From the IMG/VR virus record IMGVR_UViG_3300045988_074507: a stretch of 43,225 nt of DNA. The stretch is one strand, 5' to 3'. Position 1 is the stretch's first letter. Every line of letters starts with the position of its first letter. Below, one piece after another: positions 1-43,225 of this stretch. This DNA comes from a virus. The position numbers and the translations under genes were made by a program. The notes under the pieces were generated by a model that was given only the letters and a program-made list of their open reading frames with translations, had not been told where the DNA came from and did not search any database.

Positions 1-119
1 CCAACGGAAGAGATCGCTTTAGAAAATCTTGAAGATTTCGGAGAAAAGTGGAACTCAAAATATCCAAAAATCTATAAATCATGGAGCGAACGCTGGGCAA
101 CACTGGCTACTTATTTTAA
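1..119 (+). repeat. Terminal direct repeat, copy 1 (identical to 43107-43225)
   Basis: By direct reading, the first 119 nt equal the last 119 nt. The transposase-remnant reading frame is continuous across the implied junction. Confidence 0.9.
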
Positions 120-363
120 ATATCCAGAACAGGTTAGAAAACTTATTTATACAACAAATGCCATCGAAGGATTCAATCGTCAGTTGCGAAAAGTGACAAA
201 AAGCAAAACTGTATTTCCAACTGATGACAGCTTATTAAAAATGCTTTATTTGGCAACGATGGACATCACAAAAAAATGGACTGGTCGCAGAAGAGACTGG
301 AGCCAGATCCGTGCACAATTAGATATATTTTTTGAAGAACGATTAGAAAAATATATGTATTAA
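1..363 (+). pseudogene. IS256/Mutator-family transposase, C-terminal fragment (continues from 42975-43225 across the junction)
   Basis: Frame 1 reads PTEEIALENLEDFGEKWNSKYPKIYKSWSERWATLATYFKYPEQVRKLIYTTNAIEGFNRQLRKVTKSKTVFPTDDSLLKMLYLATMDITKKW..., the conserved C-terminal region of IS256-type transposases. Stop codon at 361-363. There is no start codon or N-terminal catalytic part in the window. Confidence 0.8.
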
Positions 364-518
364 AAATCTGTGTTTTTAGACAGGTTTATTTGACATGCCT
401 AAAATCTTTTGTATAATACAGATAAGGGCTATGAGTCAAAATTTGACTCATAACCCTCATAACTATTGATTAATCTTATATCAGTTTTTTGTGTTTACAC
501 AAAACTTGAAACAGTCTC

Positions 519-526
519 TGAAACAA
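519..526 (+). repeat. 8-bp target-site duplication (tgaaacaa), right copy
   Basis: Identical octamer abuts the outer ends of both IS inverted repeats (42925-42932 and 519-526). 8 bp is the duplication size typical of the IS256 family. Confidence 0.8.
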
Positions 527-642
527 AGTTATACGTTTGTGCAGGGATGATTACGGCAGTCTTAATGACTGTAACAGAGCATCCAACGCTTGCAGTCATG
601 ATGATATTATGGGCAATCGTTATGGGAGTGATCGGAGAATAA
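520..642 (+). pseudogene. 3' part of a small membrane-protein gene split by the IS insertion
   Basis: Removing the IS and one duplication copy joins 42887-42932 to 527-642 in frame. The joined product is MKANNKKKEMRLNETKLYVCAGMITAVLMTVTEHPTLAVMMILWAIVMGVIGE (53 aa, one hydrophobic helix), with an RBS upstream of 42887. Confidence 0.65.
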
Positions 643-655
643 GGAGGGCAAACAA

Positions 656-817
656 ATGTTTGACGGTGCAAAAGTAGAAGGAACGTTTGATCCGCAGCAT
701 ATTTATAACGTACTGGCAAGAATCCTATCAGACCGGGAGGGTGTGGAGATCACGGCGAAAGTAAAGCCGAAGGAAGAAACCACGGCAGCAGGTACAGAAG
801 TGAAGGAGACAGCGTGA
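656..817 (+). CDS. Small hypothetical protein (53 aa)
   Basis: ATG at 656 is preceded by AAGGAGGG at a good distance. Product is MFDGAKVEGTFDPQHIYNVLARILSDREGVEITAKVKPKEETTAAGTEVKETA. It is below the ORF-track size cutoff. Confidence 0.55.
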   Translation: MFDGAKVEGTFDPQHIYNVLARILSDREGVEITAKVKPKEETTAAGTEVKETA

Positions 818-837
818 CAAAAAAGACAATAAAAAAA

Positions 838-877
838 GCGTTATATCTAACCACAAAGGATAAGTTAGATATAACGC
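838..877. promoter_or_regulatory. Perfect 14-bp stem hairpin with 12-nt loop (candidate origin element or terminator)
   Basis: gcgttatatctaac (838-851) pairs perfectly with gttagatataacgc (864-877). An A-run lies on the left and there is no T-run on the right. It sits about 220 nt upstream of the Rep gene. Confidence 0.4.
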
Positions 878-1098
878 CGACCAACCTAAAAGGCTAATCG
901 AATAATAAAAGCAATATTATTGTATCATATGAGCGGTTAGCGGTCAACAAAAACAGCGAAATAAAGACGTTTGAAATGACTTTTTAACGGCTTGTATGGG
1001 GTATTAACATTCTAACGATAATAAATGATTATATAGATACCTAAGAGACAGAGAGGAAGGACCGCAACAGATAGACATGATACAGAAGGAGGGTATAA

Positions 1099-2040
1099 AT
1101 GTTTATCAGAGAAAAAAAGATTAGTTGCGGTAAGTACACCGAGATTGACATAATACCAAGAACAGAAACTGCAGAACAGGCAAGCAGAGGAAAAAGAGGA
1201 AAGAGAAGAAAAGCAAAGAAGCCGAAGCAAACGGATCTGAATGACAAGAACGCAAAACGCTATCTTGCACAGTTAGGAAACGGGAACTTCGGAAGAAATG
1301 ACATACATTTAACGTTAACGTATGACGCGAAGCATCTACCCGATACGGTAGAAGAAGCAGAAAGAACGGTAACGAATTACTTAAGGCGTGTAGCGTATAG
1401 GCGTAAAAAGCTGGAATTAGAGCCGTTAAAGTACATATTAGTTACAGAGTATAAGTTCGCCAGGAATGGGGAACAGATTAAAAGAATACACCACCACATC
1501 ATAATGAACGGTGGACAGGACAGGGAAGAAGTCGAGAGGATGTGGACATGCGACCGGATCAACTGGAAGAAGTACCAGGAAAGCCGGGAATATAGAAGCA
1601 GCATTAAGGCGATCGGATACGCAAACGCTGATCGCTTGCAATTAAACGAAAACGGAATCGAAGCACTATGCAAGTACATCGTAAAAGATCCACAGGGAAA
1701 GAAGCGATTTAGTAGCAGCAGAAACTTAGAACGACCAGACACAGAACGCAGAGACGGACCAGACAACAACCCACGCGTAGAAGTCTTAAGAAGATGGAAG
1801 GGCAGAAGATTAAACGACGTTTTCGAAAAATGCAATGATTACAAGTATAGCAAAAAGAAAGTTGAACAGTTGGCAAAATCAAACGACTGCGGACTTGAAG
1901 AATTTAGAAAGATATACAAGGGATACAACATAACAGAAGTTACGCCAGTCTATTACAAAGATACAGGGTGGCACATCTATTTGAAGATGTGGGAGAAAGA
2001 CGAACCAAAGAAAAAGACAACCAGGAAGGAGAAAAGATGA
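1099..2040 (+). CDS. HUH-superfamily rolling-circle replication initiator (Rep)-like protein
   Basis: 313 aa with three ordered motifs: IHLTLTY (motif I-like), RIHHHIIMNG (HUH motif) and ALCKYIVKD (YxxK catalytic Tyr motif). Basic N-terminal segment; RBS GAAGGAGGG upstream. Confidence 0.6.
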   Translation: MFIREKKISCGKYTEIDIIPRTETAEQASRGKRGKRRKAKKPKQTDLNDKNAKRYLAQLGNGNFGRNDIHLTLTYDAKHLPDTVEEAERTVTNYLRRVAYRRKKLELEPLKYILVTEYKFARNGEQIKRIHHHIIMNGGQDREEVERMWTCDRINWKKYQESREYRSSIKAIGYANADRLQLNENGIEALCKYIVKDPQGKKRFSSSRNLERPDTERRDGPDNNPRVEVLRRWKGRRLNDVFEKCNDYKYSKKKVEQLAKSNDCGLEEFRKIYKGYNITEVTPVYYKDTGWHIYLKMWEKDEPKKKTTRKEKR

Positions 2041-2330
2041 ATCTAAAAGAAATGGTTAACACAATGATGCCAAGCGATCGGCTGATTGTTAAAGATACAT
2101 ACGGAGAGGAGCTATACCGGGGATATGCTGCAAATTATGACAATACACAGCAGCAGGCACTAAGAGTGGTACAATGCCACCAGATATCCGTCGATATTAC
2201 TAAGCGGATGCCAGAACAGAAGCTGACAAAAAGAAGACCGCAAGGCGAACCAGTACCAGAAGGGAGAGTGCATGAATATAAATTTAAAGATTTAGACATG
2301 AAGATCTACACAAAAATTACAATAGCATAA
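2037..2330 (+). CDS. Hypothetical protein (97 aa)
   Basis: ATG at 2037 overlaps the Rep stop (ATGA). The track ORF 1968-2330 probably starts here (MNLKEMVNTMMPSDRLIVKD...). Confidence 0.6.
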   Translation: MNLKEMVNTMMPSDRLIVKDTYGEELYRGYAANYDNTQQQALRVVQCHQISVDITKRMPEQKLTKRRPQGEPVPEGRVHEYKFKDLDMKIYTKITIA

Positions 2331-2359
2331 ACAACTAGCGCAGGAAGGAAGAAAGAAAC

Positions 2360-2938
2360 ATGAAAATGATAATGCTACAAATGAATCCGCAGAACTGGAA
2401 GCAGGTACTAAAAGGCAAGAAGGTAATGCAGATCAACAAACGAAGACCAAAGGAAGAACCGCCGTATTGCATCCTGGTATGCTTAAAAGGTAAAGGCGTA
2501 GTAGGACAATTTACGTGTAACGAGATTATCGAAATGCTGGACAGCGAAGACGTTACGGCAGAGCCTAAAAAGGTATATGGGTTAAAAATCAGTGATCCGA
2601 TCGAGTACGCAAACGTACACCCGTACACGATGTACAAGACCACAGCACCGGCAAGATGGAAGTATTATACAGGGCTGTACGTGCCGGATCTAATAACTAT
2701 CAACAATTTAGCCACAAGATGTGGATACTTTTACAATGCTAAAACAATGCTAGGAATCGACCAGAACTACGGCTATAACTGCAATCATCCATATCAAAAG
2801 GATACGAAAGAAAACGGCGTAGGAAACTGTAAAGCGGAGAACTGTCCACTAAAGAACGTACTGCAAGCGACATGGGAAGATTGCGAGAGATACGGAGTTG
2901 AATATATGCACAATGAATATATGCTAGTGTGGTATTAG
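2360..2938 (+). CDS. Hypothetical protein, possible N-terminal ASCH/PUA-like domain
   Basis: 192 aa. The N-terminus LQMNPQNWKQVLKGKKVMQINKRRPK...PYCILVCLKGKGVVGQF resembles the ASCH pattern (GxK..E.R, then a buried beta strand and G.F). Weak motif-level call. Confidence 0.35.
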   Translation: MKMIMLQMNPQNWKQVLKGKKVMQINKRRPKEEPPYCILVCLKGKGVVGQFTCNEIIEMLDSEDVTAEPKKVYGLKISDPIEYANVHPYTMYKTTAPARWKYYTGLYVPDLITINNLATRCGYFYNAKTMLGIDQNYGYNCNHPYQKDTKENGVGNCKAENCPLKNVLQATWEDCERYGVEYMHNEYMLVWY

Positions 2939-2959
2939 AGGATAAAGGAGAAAAAAGAC

Positions 2960-3181
2960 ATGTATATAGCAAGTAGGAACAGAAAACAAATAGTGAATTT
3001 AAAACATGTAACACAAATTTATATAGGTCCTATGGGATCAATCAAGGCGGATTTTGCAGGAGGTAAAGAATGCAATCTTGAAAAATATGAAACAATGGAA
3101 GAAACAAACGAAGCAATGAAAAGATTAACGGAAGCTATCGGAACAACAGAAATGTTTGTATTTCCATATTTGAAAAAATAG
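2960..3181 (+). CDS. Hypothetical protein (73 aa)
   Basis: ORF with AAAGGAG RBS, in the + strand gene array. Confidence 0.6.
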   Translation: MYIASRNRKQIVNLKHVTQIYIGPMGSIKADFAGGKECNLEKYETMEETNEAMKRLTEAIGTTEMFVFPYLKK

Positions 3182-3192
3182 GAGGAGGGAAA

Positions 3193-3657
3193 ATGAGAAG
3201 AAAGAAAAAACGAAAATATTACTATTACATAAGCAAATTAAAGCGCTACGCAATCAACGCCATAAAATTTGCGATTGAAATTCTATGGATTTTAGCCACG
3301 GCAAGGATAGTAATTTTGGCGATCATGTACAGTGCTGTATCTAGCAAGATCGTATCCGAAACGATCATAATTAATTCAATTATCACGATTAAGACAAGCA
3401 TTGAACAAATACGAATAGACAAGGAAAAGAAAGCCGAACATTTCAGATTGTTTGAACAACAGATCGCTTTAATGATTTATTACTTCCAAGGATGCGGGCA
3501 AATGACGCCGAGAGAATCACAGAAATTAATAAAGATCGTAAAACTGGCAGCAGATAACAACGGATGGAGAAAGCAGAAAGAAGCAGATAAAGAAGAATCC
3601 GAAGACGAAGAACAAGAAAACAAAGAAACAGATACAAACCAGGAGGAAACAAAATGA
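3193..3657 (+). CDS. Predicted membrane protein with acidic C-terminal tail, translationally coupled to DGR target 2
   Basis: 154 aa. Basic N-terminus, then a long hydrophobic stretch (FAIEILWILATARIVILAIMYSAV), then an E/D-rich tail. Stop TGA 3655-3657 overlaps ATG 3654 of the next gene. Confidence 0.65.
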   Translation: MRRKKKRKYYYYISKLKRYAINAIKFAIEILWILATARIVILAIMYSAVSSKIVSETIIINSIITIKTSIEQIRIDKEKKAEHFRLFEQQIALMIYYFQGCGQMTPRESQKLIKIVKLAADNNGWRKQKEADKEESEDEEQENKETDTNQEETK

Positions 3658-4652
3658 AGCATGAAAATGTGATTGTAGGAGACAGATACGGAAACGAAAA
3701 CTATATGGTAAAATTCACGCCCAACAAAGAGAACCCGGAGCCAATGTTCAAGATTGGCGACAAGATCGCAAAGGCGGTATACATTTCAAAATATTTAAAC
3801 GCAGACAAGAACGGCGTACCGTGTTCGCTTCCGGGGTGCGATCCGATGCGCTGTATAAGTTTCGAAAATGCAGAGAAGAAATGCAGAGAAAAAGGCGAAG
3901 GTTGGCACATGTTGACGAATGCAGAATGGATGTACTTATATAACGAGAGCGTGAAAAACGGCACGATCCCACACGGTAATACAAACTATGGATATTATGA
4001 AAAAAATACAAATGAAAGCGGGATCAATGTAAACGGAAGCGGTGCAACATTAACAGGAACAGGACCCGCTACCTGGTATCACGATCACACACTTGACGGC
4101 GTGGCAGATCTTTGCGGGAACGTTTGGGAAATGGTTACAGGATTAAGATTGCAAAACGGAGAGATTCAGTATATCGAAAACAACGACGCAGCAGTTTGTG
4201 ATGCTGGCGAAGATAGCTTGAAATGGGAGACAATCACAGCAGATGGCAAGAAGATTTGCTTTTCTGTGAACAATGAAAAAAATAAGATCACGATCAGAAA
4301 AGGAACAAAGCACACCGGATGGAACGGAATAGCTTATAAAGATTTAAAGATCAAGAAAAGCGTCATGGCAGCAGCAGGAGAAAAACTTAGAGAAATCGGG
4401 ATCATTCCAGACGATTACAAAAACGAAGACGCTTATATTTGGATTGATACAGAGTTAACCGAAGCAATGCCGTGTCGTGGTTCGAGTTTCGACAACGCCA
4501 GCGGCGGTGGCGTTGCGTCGCTGGGTCTGGGCTACACGCGCACGTATAGCGACTACAGCATAGGCTTCCGGTCCGCTTATGTAGAACTGGAAACTGGCAA
4601 CGGTAAAACTGTTAAGGCTGCGGAAGCAGACGGGAAGGAAATGACCGAATGA
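3654..4652 (+). CDS. DGR target protein 2 (remote): FGE-sulfatase/C-type-lectin-fold protein with C-terminal variable region
   Basis: 332 aa, paralogous to 33026-34069 (GWHMLTNAEW, GNTNYG, GTGPATWY, DLCGNVWEMVTG, NGEIQY). The C-terminal CRGSSFDNASGGGVASLGLGYTRTYSDYSIGFRSAY is encoded by VR2, which matches the TR. Confidence 0.85.
   Translation: MKHENVIVGDRYGNENYMVKFTPNKENPEPMFKIGDKIAKAVYISKYLNADKNGVPCSLPGCDPMRCISFENAEKKCREKGEGWHMLTNAEWMYLYNESVKNGTIPHGNTNYGYYEKNTNESGINVNGSGATLTGTGPATWYHDHTLDGVADLCGNVWEMVTGLRLQNGEIQYIENNDAAVCDAGEDSLKWETITADGKKICFSVNNEKNKITIRKGTKHTGWNGIAYKDLKIKKSVMAAAGEKLREIGIIPDDYKNEDAYIWIDTELTEAMPCRGSSFDNASGGGVASLGLGYTRTYSDYSIGFRSAYVELETGNGKTVKAAEADGKEMTE
4468..4578 (+). repeat. 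DGR variable region 2 (VR2)
   Basis: 111 nt align without gaps to TR 34575-34685. There are 12 mismatches, and every one is at an adenine of the TR. Confidence 0.9.
4616..4631 (+). promoter_or_regulatory. Hairpin downstream of VR2 (candidate DGR target-recognition structure)
   Basis: ggctgc-ggaa-gcagac (one mismatch in the stem), lying in a 54-nt flank that is 42/54 identical to the flank after VR1. Confidence 0.5.
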
Positions 4653-5041
4653 GATACGCATACATGAACAGAAAGAGAAGCGAAGCGACAGAACAAGAAC
4701 GGGTAGTGAATTATTGCAGATACAACGAAATGAGGTACCCGGAGTTAAAGTTATTGCACCACATCCCGAACGGAGGGCGCAGAGATAAAAAAGAAGCTGC
4801 AAGACTAAAGGCGCAAGGTGTAAAGGCGGGTGTACCGGATTTGTTTTTACCGGTACCGCGCCAGGGCTTCCATGGGCTTTACATAGAAATGAAGTACGGA
4901 GAGAACAAAACGACACAAAGCCAGCGTTTCTGGTTAGAAGAATTAAAGAAACAAGGGTTTAAAACGATCGTATGCTATGGAGCAGATGCAGCGATAAAAG
5001 AAATTGACGAGTACATGAGCATTGAGAAGATAGGCGTATAA
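4649..5041 (+). CDS. VRR-NUC domain nuclease (PD-(D/E)xK fold)
   Basis: 130 aa. SEATEQERVVNYC..., GVPDLFL and YIEMKYGENKTTQSQRFW match the VRR-NUC D...E.K layout. ATG 4649 overlaps the stop of DGR target 2 (ATGA). Confidence 0.7.
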   Translation: MRYAYMNRKRSEATEQERVVNYCRYNEMRYPELKLLHHIPNGGRRDKKEAARLKAQGVKAGVPDLFLPVPRQGFHGLYIEMKYGENKTTQSQRFWLEELKKQGFKTIVCYGADAAIKEIDEYMSIEKIGV

Positions 5042-5179
5042 ATGGCAAAGAAACACTATACGGATAAGATCGTAATAAAAAGAGAGTACAAGACAGTTAA
5101 TGTGAGGCAGGAACAACTAAAAACAATGAATAAAATTGTTAAAAAGATAAACGAGCGCAAGAAAGAAAAAGAGAACTAG
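5042..5179 (+). CDS. Small basic hypothetical protein (45 aa)
   Basis: ATG directly follows the stop of the VRR-NUC gene. Product MAKKHYTDKIVIKREYKTVNVRQEQLKTMNKIVKKINERKKEKEN. No clear RBS. Confidence 0.35.
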   Translation: MAKKHYTDKIVIKREYKTVNVRQEQLKTMNKIVKKINERKKEKEN

Positions 5180-5220
5180 CAAAAAAAGAAACAGATACAA
5201 ACAACCGGAGGATAAGAAAA

Positions 5221-5994
5221 ATGAAAACATTATCAATTATTAATTTAAAGGGCGGAGTTGCAAAAACAATATCTAGCGTAAATATGGCGCACGTCATGGC
5301 AGCAGTACACGGTTACAAAGTGTTATTAATCGACAACGACAAGCAAGGAAACGCAAGCAAAATCATGAACCGACACAGCTACAAAAAGCCGGGAATCGCC
5401 GAGATTATGACAAAAAGACATATCGACATGGAACAGATCATCCAGGAAACGGACTACCCGAACTTAGATATTGTTACGGCAAACATGAATTTGCTTAGTG
5501 CAAACCTGGAGGTTATGTTAGATCAGCAAAGACCACAGCAGATACGGATCAAGAAAGCGCTAGACCAGATAAGCAGTAAATACGATTATTGCGTTATTGA
5601 CAACGCACCGGACATTAATATAAGCACGATCAACGCACTTGTGGCGTCGGATGATGTTATGATCCCGATCACAATTGATGATTTTGCACTGGACGGACTG
5701 GAAGAACTAAAAGAACAGATCAACAATACAAAAGAGGATCTAAACCCGTCACTGAATTTTGCGGGATGTTTTATAACACAGTACGACAGACAGAACGAAG
5801 CAGACGTGCAGGGCGAGGAATTTTTAAACACATTAGAATATCCGGTATTTTCTACCCACATTAGAAGAACACCAAAAATGAAGCCGTCTACGTTCGCAAG
5901 AAAGCCAATTCTTGAATACTCTAACCGATGTGGGGCAGCGATCGACTATAAGAAACTGGTAGAAGAATACATAAGCAAGACAAAGGGGGAGTAG
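5221..5994 (+). CDS. parA: ParA/Soj-family partition ATPase
   Basis: 257 aa. Deviant Walker A NLKGGVAKT near the N-terminus, LLIDNDKQGN, and a Walker B-like YCVIDNAP. Confidence 0.85.
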   Translation: MKTLSIINLKGGVAKTISSVNMAHVMAAVHGYKVLLIDNDKQGNASKIMNRHSYKKPGIAEIMTKRHIDMEQIIQETDYPNLDIVTANMNLLSANLEVMLDQQRPQQIRIKKALDQISSKYDYCVIDNAPDINISTINALVASDDVMIPITIDDFALDGLEELKEQINNTKEDLNPSLNFAGCFITQYDRQNEADVQGEEFLNTLEYPVFSTHIRRTPKMKPSTFARKPILEYSNRCGAAIDYKKLVEEYISKTKGE

Positions 5995-5997
5995 AAG

Positions 5998-7512
5998 ATG
6001 GCGGAAAAATTCAATCTTATGCAGATGTTAAGCGAGAGATCGAAGAAAGAAGCTGACGAAACGACGCAGAAAGAGGACGAATTGACAAACGAAAAAATGA
6101 TAATGATAGACGTAGAAGACCTGGTAGAATCCAAAGATAATTTTTACCATGTTGACACGAAACTAAAAGCATCAATCGAATACGCGGGAATCTTACAGCC
6201 TTTACTTGTAAAGGAATTAGAAGACCAGGAAGGAAAATATTTGGTACTTGCCGGGCATAACAGACGCCTGGCAGTGCTAGAACTCTTAAAAGAGGGAAAA
6301 GAACGATTTAGAAAAGTACCGTGTGTACTAAAAGAAAAGACACTAGAAGACAAGGTAGCGCTAATTATGGCGAACAGATTCCGAGATAAGACAGACTGGG
6401 AGCGAATGAACGAAGCGTTAGAGACAGAAGAAATGGCAAAAGAGCTAAAAGAAAAGCTAAATTTACCAGGGAAAACAAGAGCGATCTTATCCGAGCTTGT
6501 AGGAGTATCAGAAACGCAGTTAGGACGTTACAAAGCAACGTACAATAATTTGATACCAGAATTAATTGAAGCACTAAAACAGGACAAAGCACCATTTAAC
6601 GTTTTGTACGAAGTAAGCACATTACCGGAGCAATGGCAGAGGGCGGCACTTGATACGTTACGATGGGAAAACGAACTGACGTTACAGGATGTAAGAGAAT
6701 TAAAGAGACAAGAAAAAGAACGCCGGCAGATTCCAGGGCAGCAGGATCTTGAGTTTGAAGAACCTGGAGAAGCAAACGGATCAGAGACAGAAGAAGAACA
6801 AACGGAAGAAAATCTGCAGGAAGATGATTACCAGGAACGGGAAGAATACGAACAGGACGAAGAAGAAAAAGCAGAAGGATCAATGCACGATTTATACAGC
6901 GCATTACAGGCGTTTGCGGAAAAAGTGCAAAAAAAGATAGAGAGATCGCCGGAGATCATCGAAGCAACAGAAGAAGCGTTAGAAAATTTTATGACGTATT
7001 ACTGGGGAATGAATAACAATGGCGGAACACTGGACGGATCAAACGGGTTCGAAGGATGGTACGAAGCAACAAAAGAAAAAATACAGATCAACGATGAAGA
7101 GTTTCATATGATCGCAGAAATGACATGGAAGAAAGCAGCAGCAACGCTTTTGGACATGATCGACTTTGAAAAAGCAAACTATGGAAAGAATGAACAGAAT
7201 AACGAAACGGTAGAGATCCTACAGACGAACAAGGCAGCAGAACCGGAACAAAGCGAATTAGATACAAGGCATAAGATCAAGATCGCCGGGAGTGTATTTG
7301 AAGACGTAAGGGACGGCGCAAAACCGTTCGAACTATTAAAAAATGATAGAGATTACAAGATAGGACAAATTATTCTATTCAGAGAAATGGTAGATGGAGA
7401 GCCAACAGGAAGAGAGACAGAAAAAGAAATAAGCTATGTGACAAAAGGCTATGCAGGACTAAAAGAAGGATATTGCATCTTAGGACTGAAAGACACAGAA
7501 GGAGCATGGTAG
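5998..7512 (+). CDS. parB: ParB-like N-terminal domain protein fused to a C-terminal DUF3850/ASCH-like domain
   Basis: 504 aa. The ParB/Srx box is GILQPLLV...LAGHNRRLA, followed by an HTH-like ILSELVGVSETQLGRYK and a long acidic linker. The C-terminus HKIKIAGSVFEDVRDGAKPFELLKNDRDYKIGQIILFRE matches the DUF3850 signature (FE.RKNDRD...GD). Confidence 0.75.
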   Translation: MAEKFNLMQMLSERSKKEADETTQKEDELTNEKMIMIDVEDLVESKDNFYHVDTKLKASIEYAGILQPLLVKELEDQEGKYLVLAGHNRRLAVLELLKEGKERFRKVPCVLKEKTLEDKVALIMANRFRDKTDWERMNEALETEEMAKELKEKLNLPGKTRAILSELVGVSETQLGRYKATYNNLIPELIEALKQDKAPFNVLYEVSTLPEQWQRAALDTLRWENELTLQDVRELKRQEKERRQIPGQQDLEFEEPGEANGSETEEEQTEENLQEDDYQEREEYEQDEEEKAEGSMHDLYSALQAFAEKVQKKIERSPEIIEATEEALENFMTYYWGMNNNGGTLDGSNGFEGWYEATKEKIQINDEEFHMIAEMTWKKAAATLLDMIDFEKANYGKNEQNNETVEILQTNKAAEPEQSELDTRHKIKIAGSVFEDVRDGAKPFELLKNDRDYKIGQIILFREMVDGEPTGRETEKEISYVTKGYAGLKEGYCILGLKDTEGAW

Positions 7513-7514
7513 GT

Positions 7515-7631
7515 ATGACACTAATAACGATCATAGTCACAATGGGGACAATATTCGCAAGTCTAACGATCTGTTTAATGCGATTATTCCTGGCAATAAT
7601 AAAACAGGTTGTAAGCGTATTTGAAAAATAA
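7515..7631 (+). CDS. Small hydrophobic protein (38 aa)
   Basis: Product MTLITIIVTMGTIFASLTICLMRLFLAIIKQVVSVFEK. ATG lies 2 nt after the parB-like stop. Confidence 0.4.
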   Translation: MTLITIIVTMGTIFASLTICLMRLFLAIIKQVVSVFEK

Positions 7632-7642
7632 AGGAAGTGTGA

Positions 7643-8128
7643 ATGATGAAAATACAGAGAGATATACAAATAGATGCAATCAAGAAAAGAGAGCTTTTCA
7701 AAGTGACGAAGTATGAAGGATACGCACTCATAACGGACGGCATTTATGGCGTATATGTGAATGATGAAGATTTGTTATTGAATCCAGATAAATTTAACGA
7801 CGTAGCGGACAAAGAAAGTTTTGACCGCTACGAAATGGAAGATAGCGAGGGTGTGAAAGTCCTAAATGAAGCGATCACACTAGAAAGAGAGACGGCAAAC
7901 GCCGTAATTAATTATAAAAAAGAAAAGTGGTGGATATGGAACAAGACGATTAAGAAATTCGGTAAGAAAGCACAATACGAGATTAAACGAAAGATAATAG
8001 AGAAAAAAGGAAAACAAGAAGAAAGTGTGATCGTCGTTGTAAGAAACGAAGAAACATACGACATTGTGGGAATTATTCCGATCATAAGGAACATTGAAGA
8101 AATGAAAAACGAAACATATCAGTTATAA
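7643..8128 (+). CDS. Hypothetical protein (161 aa)
   Basis: ORF with AAGGAAG RBS; no recognisable motif. Confidence 0.6.
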   Translation: MMKIQRDIQIDAIKKRELFKVTKYEGYALITDGIYGVYVNDEDLLLNPDKFNDVADKESFDRYEMEDSEGVKVLNEAITLERETANAVINYKKEKWWIWNKTIKKFGKKAQYEIKRKIIEKKGKQEESVIVVVRNEETYDIVGIIPIIRNIEEMKNETYQL

Positions 8129-8199
8129 ATATTCGAGCGGCTTTTTCTGCTGCCTAAAAACAACAACAGACTAGCATAGATAATAAAAATCGAAACCAT
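8119..8199 (-). CDS. Candidate small hydrophobic toxin-like peptide (26 aa)
   Basis: Minus-strand ORF MVSIFIIYASLLLFLGSRKSRSNIYN, preceded by AAGGAGAG about 10 nt upstream. It is enclosed by the 22-bp long-range inverted repeat. Speculative. Confidence 0.3.
   Translation of the reverse strand: MVSIFIIYASLLLFLGSRKSRSNIYN
8136..8157. repeat. Left arm of a perfect 22-bp long-range inverted repeat
   Basis: agcggctttttctgctgcctaa is the exact reverse complement of 8303-8324. The arms are separated by a 145-nt AT-rich spacer. Confidence 0.9.
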
Positions 8200-8302
8200 A
8201 TGAAATATACTCTCCTTAAAATTAAGTATTTAAAAATAGCAACGAAAAGAATTGATTAATTAATTTGTATACATACACATTAGGGATAACGAGCGTTATT
8301 CC

Positions 8303-8324
8303 TTAGGCAGCAGAAAAAGCCGCT
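8303..8324. repeat. Right arm of a perfect 22-bp long-range inverted repeat
   Basis: ttaggcagcagaaaaagccgct is the exact reverse complement of 8136-8157. Confidence 0.9.
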
Positions 8325-8457
8325 TGACGTAATACAGAAGAAGGATATTTATATACCACAGACGAACAAAAAACAAAGTATCCAGGAAAACGCAAAGAAA
8401 CCAAAAAACAAAGGTCCGCCGCAGTGCGGCACCGTGGCGGGCAGAAAGGGGCAAGCA

Positions 8458-8763
8458 ATGGAGATCACAGAATTTTTAAAAGCAACAAGCGGGAGAAGAT
8501 TCAGACCACTATTAACGTGTAAAGATGGCTTTACAATGAGTGTACAAGCGAGTAGAACACACTACTGCGAACCGAAGCAGGACGATTTGAAAGAATATAC
8601 ACACGTAGAAATTGGACGAATAAGCGAGACAGAAAGCTTATTGTTGATGTATGCAGAGAATGGAGAATACCCAACAGAAACAATTTACGCATTTGTGCCA
8701 GTTGAAGAAGTAGAGGAAATTATAAAGAAACACGGAGGTTTAGTGAAACATTGGAAAAAATAA
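8458..8763 (+). CDS. Hypothetical protein (101 aa)
   Basis: The track ORF 8434-8763 starts at a GTG. The ATG at 8458 (MEITEFLKATSG...) with a purine-rich RBS is more likely. Confidence 0.55.
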   Translation: MEITEFLKATSGRRFRPLLTCKDGFTMSVQASRTHYCEPKQDDLKEYTHVEIGRISETESLLLMYAENGEYPTETIYAFVPVEEVEEIIKKHGGLVKHWKK

Positions 8764-8915
8764 GCGAGACAGAAGGCACCAAAATAGGAACATTGACAGC
8801 CGAAAACGGGACACTTAAAAAAGAGATCGAAGCGAAAAGTGAAGAAACAAAACGGACAGACTGGAAAAAGAACTTTTTAAACAGGTTTTTAAGAAAGTAT
8901 TAAGGAAGTGAATAT

Positions 8916-9320
8916 ATGCTGATTGTAAGCCAAACAAAGGGAAAGATTTGGAACTTAGAGAAATTAACAGGGATTATGATAGATCTAAGAACCAAGCCGC
9001 AGAAACATTACGTTATTGTAGCAGACACGGGAAACTTATTAAAAGACATTGCAACGTATAAGAAAAGAGAAGAAGCAATCGAAGCAATGAACAATCTTAT
9101 AAAGACCTATGAAAACAGAATACCGGATGCAAATACAGTTTATTGTTTACCAGAAGAAAAGAAACCGCTTTACGGGAAGAATAACAAACTACTAGATTTG
9201 GACAAAGTAAAGGCATTAAGAAAAGCAAAGTGGACAATAAAAGAAATTGCCGGAGATATGGGAGTAGAAGAAAAGACAATAAGAGAAGCAGTTAAACAAA
9301 TTAAAGCAGGCGGAGCGTAA
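8916..9320 (+). CDS. Hypothetical protein with C-terminal HTH-like segment
   Basis: 134 aa. The C-terminal WTIKEIAGDMGVEEKTIREAVKQIK looks like a helix-turn-helix. Confidence 0.55.
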   Translation: MLIVSQTKGKIWNLEKLTGIMIDLRTKPQKHYVIVADTGNLLKDIATYKKREEAIEAMNNLIKTYENRIPDANTVYCLPEEKKPLYGKNNKLLDLDKVKALRKAKWTIKEIAGDMGVEEKTIREAVKQIKAGGA

Positions 9321-9357
9321 CGGCGAGCGATGGCAGCAGTAGAAAAGCGAGGGCATA

Positions 9358-9741
9358 ATGGAGCAGAAAATAAAGGTAGAAGAAGTAAGGAAGGTTTTAG
9401 AAAGCTATTGTGAAATTGACGGGAATATTAAAACGTTAAATAGCATAGCGGAAAAGCTGGAAGAATCAGAGGAAGAACAACGACGGTATGAAGAACGTAC
9501 CGAAGAATACAAAAGATTAAAGATTGAGATATTAAGGGAAGTATCACAATTACCGTATAAACAAAAGGCGATCTTAATAGATAAGTACATAAATGATTTA
9601 CGATGGACAAAAGTAGCATACCTAAATCATTACAGTACAAGACAGTGTAAAAATATAAGGAATACGGCACTGCAAAGCCTAAAAAAAGCGTTTCAAAACA
9701 ACGAAACAATTATGAACTACATAGAAAAAGAAGCAAGATAA
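9358..9741 (+). CDS. ArpU/RinA-like late transcriptional activator (sigma-70 region-4-like)
   Basis: 127 aa. LPYKQKAILIDKYINDLRWTKVAYLNHYSTRQCKNIRNTALQSLKKAF resembles a region-4 HTH. It sits directly upstream of the packaging module, as in many Firmicutes phages. Confidence 0.5.
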   Translation: MEQKIKVEEVRKVLESYCEIDGNIKTLNSIAEKLEESEEEQRRYEERTEEYKRLKIEILREVSQLPYKQKAILIDKYINDLRWTKVAYLNHYSTRQCKNIRNTALQSLKKAFQNNETIMNYIEKEAR

Positions 9742-9891
9742 AACTGCCCATAGTTGCACGTTTTAACTGTTAAAATAAATAGTAAAGCATATGATACCAG
9801 GTTTTAAAAGAATTTTTTAGAACCTAGTATTTTTGCGTTTACAGAAAAAGAACAGAGAGCAAATGGAGAAACAAACGAAAGGAGGGAGAAG

Positions 9892-10596
9892 ATGGGACGA
9901 CCACGACACCCGGAAAGAGACAAGTCGAAAGAGAGATATATACAGAGCAAAGGAAAGCTAACAACAAAAGAGCTGGCAGAACTGGCAGGCGTAACGCCGC
10001 AGAGAATCCGAAAATGGAAGAGCGAAGACAAGTGGGACACTGCAATAGCGCCACGAAAGAAAGGCGGACAAAAAGGAAACAAAAACGCCGCCGGAAAAAC
10101 GCCCGCAAAAAATGGAAACAAGAACGCCGAGAAACACGGTATATACTCACGTGTAGACCTGGACAGGATCACGGGGGAAGAAGAAGCACTGATCGAGAAC
10201 GCAAAGCACTATGATATAGCGCAGAAGATCAACGAGGAATATAGCAAACTGATCGTAAAGGAAAGCAGACTGCAGAAGATGCTGGACGAGATTATAGAAG
10301 AGACAAAGAAAGAACCAGATAAAACGTATATAGATAGCGTTACGACAATGGAAGGCGACCAAACACTAGAGATACGCAACAGTAGTTCAGCATTCGAACG
10401 TATGAAGAAGATAGAAGAACAACTAATAAGAGTACACAGAAGCATCATTAAGTTACTGGATACGATGAAGGCACACGAGATGGAAGCACTCAAGTTACAG
10501 CTGGATAAGAAGAAGAACGAACTGCAGCGCATGAAGCTGACCGGAGAAGTTAGCATAGAACCAGAGCCGGAAGAGTATGAGATCATAGACGAGTAA
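9892..10596 (+). CDS. Terminase-small-subunit-like HTH protein (YjcR/PF10668-like)
   Basis: 234 aa. N-terminal HTH LTTKELAELAGVTPQRIRKWKSEDKW is followed by GNKNA..K...GNKNAEKHG repeats typical of this family. Confidence 0.5.
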   Translation: MGRPRHPERDKSKERYIQSKGKLTTKELAELAGVTPQRIRKWKSEDKWDTAIAPRKKGGQKGNKNAAGKTPAKNGNKNAEKHGIYSRVDLDRITGEEEALIENAKHYDIAQKINEEYSKLIVKESRLQKMLDEIIEETKKEPDKTYIDSVTTMEGDQTLEIRNSSSAFERMKKIEEQLIRVHRSIIKLLDTMKAHEMEALKLQLDKKKNELQRMKLTGEVSIEPEPEEYEIIDE

Positions 10597-10868
10597 GGAC
10601 ACACATACAGGGACGACGTGCCGCCCGCCCGGCAGCAGTCGAGCGACGGAGAGAAAGAAAAAATAAAAGTGATGAAGGCATGATACACCGACACAGATCA
10701 CATCGAACACGAAAACAAACAGACGTTTGACTCTTGTTCGAGTGGGTCCTTCCGGCACAAAACGCCGACTGCGGGTACGACGACGCCCAAAAGTCCGTTT
10801 TTCGGCAAAATAAAAAAACGAGTTCCCGAATTTCCATGGAAAAATTCAGATAGGGGGTTCAGAAAAAA

Positions 10869-10889
10869 ATGTGTCCAATTTGGACACAT
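10869..10889. promoter_or_regulatory. Perfect 10+1+10 palindrome immediately upstream of the Nu1-like terS
   Basis: atgtgtccaa-t-ttggacacat, inside the 307-nt non-coding candidate cos region. Confidence 0.5.
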
Positions 10890-10903
10890 GGAAAGGGGTA
10901 AAA

Positions 10904-11392
10904 ATGAAACTGTATACAGCAAAAGCGGTCGCGGCGTGGCTGGGTATGACAGAAAGAAACGTTAGAAAACTAAGAGACAAAAATATAATAAAAGAATTTA
11001 AGCCGGGATTGTATAAATTGCAGGACGTAACACAGCAGTATATCACATACCTACAGAACAAGAACCCGGAAATAGAAGGAACACTGGACTATAACGAGGA
11101 ACGCGCAAAGCTTATGAGGGCGAAGCGTGAGAGTGTAGAGGTAGAATTGAGGACCAGGCGAAACGAGCTGCACGAAGCGGAAGAAGTCGAACAAGTTATG
11201 ACGGATATGTTGATACGATTTAAAACTAAAATGATGGCGATCCCGGCAAAACAAAGTCCGGTTATTGCATCAAAGACAGATCAGACTGAGATTTTTAGCA
11301 TATTAAAGAGAGCAATAGAAGAAGCATTGGACGAATTGGCAACGTATGAAGAAACGTTCGGAGAGAATGAAGATGGAGAAGAAAACGTATAG
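10904..11392 (+). CDS. terS: Terminase small subunit, Nu1-like
   Basis: MKLYTAKAVAAWLGMTERNVRKLRDKNII is an N-terminal winged-HTH typical of Nu1-type small terminases, followed by a coiled coil. RBS GGAAAGGGG lies before ATG 10904, and the track start 10871 is probably too early. It is directly upstream of the GpA-type terL. Confidence 0.65.
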   Translation: MKLYTAKAVAAWLGMTERNVRKLRDKNIIKEFKPGLYKLQDVTQQYITYLQNKNPEIEGTLDYNEERAKLMRAKRESVEVELRTRRNELHEAEEVEQVMTDMLIRFKTKMMAIPAKQSPVIASKTDQTEIFSILKRAIEEALDELATYEETFGENEDGEENV

Positions 11393-13184
11393 ATTATTTA
11401 AAAAAATTTTTGGAACATTAAAACCGCCGCCAGATCTGACGTTGTCGCAATGGGCGGACAAATACAGGCGATTATCTTCCGAAGCATCGGCAGAGCCGGG
11501 AAAATGGAGAACAGACAAATGCCCGTATCAACGTGAGATCATGGACGCGATCACGAATATAAATATAAAAAAAGTGGTGGTTATGTCTGCGGCGCAGGTT
11601 GGAAAAACAGATGCTATGATATTGAATCCTATTGGCTATTATGTACACTATGAACCGGCACCGATCATGGTAATACAGCCAACAATTAAGCTGGCGGAAG
11701 GATTCTCGAAAGAGCGTTTATCGCCAATGATCCGCGATACGCCAGTGCTGACAGAGCGAATCAATGACGGATCACGTTCGAGCGGTAATACGATCGAGCA
11801 AAAAGTTTTTCCCGGCGGACATATAACGATGGTTGGAGCAAACAGTCCGGTTGGGCTGAGATCGCGACCGATCAGAATTTTATTATGCGACGAAATCGAC
11901 GCATACCCGGCATCCGCAGGATCAGAGGGAGACCCGTTACTATTAGCATCAAAACGACAGACAACGTTTTGGAACAAAAAACAGATAGACATATCAACGC
12001 CAACAATCAAAGGAATGTCGCGAATTGAGGTAGAATACGAAAACAGTAGTAAAGGAGAATGGAACGTACCTTGCCCGCATTGCGGAGAATTACAACCGTT
12101 AAAGTGGGCGAATGTAAAATTTGACAAAGAAAATTTAAACAAAATTGAATATATTTGCGAGAAATGCGGAGCGATTGCAAGTGAAGTAGAGTGGAAAGAA
12201 AAATTCACAGAAGGAAAATTTGTGCATGAAAATGCAGAAAATCCGGTAAAAGGTTTTCATTTAAATACGTTGGGATCTACTATGACGACGTGGCGGGAAG
12301 TTGTCGAAAAATTCTTACTTGCCAATGAAGAAAGAAAAAAAGGAAATGTGGAGCTTATGAAAGTTTGGATCAATACAGAAATGGGCGAGACATGGGAAGA
12401 AGAAGGAGAAAAGCTGGAAGAAGATGATCTGATAAAACGTTGTCAAATGTATAATTGCGAAGTTCCGCAAGGCGTTATGTATCTAACGGCAGGCGTAGAC
12501 ACACAGGACGACCGTTTTGAGGTTGAGGTTGTCGGCTGGGGTGTAGAGCATGAGAGTTGGGGGATTAAGTATTCGGTTTTGTACGGAAATTTAGACCAGG
12601 AAGAAGTGTGGCAAGATCTTGATTTGTTTTTAGATCAGACGTTTACCAGGCAGGACGGAATAAAAATGAAAATAAGGTGTACTTGTATGGATTCTGGAGG
12701 ACACTACACGAACAAGGTGTATAAGTTTTGCAAGCAACGCTTTAGCAGAAATATATTTGCAATCAAAGGCGGAAGCGAAAGTACGGCAGCATATATCCAG
12801 AAGCCAACGAAAAACAATCGCGAAAAAGCGTATCTGTTTACACTAGGAGTAGATACGGGAAAATCTCTGCTAATGGGAAGATTGAAGGTTGAGGAAGAAG
12901 GACCGGGATACTGTCATTTTCCACGTGATCCGGGGACAGGGTATGATAAAAAATACTTCGAAGGCTTAACGTCTGAAAAAAAGGTATTGCATTACAAAAA
13001 AGGAAGACCATATTTTACCTGGGAACTTGCGAAAGCGCATAAAAGAAACGAAGCACTTGATTGTAGGAATTATGCATCCGCAGCGATTGAGATCACAGGC
13101 TTGCCACTAAAGAAACAAGATGAACAACCACAACAGAAAAAAACAGCAAAAAGAAGACGAAGACGAACAGGAGGGATTGCATAA
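11346..13184 (+). CDS. terL: Terminase large subunit, lambda GpA family
   Basis: 612 aa. LSQWADKYRRLSSEASAEPGKWRTDKCPYQREIMDA and the Walker A-like SAAQVGKTD are characteristic of GpA terminases. The start is ambiguous (ATG at 11346, 11367 or 11373). Confidence 0.85.
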   Translation: MKKRSERMKMEKKTYRLFKKIFGTLKPPPDLTLSQWADKYRRLSSEASAEPGKWRTDKCPYQREIMDAITNINIKKVVVMSAAQVGKTDAMILNPIGYYVHYEPAPIMVIQPTIKLAEGFSKERLSPMIRDTPVLTERINDGSRSSGNTIEQKVFPGGHITMVGANSPVGLRSRPIRILLCDEIDAYPASAGSEGDPLLLASKRQTTFWNKKQIDISTPTIKGMSRIEVEYENSSKGEWNVPCPHCGELQPLKWANVKFDKENLNKIEYICEKCGAIASEVEWKEKFTEGKFVHENAENPVKGFHLNTLGSTMTTWREVVEKFLLANEERKKGNVELMKVWINTEMGETWEEEGEKLEEDDLIKRCQMYNCEVPQGVMYLTAGVDTQDDRFEVEVVGWGVEHESWGIKYSVLYGNLDQEEVWQDLDLFLDQTFTRQDGIKMKIRCTCMDSGGHYTNKVYKFCKQRFSRNIFAIKGGSESTAAYIQKPTKNNREKAYLFTLGVDTGKSLLMGRLKVEEEGPGYCHFPRDPGTGYDKKYFEGLTSEKKVLHYKKGRPYFTWELAKAHKRNEALDCRNYASAAIEITGLPLKKQDEQPQQKKTAKRRRRRTGGIA

Positions 13185-13421
13185 ATGGCAGGAATCACGT
13201 TAGAAACAGCACAGAAGCACTTAGATGCATGGCTAGAAGCAGAAATGCAGGTAACAAATGCACAATCATATACGATCGGCAGCAGGACATTGACAAAAGC
13301 AAATCTGACAGAGATCAGAAACGCGATCGAATATTGGCAGCAGAAAGTCACAATATTAGAGAACTTAAAGAAAAACAATGGAAGAAGCAGAGTAAAAAGA
13401 TTTGTACCGCGAGACTTATAA
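13185..13421 (+). CDS. gpW-like head-tail joining protein
   Basis: 78 aa immediately after terL, as in lambda. The pattern resembles the gpW family (A..HLDAWL...SYTIGSRTLTKANLTEI). Confidence 0.5.
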   Translation: MAGITLETAQKHLDAWLEAEMQVTNAQSYTIGSRTLTKANLTEIRNAIEYWQQKVTILENLKKNNGRSRVKRFVPRDL

Positions 13422-13477
13422 AAGTCTGCCCGATATTTCCCGTTTTTTTAGGTAAAATTACATATAGAAAATATAAA

Positions 13478-13504
13478 TAAAGCACCCGGAGCGGTGCTTT
13501 TTCT
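13478..13504 (+). terminator. Rho-independent terminator-like hairpin between gpW-like gene and portal
   Basis: agcacc-cggagc-ggtgct followed by tttttct. Confidence 0.45.
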
Positions 13505-13524
13505 GTACGCAGGAAGGAGGAAAG

Positions 13525-15096
13525 ATGAATGTCATAGCGAAAGCAATAGACGGCATCGTAACAACCGTGTCGCCGGAGAAGGGTTTAAAAAGGGCAGCAG
13601 CCAGAAGGCAAAATCAAATCTTAAACAGCGGATATGGAAACCACGGAGCCAGCACAACAAAAAAATCTATGAAAGGTTGGCTATTTGGCGGAGGAAGTGC
13701 AAGAGAAGACATAGAAGACAATCTTGACGTATTACGGCAAAGATCACGAGATCTATACATGGGCGTACCACTTGCAACGGGAGCAGTCAAAACGATGCGA
13801 ACTAATGTTGTGGGACGTGGTTTAAAACTAAAGCCGACAATCGACAGAGAGATACTGGGGATCACACCAGAGGAAGCGCAGAAGCTTGAAAAACAGATTG
13901 AAAGAGAGTGGGCGTTGTGGGCAGAGAACAACGATTGCGACATGGCACGACTAGACAATTTTTACGAATTGCAACAACTTGCCTTTAGTAACTGGTTACA
14001 ATCCGGAGATTGTTTGGCACTCCTTCCAACCAGTAAGCGAAAGAATCAGCCATACGATACAAGAATTCAGCTTGTAGAAGCCGACAGGCTATGCAGCCCG
14101 TATTATATCGATAAATTAGACGGGAGCATAGTAAACGGCGTTGAAGTGGATCAAAACGGGGAAGTGATCGCGTACTATATAGCGAATAGGCACCCATTGT
14201 CATATGAACAAAAGGAAATGAAATGGACGCGAGTAAAAGCGTACGGAAGCAAGACGGGAAGAAAGAACGTACTACACTTAATGAGCCGTGAAAGAATCGA
14301 TCAACGGCGCGGCACACCATTTTTAGCGCCAGTTATTGAAAGCCTTAAGCAGCTGGGGAGATATACCGACGCAGAACTTGTTGCAGCAGTCATAAGCGGA
14401 ATGTTTACTGTATTTATCGAAAAAGAAGATAATTCGGAGGGCGACGCGATCGGAAATATTATTCCAGAAGACCAGCAAGTTGATGAAGAAGACGAAGGAA
14501 GTATCGAAATTGGAGCCGGCGCGGTAATTGATCTGGCAGCAGGAGAAAAGGCGCATGATATTAACCCCGGAAGACCAAACGCCAACTTCGGCGGATTCGT
14601 TGAAGCAATCTGCCAGCAAATAGGCGCAGCGTTAGAAATTCCATATGAAGTGCTGATGAAAAGATTTAATAGCAGTTTTACAGCATCCCGCGGAGCGTTA
14701 GAAGAAGCGTGGAAGATGTTCCGAACATATCGCGACTGGTTAGCAAGGGATTTTTGTCAGCCGGTCTATGAAGAATGGTTATCTGAAGCGGTAGCAAAAG
14801 GAAGAATATCAGCCCCTGGATTTTTTACAGATCCGCTTATACATTATGCCTATTGCAAAGCGGAATGGAACGGACCAGCAAAAGGAATGTTAGATCCAGT
14901 GAAAGAGGTTAACGCAGCAGAAAAAAGAGTTTCAAACGGGTTCTCGACAAGAGCGAACGAAACAATGGAAATGACAGGCGGGGATTTTTACGCAAATGTA
15001 GAACAGTTAAAGAAAGAAGAAGAAAAAATGAAGGAGGTTCGGGAAATTGCCAAAAAGGGAACAGAGACAAGCGCAAAAGGAACAAAGACCGAATAA
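13525..15096 (+). CDS. Portal protein, lambda family
   Basis: 523 aa in the position after terL/gpW. The N-terminal SGYGNHGAS...KGWL...DIEDNLDVLRQRSRDLYMGVPLATGA matches the lambda-type portal pattern. Confidence 0.8.
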   Translation: MNVIAKAIDGIVTTVSPEKGLKRAAARRQNQILNSGYGNHGASTTKKSMKGWLFGGGSAREDIEDNLDVLRQRSRDLYMGVPLATGAVKTMRTNVVGRGLKLKPTIDREILGITPEEAQKLEKQIEREWALWAENNDCDMARLDNFYELQQLAFSNWLQSGDCLALLPTSKRKNQPYDTRIQLVEADRLCSPYYIDKLDGSIVNGVEVDQNGEVIAYYIANRHPLSYEQKEMKWTRVKAYGSKTGRKNVLHLMSRERIDQRRGTPFLAPVIESLKQLGRYTDAELVAAVISGMFTVFIEKEDNSEGDAIGNIIPEDQQVDEEDEGSIEIGAGAVIDLAAGEKAHDINPGRPNANFGGFVEAICQQIGAALEIPYEVLMKRFNSSFTASRGALEEAWKMFRTYRDWLARDFCQPVYEEWLSEAVAKGRISAPGFFTDPLIHYAYCKAEWNGPAKGMLDPVKEVNAAEKRVSNGFSTRANETMEMTGGDFYANVEQLKKEEEKMKEVREIAKKGTETSAKGTKTE

Positions 15097-16162
15097 ATTC
15101 TGGAATTTTGTACCGGGAACAGAAGAAGATCCCGCGCAGCTGATCTTGTACGGAACAATCGCAAGCGCGGAATCTTGGTGGGAAGACAGGGTAACGCCGA
15201 AGCAATTCAACCAGGAACTGGACGCCCTGGGAGATGTAGAAGAAATTGTTGTAAGGATCAACAGCGGGGGCGGTGACGTATTAGCAGCTAACGCGATCTA
15301 TACAAGGTTAAGAGATCACAAAGCAACAATTACGGTAAAAATTGACGGCTGGGCAGCATCTGCCGCAACAATTATCGCAATGGCAGGCGATAAAATCCAG
15401 ATCGCAAAAAACGGAATATTCATGATTCACGATCCATCTATGACGATTTGGAACACGTACACAGCCGAACAATTTGAAAAAATGGCGGAGCAGTTAAAAA
15501 CCGTGAAGCAATCAATTGTAAATGCGTACACACAACGAACAGGAAGGGACGAGGAAGAGGTTTCCGCGCTTATGTCGGAAGAAACATGGTGGACCGGAGA
15601 AGAAGCCGTAGAAGAAGGCTTTTGTGATGAGCTACTATTCGAAGAAGCAGAAACGATCATAGAGAATGGATCAATGTTGATTGTCAATTCGGTGCCGATC
15701 GACATAACAGGATTTAAAACAATCCCGCGAAATGTTTTTGAAAATAAAAGCACAACAAAGAACAGAGGAAAGAAAAAAGTACAAAATAAAGCGGAAGACA
15801 AGAAAGGAGTGCAAATGTCAGAGATTAAAACAGTACAGGATTTAGAAAAACAGTATCCGGGGCTTGTAACAGAGATCAGAAACGAAGCTGCAGAAGCAGA
15901 AAGAACAAGGATTAAGGATATTAAAAATCTTGAAATTGCAGGATTTGAAGACATTGTAGAAAATGCAATGTTTGAAAAACCAATCACAGCAGCAGAAACA
16001 GCCATGAAGATTATTAACAAACAGAAACAGGTTGGAGCTAATTACATGGCAGAAAGAGAAGAAGACGTGAAAGAAAGCGGAGTAAAAAACGTGCAGCACG
16101 GAAGCGGAGAAGAAGAAACTAAAAACAAATTCGATGCGATCATTGATGAAATGAAGTTTTAA
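15047..16162 (+). CDS. ClpP/S49-family head maturation protease fused to scaffold-like C-terminus
   Basis: 371 aa. INSGGGDVLAANAIYTRL...IDGWAASAATIIAMAGDK...IMIHDP is the serine protease core. The C-terminal half is charged and coiled-coil. The exact start is uncertain because the ORF overlaps the portal 3' end. Confidence 0.8.
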   Translation: MPKREQRQAQKEQRPNKFWNFVPGTEEDPAQLILYGTIASAESWWEDRVTPKQFNQELDALGDVEEIVVRINSGGGDVLAANAIYTRLRDHKATITVKIDGWAASAATIIAMAGDKIQIAKNGIFMIHDPSMTIWNTYTAEQFEKMAEQLKTVKQSIVNAYTQRTGRDEEEVSALMSEETWWTGEEAVEEGFCDELLFEEAETIIENGSMLIVNSVPIDITGFKTIPRNVFENKSTTKNRGKKKVQNKAEDKKGVQMSEIKTVQDLEKQYPGLVTEIRNEAAEAERTRIKDIKNLEIAGFEDIVENAMFEKPITAAETAMKIINKQKQVGANYMAEREEDVKESGVKNVQHGSGEEETKNKFDAIIDEMKF

Positions 16163-16164
16163 AA

Positions 16165-17151
16165 ATGAAAATTGAATTAATTAACGAAGATTGCTTAAAA
16201 GCAATGAAAAGCATAAAAAGCCAGAGTGTGGATATGATTTTGTGCGATCTGCCTTATAAAGTGACAGGGTGTGAATGGGATACACAATTGTTAGATATGG
16301 AAAAGTTGAAAGAACAGTATTTAAGGATTGTGAAACCGAACGGAATCATTGCATTATTTGCAATCCAACCGTTTAGCACGGTAGTTATGAATACTTTTGG
16401 AAAGTATTACAGTCATACGTGGTATTGGCAGAAGAATAATGCAACAGGGGGGGTATTTAGCAAGGTACAACCGATGCGTTGTATAGAAGAAATTCACATT
16501 TTTCGAAAGCTGACAACAAAAAATAATAAAGGACAGTTTTCAAAAACAAGGAATTATATGATTGAACAAAGGAAACTGACAAATTTGAAAACAAAAGAAC
16601 TGGATGAATTGCTAGGATCACAAATGGCAAAACATTATTTTACAACAGGCGAACAGTTTTCGATGCCAAAAGAGGACGATTATATAAAACTACAAACAAC
16701 CGGATTTTTTCAAATGCCGTATAAAGATCTAAAAAGAATGTACAACAGCGAAAAGAAAAAAGAAGATTTTCGATACTATCCACAGGGATTGCAAAAAGTA
16801 AATAGATTAATTGTAAACACCAAAGACAGAAGCGGAGAAATTTACAAAGAAAAAGCGAATGAGAGTATCCAGCAGTTTACAAATTATCCGAAACAGCTAA
16901 TTAAATTCAATACAGAGACAAAGCGAGAGCATCCAACGCAGAAACCAGTTAATTTACTTGAATATTTAATAAAAACATATACAAAAGAAAAAGAAGTGAT
17001 TATGGATAACTGTATGGGTAGCGGAAGCACTGGCGTAGCAGCGATTAAAGCGAATAGAAGTTTTATCGGAATTGAAATGGATACAAATTACTACAAGATA
17101 GCACAAAGAAGAATTGCAGAAATTAGCAAATGGAAAAGGAGCAAAGCATGA
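16165..17151 (+). CDS. DNA methyltransferase, N6-adenine/N4-cytosine type (beta-class motif order)
   Basis: 328 aa. Motif IV-like ILCDLPYK lies near the N-terminus and the AdoMet motif I-like MDNCMGSGSTGVAA near the C-terminus. No adjacent restriction gene. Confidence 0.8.
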   Translation: MKIELINEDCLKAMKSIKSQSVDMILCDLPYKVTGCEWDTQLLDMEKLKEQYLRIVKPNGIIALFAIQPFSTVVMNTFGKYYSHTWYWQKNNATGGVFSKVQPMRCIEEIHIFRKLTTKNNKGQFSKTRNYMIEQRKLTNLKTKELDELLGSQMAKHYFTTGEQFSMPKEDDYIKLQTTGFFQMPYKDLKRMYNSEKKKEDFRYYPQGLQKVNRLIVNTKDRSGEIYKEKANESIQQFTNYPKQLIKFNTETKREHPTQKPVNLLEYLIKTYTKEKEVIMDNCMGSGSTGVAAIKANRSFIGIEMDTNYYKIAQRRIAEISKWKRSKA

Positions 17152-17477
17152 GAGAAGCAGCGATTGAGAAAAGAGAATGTACAATGACAAACGTTCTTGC
17201 TGGAGTTTTTCCGATCGTAAAGGAAAGCGGAACAGCCAAAGCAGCAATGCCGGCGTATACGCTAGTAGCAAAAGGAAGCGACGGGAAGCTTGAAGCATTA
17301 ACAAATGAAACGGTAAGTAATGTAATTGGAATTACAGCAGAAGAAGCGGAAGCGGATGAAGTAATTGTTTACTATCAGACAGGGGAGTTTTTCAAAGATG
17401 CGATCAATATTCCGGCTGGAGTAGATGCAGAAGAAGCAAAAGAAGCTTTAAGAAAATTATCAATTTTTCTTAAATAG
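17148..17477 (+). CDS. Head decoration protein (lambda gpD-like)
   Basis: About 109 aa between the protease and major capsid genes. ATG 17148 overlaps the methyltransferase stop (ATGA), with AAAAGGAG RBS. The call rests mainly on position and size. Confidence 0.5.
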   Translation: MREAAIEKRECTMTNVLAGVFPIVKESGTAKAAMPAYTLVAKGSDGKLEALTNETVSNVIGITAEEAEADEVIVYYQTGEFFKDAINIPAGVDAEEAKEALRKLSIFLK

Positions 17478-17493
17478 ATAACAGGAGGAGACA

Positions 17494-18549
17494 ATGGCAA
17501 ACGAAATTAGTATTTATAATCCCCGAACGATGGGGCGACTTGTGGAAAGATTACCGCAGGAAAGAACATTTTTAAGAGACACATTTTTTAGAAATGAAGA
17601 AATTTTCACAACAGAAAAAGTGGATGTAGATTACGTGAAAGGTAATAGAAAGGTAGCGCCAATCGTGAGCCGATTAGTTGGTGGAAAAATTGTACCTAAT
17701 ACGGGATATGAAACCAAATCATACAAACCGCCACTTGTAGCGCCAGAGGTAATTACAACAGTAGACGATATTTTAAAACGACTTCCAGGAGAAAGCCTAG
17801 TATCGAAGATCACACCAGAACAGCGAGCGGTTCAAAAAATGGCAAAAGATTTTGTCATGCTGGAAGGGCAGATTGTGCGACGTGAAGAGTTGATGTGTGC
17901 GCAAGCGCTATTTACTGGAAAAATTGAGTTGATCGGCGACGGAGTAAACGAACAGCTTGATTTTGGATTTGAAAACACAGAAAAACTGGCAGGACAGAAA
18001 AAATGGACAGACCAGGAACATTCTGATCCGATTAAAGACATTGAAAGATGGCGAAAAGAAGTACAGAAAAAAGGATTTGTAAACTGCGACGTTGCAATTA
18101 TGGGAAGCGACGCAAAAGACGCGTTTATTAATCATCCGAAGGTTAAAGAATTGCTAGATGTAAGAAACTATAATTTAGCAACAATTAAACCAAAGGAACT
18201 TCCAAACGGCGCAACATATATCGGATCAATTAACGGTTTAGGAATGGATATCTATACATACAACGAATGGTATTTGGATGATTGGACAGATCCAAACACA
18301 CCAACAACAAAACCACTTGTACCAGATAACGCAGTGGGACTATTAAGCACAGCGGCAAACTATTCGATGTATTACGGAGCTATTACATTAGTAGATGATA
18401 AGACAAAAGATTTTAGAACGGTAGCGGAGAAATATGTACCAGATACATATGTAGAGCGCAGACCAGTTCGAAGATTCCTTAATTTATCATCCGCACCGCT
18501 GGCAGTGCCGCACGAGATCGACAGTTGGTATGTTGGAGAGGTTGTATAG
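17494..18549 (+). CDS. Major capsid protein (lambda gpE-like)
   Basis: 351 aa. The N-terminus MANEISIYNPRTMGRLVERLPQERTFLRDTFF fits the Phage_cap_E family. Strong RBS and canonical position. Confidence 0.75.
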   Translation: MANEISIYNPRTMGRLVERLPQERTFLRDTFFRNEEIFTTEKVDVDYVKGNRKVAPIVSRLVGGKIVPNTGYETKSYKPPLVAPEVITTVDDILKRLPGESLVSKITPEQRAVQKMAKDFVMLEGQIVRREELMCAQALFTGKIELIGDGVNEQLDFGFENTEKLAGQKKWTDQEHSDPIKDIERWRKEVQKKGFVNCDVAIMGSDAKDAFINHPKVKELLDVRNYNLATIKPKELPNGATYIGSINGLGMDIYTYNEWYLDDWTDPNTPTTKPLVPDNAVGLLSTAANYSMYYGAITLVDDKTKDFRTVAEKYVPDTYVERRPVRRFLNLSSAPLAVPHEIDSWYVGEVV

Positions 18550-18564
18550 AAAAGGTGGTAACGT

Positions 18565-18906
18565 ATGGATTTTAAAAGCCAGTTGTTGGATGATATGAAA
18601 ATATTTCACAACGCAAAAGAAATGGCGGAAAAAATTGAAATTACATACCAGGGCAGCAGAAAAGTAGTTGCCGCGATCTTAGAAAGCGCAGAAGAAATTA
18701 CAAGACAAAAGAACGATCCGGCGCAAGGAATTAATGAAATTGATTCAATCTTGTATGTATCGCTTGAAGAAATGGGAGAAATACCAGAAAAAGGAAGCGA
18801 TATAGAAATTGGAACAAAAGAAACTGGATGGGTAAGGTATGAGATTGTGAAAAGTCATTACGAAGATGGAGAAATAATCTTAAATCTTATGAGGTATGAA
18901 GAATGA
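18565..18906 (+). CDS. Head-tail connector/adaptor candidate
   Basis: 113 aa directly after the capsid gene; positional call only. Confidence 0.4.
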   Translation: MDFKSQLLDDMKIFHNAKEMAEKIEITYQGSRKVVAAILESAEEITRQKNDPAQGINEIDSILYVSLEEMGEIPEKGSDIEIGTKETGWVRYEIVKSHYEDGEIILNLMRYEE

Positions 18907-19463
18907 TACAGATAACAAATGAAACTGTAGAAAAGGTAAATGCGATACTGTCCGGAGTGCCAAAAGGAGCGCAAAAGGCGTTATCGAATGCGATCAACCG
19001 TGGACTATCTAAGGTTAAAACAGGTGCTTTCAAATACGCAAGGAAAGTATATACAGTACAATCCGGAGCGCTAAACGCAGCTACAAAAACGTCTGTAAAA
19101 ACAACAAGCGCCGGAGATCTTGCAGGATATGTAAGTTTTTCCGGTGCAAAGATACCGTTGTACAAATTTAAGGTAACGCCGACAGTTCCGAAGCAGCACA
19201 CACTTGTAAAAGCTAGTGTGATGAAAGGTAGCGGGACAGCGTTTGAACACGCTTTTATTGCAGATATGCAAAGCGGACACACCGGAGTATTTGAACGAGA
19301 AACGTCAAAACGGTTTCCAATCGAAGAACTGATGGGATTATCTGCGGCGCAGATGATCGGAAACGACAAGGTTATAAAAGACGTAGAAAAAGACGCACAA
19401 GAAACAGTGAATAAGCGAATAGAGCATGAGATTGACAGATTGTTAAACGGATATGGAGGATAA
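18903..19463 (+). CDS. Tail completion protein, lambda gpZ-like
   Basis: 186 aa. The pattern ...VPKGAQKALSNAINRGLSKVKT...IPLYKFKV...HTGVFERETSKRFPIEEL resembles Minor_tail_Z. Confidence 0.45.
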   Translation: MIQITNETVEKVNAILSGVPKGAQKALSNAINRGLSKVKTGAFKYARKVYTVQSGALNAATKTSVKTTSAGDLAGYVSFSGAKIPLYKFKVTPTVPKQHTLVKASVMKGSGTAFEHAFIADMQSGHTGVFERETSKRFPIEELMGLSAAQMIGNDKVIKDVEKDAQETVNKRIEHEIDRLLNGYGG

Positions 19464-19465
19464 AT

Positions 19466-19954
19466 ATGACACCGATTGTATTGCTGGAATGTCTCGAAGA
19501 ATTTGTAAAAGAAAAAACAAAAGACATTATCTTACAAGTGCGTACAGCACCAGGCGAAAAAGACGATAAAGAACGAGCGGCATACATTTATAAAATGCAG
19601 TTGCCGAGAGAAAAGGATAAAACACAGAAGATCCCTTATATTTTGTTGCAAGTTTTAAACGGATCAGACGACAAAGAAAAAGACGAGCCGGAAAAAAGTA
19701 TGTGTAAAATACGGATGGTATTTGCGACGTATTCAGAAGACGGCGGACAAGGATCGTATGATGTGCTTAATCTGATCTTAAGAGTTCGTAGCGAGCTGGA
19801 AAAAGTCGGAATCATCGGTGGAAAATTTACGCTACAAAAGCCATTAGAGTATATTATTTATCCAGATAGCCCGTACCCGTATTATATCGGGGAAATGGTT
19901 ACAAATTGGAGTATGCCAACGATCAAACGAGAAGTTGAACAGTATTGGCAGTAA
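19466..19954 (+). CDS. Tail terminator/neck protein candidate
   Basis: 162 aa between the gpZ-like gene and the tube/sheath genes; positional call. Confidence 0.35.
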   Translation: MTPIVLLECLEEFVKEKTKDIILQVRTAPGEKDDKERAAYIYKMQLPREKDKTQKIPYILLQVLNGSDDKEKDEPEKSMCKIRMVFATYSEDGGQGSYDVLNLILRVRSELEKVGIIGGKFTLQKPLEYIIYPDSPYPYYIGEMVTNWSMPTIKREVEQYWQ

Positions 19955-19963
19955 GGCGGCACG

Positions 19964-20719
19964 ATGGCAAAGAAGAAAAAGAAATATACGGTAAAAAAGA
20001 ATCTGAAAAAAGTCAAAAAAGCGACAAAAAAACCAAAGAAAAAAGTTGTTAAAAAGAAAAAGACTACGACAAAAAAGACAACTACGCCGGTAAAAAATAC
20101 AGTAGTCAAAGAAAGTGCAACAATACAATTAAAAACAAAAAAAAGAGACACAACAACGATTGACTATGCAGTATATGAAGGTGGAACGGAATACATAGGA
20201 ATAACAGAGGTAAAAATGCCAGATCTGTCATTTTCGACTGAGAAAATAACGGGCGCAGGAATCATTGGCGAGGTTGAAGAAATTATGATCGGACGCATGT
20301 CGGCAATGACTGTAACGTTTAACTTTAGAACGATCACAGCGGCAGCAGTGAAGCTTTTGCAACCGTATGTGCATACGATTGATTTACGAGTGGCACAACA
20401 ACAAATTGATACAAACGGAAACAATAGCGTAGCAGCTGTAAAACACATTTTAAAAGTAAAACCGAAGAAGTTATCCCTGGGCAAAATAGAAAGCGCAACA
20501 AAGGCAGACGTGAGCGGAGAGTATGCTGTGACATACTATGCGTTATATATCAACAATGAAAAAGTAACAGAAATTGATCCGTTTAATTGTATTTGCAAGA
20601 TAAACGGAACAGATTATTTAAGCAGCGTGAACAATGTATTAAACACGACAACAAAAAAGAAAAAAGTAACCACAAAGAAGAAAAAGAAAAAAACGAAAAA
20701 GAAGAAAAAGAAGAAGTAG
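19964..20719 (+). CDS. Tail tube protein paralogue (P2 FII-like core) with poly-Lys/Thr N- and C-terminal extensions
   Basis: 251 aa. The core aligns with 22480-22998 (IDLRVAQQQ, H[IV]LKVKPKK and YINNEKVTEIDP are shared). N-terminus MAKKKKKYTVKKNLKKVKKATKKPKKKVVKKKKTTTKK; C-terminus TTKKKKVTTKKKKKKTKKKKKKK. Confidence 0.7.
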   Translation: MAKKKKKYTVKKNLKKVKKATKKPKKKVVKKKKTTTKKTTTPVKNTVVKESATIQLKTKKRDTTTIDYAVYEGGTEYIGITEVKMPDLSFSTEKITGAGIIGEVEEIMIGRMSAMTVTFNFRTITAAAVKLLQPYVHTIDLRVAQQQIDTNGNNSVAAVKHILKVKPKKLSLGKIESATKADVSGEYAVTYYALYINNEKVTEIDPFNCICKINGTDYLSSVNNVLNTTTKKKKVTTKKKKKKTKKKKKKK

Positions 20720-20728
20720 GAGGTAAAA

Positions 20729-21028
20729 ATGGCAGAGGAAAATAAGAAACAGCAGGCAAAGCAAATCCAGGAACAGGAAGAAAAACAACTCGTTTATATC
20801 GGTCCAACACTGCCAGGCGGAAAACTAAAATGCAATCAAATCTTTTTGGGAACAGAAGAAGCGATTAAAAACGAGATTAGAGAAGTTTTAGAAGAAAATC
20901 CACTGGTTGAAAAAATGCTTGTAGAAGTTACAGATCTGGCAGAGAAAAAACAGAAAGTAAAAACAGCGGGAAATATTTATAACAAATATTACAACGACAT
21001 TGCATCTACAGCGGATAAGGAGGAATAG
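20729..21028 (+). CDS. Hypothetical protein (99 aa)
   Basis: ORF with GGAGG RBS between the tube paralogue and the sheath gene. Confidence 0.6.
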   Translation: MAEENKKQQAKQIQEQEEKQLVYIGPTLPGGKLKCNQIFLGTEEAIKNEIREVLEENPLVEKMLVEVTDLAEKKQKVKTAGNIYNKYYNDIASTADKEE

Positions 21029-21033
21029 AACGA

Positions 21034-22458
21034 ATGGCAATCACACACGGAATTCATACGAATAAAGTAGCGACAAGCGTTTCGACACCGACTGAGGTAG
21101 AAACAGGGATTCACTTTGTTGTAGGGACTGCCCCGGTACATACAGTAAACGGGAAAGTAAACAAACCAATCATGCTGCAGAATTATAGCGAAGCAGCCGA
21201 ACAGTTAGGATATAGCGACGACTGGGAAAAATATAGCTTATGTGAAGAAATTTACACAGCTTTTCAGTTGTATGAAATTTCCCCAATCGTTGTAGTTAAC
21301 GTATTAGATCCGGCAAAACACAGAGGAGAAGCAAAAACAACAGAAGAAAATGTAGCAGATAACCAGATTGTTCTGCCAATCGAAACGATTAAGGATTCGA
21401 TCGAGATTACAGGAAAAACACAGGGGGAAGATTACGATACATTCTACACAGAAGAAGGATGCGTGATTGAATTCCTAGCAGACACAACAGGGAAAGTATC
21501 TGTGAAGCATACAGAGGTAGATCCTAGCAAGGTAACAAAAAAAGATATTATCGGAGGGTTGGACACATCGACACACAAAGCAACAGGATTTGAATTGATC
21601 GATTCCGTATTTCCAAAATTCACGATCGTTCCAGATCTGATTTTGTGTCCAAATTGGACACATGATCCAGAAGTTGCAGCAATCATGGCAGCCAAAGCGG
21701 AAAACATCAACGGCGTTTTTGACGCTAACGCAATTATTGACGTAGATACAACAACAAGCGGAGTGACATACTACGCAAACGTGCCAGAGTGGAAGAAAAA
21801 GAAGAATTTAACAAAACCAAACGAATTGGTTTGCTTCCCTAAATTAAAACTAGGAGATCGAATTTTCAACCACAGCACACAGCTCGCGGCGTTGATTTCA
21901 GCAGTAGATACCGACGAAGATTACGGGGACGGTTCGCCTTGCGAATCAGCTTCTAACAAACCGTTACAGGCAGATAGCGCAGTATTAGCATCCGGGGAAG
22001 AAGTTTTGCTTGATTTACAGCAAGCAAATTATTTAAATGACAACGGAGTTATTACAGCAATTAATTTTTACAACGGTTTCGTAAGTTGGGGAAATTATAC
22101 AGCAGCATTTCCGCAGAGTAGCGATCCAGTAGATTATTTTTATTGCATTTCAAGAATGTTTAAATGGGTAGCTAAAACGGTAACGTTAACGTACTGGAAT
22201 TCGCTAGACCGTAGAATGACAAGAAGGTTAATCGATGCGATCTTACAGGGTGTAAACGATTGGTTAAACGGTTTAACAACAGAAGAAAAGATTTTAGGCG
22301 GAAGAGTGGAATTTAGAGATGATGAAAACTCCTTGACTGCACTAATGGCAGGAAAAGCAAAGTTTCATATCTATTTAACACCGCCAAGCCCATTACAGGA
22401 AATGGAATTCACGCTCGAATATGACGTATCTTATTTAAGTGCAGCATTAGAAGCATAA
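21034..22458 (+). CDS. Contractile tail sheath protein (P2 FI-like)
   Basis: 474 aa immediately upstream of the tube gene. Size and the N-terminus MAITHGIHTNKVATSVSTP...GTAPVH are typical of sheath proteins. Confidence 0.75.
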   Translation: MAITHGIHTNKVATSVSTPTEVETGIHFVVGTAPVHTVNGKVNKPIMLQNYSEAAEQLGYSDDWEKYSLCEEIYTAFQLYEISPIVVVNVLDPAKHRGEAKTTEENVADNQIVLPIETIKDSIEITGKTQGEDYDTFYTEEGCVIEFLADTTGKVSVKHTEVDPSKVTKKDIIGGLDTSTHKATGFELIDSVFPKFTIVPDLILCPNWTHDPEVAAIMAAKAENINGVFDANAIIDVDTTTSGVTYYANVPEWKKKKNLTKPNELVCFPKLKLGDRIFNHSTQLAALISAVDTDEDYGDGSPCESASNKPLQADSAVLASGEEVLLDLQQANYLNDNGVITAINFYNGFVSWGNYTAAFPQSSDPVDYFYCISRMFKWVAKTVTLTYWNSLDRRMTRRLIDAILQGVNDWLNGLTTEEKILGGRVEFRDDENSLTALMAGKAKFHIYLTPPSPLQEMEFTLEYDVSYLSAALEA

Positions 22459-22479
22459 GAAGGCAGGAGGTAACAAAAA

Positions 22480-22998
22480 ATGAGTAAGATTGACACACTT
22501 GTCGTAAACTTTGCAGCATATGAAGATGCAACAGAGTTTTTGGGAATGACAGAAGCAACACTTCCAGATGTTGAGTATATGAGCGAAACACTTTCTGGAA
22601 GCGGGATCGCCGGAGAAATTGACGAAATTATCGCCGGGTATACATCCGCAATGACAACAACGTTAAATTTTAGGACTTATACAAAATCAGCGGTTAAATT
22701 ACTTGAACCGCGTATTCATAACATTGATTTACGAGTAGCGCAGCAGCAGACAGATTCCGGAACTGGAGATGTTGGAATCGTAGCAGTGCGACATGTTTTG
22801 AAAGTAAAACCAAAGAAAACAGCTATGGGAAAACTGTCAGCAGCATCCGAAGCAGATGTAAGTGGGGACTACTCAACAGCGTATTTGGCAACATATATCA
22901 ACAACGAAAAGGTAACAGAGATCGATCCGTTAAATAACAAATGCGTTATAAACGGGAAAGACTATCTTGCAGACGTAAGAAAAGCGTTAGGCAAGTAA
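22480..22998 (+). CDS. Tail tube protein (P2 FII-like)
   Basis: 172 aa following the sheath gene, with conserved tube-family blocks shared with 19964-20719. Confidence 0.75.
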   Translation: MSKIDTLVVNFAAYEDATEFLGMTEATLPDVEYMSETLSGSGIAGEIDEIIAGYTSAMTTTLNFRTYTKSAVKLLEPRIHNIDLRVAQQQTDSGTGDVGIVAVRHVLKVKPKKTAMGKLSAASEADVSGDYSTAYLATYINNEKVTEIDPLNNKCVINGKDYLADVRKALGK

Positions 22999-23010
22999 AA
23001 AAAGTAACAA

Positions 23011-23030
23011 GCTGGCGGGGAACCGCCAGC
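23011..23030 (+). terminator. GC hairpin after the tube gene (attenuator/terminator candidate)
   Basis: gctggcgg-ggaa-ccgccagc, a perfect 8-bp stem with no strong T-run. Confidence 0.4.
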
Positions 23031-23062
23031 AATAAATACAAACAAAGCGGAGGGAAACAGAA

Positions 23063-23440
23063 ATGAGCGAAACAAAAGCAAATGATACAAAAGTAATTGT
23101 AGAGACAGACGAAAATGAAAAAGATGTAGTCGAAGTCGTAGAAACACAAGGAAACTACACACATCATTTCTCAGAAGAACAGACATTCGGAGATAAAAAA
23201 TATAAAACATTAACGTTTTATTTTAACAATTTAACAGGAAGCGACATAGAAGCGATTGAAGAAGAGTTAACGGCGCAAAGTAAGTACATTATCAGTCCAG
23301 AAGTATCTTCTTTGTTCCAGGGAATGTTAGCGGCAAGAGCGGCAAACGTATCACATTACGATATCAGAAATTTACCGGTAAGAGACTACATGAAGATAAA
23401 AAACAAAGCGCGTGATTTTTTAGTAAATGCGGGCTATTAA
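23063..23440 (+). CDS. Tail assembly chaperone (gpG/gpE/XkdN analogue)
   Basis: 125 aa, acidic, located between the tube gene and the tape measure gene. Confidence 0.65.
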   Translation: MSETKANDTKVIVETDENEKDVVEVVETQGNYTHHFSEEQTFGDKKYKTLTFYFNNLTGSDIEAIEEELTAQSKYIISPEVSSLFQGMLAARAANVSHYDIRNLPVRDYMKIKNKARDFLVNAGY

Positions 23441-23616
23441 AAATAGAAAACCCGGCAAATTATTTGCGTAGACAAATTTTAAAAATTGCGAAAGCTTCGC
23501 ACACTCCAATTACATTTTTTTTAGATCTTCCGATCATGTCTTTGTATAGGTGGATAGAAAGCCTAAACGAAAACATAAACGAAGAACTGGAAGAAATGAA
23601 AAAGAAGAAAAGGTAG
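23063..23616 (+). CDS. Frameshift-extended tail assembly chaperone (gpGT/E+E' analogue; -1 shift at 23416-23422)
   Basis: The -1 frame extension ...FFSKCGLLKIENPANYLRRQILKIAKASHTPITFFLDLPIMSLYRWIESLNENINEELEEMKKKKR has no start codon of its own and ends just before the tape measure gene. Confidence 0.55.
23416..23422 (+). promoter_or_regulatory. -1 programmed ribosomal frameshift slippery heptamer T TTT TTA
   Basis: The zero-frame codons gaT TTT TTA fit X XXY YYZ. The -1 frame is open only from 23416 and runs to the stop at 23614-23616. Confidence 0.6.
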
Positions 23617-23619
23617 GAG

Positions 23620-26600
23620 GTGGAAAGCTTGGCAGGGGCGCAGAAACAATATGAATTACTGTTTAAATTAGCAGCTCAATTAGCACCAAACTTTAACGGA
23701 ACGTTTAAAAAAGCGATTGAGACACAGAAAAAGCTACAAAACAGTATTAACGGCGTGAATTCCTTACAATCTAAGATTGACGGTTACACAAAAAACAGCA
23801 AAGCAATAGATCAGCAAAAAGAAAAATTAAGCCGATTAAGCCAGGAAAAAGAGCGTTTAAATCAAAAGATACAAACGAACAGAAATAATATGGCGACGTT
23901 GCAAGCGAAGATCCAGGAAACGGGAGACTCTACGGGACAGCTAACAGCACAGTTAGCTGCAGAACAAAGAGAGCTGGAAAAGAATACCGACAAATTAGGA
24001 AGAAACAAGCAACAGATACAACAGACCACTGCCAAGATAGAACAACAAGAACAGAAATTAAATACGTTAGGACAGGAGCTTGAAAAAGCAGGCGTTAACA
24101 CTGGAAATCTAACGAAAGAAAACGAACGTTTACAAAGTACATATGACAAGCTAAGAACGTCGCAGGAAAGAATCGGACAGATCAACGAACAACAGCAGAA
24201 GGTTAAAGATACAATAGCAAGCACGAAAGGCGAACTATTAAGGACAACCGGAACGTTAGGGGCGATAGCTGCCGCCGTATATGCCGGACCCGTAAAATCG
24301 GCAATGAGCTTCGAAAGCAATATGGCAGAAGTCGCAAAAGTTGTTGATTGGCTGAAAGATGATACCGGAGCGACGACAAAACAATATACTGATCTGGAAA
24401 AAAGGATTCTAAGCCTATCTAGTAAAATTCCAATGACAGCGGAAGAAATATCCGAGATTATGGCAGCAGCGGGACAAAGCAACGTTGCAACGAACAACAA
24501 AGAGTTAACGGAATTTACAGAGGGCGCAGCCAAAATGGGAATTGCGTTTGACATATCCGCAGAACAAGCCGGGGATTGGATGGCAAAATGGCGAACGTCT
24601 TTCAAAATGTCGCAAAAAGAAGTCATTACGTTGTCGGATCAGATCAACTATTTGAGTAATACTTCGGCGGCAAATGCAAGCCAAATATCTTCGATTGTTA
24701 CAAAAATCGGACCACTTGGAGAAGTTGCGGGGCTTGCATCCGGAGAAATCGCAGCATTAGGAGCTACCCTGGTATCGGTTGGAGTTAATGAAGATGTAGC
24801 AGCGACGGGAATTAAAAAAGTTATGACCGTTATGACAGCCGGAAGCGCTGCGACAAAACGACAAACAGGCGTATTAAACAAATTAGGTTTAAGCGCAACC
24901 GATCTTGCAAAACATATGCAGACGGATGCGCAAGGAGCTATTTTGCAATTCCTGGAAGCGGTTAAAAAGCTTCCAAAAGCAGAACAGGCAGCAGCGTTAA
25001 AGAACTACTTCGGAGAAGAAGCGGTCGCAGCGATCGCCCCACTTTTAACAAATTTACCATACTTACGGGAAGAATTTAAAAAAGTCGGAGACGCTTCGCA
25101 GTATGCGGGAAGCATGGAAGCAGAATACGCAGCCAGAGCCGACACAAACGAAAACAAATTACAACTTGCAAAGAACAGCATACAAGCGCTGTCTACAACG
25201 TTAGGACAAGCCTTTTTACCAGTCGTAGGAGATGCAGCAGAAAAAATCGCAGTTATGGCGAATGCTTTAACGGATTTTGCAGCAGCTAACCCAGGAGCGA
25301 TTCAAAGCATAGGAAAAGCAGTTGCAGTATTGGGTGGTTTGAAAGTTGCTTCCCTTGTTGCAAAACTGGGAATTTTAGAAATAAAAAGCACAATTTTAGA
25401 TTTTAAAAAGTTGATGGAACTTCTAAAATTCAAAACCGCAGAAACGGCAGTTGAATCTGTAGGATTTGGAACAAAGATCGCAGGAGTAGGCGAAAGACTA
25501 AAGGGCGCCGGATCATCATTAAAAACTTATCTAACAGAGGTAAAAGGAAGCTTCGGAGGACTGAAAGAAGCAGCCGGATCAATCTTTGCAGATAATTTTA
25601 TTGTCACAAAAATTACAGGATTGTTAAGCACCGCACGTGGTAAAATGCTGGGCGGTATTGGAGCGATCGGGAACGTTTTAAGAAGTGCAGTTACAAGCAT
25701 TGGAACGGGAACGATTGGAATATTAACAACAGTATTCCAGGGGTTAGCCGGAAAAATCGGCGGTTTGGCTGGAATGATAGGAACAGCGTTAGGCAACAAC
25801 GCGATCATAACAGTAATTGCAAGCAAGTTAAGTGGCGGTTTTGGAAAGATTGCGACACTTGCAGCACCGTTGGGAAACGTTTTTAAAACGATTCTAGCAC
25901 CGTTAGCAAATTTAGCCGGACCAATTGGCGGGATCGTTGGAAAAGTATTACCGATCGTCGGAGTAGTTACGACGCTGATTGCTGTATTTAAATTGCTGAA
26001 AAATCATTTACAGGATATTAGAAACTTCATTCAATCCACGTTTGGAGATGAAGCGCTAAAAGTTTTTGATACCATGATTTCTGCAATATCCGGAATAGGA
26101 AACGTTATAAGCACAGCGCTATCCGGCGGAGTGGATAAAGCAAGAACAGCGATCCAAAGTTTATTTGGAGATGCAGGAGCAAAGCAATTTGACGTATTTA
26201 TCCAATCTATAAGCCAGATCATAGATGTGTTCGGAGCAGTAACAGATGCAATCGCCGGATTTTTAGAAGCTGCCGCGCCGTCAATTTTTGCAATCATACA
26301 AAGCATTGCAACATTTATGGCTTCTATGATTGGGGTTGTTGCTGGATTTATAGCAGCGATCATGCCAACGATCAGCGAGATAGCGGTATTTTTGCAAACA
26401 TATGTACTGCCGATTTTGCAAGAAATATTTAATTTCATAGCAATAACAATGCTACCAACAATAGCAACGTTAATACAAACAATTTTGCCAACGATTACGA
26501 CGATCATAGCGGCAATGCTTCCAGTGATTCAAGTTGGTTTACAAACGATATGGACAGTTGCACAACCAATTCTTGCAGCGCTTGTTTCCGGAATCGGTGC

Positions 26601-27336
26601 AGCGATACAAGCGATACTTCCAATCTTGACAAGCATTGTTAGTGCGATACGTGGTGTGATCCAAGGAATACAAACAGTGCTACAAGGAATTATTCAATTT
26701 GTACGCGGCGTATTTACTGGACAATGGGGTGCAGCATGGCGAGGGATACAGACAGCTTTCAAAGGAGTTTGGCAAGCTATAACCAGTATAGCCCGTGGAG
26801 CGATCGAAACGATCAAAGGCTTAATAAGCGGCGTAACCGGAATGATCGGAAAGATCGGAAGCGCTGCGCAGAGTGCAAAAAACTTTGTTGGTAAAGTTTT
26901 AGGCGGTGGCGGAAGCAGCAAAAAGAGCAGTGGTGGCGGAAAAGTTAAAAAACACGCAAGAGGTACAAGTGACACAGAAGATACATTCATTGCTGGAGAG
27001 AATGGACCGGAACTTGTAACCAATGCACCGCATAGATCTGTCTACACAGCAGCGCAGACAGAAAACCTATTTGCAGCACAGAGAGCCGCACAAAAAGCCG
27101 CAGAAGTACAGAAACAAACGGCAAGCGTACAATCCAATCCGCCAGCAGTAGCAGGAAGTGGAAACGGAACGAACAAAAACGTAACAATAAATATAACAAA
27201 CAATGTCGAGGTAAACGGAAACGAACCGGGAGACATCGACGAAAAACTAAAAGCAAACAATGAAAGCATAATGCAGCAGATTGACGAAAAGTTAGATGCT
27301 GACGACGATGACGAAAGGAGAACCCGTTATGAATGA
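23620..27336 (+). CDS. Tail tape measure protein
   Basis: 1238 aa. Coiled-coil N-terminus, Gly/Ala/Ile-rich hydrophobic central region, and the position after the chaperone pair. The start may be TTG 23629 (8 nt after GGAGG) rather than GTG 23620. Confidence 0.85.
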   Translation: MESLAGAQKQYELLFKLAAQLAPNFNGTFKKAIETQKKLQNSINGVNSLQSKIDGYTKNSKAIDQQKEKLSRLSQEKERLNQKIQTNRNNMATLQAKIQETGDSTGQLTAQLAAEQRELEKNTDKLGRNKQQIQQTTAKIEQQEQKLNTLGQELEKAGVNTGNLTKENERLQSTYDKLRTSQERIGQINEQQQKVKDTIASTKGELLRTTGTLGAIAAAVYAGPVKSAMSFESNMAEVAKVVDWLKDDTGATTKQYTDLEKRILSLSSKIPMTAEEISEIMAAAGQSNVATNNKELTEFTEGAAKMGIAFDISAEQAGDWMAKWRTSFKMSQKEVITLSDQINYLSNTSAANASQISSIVTKIGPLGEVAGLASGEIAALGATLVSVGVNEDVAATGIKKVMTVMTAGSAATKRQTGVLNKLGLSATDLAKHMQTDAQGAILQFLEAVKKLPKAEQAAALKNYFGEEAVAAIAPLLTNLPYLREEFKKVGDASQYAGSMEAEYAARADTNENKLQLAKNSIQALSTTLGQAFLPVVGDAAEKIAVMANALTDFAAANPGAIQSIGKAVAVLGGLKVASLVAKLGILEIKSTILDFKKLMELLKFKTAETAVESVGFGTKIAGVGERLKGAGSSLKTYLTEVKGSFGGLKEAAGSIFADNFIVTKITGLLSTARGKMLGGIGAIGNVLRSAVTSIGTGTIGILTTVFQGLAGKIGGLAGMIGTALGNNAIITVIASKLSGGFGKIATLAAPLGNVFKTILAPLANLAGPIGGIVGKVLPIVGVVTTLIAVFKLLKNHLQDIRNFIQSTFGDEALKVFDTMISAISGIGNVISTALSGGVDKARTAIQSLFGDAGAKQFDVFIQSISQIIDVFGAVTDAIAGFLEAAAPSIFAIIQSIATFMASMIGVVAGFIAAIMPTISEIAVFLQTYVLPILQEIFNFIAITMLPTIATLIQTILPTITTIIAAMLPVIQVGLQTIWTVAQPILAALVSGIGAAIQAILPILTSIVSAIRGVIQGIQTVLQGIIQFVRGVFTGQWGAAWRGIQTAFKGVWQAITSIARGAIETIKGLISGVTGMIGKIGSAAQSAKNFVGKVLGGGGSSKKSSGGGKVKKHARGTSDTEDTFIAGENGPELVTNAPHRSVYTAAQTENLFAAQRAAQKAAEVQKQTASVQSNPPAVAGSGNGTNKNVTINITNNVEVNGNEPGDIDEKLKANNESIMQQIDEKLDADDDDERRTRYE

Positions 27337-27547
27337 TGAATACACAACAATATCCGGCGATATGTGGGACAAAATAGCGTATGAACAGATGGGTTCTTCT
27401 TTTTATATGGACAAACTTATAAAAGCGAATTTGGAATACATGGATTACTACATATTCCCCGCAGGAATCACGTTAGTAATTCCAGAAATTGAAGCAGAAG
27501 AAATCGAGGACGTACCACCGTGGAAAAGAGGGCTATTGAATGAGTGA
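27329..27547 (+). CDS. LysM-like tail protein (P2 gpX / XkdP analogue)
   Basis: YTTISGDMWDKIAYEQMG...IFPAGITLVIPE is LysM-like. ATG 27329 with AAAGGAGAA RBS. The track start 27296 lies inside the tape measure gene. Confidence 0.6.
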   Translation: MNDEYTTISGDMWDKIAYEQMGSSFYMDKLIKANLEYMDYYIFPAGITLVIPEIEAEEIEDVPPWKRGLLNE

Positions 27548-28529
27548 TACAGCAAAATTAGTTATAGATGGGACGGAAGCGGATAAAAAGCTAACGAATG
27601 ACATTGCCGTAATTGAGTACACGGATAACGACGAGTATCACGCTGATGATCTGCAAATAGTCACATATAATCCGGCGGAATGGTACGGAAAAGAAACGAT
27701 TGAATACACAATAACCGATAATGATTGGCACGAGATTAGTAAAGCGGTAGAGATGAAATGCGGAACATTTAACATTGATTGCATAAAAAGGGATGATATA
27801 ACCGGTCTTTATGTTATTAAGGCGGCAGCAGTGCCGCCAGGTTCTACCGCAAGGCAAAACAAAAAAAGCAAAGCTTGGGAAAGAATTAATTTAAAGGAAT
27901 TAGGACAACAGATCGCAAAGCAAAATGGGCTAAATTTTTTGTATGCTACGGAATTAAATCCGATTTTTAAAAGGAAAGAACAAATTGAAAAATCTGACAT
28001 TTTGTTTTTATCTGAACTATGCAGAGCGACAGGGCTATTTTTGAAATTTACAGCTAATACGATCGTGATATATAACCCATACGAGTACGCAGAAAAAGAA
28101 GAAAAAAGAACGTACAGCAATGGGGATGCAAATATTCAAGGAATCGAGCTGAAAAAACAAAAAAATGACACAAATTATAAAAAATGTAGAGTAACGTATT
28201 TAGATCCGATTACAAAAGAAAAGATCGAATACATATACAAAAAAGAAAGTGAAGGAAAGATGCTAGACGTAACAAGAAAAGTGTCTAGTACGGAAGAAGC
28301 AAGACTGACAGCAATCTATGCAATTAGAGAAAAAAACGGGAAAGAGTATTGCGGAAAAATGACAATAGATGGAGATAAAGAGATCACGACCGGAACTGTT
28401 ATAAAAATAAACGGGTTCGGAGAACATGACGGGAATTATCTTGTAAAAAAGGCGATCCACACAATGAGAACCGGAACATATACAACAAGAATTTTTTTTG
28501 AAAAAGTCGCGGAGGGAAACAATGGTTGA
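27540..28529 (+). CDS. Baseplate hub / late control gpD-like protein (XkdQ analogue)
   Basis: 329 aa following the tape measure and LysM genes; positional and size match. Confidence 0.55.
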   Translation: MSDTAKLVIDGTEADKKLTNDIAVIEYTDNDEYHADDLQIVTYNPAEWYGKETIEYTITDNDWHEISKAVEMKCGTFNIDCIKRDDITGLYVIKAAAVPPGSTARQNKKSKAWERINLKELGQQIAKQNGLNFLYATELNPIFKRKEQIEKSDILFLSELCRATGLFLKFTANTIVIYNPYEYAEKEEKRTYSNGDANIQGIELKKQKNDTNYKKCRVTYLDPITKEKIEYIYKKESEGKMLDVTRKVSSTEEARLTAIYAIREKNGKEYCGKMTIDGDKEITTGTVIKINGFGEHDGNYLVKKAIHTMRTGTYTTRIFFEKVAEGNNG

Positions 28530-28746
28530 CGAGATAAAGAAATGTATAAGAATCGGGGTTGTACACACGGTAAACGAAGCCGAACAAACAGCACGAGTTA
28601 AATATATGCTATATGGTGGAATGCTTTCTGCAGAATTAAAAGTAATTTACCAGGAAGAAAAGTGGATGCCAGAGATTAACGATGCGGTTCTTTGTATCTG
28701 CCCACCGGATGGAGACGGAGACGGATACATAATTGGGAGGTTGTAA
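28522..28746 (+). CDS. Baseplate spike OB-fold protein (gpV N-terminal-like / XkdR analogue)
   Basis: 74 aa. IRIGVVHTVNEAEQTARVKY...PEINDAVLCICPPDGDGDGYIIGRL fits the gpV-type pattern. ATG 28522 with GGAGGG RBS. Confidence 0.45.
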   Translation: MVDEIKKCIRIGVVHTVNEAEQTARVKYMLYGGMLSAELKVIYQEEKWMPEINDAVLCICPPDGDGDGYIIGRL

Positions 28747-28748
28747 AA

Positions 28749-29225
28749 ATGGCGACGAAGAAGACAACAAAAAAGAAAACAAGAAAAAAGAGTAGCAAGA
28801 AGAAAAAAACAACGAAAAAAAAGAATACAAGAACAAGCATAGGAAAATGGGGATCGTTAACGTTTACGGTAACGGCATCGAAACAAAAGACATTTTCCGA
28901 TTTGAATTGGACTACATCCATTCGATACGAAAGCAAGGAAAGGAAAAAGAAAGTATCGAAGGTTAAATATAAAGGAATTGATCCAGATAAGATCACGTTT
29001 ACAATGCGTTTTTCTGTATTTGCTGGGGTTAACCCGCTAACGGAAATGAACAAATTGACAAGTTTAGCAAGAAAGGCGAAAGCGTACCGACTAATTATAG
29101 GCGGAAAAAAATACGGATCTAATAAATGGGTAATAACAGGTATAACAAGGGATTGTGATTACTACAACAAAAAAGGGCAGCTATGGGTAGCTGATGTAAA
29201 AATAACAATGCAGGAAAAACCATGA
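28749..29225 (+). CDS. Tail protein with gpU-like core and Lys/Thr-rich N-terminal extension
   Basis: 158 aa. N-terminus MATKKTTKKKTRKKSSKKKKTTKKKNTRTS. The core ...KGIDPDKITFTMRFS...LIIGGKKYGSNKWVITGITRDCDYYNKKGQLWVADVKITMQE resembles the P2 gpU layout. Weak call. Confidence 0.4.
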   Translation: MATKKTTKKKTRKKSSKKKKTTKKKNTRTSIGKWGSLTFTVTASKQKTFSDLNWTTSIRYESKERKKKVSKVKYKGIDPDKITFTMRFSVFAGVNPLTEMNKLTSLARKAKAYRLIIGGKKYGSNKWVITGITRDCDYYNKKGQLWVADVKITMQEKP

Positions 29226-29241
29226 TAGGAGGTGCTGGAAT

Positions 29242-29589
29242 ATGGAAACATTGGCAAGCGATATCGACTTGGAAGAAATTGACCTCGATCCGGAAACGGA
29301 AGAAGAAGAAATCGAGCAATGTATCGGGATCATATTAAATACGTTTCAAAATTCAGTGCCATTCATGCGCGGTTTTGGAATGAGTACAACACACTACGGC
29401 AGACCACTAACAGGCGATGAAAACGACATTGTAGACGAGGTATACGACCAGATTGAAAAGTACGAACCAAGGGCGACGCTAAAAGACGTAAATTTTTACG
29501 AAGATCAAGAAAATGGCGCTTTAGAAATTGGCGTAGAATACACAGTAAACGACGAAGAAGACGCAGACGAGGAGGAAGACGATGAGTGA
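29242..29589 (+). CDS. Baseplate wedge protein, gpW/gp25-like
   Basis: 115 aa. IGIILNTFQNSVPFMRGFG...VDEVYDQIEKYEPRA matches the GPW_gp25 pattern; acidic tail. Confidence 0.65.
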   Translation: METLASDIDLEEIDLDPETEEEEIEQCIGIILNTFQNSVPFMRGFGMSTTHYGRPLTGDENDIVDEVYDQIEKYEPRATLKDVNFYEDQENGALEIGVEYTVNDEEDADEEEDDE

Positions 29590-30703
29590 GAGAAGTTATC
29601 CAGACGTTGATTTTGTAGAAACAGATCCGGAAAAAATGCTGACGGATTTAATAACAAGCTATGAAAATACAAGCGGTTATGTACTACAGCCAGCATCGCC
29701 GGAAAAATTATTGATTGCATGGCTTGCATCAATTCTTGTACAACAGAACGTAAAAATTAACGAGACTGCGAAAATGAATGTATCACGCTACGCAAAAGGA
29801 GAAAAATTGGACAGCCTGGGCGAAATATTCAATGATACGCAACGACTACCGCCAACAGCCGCGGAAGCAACATTCAGATGTTATATTTCAAAAGTGCAGA
29901 AAAGCAGCGTATATATTCCAGAAGGGACAAGGATCACAGCAGACGGCGATATCATGTTCGCAACAAAAGAAATGTTGGAAATAAAACCGGGCGAAATGTA
30001 CGGAGACGTTGTGGCAGTATGCAAGACAGCCGGAGAAGAAGGGAATGGATACCAACCGGGACAGGTTAAAGAAATAGTTGACGTTTATGATTATTATCAA
30101 AAAATTGAAAATATAACAACAAGCGCCGGAGGTGCAGGAGAAGAAAGCGATGCAGACTTTTATGAGAGGATGCGGGAAAGCACCGAAAGTATAACGACAG
30201 CAGGACCGGAGAACTCTTACAAATACCATGCAAAAAGTGTATCTAGTGCAATAACAGATGTTAAGGCAGCGAGTAAACAACCGGGCGTTGTTGACGTAAG
30301 AGTTCTTTTAAAAGGCGGAGAAGAAGCCACAGAAACAATATTGAAAAAAGTAAAAGACGCATTAAGTGCAGCTGATATTAGACCAATGACAGACTATGTA
30401 ACAGTATCAGAACCAGAAAAAGATGAATACAGTATAGATCTTGATTATTACATTACAAAAAACAGTAGTGCAAGTGCAAAAATTATAGAAAACGATGTAG
30501 AAGCAGCAATCGAAGAGTACATAGCATGGCAAAGCGAAAAAATGGGACGCGACATAAATCCGTCGAAACTGATATCGCTTGTAATGGCAGCAGGAGCAAA
30601 AAGGGTAGATCTGAGAAAACCGGTTTTTAAAAGCGTTGAAGATACACACATAGCAGCATTAAAAGAAAAAAGCATAACGAACAGGGGAATAGAAGATGAG
30701 TAA
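29582..30703 (+). CDS. Baseplate J-like protein (gp47/XkdT analogue)
   Basis: 373 aa, positioned between the gpW-like and gpI-like genes with overlapping starts and stops. Confidence 0.7.
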   Translation: MSERSYPDVDFVETDPEKMLTDLITSYENTSGYVLQPASPEKLLIAWLASILVQQNVKINETAKMNVSRYAKGEKLDSLGEIFNDTQRLPPTAAEATFRCYISKVQKSSVYIPEGTRITADGDIMFATKEMLEIKPGEMYGDVVAVCKTAGEEGNGYQPGQVKEIVDVYDYYQKIENITTSAGGAGEESDADFYERMRESTESITTAGPENSYKYHAKSVSSAITDVKAASKQPGVVDVRVLLKGGEEATETILKKVKDALSAADIRPMTDYVTVSEPEKDEYSIDLDYYITKNSSASAKIIENDVEAAIEEYIAWQSEKMGRDINPSKLISLVMAAGAKRVDLRKPVFKSVEDTHIAALKEKSITNRGIEDE

Positions 30704-31712
30704 TAAGATTTATGATACAGATTTTTCAAAAATTTTCCCGAACGTTTTACAAAAAGATGAAAGCATGATGGCGATTGCGAAGGTGGCAACAGAAAAATTA
30801 CTAGAGATAAGTAATTCGATTGATAAAGTTCTGATCTATGCCAATATTGACAAATTGCCAGGCGAAATTCTTGACATACTAGCATACGATATGCATGTAG
30901 ATTGGTATGACGAAACATACCCGGTAGAAGCAAAAAGAGAAGTTATAAAAAGCAGTGTTACAGTACATAAGAAGATGGGAACAAAATATGCAGTCGAAAA
31001 AGCACTAAGGGCAGTACATCCGGCAAGCTGTATCGAAGAATGGTTCGAATACGGCGGGAATCCGTATTGTTTCCGGATCATATGCGACACAACAGAGAGC
31101 AAGGTACAAGCGAACTATGAAGAAATCGTTAACACTGTAAATATATATAAACGATTATCAGCACATTTGGACAGCGTGACATACCAGGCACACGCTACAA
31201 TGTTAATCACAACAGAAACAGGGTGGTATATTTATCGTACACCATTAACAGGAAAGACGATCACAGGAACAAAACCGCAGCGAAACATAAAAGGAAAAGA
31301 AATAAAGGCAAAATATACAGTAAAAACAAGTAGAGCAAATTACAAGTACAAAAGCAGACAAGCTGGGACTTATCCGCAGCGAAACATAATTTTTAAAAAC
31401 ACAGAAGAAACAACAAGGATAACAATAGAAAAAAATAAAGTTAAATACAAAGTACCAGGGACAGGAAGAACAAAAACCGGAACACACCCACAAAGGAATT
31501 TAATTTTTAAAAATCAAAATGAAAAAGTACAAGTAAAAGCAGAGACGAAGAAAACGAAGTTTAAAACGCCAATGACTGGGAAAACGACAACAGGAACAGA
31601 ACCGGAAAGAAATAGAGTTGGAAAAGAAAGAGAAAAGGAAATGGCGGCAAAAACAAGCGTAGAAAATTACAGCTATAACACAAAAATGTGTGGAAGCAAT
31701 AAAAAACTATAG
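30696..31712 (+). CDS. Tail protein gpI-like (XkdU analogue) with C-terminal four-fold repeat extension
   Basis: The N-terminal half (FPNVLQKDESMMAIAKV...ILDILAYDMHVDWYD...GTKYAVEKAL) is P2 gpI-like. The C-terminal 160 aa carry four degenerate units ending TGKTITGTKPQRN / AGTYPQRN / TGRTKTGTHPQRN / TGKTTTGTEPERN. Confidence 0.65.
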   Translation: MSNKIYDTDFSKIFPNVLQKDESMMAIAKVATEKLLEISNSIDKVLIYANIDKLPGEILDILAYDMHVDWYDETYPVEAKREVIKSSVTVHKKMGTKYAVEKALRAVHPASCIEEWFEYGGNPYCFRIICDTTESKVQANYEEIVNTVNIYKRLSAHLDSVTYQAHATMLITTETGWYIYRTPLTGKTITGTKPQRNIKGKEIKAKYTVKTSRANYKYKSRQAGTYPQRNIIFKNTEETTRITIEKNKVKYKVPGTGRTKTGTHPQRNLIFKNQNEKVQVKAETKKTKFKTPMTGKTTTGTEPERNRVGKEREKEMAAKTSVENYSYNTKMCGSNKKL

Positions 31713-31726
31713 GAGGTAAAAAAGAT

Positions 31727-32038
31727 ATGCTGACAGAACAAGCAATCGAAGATTTTAAATCTTTTATAGATCGGACGATTGCATATGCAAAAGTGACGAT
31801 AAACGGCACAGAAAGCAAGCTAGTAATCCATAGACGGGAAAGACTGGAAGACGGACGCGTAGCGATCTATTTACAGATCACACCAGGAAACAGCAGCGCA
31901 GCGACTATCCAGAAAGTTAGATTGTATAACACGGATAATCAATTATGGGCAGAGAAAAGCGAAAGCATTAAACTATCCGGAGCGCAAGAAGGCGCTTTAT
32001 ACCGTTTTGTGTTCGGATTTGAAGAAATGGAGGTTTAA
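31727..32038 (+). CDS. Hypothetical tail-fibre-module protein (103 aa)
   Basis: ORF with GGAGG RBS; positional call. Confidence 0.55.
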   Translation: MLTEQAIEDFKSFIDRTIAYAKVTINGTESKLVIHRRERLEDGRVAIYLQITPGNSSAATIQKVRLYNTDNQLWAEKSESIKLSGAQEGALYRFVFGFEEMEV

Positions 32039-32040
32039 AC

Positions 32041-32532
32041 ATGAGGAATTGGACAATGTGGCAGGATCATGTTACAGAGTACGAAGACAGGTACAGGGAA
32101 ACGCAAAACGACGACGGGAGCGTAACACATACCCCCGTGCCTGGAAGTGTGATCCAGCAGGGAACGCCACAGAACGCAGCAAATTTTAACAAAATGGAAG
32201 ACGGGATCATAAACGCAACAGAAATGGCAGCTCTAGCAATGACGGCAATCATACACGCCAGGCAGACGGAAGAAGATCTGGCAGGGGAAGTGATTAATGT
32301 AGATCTTACAAATACACAGGATTATCCGTTCAATAATTCGGTAAAAACTGTACCGTTAACAACAAAAAGAAATCATACAAATTATACAGTTTCTTGCGAA
32401 ATTGCATCAAAAGATGGATTTACGGGAGAGATTGAAGTTACAGAAAAATTGTTAAATGGCTTCAAAGTTGCATATACAGGAAGTGCCAAAAATGTAAGCT
32501 TAAAAATCTATGTGAAAGGTGGTTTTTATTAA
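32041..32532 (+). CDS. Tail fibre protein candidate
   Basis: 163 aa. GSVIQQGTPQNAANFNKMEDGI is a motif common at the N-termini of Firmicutes phage fibres. Confidence 0.5.
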   Translation: MRNWTMWQDHVTEYEDRYRETQNDDGSVTHTPVPGSVIQQGTPQNAANFNKMEDGIINATEMAALAMTAIIHARQTEEDLAGEVINVDLTNTQDYPFNNSVKTVPLTTKRNHTNYTVSCEIASKDGFTGEIEVTEKLLNGFKVAYTGSAKNVSLKIYVKGGFY

Positions 32533-32691
32533 ATGAAAAGTGAAGAAACAAAACGACAGGAAAGAGAGATCTTGAAGTCGTTTGGCGTACAAGGAAAAGG
32601 AACGCCAGAACAAAGAGAAGCAGCGGAAGTGATCGCAGCGAGAACAAACGAAGCAATGAACCAGGGAAGGAGAAAAATGTATGTCTATTAA
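32533..32691 (+). CDS. Small hypothetical protein (52 aa)
   Basis: ATG directly follows the previous stop. Product MKSEETKRQEREILKSFGVQGKGTPEQREAAEVIAARTNEAMNQGRRKMYVY. It overlaps the next start. Confidence 0.4.
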   Translation: MKSEETKRQEREILKSFGVQGKGTPEQREAAEVIAARTNEAMNQGRRKMYVY

Positions 32692-33022
32692 GGTAGTAGA
32701 AAAGACAGAAGGAGAACATATCAGCTACGAGGTAAATAAAAACAAGATTACATTCGGAGACGATGAACTAACGATCAACCTTGCAGCAAAAGAAAGAGAT
32801 TATCCAGTAATGTTGGATATTTGCAAAGACAAAGATGAGGGGCTTGTGATCGGGACAGGTGGAGCAGCAAAAGAGTATGTAGCGCAGATCGAGATTCCGG
32901 AAAGACAATACGACATTGTAGACGGGAAAGAAAAAGAAAATGGAGAGATCCAGGCGACGAGAGTACCAGAAGAATTTGATATCAGCAGATGCACATTATA
33001 TCTGTGGAAAGTAGAGGTATAA
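32681..33022 (+). CDS. Hypothetical protein (113 aa), upstream partner of DGR target 1
   Basis: ORF with GGAAGGAG RBS. Confidence 0.6.
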   Translation: MSIKVVEKTEGEHISYEVNKNKITFGDDELTINLAAKERDYPVMLDICKDKDEGLVIGTGGAAKEYVAQIEIPERQYDIVDGKEKENGEIQATRVPEEFDISRCTLYLWKVEV

Positions 33023-33025
33023 ACA

Positions 33026-34069
33026 ATGGGAAATTTTGACGATTTAGATTTAGCGGTGGCAAGTTTTGGAGCATCGAACAAGGTAGTTTATGACGACGTG
33101 GAAAAGCCATCTATCATGGTTGCAGTGCCTAAAATGACATATGCAGACCTTATCACAGGCGGAACGCAGGATGTATTGCCGTGGTGGATTGTTGACGGTG
33201 TAGAATTAGATCAAATTTGGGTAAGTAAGTATCAGAATATCGTTATGAATGACCGCGCATATTCACTTCCGGCAAAAGATCCGAAAACATGGATCAACTT
33301 CGACCAGGCACTAGCAGCGTGCAGAAAGAAGGGGAAAGGTTGGCATTTGAACCAAAACGGAGTTTTTGCGTGCTTAAATCTGTTAGCACAGAAAAATAAT
33401 TGCATTCCGCGAGGAAATACAAACTGGGATAAATCATACGAAGCAGGATACGAAAGAGGTGTAAATACATACATTGACGGAGAACACAAGGGCGGAAGAA
33501 TCGCGACAGGAACAGGACCGAAAACGTGGTATACAGATTATGACACTTCGGGAATTGCAGATCTTTGTGGCAATGTTTGGGAATGGGTATCCGGTATGCG
33601 CATCGTTAACGGAGAAATTCAGATCATTCCGACAGGAAGCGCAATTAAATTAGATTGCAACATGGGGGCAAATAGTACCGAGTGGAAAGCGATTAAGCCA
33701 GACGGCAGCGTAGTAGAACCAGGAACAGAAGGAACACTGCACTATAACGTAGTAAGCGGAAAGATCGTAATTGATACAAAAACAGATTCTACGACGAGTA
33801 ACAACATTGCATTTAACGATCTGGCAGCAGCGAGCGGGGTACAGATCCCACAACTTGCAATTGCCGCAGGCGTGATTAAAGATAGTGCCAGCGTTTGGGC
33901 AGCACCTGGGCATAGACAGTATTTGAATACAGAAGGAGAACGGTTGCCGTGTCGTGGTTCGAGTTTCAGCAACACCAGCGGCGGTGGCGTTGCGTCGCTG
34001 CTTCTGGACAACACGCGCACGGATAGCGACAGCATCATAGGCTTCCGGTCCGCTTATGCGAAACTGTAA
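33026..34069 (+). CDS. DGR target protein 1: tail-fibre-module receptor-binding candidate with FGE-sulfatase/C-type-lectin fold and C-terminal variable region
   Basis: 347 aa. GWHLNQNG, GNTNW, GTGPKTWY, DLCGNVWEWVSG and NGEIQI. The C-terminal CRGSSFSNTSGGGVASLLLDNTRTDSDSIIGFRSAYAKL is encoded by VR1. Confidence 0.9.
   Translation: MGNFDDLDLAVASFGASNKVVYDDVEKPSIMVAVPKMTYADLITGGTQDVLPWWIVDGVELDQIWVSKYQNIVMNDRAYSLPAKDPKTWINFDQALAACRKKGKGWHLNQNGVFACLNLLAQKNNCIPRGNTNWDKSYEAGYERGVNTYIDGEHKGGRIATGTGPKTWYTDYDTSGIADLCGNVWEWVSGMRIVNGEIQIIPTGSAIKLDCNMGANSTEWKAIKPDGSVVEPGTEGTLHYNVVSGKIVIDTKTDSTTSNNIAFNDLAAASGVQIPQLAIAAGVIKDSASVWAAPGHRQYLNTEGERLPCRGSSFSNTSGGGVASLLLDNTRTDSDSIIGFRSAYAKL
33939..34055 (+). 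repeat. DGR variable region 1 (VR1)
   Basis: 117 nt align without gaps to TR 34569-34685. There are 9 mismatches, all at TR adenines. Confidence 0.92.
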
Positions 34070-34091
34070 ACTGGACACGGATAAACTGTTA

Positions 34092-34109
34092 GGGCTGCGG
34101 CAGCAGCCC
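34092..34109 (+). promoter_or_regulatory. GC hairpin downstream of VR1 (candidate DGR homing hairpin/cruciform)
   Basis: gggctgc-ggca-gcagccc, a perfect 7-bp stem with a 4-nt loop, 37 nt after the VR1 end. Confidence 0.6.
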
Positions 34110-34141
34110 AATAGAAATAGAAGAAATAAGAGGGAGACAAC

Positions 34142-34543
34142 GTGCAAGAACTGAATGGTATAAAAGATAATGCGAAAATGAACGATTTTAAAATGAAAAA
34201 TAAAATTTATGAAATGATCATATATGCAAGTCCGTGTTTAGATCAGTTTCCGAGATCTGAAAAGTACGCATTAGCACAAGACATAAGAAAAACGATGTAT
34301 AAAATCTTGCGCCTGGTTGTAATGCTAGAGAACAAACATTACAAGAAAACAACGTTAGGAGATCTTGATACGGAGGTAGACGTATTAAGGCATCTAATAA
34401 GATTGGCGGCAGATAACAGACTACATCCGAAACAAGCACCGTGTCTGCCAATGAAGAAATACGAAAATCTATCAAAACACCTAGCAGAGATAGGAAAAAT
34501 GATAGGCGGTTATGAGAAATATATAAATACAAAGAGTAAATAA
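34142..34543 (+). CDS. avd: DGR accessory variability determinant (Avd)
   Basis: 133 aa, basic and helical, located between the target gene and the TR. The pattern F.MKNKIYEMIIYASPCLDQFPRSEKYALAQDIRKT...L fits Avd four-helix-bundle proteins. GTG start follows a GAGGGAG RBS. Confidence 0.8.
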   Translation: MQELNGIKDNAKMNDFKMKNKIYEMIIYASPCLDQFPRSEKYALAQDIRKTMYKILRLVVMLENKHYKKTTLGDLDTEVDVLRHLIRLAADNRLHPKQAPCLPMKKYENLSKHLAEIGKMIGGYEKYINTKSK

Positions 34544-34568
34544 AAATGTATTGGGAGATAGTCATTTC

Positions 34569-34685
34569 AACGGTTGCCGTATCGTGGTTCGAGTTTCAAC
34601 AACACCAGCGGCGGTGGCGTTGCGTCGCTGAATCTGAACAACACGCGCACGAATAGCAACAACAACATAGGCTTCCGGTCCGCTT
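34569..34685 (+). repeat. DGR template repeat (TR)
   Basis: Non-coding copy of the VRs. In the VR reading frame it carries AAC/AAT codons (aac aac, aat, aac aac, aat, aac aac aac). By my count it has about 29 adenines in 117 nt. Confidence 0.92.
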
Positions 34686-34706
34686 CGCCCTAATGATTGT
34701 CAGAAG

Positions 34707-34728
34707 ATTGATTTTTACGGAAATCAAT
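34707..34728 (+). promoter_or_regulatory. Hairpin in the TR-RT spacer (candidate DGR RNA spacer structure)
   Basis: attgattt-ttacgg-aaatcaat, a perfect 8-bp stem, 22 nt after the TR end. Confidence 0.45.
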
Positions 34729-34912
34729 ACAGTACACTTAGGTTTAAGGGGCTATCTTCCATTCTTAGTATTTGACAAAATACAAAAGAAAAAGATTAAA
34801 TTGCCGTGAAAACAGTTAGTAAACAAGAGTTGAAAGCCTTGTCGGATAGATATGTTACGTTCCTGGGGGAAATGGATTTGCACGGCGAAATAAATACACA
34901 AAAGGGGAATAG

Positions 34913-36001
34913 ATGAAAAGAATTAAGAACATCTTTTCAGAAATCTATGACTTTGAAAATCTGTATTATGCGTACAAGGACGCAATAAAAGGAAAGAGAT
35001 ACAGAGAAGATATAATGCTTTATACAGACAAATTAGAAGAAAATCTGATTGAGTTACAAAACGAGTTGATTTGGAAAACTTACGAAGTCGGAGCATACAG
35101 AAGATTTTATGTGTATGAGCCAAAGAAACGTTTAATAATGTCTTTGCAGTTCAAAGATCGAGTAACACAACACGCAATTTACAGACAAATCAATCCAATA
35201 CTGGATAAGCAGCTGATCGACGACACGTACGCGTGCCGGAAAGAAAAAGGATCGCACAAAGCGGTACATAAGCTGCAGAACTGGATGCGGAAAGACGAAA
35301 GAAAAGGAAGATACTACTATCTAAAGCTTGATATTGCTAAATACTTTTACAGGATCGATCATAAAGTTCTGATGAATATTCTTGAAAGAAAAATCGCAGA
35401 CAAAGACTTATTAGAGGTATTCGATAAGATTATAAATTGCGAAGATACAAGATTCGGTTTGCCGATCGGCGCGGATATTGCGGACGTAAACAGCGAAGAA
35501 ATGCTTCTAGGCGTAGGGCTGCCGATTGGGAACTTGACATCACAAATGTTTGCAAATTTATATCTAAACGAATTAGATCAATTTGCAAAGCACAAATTGA
35601 AACTAAAACAGTATATACGATACATGGACGATATTATAATACTGCACGAGGACAAGAAAGAACTCGGAAGGATCAAAACAGAGATTGAAAGATTCTTGAA
35701 TGAAGAACTACATCTGCAGTTAAATAATAAAACGTGTATAAGACCAACCACAATGGGGATAGAATTCGTAGGATTTAGGATATGGAGTACGCACATAAAA
35801 CTGCGGAAACAAACCGTTAAGCGAATGAAAAGGAGGTTAAAATATGTGTTTACACATTACGAAAACGGAGAAATCGACAAAGAAACATTAGATCGAAGCA
35901 TAGCTTCATATCGTGGGATTTTAAAGCATTTTGAAAGTTATGGATTAAGAAACAGTTTAAATGAATTATATAAGCAGGAGGTAACAGAAAAATGGATGTA
36001 G
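34913..36001 (+). CDS. DGR reverse transcriptase
   Basis: 362 aa. YMDD catalytic box (IRYMDDIIIL) and the DGR-type motif LPIGNLTSQMFANLYLN ([ILV]GxxxSQ). No maturase or endonuclease extension. It lies directly downstream of avd and the TR. Confidence 0.92.
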   Translation: MKRIKNIFSEIYDFENLYYAYKDAIKGKRYREDIMLYTDKLEENLIELQNELIWKTYEVGAYRRFYVYEPKKRLIMSLQFKDRVTQHAIYRQINPILDKQLIDDTYACRKEKGSHKAVHKLQNWMRKDERKGRYYYLKLDIAKYFYRIDHKVLMNILERKIADKDLLEVFDKIINCEDTRFGLPIGADIADVNSEEMLLGVGLPIGNLTSQMFANLYLNELDQFAKHKLKLKQYIRYMDDIIILHEDKKELGRIKTEIERFLNEELHLQLNNKTCIRPTTMGIEFVGFRIWSTHIKLRKQTVKRMKRRLKYVFTHYENGEIDKETLDRSIASYRGILKHFESYGLRNSLNELYKQEVTEKWM

Positions 36002-36408
36002 CAGAAACAATCCGGGCGACACTTGCAGCATTAGCCGGGATTGGGATAGTGATAGATTTTGCGCCAGGAATCAAATTGGAGCCAGTACGCTACATAATTA
36101 GAAAACTGGGAGATTTATTAAATGAAGACGTAAAAAAGCAATTAGACAAGATTGAGGACGATTTTAGAATTCACAAGATAGAATCCTGGCGTTACGAGAT
36201 CTTAGCATTTGCGAACAGCTGCATGAGACACGAGAAGCACACGAAGGAAGAATTTGATCACATAATAAAGATACATGACGATTATACAATTTGTGTGGAA
36301 CGTTACAAGATGAAGAACGGGCAAGTAGATCTTGCAGCGGAATATATCGAAGAAATATATAAAAGATGCCTGGAAGAAAATAGTTTTTTGACGGGCAAGA
36401 CAAAATAG
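35992..36408 (+). CDS. Hypothetical protein (138 aa)
   Basis: ORF overlapping the RT stop. Hydrophobic N-terminus (LAALAGIGIVIDFAPG). Located between the RT and the holin. Confidence 0.55.
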   Translation: MDVAETIRATLAALAGIGIVIDFAPGIKLEPVRYIIRKLGDLLNEDVKKQLDKIEDDFRIHKIESWRYEILAFANSCMRHEKHTKEEFDHIIKIHDDYTICVERYKMKNGQVDLAAEYIEEIYKRCLEENSFLTGKTK

Positions 36409-36418
36409 GAGGGACAAA

Positions 36419-36889
36419 ATGAAAGAGTTATTTTTAGAAAACAAATTAGCGTTTATCGTAGTTGTTGCGATTCTGATCGCAGCATTTGCAGTAAAAAAAG
36501 CGGTAGAATACATTACAAAAAAAGGACTGGAAGGAATCCGCCTGGATGTGTACAAGTTATTTGTACAGGCAGAAGAAGCATATAAAGAATCTGGACAGGG
36601 GCAAAAGAAATTTAAATACGTTGTAAGCCTGGCAAGATCAATGCTGCCTAAAGCGGTACAGGTATTTGTTACACAAGAAATGTTAGAAACAGCCGTACAG
36701 CTATGGTTCGACGGCGTAAAGGATTTATTAGACGATGGAAAGCTAAATAATTCGACAGAAGAAGTGCAGGAGTTAAATATAGAAGATAAGATCATGCACA
36801 AAACAGAATTAGACGACGGTACATATAAAAACTATGCAAAAAATCCATTGCCGGAAACAGATCGCGAAGATACAGCGGACCAGGAATAA
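36419..36889 (+). CDS. Holin, LL-H family-like
   Basis: 156 aa. An N-terminal TM helix (LAFIVVVAILIAAFAV) is followed by a helical domain (VQAEEAYKESGQGQKKFKYV...). Immediately upstream of the endolysin. Confidence 0.6.
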   Translation: MKELFLENKLAFIVVVAILIAAFAVKKAVEYITKKGLEGIRLDVYKLFVQAEEAYKESGQGQKKFKYVVSLARSMLPKAVQVFVTQEMLETAVQLWFDGVKDLLDDGKLNNSTEEVQELNIEDKIMHKTELDDGTYKNYAKNPLPETDREDTADQE

Positions 36890-36907
36890 AGACAGGAGGG
36901 AAATAAA

Positions 36908-37702
36908 ATGAAGATTGCTTTAACAGTAGGACACAGTATTTTGAAAAATGGAAGCTATACATCGGCTTCCGGTGCTGATTGTGGCGGAGTAAATGAATAC
37001 GAGTATAACAAAAAACTTATGAAAAAAGTAAAAAAATACTTATCTGCAGAAGGGCATGACGTAACATTATACATCTGTCCGGAAAAGGTATTCACATCCG
37101 CCAGCCAGGAGAAATCGTGGAAACTTAGTAGACTGAATGCAAAGAACTATGATCTGGTAATCGAAGGGCATCTAAATTACTATAATCAGAGCGCACATGG
37201 TACAGAAGTATTATATGTGTCAGAAGCCGGAAAAAAATACGCGGCAAGAGTGCAAAACAGAATTGTATCAGCAGGATTTTTTGACCGTGAGATTAAAAAG
37301 CGCACGAACTTGTATATGCTGAACGGCACAAAAGCAACGACAATCATGACGGAATCGTTTTTCTGCGATTCAAAATCTGATTACAAGATCGGCAAGGATG
37401 TAAACAAGATCGCAAGACTGATCGCAGAGGGCGTATGCGATAAAAAACTAAACGCAACAGCGAAAGCAGCGGCAGCAGTAAAAGAAACTGTGAAGAAGGT
37501 AACAAAGAAAGCGACTTATGCAAAAGTTGTGACAAAAACAGATTCTTTAAGAATCCGAAAAACAGCGTCAAAAGATGCGAAAATTATCGGGAATATTCCG
37601 AAAGGAACAAAAGTGGAAGTGATCGCAAAGGGCAGGACATGGACAAAAGTAAAATATAAGAGCATTACCGGATATTCTGCGACAAGCTATTTAAAATTTT
37701 AA
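36908..37702 (+). CDS. Endolysin: N-acetylmuramoyl-L-alanine amidase with C-terminal SH3-like wall-binding domain
   Basis: 264 aa. The MurNAc-LAA-like core is MKIALTVGHS...NEYEYN...GHLNYYN...HGTEVLY...TESFFCDS. The C-terminal YAKVVTKTDSLRIRKTASKDAKIIGNIPKGTKVEV...WTKVKY is SH3_3-like. Confidence 0.8.
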   Translation: MKIALTVGHSILKNGSYTSASGADCGGVNEYEYNKKLMKKVKKYLSAEGHDVTLYICPEKVFTSASQEKSWKLSRLNAKNYDLVIEGHLNYYNQSAHGTEVLYVSEAGKKYAARVQNRIVSAGFFDREIKKRTNLYMLNGTKATTIMTESFFCDSKSDYKIGKDVNKIARLIAEGVCDKKLNATAKAAAAVKETVKKVTKKATYAKVVTKTDSLRIRKTASKDAKIIGNIPKGTKVEVIAKGRTWTKVKYKSITGYSATSYLKF

Positions 37703-37731
37703 TTGACGTCATAGAATAGAAATGATATTAT
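37703..37731 (+). promoter_or_regulatory. Sigma-A-type promoter candidate (TTGACG-17-TATTAT)
   Basis: -35 at 37703-37708 and -10 at 37726-37731 with 17-nt spacing, just after the endolysin stop and about 50 nt before a strong terminator. Confidence 0.4.
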
Positions 37732-37781
37732 AGTTTTACAAACAATCCATCATATAGTCGCAAGATAACGCATACAAAAAA

Positions 37782-37809
37782 GGATCAGAAATTTTTCTGG
37801 TCCTTTTTT
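37782..37809 (+). terminator. Rho-independent terminator at the end of the late operon
   Basis: ggatcag-aaattttt-ctggtcc (one G-U pair) followed by tttttt. An A-run upstream makes it potentially bidirectional. Confidence 0.7.
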
Positions 37810-38050
37810 GTATTGCTATTAAACGCGAATATAATAATTTAATGTTTCGATATCTTTTGGATCATCGGCACCATCTAACATATATGAAAGAGATTCTTTG
37901 ACGACTATATGAAAGACTGGGATTGTGGCGAAGAACAAAAGAAAGAATATAAAAAGATGTTAGAAACAAACGAACCAATTACAAATTGGGGAGTGGTTGA
38001 GTATAAAGGGAAGACATATTTAATTAATTATTTTTATTAAACAAGAAATA

Positions 38051-38086
38051 AAACCAGGGCAGCAGTCACAAATACCGCCCTGGTTT
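38051..38086. terminator. Hairpin terminator downstream of the integrase gene
   Basis: aaaccagggc (38051-38060) pairs with gccctggttt (38077-38086) around a 16-nt loop. It lies between convergent + strand sequence and the int 3' end. Confidence 0.5.
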
Positions 38087-38150
38087 TATCAAAAATATTT
38101 TTGTTTACTAACACACTATAACCGACAGGATATAGTGAGTTAGTAAACAG

Positions 38151-39533
38151 CTAAGCGAACGAAACGCTAACAATATTAAGATCGCGATCGATCACGACTT
38201 CTTTTAAAACAGACTGCCAAAACATACGCTTTTCTTTACGATCAAGACTTTTGTACATTTCTGTAAAATTATTGTCCAGAAGTTCATGCACACGTTTAAA
38301 GTTTGGTGCCGGTTCTTCCTTTTCAATCTGATCGTTTAACCGATCGAGGGCGTTCGAATACATTTCAAAATCCTTTTTGTATTCATCAAGTTCAATCAGT
38401 TCATTCAAATACAAGTCCTTTAATTTAGATAATTTTCTCTTTAAAGTAGCCCGCTGGATAATTACCGGGTTGTTTTGCTTCTTTTTTGCTTTCATAGTCC
38501 ATTCAAGTTCACACTTGTTGAGTTCTCTTTCCAGGTTTTCGAGCAGGTATTTTTCAATCTTATCTTCTCGAATAAAGCGATTATGAGTGCAACGTTTTCT
38601 CAATGCAAAATCATTACAACGGTAATAATAAATGCCCTTGTTAAGCTGTCCGCAAAGATTATGACCACATTCGTAGCATTTTAAGACTGACGTAAAAATA
38701 TAGATTCTTCCTGCCGGAGTTCGTTTCACATTTTTACCCAAAATCCTTTGAATGTTATCAAATTGTTGTTTTGATATGGCAGCAGGGCAGAAGTTCTCGT
38801 TATATCTTCCGTTCTTATCATAGACACCGATCAGAAGCTTATCTCGGATCATACGGGCAAAAGAAGCATAGCACCAGTTGATACCGTATTTTTCGCGTAT
38901 ATATGTAACGGTGCCACGTTGCGTCATTTCTTTTTCGAAGTAGTCCAGAGCGTCGCGAATGATCTCGACCTTTTCGGGATCGAGCACATAACGTTTATCC
39001 TGGACTTTAAGCCAAAACGGAGCGTTACCAGACAAAACAGTACCATGTTGAACTTTAGAATCGAACACAACGCCGATACGCTCTGAACAAATATCGGATT
39101 CATTCTGCGATATAGAAAGCTTTACGTTAATGTATAAACGACCGTTTGCGGTTGTTGTGTCATAATCTTCGTCGGATGTTACCCAACCGCAGTTATGAGC
39201 GTTTAAAATATCCATGATCTTATAATAGTCAGCAACAGATCGAAACCAACGATCAAGGCGGCAGAAAACAAGCACATCGTATGCATCTTGTTTTACACCG
39301 TCGATCATGTTTTGAAATTCAACACGCTTCTTTATATTCTTCCTGGCAGTCTTAGCGGCATCAATAAAAACGCCGCAGATCAGCCAACCACGTTCCTTGC
39401 AAAAATCCCGCAGTCGTTCTTCCTGGGCTTCCAAAGATAGCCCCTTGATTTTTTGTTCTTCGCCGGACACACGTATATATAACGCTGCACGGACAAGAGT
39501 TGTTTCAGATTTAGCTTTTTTCATTTGAACCAC
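38151..39533 (-). CDS. int: Large serine recombinase (phage integrase)
   Basis: 460 aa. The resolvase-type catalytic N-terminus is AALYIRVSGEEQ...LSLEAQ...VLVFCRLDRWFRS. It also has a recombinase domain, a zinc-ribbon CYECGHNL...YYRC and a C-terminal coiled coil. Confidence 0.9.
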   Translation of the reverse strand: MVQMKKAKSETTLVRAALYIRVSGEEQKIKGLSLEAQEERLRDFCKERGWLICGVFIDAAKTARKNIKKRVEFQNMIDGVKQDAYDVLVFCRLDRWFRSVADYYKIMDILNAHNCGWVTSDEDYDTTTANGRLYINVKLSISQNESDICSERIGVVFDSKVQHGTVLSGNAPFWLKVQDKRYVLDPEKVEIIRDALDYFEKEMTQRGTVTYIREKYGINWCYASFARMIRDKLLIGVYDKNGRYNENFCPAAISKQQFDNIQRILGKNVKRTPAGRIYIFTSVLKCYECGHNLCGQLNKGIYYYRCNDFALRKRCTHNRFIREDKIEKYLLENLERELNKCELEWTMKAKKKQNNPVIIQRATLKRKLSKLKDLYLNELIELDEYKKDFEMYSNALDRLNDQIEKEEPAPNFKRVHELLDNNFTEMYKSLDRKEKRMFWQSVLKEVVIDRDLNIVSVSFA

Positions 39534-39589
39534 CTAATTTCCTTTTATTTCCCACTGTTTTATGCTAAAATAAAAAATGCAGTGGGGTT

Positions 39590-39637
39590 TGTATCTGATT
39601 TCACTTGCGCTAGTTTGCCCCGACCGTGTTGCAGCAC
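39590..39637 (+). repeat. 48-nt direct repeat, copy 1 (int-proximal)
   Basis: tgtatctgatttcacttgcgctagtttgccccgaccgtgttgcagcac is 45/48 identical to 39759-39806. Confidence 0.85.
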
Positions 39638-39651
39638 GGCGGGGACTTTTT
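39618..39651 (+). terminator. Hairpin plus T-run overlapping repeat copy 1 (+ strand terminator-like, antisense to the int leader)
   Basis: ccccgaccgtg-ttgcag-cacggcgggg (10 bp with one bulged A) followed by acttttt. Confidence 0.4.
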
Positions 39652-39674
39652 ATATAAATATTTATGCTTTTTTT

Positions 39675-39698
39675 GAACACGGTCTGCAGATCGTGTTC
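39675..39698. promoter_or_regulatory. 24-bp near-perfect palindrome between the direct repeats (attP core or terminator candidate)
   Basis: gaacacgGtctgcagaTcgtgttc has a single G/T mismatch pair and a tctgcaga centre, followed by ttttt. Confidence 0.4.
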
Positions 39699-39758
39699 TT
39701 TTTATGTCCTAAAACGATCATAAACTTAAAAAAATGTACAAAAATAACAGCGAAATAA

Positions 39759-39806
39759 TGTATCTGATTTCACTTGCGCCAGTTTGCCCCGTTCGTGTTG
39801 CAGCAC
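39759..39806 (+). repeat. 48-nt direct repeat, copy 2
   Basis: tgtatctgatttcacttgcgccagtttgccccgttcgtgttgcagcac lies 169 nt from copy 1. Confidence 0.85.
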
Positions 39807-39856
39807 ATAAGGGGGAGATTTATTGCTTGTAGTCTTATCTGTGCGTATAAATTGTG

Positions 39857-40666
39857 TTATTTTACAGTAACTTTGAAGTCACTGTATTCAGTTGTAAAAT
39901 TACCGTCAACAACGTTAGATAAAACGATCTGACACTTACCAGGCTTCATTGCTGGAAATACCAGGATTCCGCTAGAAGTAACCCCGCCGGAAATGTCGTA
40001 ATCAAGTTGTTCGTAGTTTCCTTCAGTAGAAGACATGCTGGACTGATCTTGCGTGATCTGTTTACCGTCTTTGATGATCTTAATACCAGAAGTATCAAGT
40101 GTTGCGTTAACGTTTAATTTATTCTTAAAAGAAACATATACACGAGTTTCTTTCTTGGCGTATTCGATTTTATGTACTGTAAAAGTAAGTTTGCCTTGTT
40201 TTGCGGAAGATTCAACCTTAACAGTTTTAAGGGATGGAGCCACAACGTCAATATAACTGGATTTTTTAACAGTAGCATTAGAAATTGTAGGTCCTTTTAC
40301 TTCGCCACCGAGTGCGTTCTTACCGGAGTATTCGCCCTCGATCTTCCCGTCAACGGTTACATAATCGCCATCGGATAGATCAGTAGATTTTGTTACAGCG
40401 ATAAAAGTATGATTCATATTTTCTGGATCTTGATAGATCTGTAAATATGTTCCGTCGTCTTCTTCTTCCGGAGCAACGAAGATCTTACCAGAAAGCTTCA
40501 CATATTTTCCTTTGTAATCATCTGGAGACGAAAACATAGCAGAGATTTTGGAATCTTTGATATATTCTTTTTCTTTCTTCTTGGATGAATCTTTTCCACT
40601 ACCACCACAGGCAGCAACAGAAACAGTTAATAAGGTGCATAAAATAACAGATAAAAATTTTTTCAT
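39857..40666 (-). CDS. Prophage-encoded lipoprotein (superinfection-exclusion candidate)
   Basis: 269 aa. The signal peptide plus lipobox is MKKFLSVILCTLLTVSVAAC-GGSG. Beta-rich body (DUF4352-like impression). Located in the lysogeny block between int and the repressor. Confidence 0.75.
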   Translation of the reverse strand: MKKFLSVILCTLLTVSVAACGGSGKDSSKKKEKEYIKDSKISAMFSSPDDYKGKYVKLSGKIFVAPEEEDDGTYLQIYQDPENMNHTFIAVTKSTDLSDGDYVTVDGKIEGEYSGKNALGGEVKGPTISNATVKKSSYIDVVAPSLKTVKVESSAKQGKLTFTVHKIEYAKKETRVYVSFKNKLNVNATLDTSGIKIIKDGKQITQDQSSMSSTEGNYEQLDYDISGGVTSSGILVFPAMKPGKCQIVLSNVVDGNFTTEYSDFKVTVK

Positions 40667-40858
40667 GATTTACTCTCCTCGTATGGTTATTTATGCACAG
40701 ATAAGAGCTATTTCATCACATCAAACAGCAATGAAAAAATTCCAGAAAATACCTTAAAAATGTAGGATTTTCCATGGAATATATTACCGCTAGATAAAGC
40801 ATGTATACATATATTAAAATGTCACAGCGCCCAACCTTTAAACAAAGGAGATGGGGAT

Positions 40859-40981
40859 ATGAGTAAGAAATATATACATTACATAGAAAAACGAGTATAT
40901 GCGATTTATTACCGCGAAAACAACACGATTTACTATAATTTAGACTTCACCGAAGGGGCACAATTAATATTACTGTATTGA
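40859..40981 (+). CDS. Small hypothetical protein (40 aa)
   Basis: Product MSKKYIHYIEKRVYAIYYRENNTIYYNLDFTEGAQLILLY with AAAGGAGATGG RBS. Confidence 0.35.
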   Translation: MSKKYIHYIEKRVYAIYYRENNTIYYNLDFTEGAQLILLY

Positions 40982-41056
40982 TGTAAATATCAAATAACAG
41001 TCTAACGAAGAGGGTTGGGTGCAACTTTGACACTCAACCCGTCGCCAGAATGAAAA

Positions 41057-41533
41057 TTAACTCACTTCACTATCGGATTCCTCGACTGGCGGGAATCTTT
41101 TTTCTAATTCTTCCGGAGTATCCGGAACAGAATCGAAAAGATCATTGTTATTATCAGAAGCTTCGTTATTAAGCAAACGATTTTTAAAATGATCGATCAC
41201 AGCTTTACGCAGATCGGGATCAAGTTCGAAATATGCTTTCATGATCTCAAGTTCGAGATCAGTTGCATGATTCTGTTTTACAAAATCGTCAAGGCTGAAA
41301 GTTGGTTCTGCTACATACATAGGACCAATGCCGTTCAAAAGCCATTCTTCACTAACGTTGAATTCACTACAAATTAATTTTAATAAAGAAAGCTTTTGAT
41401 CGGGACGTGCAAGGACGTTTCTTTCAATATTATTTATGACTGAACGACTAACGCCCAATTTTTCGCCGAAAGCTGTCTGACTTAAATTTAAATGATTTTT
41501 TCGCAATTCTTTTATTCTTTCGTGCAATTCCAT
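41057..41533 (-). CDS. CI-like repressor, XRE-family HTH
   Basis: 158 aa. The N-terminal HTH_3 is LHERIKELRKNHLNLSQTAFGEKLGVSRSVINNIERN. It is divergent from the early operon. Confidence 0.85.
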   Translation of the reverse strand: MELHERIKELRKNHLNLSQTAFGEKLGVSRSVINNIERNVLARPDQKLSLLKLICSEFNVSEEWLLNGIGPMYVAEPTFSLDDFVKQNHATDLELEIMKAYFELDPDLRKAVIDHFKNRLLNNEASDNNNDLFDSVPDTPEELEKRFPPVEESDSEVS

Positions 41534-41570
41534 TTGCGCAACTCCTTTCTATAATTCGTATTGTAATTTT

Positions 41571-41599
41571 AGTATATATCTAAAAAATGTATTAGTCAA
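41571..41599 (-). promoter_or_regulatory. Repressor promoter (TTGACT-17-TATACT on the minus strand)
   Basis: Reverse complement reads ttgact aatacattttttagata tatact. It lies about 40 nt upstream of the repressor ATG. Confidence 0.6.
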
Positions 41600-41631
41600 G
41601 TCAAAAATAAAAATATTTATCACAAAACGGC

Positions 41632-41660
41632 TTGACAAAGTCAAAATAAGAATATATAAT
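41632..41660 (+). promoter_or_regulatory. Early lytic promoter (consensus TTGACA-17-TATAAT)
   Basis: -35 at 41632-41637, a 17-nt spacer, and -10 at 41655-41660. The direct repeats aagtcaaaa(a)taa at 41598-41610 and 41638-41650 are candidate operators. Confidence 0.7.
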
Positions 41661-41724
41661 GAATTCATCAAATCAAATAAGAAACAGCAAAAAGAATCAA
41701 TCAAGTCGAAAAGGAGAATCGAAA

Positions 41725-41946
41725 ATGAAAGCAGTAAACATGAAAAATTACGAATTCAAAAAAGAATCAACAACATCTATTTATATGGGATATGGAATCC
41801 TGGACGAAGAAACAAACACTTTTGTTTCTTTAGACGGAGTACATCCATATGTACTATGCAAGAAAAGCACAGCGCAGACATGCATCAACGGGGCATTAGA
41901 CTTGGAAACATGCGAACGCGTACCAGTACCAGTACCGGTACAGTAA
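41725..41946 (+). CDS. First early gene, hypothetical (73 aa; Cro-position)
   Basis: ATG 41725 is preceded by AAGGAGAATCGAAA. The track start 41659 overlaps the promoter and is unlikely. Confidence 0.6.
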   Translation: MKAVNMKNYEFKKESTTSIYMGYGILDEETNTFVSLDGVHPYVLCKKSTAQTCINGALDLETCERVPVPVPVQ

Positions 41947-42001
41947 CAACCACCGCCCGGAGTGATCCGGGCGAACCAAACAAAAGGAAGGAGAAAGAAC
42001 C

Positions 42002-42163
42002 ATGACAGAAACAATCTTAAGAAAAGAAAACAAAGGCGAAGCAGAAGCAATGGTTAAATTCCTGGAAGAGATCGGGAAAGACAATCAGAAAGAATTCTTA
42101 ATATTCATGCAGGGTGTGAAATTAGGAAGAAGCTTAAACAGTAGCAACCAGAAAGGGGCTTAA
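42002..42163 (+). CDS. Small hypothetical protein (53 aa)
   Basis: Product MTETILRKENKGEAEAMVKFLEEIGKDNQKEFLIFMQGVKLGRSLNSSNQKGA with AAGGAAGGAG RBS. Confidence 0.55.
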   Translation: MTETILRKENKGEAEAMVKFLEEIGKDNQKEFLIFMQGVKLGRSLNSSNQKGA

Positions 42164-42210
42164 GAAAAGCCCCTCGATAAAAGAAGTGATACCAGAAAGG
42201 AGAATCGAAA

Positions 42211-42696
42211 ATGATAGCAACAAAGGACCAGGAAAGAAAAGCAATCGAAGAAATTAGAAAGATCGTCGATAATTTAGGCGAATACAGTTATGTAGGTGCA
42301 GCAATGGACGGCGTTTTGGAATTTGCCGAGGACAATATCGAGAATGGCTTCGTACAGAGCATGAAAGAAAGTGTTGAGACAGCAGAAAAAAGAGCGCATG
42401 AACTGGAAGAAGAAAACGAACATTTAAAAGCAACGAAGGAAAAACTGGAAGAAGCAAGGGCGTGCATACTTCCGGAAGAAGTAAGACAGAAATTTTATGG
42501 AATTGCGTTTGACAAAAAATACAAAGCACAAGCAGAAGCAATGACGGCAGCAGAAAGAATGGCAGAAGCAGTGGAATGTGGAGAAAATGCCAGACAGGAT
42601 GCGATCAGATACAGAGCAATGACGGAAGAAGTAAAAGAATGGAAAGATATTATTAAGCTACTTGATAATATTGCAAGAAAACAGGCAGGAAGATAG
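42211..42696 (+). CDS. Hypothetical coiled-coil protein (161 aa)
   Basis: ORF preceded by the conserved leader AAGGAGAATCGAAA. Confidence 0.65.
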   Translation: MIATKDQERKAIEEIRKIVDNLGEYSYVGAAMDGVLEFAEDNIENGFVQSMKESVETAEKRAHELEEENEHLKATKEKLEEARACILPEEVRQKFYGIAFDKKYKAQAEAMTAAERMAEAVECGENARQDAIRYRAMTEEVKEWKDIIKLLDNIARKQAGR

Positions 42697-42699
42697 CGC

Positions 42700-42861
42700 A
42701 TGAAGGAAGAACACGAAGAACTAACAGTAACGGACATTTTTGAACAGATCAAACACGAAATCTGTGACGATTTTTGTAAATATCCAGGGCTTGTACAAGA
42801 TCAAGACGATTTATATAAAGAAAATGGACCATGTTCGAAATGTCCGTTAAACAAATTGTAA
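42700..42861 (+). CDS. Small Cys-rich hypothetical protein (53 aa)
   Basis: Product MKEEHEELTVTDIFEQIKHEICDDFCKYPGLVQDQDDLYKENGPCSKCPLNKL, with a C..C....C..C arrangement that may bind metal. Confidence 0.5.
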   Translation: MKEEHEELTVTDIFEQIKHEICDDFCKYPGLVQDQDDLYKENGPCSKCPLNKL

Positions 42862-42886
42862 AGTGATCTAAAAGGAGAATCGAAGA

Positions 42887-42932
42887 ATGAAAGCAAATAA
42901 CAAGAAAAAAGAAATGAGATTAAATGAAACAA
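42887..42932 (+). pseudogene. 5' part of the small membrane-protein gene split by the IS insertion
   Basis: ATG 42887 follows the leader AAGGAGAATCGAAGA. The frame runs into the IS left end and stops at 42975-42977. It rejoins 527-642 in frame when the IS is removed. Confidence 0.65.
42925..42932 (+). repeat. 8-bp target-site duplication (tgaaacaa), left copy
   Basis: It abuts the outer end of the left inverted repeat and is identical to 519-526. Confidence 0.8.
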
Positions 42933-42974
42933 GGGAGTATCCCAAAGTTTGTGTAAACCTTCAAACTGATGTAA

Positions 42975-43225
42975 GATAATATTACTCAATTTCCACAGAC
43001 AGAGATACAACAGTGCATCATTCATCAGATACGAAATACCACAAGATATGTATCTTATAAAGACAATCGAAAAGTAATGGCTGACCTAAAGGCAGTCTAT
43101 GCTGCACCAACGGAAGAGATCGCTTTAGAAAATCTTGAAGATTTCGGAGAAAAGTGGAACTCAAAATATCCAAAAATCTATAAATCATGGAGCGAACGCT
43201 GGGCAACACTGGCTACTTATTTTAA
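42975..43225 (+). pseudogene. IS256/Mutator-family transposase fragment (joins 1-363 across the junction)
   Basis: The frame opens after the stop at 42972-42974 and reads DNITQFPQTEIQQCIIHQIRNTTRYVSYKDNRKVMADLKAVYAAPTEE.... FP..EIQ.CI.HQIRN is a conserved IS256 block. The N-terminal roughly 60 percent of a full transposase is absent. Confidence 0.8.
43107..43225 (+). repeat. Terminal direct repeat, copy 2 (identical to 1-119)
   Basis: Same 119-nt string as the window start, consistent with a circular-assembly overlap or terminal redundancy. Confidence 0.9.

Follow-up and report, generated by a model that had tools for sequence, protein, structure and literature searches.

Diversity-generating retroelements (DGRs) have been catalogued in their thousands, and the phages of gut Clostridia are rich in them. 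The prototype is the DGR of Bordetella phage BPP-1, in which the genes are arranged in the order mtd-avd-TR-brt between the tail and the lysis genes, and in which the single target is the trimeric, multi-domain protein Mtd (PMC6328139). TaqVP, a solved DGR variable protein from a prophage of Thermus aquaticus (PDB ID: 5VF4), is a monomer with a single-domain C-type-lectin fold of the FGE type (PMC6328139). The accessory protein Avd is typical of DGRs but not obligatory, as about 74% of them carry it (PMC5758913). DGRs with two targets account for approximately 13% of those catalogued (Wu et al. 2018, PMC5758913), and many of those associated with phages combine an adjacent target with a non-adjacent one that lies within 50 kb (PMC5758913). 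Two variable repeats (VRs) have been published in prophages of the type of Faecalibacterium phage Lagaffe (PMC11792537), and the tentaclin phages nd4 and nd12 use one template repeat (TR) for two VRs, in targets which are topologically unrelated and lie in one cassette (PMC10743442). Phage DGRs with two targets, and with non-adjacent ones, have already been described, and the element presented here holds nothing new in kind. Its value is that of a clean, complete example, with a circular genome, one TR and two paralogous targets, and its natural variants indicate both that the two VRs are being rewritten and that they follow changes in the TR.

The element is located in the IMG/VR virus record IMGVR_UViG_3300045988_074507, a sequence of 43,225 nt which was analysed at its full length (hereafter, the window). 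The first-pass annotation of this sequence had proposed a complete DGR with the order target-avd-TR-RT at the end of the tail module. The TR/VR pair, Avd, the reverse transcriptase (RT) and the target were each tested and found (Table 1), and the element does lie directly 3' of the baseplate genes and 5' of the lysis genes. The DGR interpretation is thus supported and all of the parts that had been named are present, but the picture was incomplete, as a second, non-adjacent target containing VR2 had been missed together with the cis elements, namely the spacer RNA and, 3' of each VR, a hairpin and a repeat array. We are highly confident that this is a functional DGR in which one TR rewrites two paralogous genes, carried by a circular, 43.1-kb temperate phage of the myovirus type from gut Clostridia, the host being most likely a member of the Lachnospiraceae. 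It has the common target-avd-TR-RT layout, belongs to an ordinary, well-known type and is apparently active. A megablast search of GenBank phages with the 3-kb element returned no match, so that a search at the protein level was required; an adjacent, adenine-biased TR/VR pair is present in 69 of 80 more distant relatives.

Table 1. Features of the element and of its second target (positions in the window).
Feature	Position	Strand	Remarks
Target gene 2 (332 aa), paralogue of target 1	3654-4652	+	Replication/partition region
VR2, second variable repeat, same TR	4468-4578	+	111 nt; 12 mismatches, all at TR adenines
VR2-specific array and weaker hairpin	4584-4631	+	Within target 2, in its coding tail
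Target gene 1 (347 aa), single-domain C-type-lectin fold (FGE subtype)	33026-34069	+	Last gene of the baseplate/tail module
VR1, 3'-terminal variable repeat of target 1	33939-34055	+	117 nt against TR
VR1-specific (A/T)ACTG array, period 7-8 nt	34061-34088	+	4 units
GC-rich hairpin/cruciform, GGGCTGC-GGCA-GCAGCCC	34092-34109	+	36 nt 3' of VR1; 7-bp stem, DNA fold
avd, accessory variability determinant (133 aa, pI 9.5)	34142-34543	+	NF033474, PF22296
TR, template repeat	34569-34685	+	Non-coding; 29 adenines; 3' of avd (stop 34543), 5' of the RT gene (start 34913)
Structured spacer RNA, Rfam RF02921 (RT-14)	34688-34845	+	58.2 bits (gathering score 48.1); full-length model match
DGR reverse transcriptase (362 aa)	34913-36001	+	PDB 8ub7, RVT_1, motifs

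The likeness to BPP-1 extends from the gene order and the placement between tail and lysis genes to the components themselves. The RT is 37% identical to Brt over 97% of the length of the latter and shares its IGxLTSQ and YMDD motifs, the Avd proteins are homologous, the TR and VR differ at adenines only, a GC hairpin with a GRNA loop follows the VR (PMC3240598), and a structured RNA occupies the spacer between TR and RT, although it belongs to family RT-10 in BPP-1 and to RT-14 here. The two elements differ in the target, which is TaqVP-like and has a single domain in the window phage, and in the number of targets (one in BPP-1, two here). The hairpin is a few nucleotides from the VR in BPP-1, compared with 36 nt in the present element, and BPP-1 lacks the (A/T)ACTG array.

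Ungapped comparison of the TR and VR1 gives 9 mismatches over the 117 nt (positions 33951, 33969, 34001, 34002, 34007, 34022, 34028, 34032 and 34035), all of them at TR adenines as had been claimed, and realignment of the two repeats revealed no mismatch at any other TR base. For a TR with 29 adenines in 117 nt, the hypergeometric probability of 9 out of 9 is 1.2e-6. The homology stops sharply at both ends, with zero extra matching bases beyond them, and a repeat finder independently returned the same pair (family D1, 92% identity). The codon changes read previously, namely TAT>TGT, AAC>AGC, AAT>CTT, AAC>GAC, AAT>GAT and AAC AAC AAC>GAC AGC ATC, are exact in the reading frame of the target. 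The design of the TR, which had been described as free of the risk of stop codons, is equally evident, since none of its 17 adenine-containing codons can mutate to a stop; 27 of the 29 adenines are at codon position 1 or 2. These 17 variable codons correspond to a theoretical repertoire of approximately 10^15-10^15.5 peptides per protein. VR1 extends to 14 nt from the stop codon of target 1, which places it at the extreme C-terminus of the protein, as annotated.

The ORF between the target and the TR, described as encoding a basic, Avd-like protein, is indeed an Avd equivalog, with a score of 101.3 bits for NF033474 DivGenRetAVD (NCBIfam equivalog cut-off 80) and of 93.2 bits for PF22296 bAvd (Pfam cut-off 40). 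An RT was considered to be of the DGR type if it was bRT-like and had the motifs [ILV]GxxxSQ and YxDD. The RT of the window contains IGNLTSQ (aa 205-211, nt 35525-35545) and YMDD (aa 237-240, nt 35621-35632), in agreement with the annotation, and has a match to Pfam RVT_1. Its best solved relative is bRT, the DGR RT of the Bordetella phage (PDB ID: 8ub7), with an E value of 1.5e-59 and 205 bits over residues 2-353, whereas group II and retron-type RTs score at most 80 bits in the same PDB comparison; the match and the motifs together identify it as a DGR RT. The repeats could nevertheless be viewed as three copies that owe their likeness to plain duplication or gene conversion and lie beside an unrelated RT (from a group II intron, a retron or a defence system), a view which draws on group_II_RT_mat (TIGR04416, 131 bits) being the top NCBIfam model for the RT and on the generic RT and DRT models among the PADLOC matches. 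With 131 bits, the group II model however stays far under its cut-off of 300, the Retron St85 RT model gives 53.9 bits against a cut-off of 235, and Drt2, Drt3a and Drt5 are far under theirs, while Rfam finds neither a group II intron RNA nor a retron RNA in the window. The PADLOC matches are limited to those generic models for the RT, with none for the neighbouring genes, and do not discriminate. Moreover, 21 of 21 mismatches are located at adenines of the single non-coding copy, the match to bRT covers the full length, and an Avd equivalog lies between target and TR. This adenine specificity and the matches to Avd and bRT refute duplication beside an unrelated RT as far as sequence analysis can, and we give it practically no chance of being correct.

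The reading of the element as a DGR that is still rewriting its targets relies on the comparison with four IMG/VR contigs, the RTs of which are 99-100% identical to that of the window and the flanks 96-98% identical. In these relatives, 13-17 sites distinguish VR1 from the TR of the same contig, and apart from a single T>G in relative L003 they are all adenines of the TR; VR2 differs from the TR at 12-19 adenine sites. When the VR1 region is compared with that of the near-identical phages, there are 0.14-0.15 differences per nt, against 0.015-0.039 in its flanks; for the VR2 region and the four relatives, the values are 0.15-0.19 and 0.02-0.035, respectively. While the TR is nearly constant, both VRs are about 10 times as variable as the sequences flanking them, with almost all of the differences at TR adenines, and most of these pairwise comparisons have the VR as their most variable stretch. 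The window TR has three private changes with respect to the TRs of the 98%-identical phages, a C>T in column 26 and AA>GG in columns 42-43. T26 and GG42-43 are present in both VRs of the window, whereas the VRs of the relatives carry the bases of their own TR. Since both window VRs contain these window-specific changes, transfer from TR to VR postdates the split from the 98%-identical relatives, and information has moved recently between the TR and both VRs. Ongoing mutagenic retrohoming is encountered here at the level of related assemblies, and it is from the differences between these that we infer activity.

Two other readings have to be considered in the light of these data. The element could be a fossil, with parts that are still recognisable although homing has ceased and the differences between VR and TR are old. 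The loss of two adenines from the window TR (AAC>GGC) could be taken for decay, the hairpin after VR2 is imperfect, and the variation is known at the level of assemblies. Against this, all of the ORFs are intact, with ribosome-binding sites and the catalytic YMDD, 14-19% of the VR positions differ, almost only at adenine sites, between genomes with flanks that are 96-98% identical, and the transfer of the window-specific TR changes to both VRs took place after the lineages split; we consider a fossil very unlikely. It is also highly improbable that VR1 is the sole real target and that the paralogue shares its repeat by descent, without being rewritten. In window coordinates, VR2 and the TR are indeed separated by approximately 30 kb (by about 13 kb if the distance is taken through the junction of the circular contig), VR2 is followed by the weaker hairpin, and its homology to the TR begins 6 nt later than that of VR1. 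Its differences from the TR are however at adenines in 12 out of 12 cases (p = 5e-9 for the final 110 nt of VR2), it has the same T26 and GG42-43, it varies at adenine sites among relatives with near-identical flanks as described above, and the remote VR copy of Clostridium phage Saumur behaves in the same way. In addition, it is documented that targets of a single DGR can differ in their 5' boundaries (PMC5758913).

Target 1 is preceded by genes for a baseplate wedge, Tail_P2_I and similar proteins. It matches TaqVP over nearly its whole length (E value 2.7e-53, residues 12-344), with the C-terminal VRs of the two proteins aligned, and phrog_2889 (E value 3e-112). The FGE-sulfatase/C-type-lectin fold previously attributed to it is reflected in a Pfam match which is sub-threshold (19.1 bits compared with 23.3), but the assignment stands despite this weak score because of the strong match to 5VF4. 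The differences from TaqVP concern the phylum of the host and the lengths of the inserts, the window targets being known from sequence alone. Judging by gene position and homology, the receptor-binding tip is most likely formed by target 1, in which case the element would serve host-range adaptation. We know of no ligand for TaqVP. Target 2 is 42% identical to target 1 (BLASTP E value 1e-61); it scores over the cut-off for PF03781 (28.4 bits), matches phrog_2889 (E value 2e-89), and its core aligns with 5VF4 (E value 5e-33). The stop codon of target 2 is 74 nt beyond the end of VR2. The neighbours of target 2 are Rep, VRR-NUC, ParA and ParB, and both its start and its stop overlap the adjoining genes; the gene is translationally coupled to these replication, nuclease and partition genes. 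While the two targets of nd4 and nd12 are topologically unrelated and share a cassette, those of the window are paralogues, and the second is found among replication and partition genes.

Each VR is followed by a repeat array and a hairpin. The units of the VR1 array are AAACTG (34061-66), AAACTG (34068-73), a degenerate ACACGG (34075-80) and AAACTG (34083-88), and the array is mostly non-coding because the stop codon of target 1 occupies 34067-34069. In the relatives, 28 of 30 distinct VR flanks contain 3-4 ACTG per 40 nt, against a background of 0.11, and the TR flanks contain zero or one. The hairpin after VR1 is presumed to be a target-recognition element. Those published for DGRs have a GC stem of 7-10 bp and a 4-nt GRNA loop and are located 4-34 bp from the VR (Guo et al. 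2011, PMC3240598); the VR1 hairpin fits this stem and loop, while its distance is slightly above that range. For a 9-bp stem compared across 30 relatives, the pairing amounts to 92% and 41 of the changes are double-sided; 0 of 500 shuffles equal this, and slid controls are 29-56% paired. The hairpin is not terminator-like, and no terminator-like sites were found in 32900-36500. After VR2, the array units are GAACTG, AAACTG, CAACGG and AAACTG, and the hairpin, GGCTGC-GGAA-GCAGAC, has a GGAA loop and an imperfect stem (5/6 pairs). This sequence is conserved with the VR1 flank and absent 3' of the TR. In this lineage of Clostridia-phage DGRs, the array, with units of (A/T)ACTG or ATCTG and a period of 7-8 nt, is conserved 3' of every VR and absent 3' of the TRs, and the hairpin lies at a nearly fixed distance of 36-37 nt from the VR. 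Pairing of the array with conserved CAGU-containing stretches of the spacer RNA was also considered; this idea is unsupported because in the lineages with ATCTG repeats (L069, L072, BalMu-1 and Lagaffe) the spacer lacks a matching CAGAT. Nothing relevant on repeats in the IMH region was found in the literature, which is not proof that the array is undescribed.

Across the lineage, the spacer between TR and RT is conserved in blocks of sequence and in one strongly covarying helix. The first helix after the TR covaries in the relatives, with 10-17 compensatory changes per pair. The gathering score of RT-14 is reached in just 3 of 15 relatives, and the Rfam model misses most spacers of the lineage. 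The sister motif, RT-10, was located in the TR-RT spacer of BPP-1 by Weinberg et al. (PMC5737381), and by analogy with BPP-1 (PMC6182149) the spacer RNA is presumed to be where the DGR RNA binds Avd/RT and primes itself. Following the BPP-1 model (PMC6182149, PMC3240598), the TR and the structured spacer would be transcribed, the RT-Avd complex would bind the spacer and prime cDNA synthesis from within the RNA, the TR would be copied with random bases placed opposite template adenines, and the cDNA would replace a VR, which may be recognised via its specific 3' sequence, that is the (A/T)ACTG array and then the GC hairpin with the GRNA loop. Transcription, priming and homing are in this scheme transposed from a Bordetella system with an RT of just 37% identity.

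A cultured relative is Clostridium phage Saumur (ON453901), an induced prophage of Enterocloster clostridioformis from the OMM12 mouse consortium. Its RT is 69% identical to that of the window and its genome is syntenic. Nucleotide identity, over part of the genome, is only about 64-71%. Saumur shares the two-target design: its adjacent VR closes the baseplate module, its second VR belongs to a paralogue next to the replication initiator, and it likewise has the repeat array and the hairpin. Since Saumur is cultured, the role of target 2 and any part played by the array in target-site recognition are experimentally accessible. A speculative and rather unlikely proposal is that target 2 is not a receptor-binding protein of the virion but a diversified binder, acting within the infected or lysogenic cell or on another structure, and/or that the array is an undescribed, protein-binding target-recognition element; if target 2 were such a binder, the function of phage DGRs would reach beyond adsorption. 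In Lagaffe and Bacillus phage BalMu-1, a P2-I-like baseplate gene, three small ORFs, the target, Avd, TR, RT and the lysis genes follow each other as they do in the window, and the repeat array is of the ATCTG version. Within the shared design, the second target is downstream of Rep in the window phage and upstream of it in Saumur, and the window TR has one AAC codon fewer.

The element proposed by the first-pass annotation is a correct and complete diversity-generating retroelement (DGR), with its parts and its adenine specificity both present, and an ordinary example of a familiar class, its layout (target, avd, template repeat (TR), reverse transcriptase (RT)) being the commonest DGR architecture. 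Direct comparison and repeat finding both gave a gapless 117-nt alignment (92% identity) between TR and the variable repeat VR1 of target 1, so the repeat pair is real. Its mismatches fall without exception (9 of 9) where the downstream, non-coding copy has an adenine (hypergeometric probability 1.2e-6, with 29 adenines in 117 nt), and the codon changes listed in the annotation are exact. Read in the frame of the target, first and second codon positions hold 27 of the 29 TR adenines. The AAC/AAT design described as safe from stop codons is also borne out, with nine such codons and no A-containing codon from which a stop is reachable by mutation; it allows for about 10^15.5 different peptides.

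Features of the DGR and of its genomic context
Feature	Position	Orientation or location	Details
Target 2 ORF	3654-4652		332 aa; VR2 at 3' end
VR2	4468-4578		
Array after VR2	4584-4611		coding
Target 1 ORF	33026-34069	same direction as avd and RT	347 aa
VR1	33939-34055		
Array after VR1	34061-34088		AAACTG, AAACTG, degenerate ACACGG, AAACTG; 7-8 nt period
Hairpin after VR1	34092-34109		GGGCTGC-GGCA-GCAGCCC
avd ORF	34142-34543	co-directional	133 aa; GTG start, GAGGGAG ribosome-binding site upstream
TR	34569-34685		
RT-14 RNA (Rfam RF02921)	34688-34845	two bases past TR	58.2 bits vs. gathering score 48.1, full model
RT ORF	34913-36001	co-directional	362 aa
Replication initiator (rolling-circle-type), ParA, ParB fused to DUF3850, large serine recombinase	1099-2040, 5221-7512, 38151-39533		

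The basic 133-aa ORF, previously called Avd-like, encodes a protein (pI 9.5) scoring above the NCBI equivalog model for DGR Avd (NF033474, 101.3 bits vs. a cut-off of 80) and also matching Pfam bAvd. The RT carries an RVT_1 domain with the reported IGNLTSQ (aa 205-211) and YMDD (aa 237-240) motifs, and its DGR type is supported by comparison with solved structures: the Bordetella phage DGR RT (8ub7) matches residues 2-353 with 205 bits (E 1.5e-59), against 80 bits at most for group II intron and retron-type RTs. NCBIfam scores for group II, retron and Drt RTs are all far under their cut-offs; Rfam found no group II or retron RNA in the window, and PADLOC returned generic RT models only. The FGE-sulfatase/C-type-lectin fold claimed for target 1 is supported by an almost full-length match to PDB 5VF4 (E 2.7e-53, VR aligned on VR), although the Pfam FGE-sulfatase match is sub-threshold. 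This structure is TaqVP, the monomeric, single-domain variable protein of a Thermus aquaticus prophage DGR, with an FGE-type C-type-lectin fold (PMC6328139). From its gene position and homology, target 1 is probably the receptor-binding tip.

The coordinates assigned to the DGR (33026-36001) are correct, but a second VR falls outside them. A whole-window scan with TR, ignoring adenine positions, gave one further site, VR2, whose mismatches to TR are all at TR adenines (12 of 12, p 5e-9). Target 2 is a paralogue of target 1 (42% identical), shares its PHROG, matches TaqVP and is above the FGE-sulfatase threshold. It lies among genes for a rolling-circle-type replication initiator, a VRR-NUC nuclease, ParA and ParB, its start and stop codons overlapping the adjoining genes, and, measured around the circle, VR2 and TR are about 13 kb apart across the junction (about 30 kb the other way). 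Two targets occur in about 13% of catalogued DGRs, many phage-associated ones pairing an adjacent target with a non-adjacent one no more than 50 kb away, and 5' boundaries differing between targets are documented (PMC5758913). The role of second targets is discussed as unclear (PMC10743442).

The RNA following TR belongs to the RT-1 to RT-19 motifs, discovered beside RT genes; RT-10 lies in the TR-RT spacer of Bordetella phage BPP-1, the prototype DGR, and further RT motifs were guessed by the authors to be DGR parts (PMC5737381). When 25 related spacers were aligned, each pair of the first helix 3' of TR showed 10-17 compensatory changes. The hairpin after VR1 has the form described in the literature for DGR target hairpins, with a GC stem of 7-10 bp and a 4-nt GRNA loop (PMC3240598). 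Across 30 distinct relatives, pairing in a 9-bp stem reaches 92%, with 41 double-sided changes; none of 500 shuffles was as good, and slid controls gave 29-56%. The hairpin is not terminator-like. By analogy with BPP-1, RT and Avd would bind the spacer RNA and prime at an internal 2'-OH, with misincorporation at template adenines during copying (PMC6182149), and homing would be to VRs flagged by the IMH and hairpin (PMC3240598).

TR homology ends after VR1 and VR-specific sequence then begins: 3-4 copies of (A/T)ACTG (ATCTG in some lineages) with a period of 7-8 nt, found in the window and in related IMG/VR loci L001-L080, L085, L087 and L088. This array occupies the near-constant gap (36-37 nt in most relatives) that separates the hairpin from the TR-homologous stretch, and is found after none of the TRs. 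VR2 is followed by a similar array and a weaker hairpin (GGAA loop) within the coding tail of target 2. Since the array is non-coding after VR1 yet coding after VR2, the constraint acts on the nucleic acid. It is the sole feature of the element for which we found no published description, a weak negative; like the second target and the evidence of recent activity, it is a useful addition.

A related RT is encoded on 384 IMG/VR stretches, and in 69 of the best 80 related loci a TR and a VR lie adjacent, their mismatches being adenine-biased. In four contigs with RTs 99-100% and flanks 96-98% identical to the window, VR1 has 13-17 differences from its own TR, all but one at adenines (the exception among the five VR1 copies, including that of the window, is T>G at column 52 in locus L003). 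VR2 is present in four loci, two on the same contigs as VR1, with 12-19 adenine-site differences. The VRs differ from those of the window by 0.14-0.19 per nt and the flanks by 0.015-0.039, the VR being the most variable stretch in most of these comparisons. Compared with the TR of the 98%-identical phages, that of the window itself has C>T at column 26 (34594) and AAC>GGC at columns 42-43 (34610-34611), the latter leaving one diversifiable codon fewer. The TR of Clostridium phage Saumur has C and AAC, which indicates that the state in the window is derived. Both window VRs carry the T and GG, while the VRs of the relatives have C at column 26 and mixed bases at 42-43, which are adenines in their own TR; sequence has thus been transferred between TR and both VRs since the split from these relatives. 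The three TR changes, within 18 nt, may have arisen through conversion of a short patch of TR by a VR, or by mutation independently of each other.

Saumur, an induced prophage of Enterocloster clostridioformis, is the closest cultured relative (RT 69% identical, shared gene order). Its adjacent VR departs from its TR at 14 adenines, and its remote VR, in a paralogue next to the replication initiator, at 14 adenines and one other position; array and hairpins are as in the window. The module is also shared by Bacillus phage BalMu-1 and by Faecalibacterium phage Lagaffe, with the array in its ATCTG version, whereas BPP-1 lacks the array. Two VRs, with evidence that they vary in cognate genomes, are published for Lagaffe-type prophages (PMC11792537). 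Genomic prophage relatives (RT 69-74% identical) are mostly from Lachnospiraceae.

The contig is circular, with identical 119-nt ends (1-119, 43107-43225) and a unit of 43,106 bp, and encodes terminase, portal, major head protein, tail sheath, tape measure and baseplate proteins. Past these come target 1, avd, TR, RT, two small ORFs and an amidase-SH3 lysin, in agreement with the proposed placement at the end of the tail/baseplate module; a serine recombinase is on the opposite strand. The replication initiator, ParA/ParB-DUF3850 and large serine recombinase together give the phage traits of both integrating and plasmid-like prophages. A 130-aa fragment across the junction (43077-363) resembles the C-terminal part of an IS256-type transposase, the family being judged by eye. 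A 138-aa ORF (35992-36408; phrog_37604, of unknown function) shares 10 nt with the end of the RT gene, stop codon included, and has homologues in 61 of 80 related loci and in Saumur, downstream of the RT among the matches listed; it may belong to the lysis cassette, or be a conserved gene linked to the DGR. The Tail_P2_I baseplate protein (ORF 30696-31712) has a C-terminal extension with several diverged tandem copies of a ~33-aa motif (TGKT.TGT.P.RN...), detected at 31239-31678 as direct repeats D2, D5 and D9.
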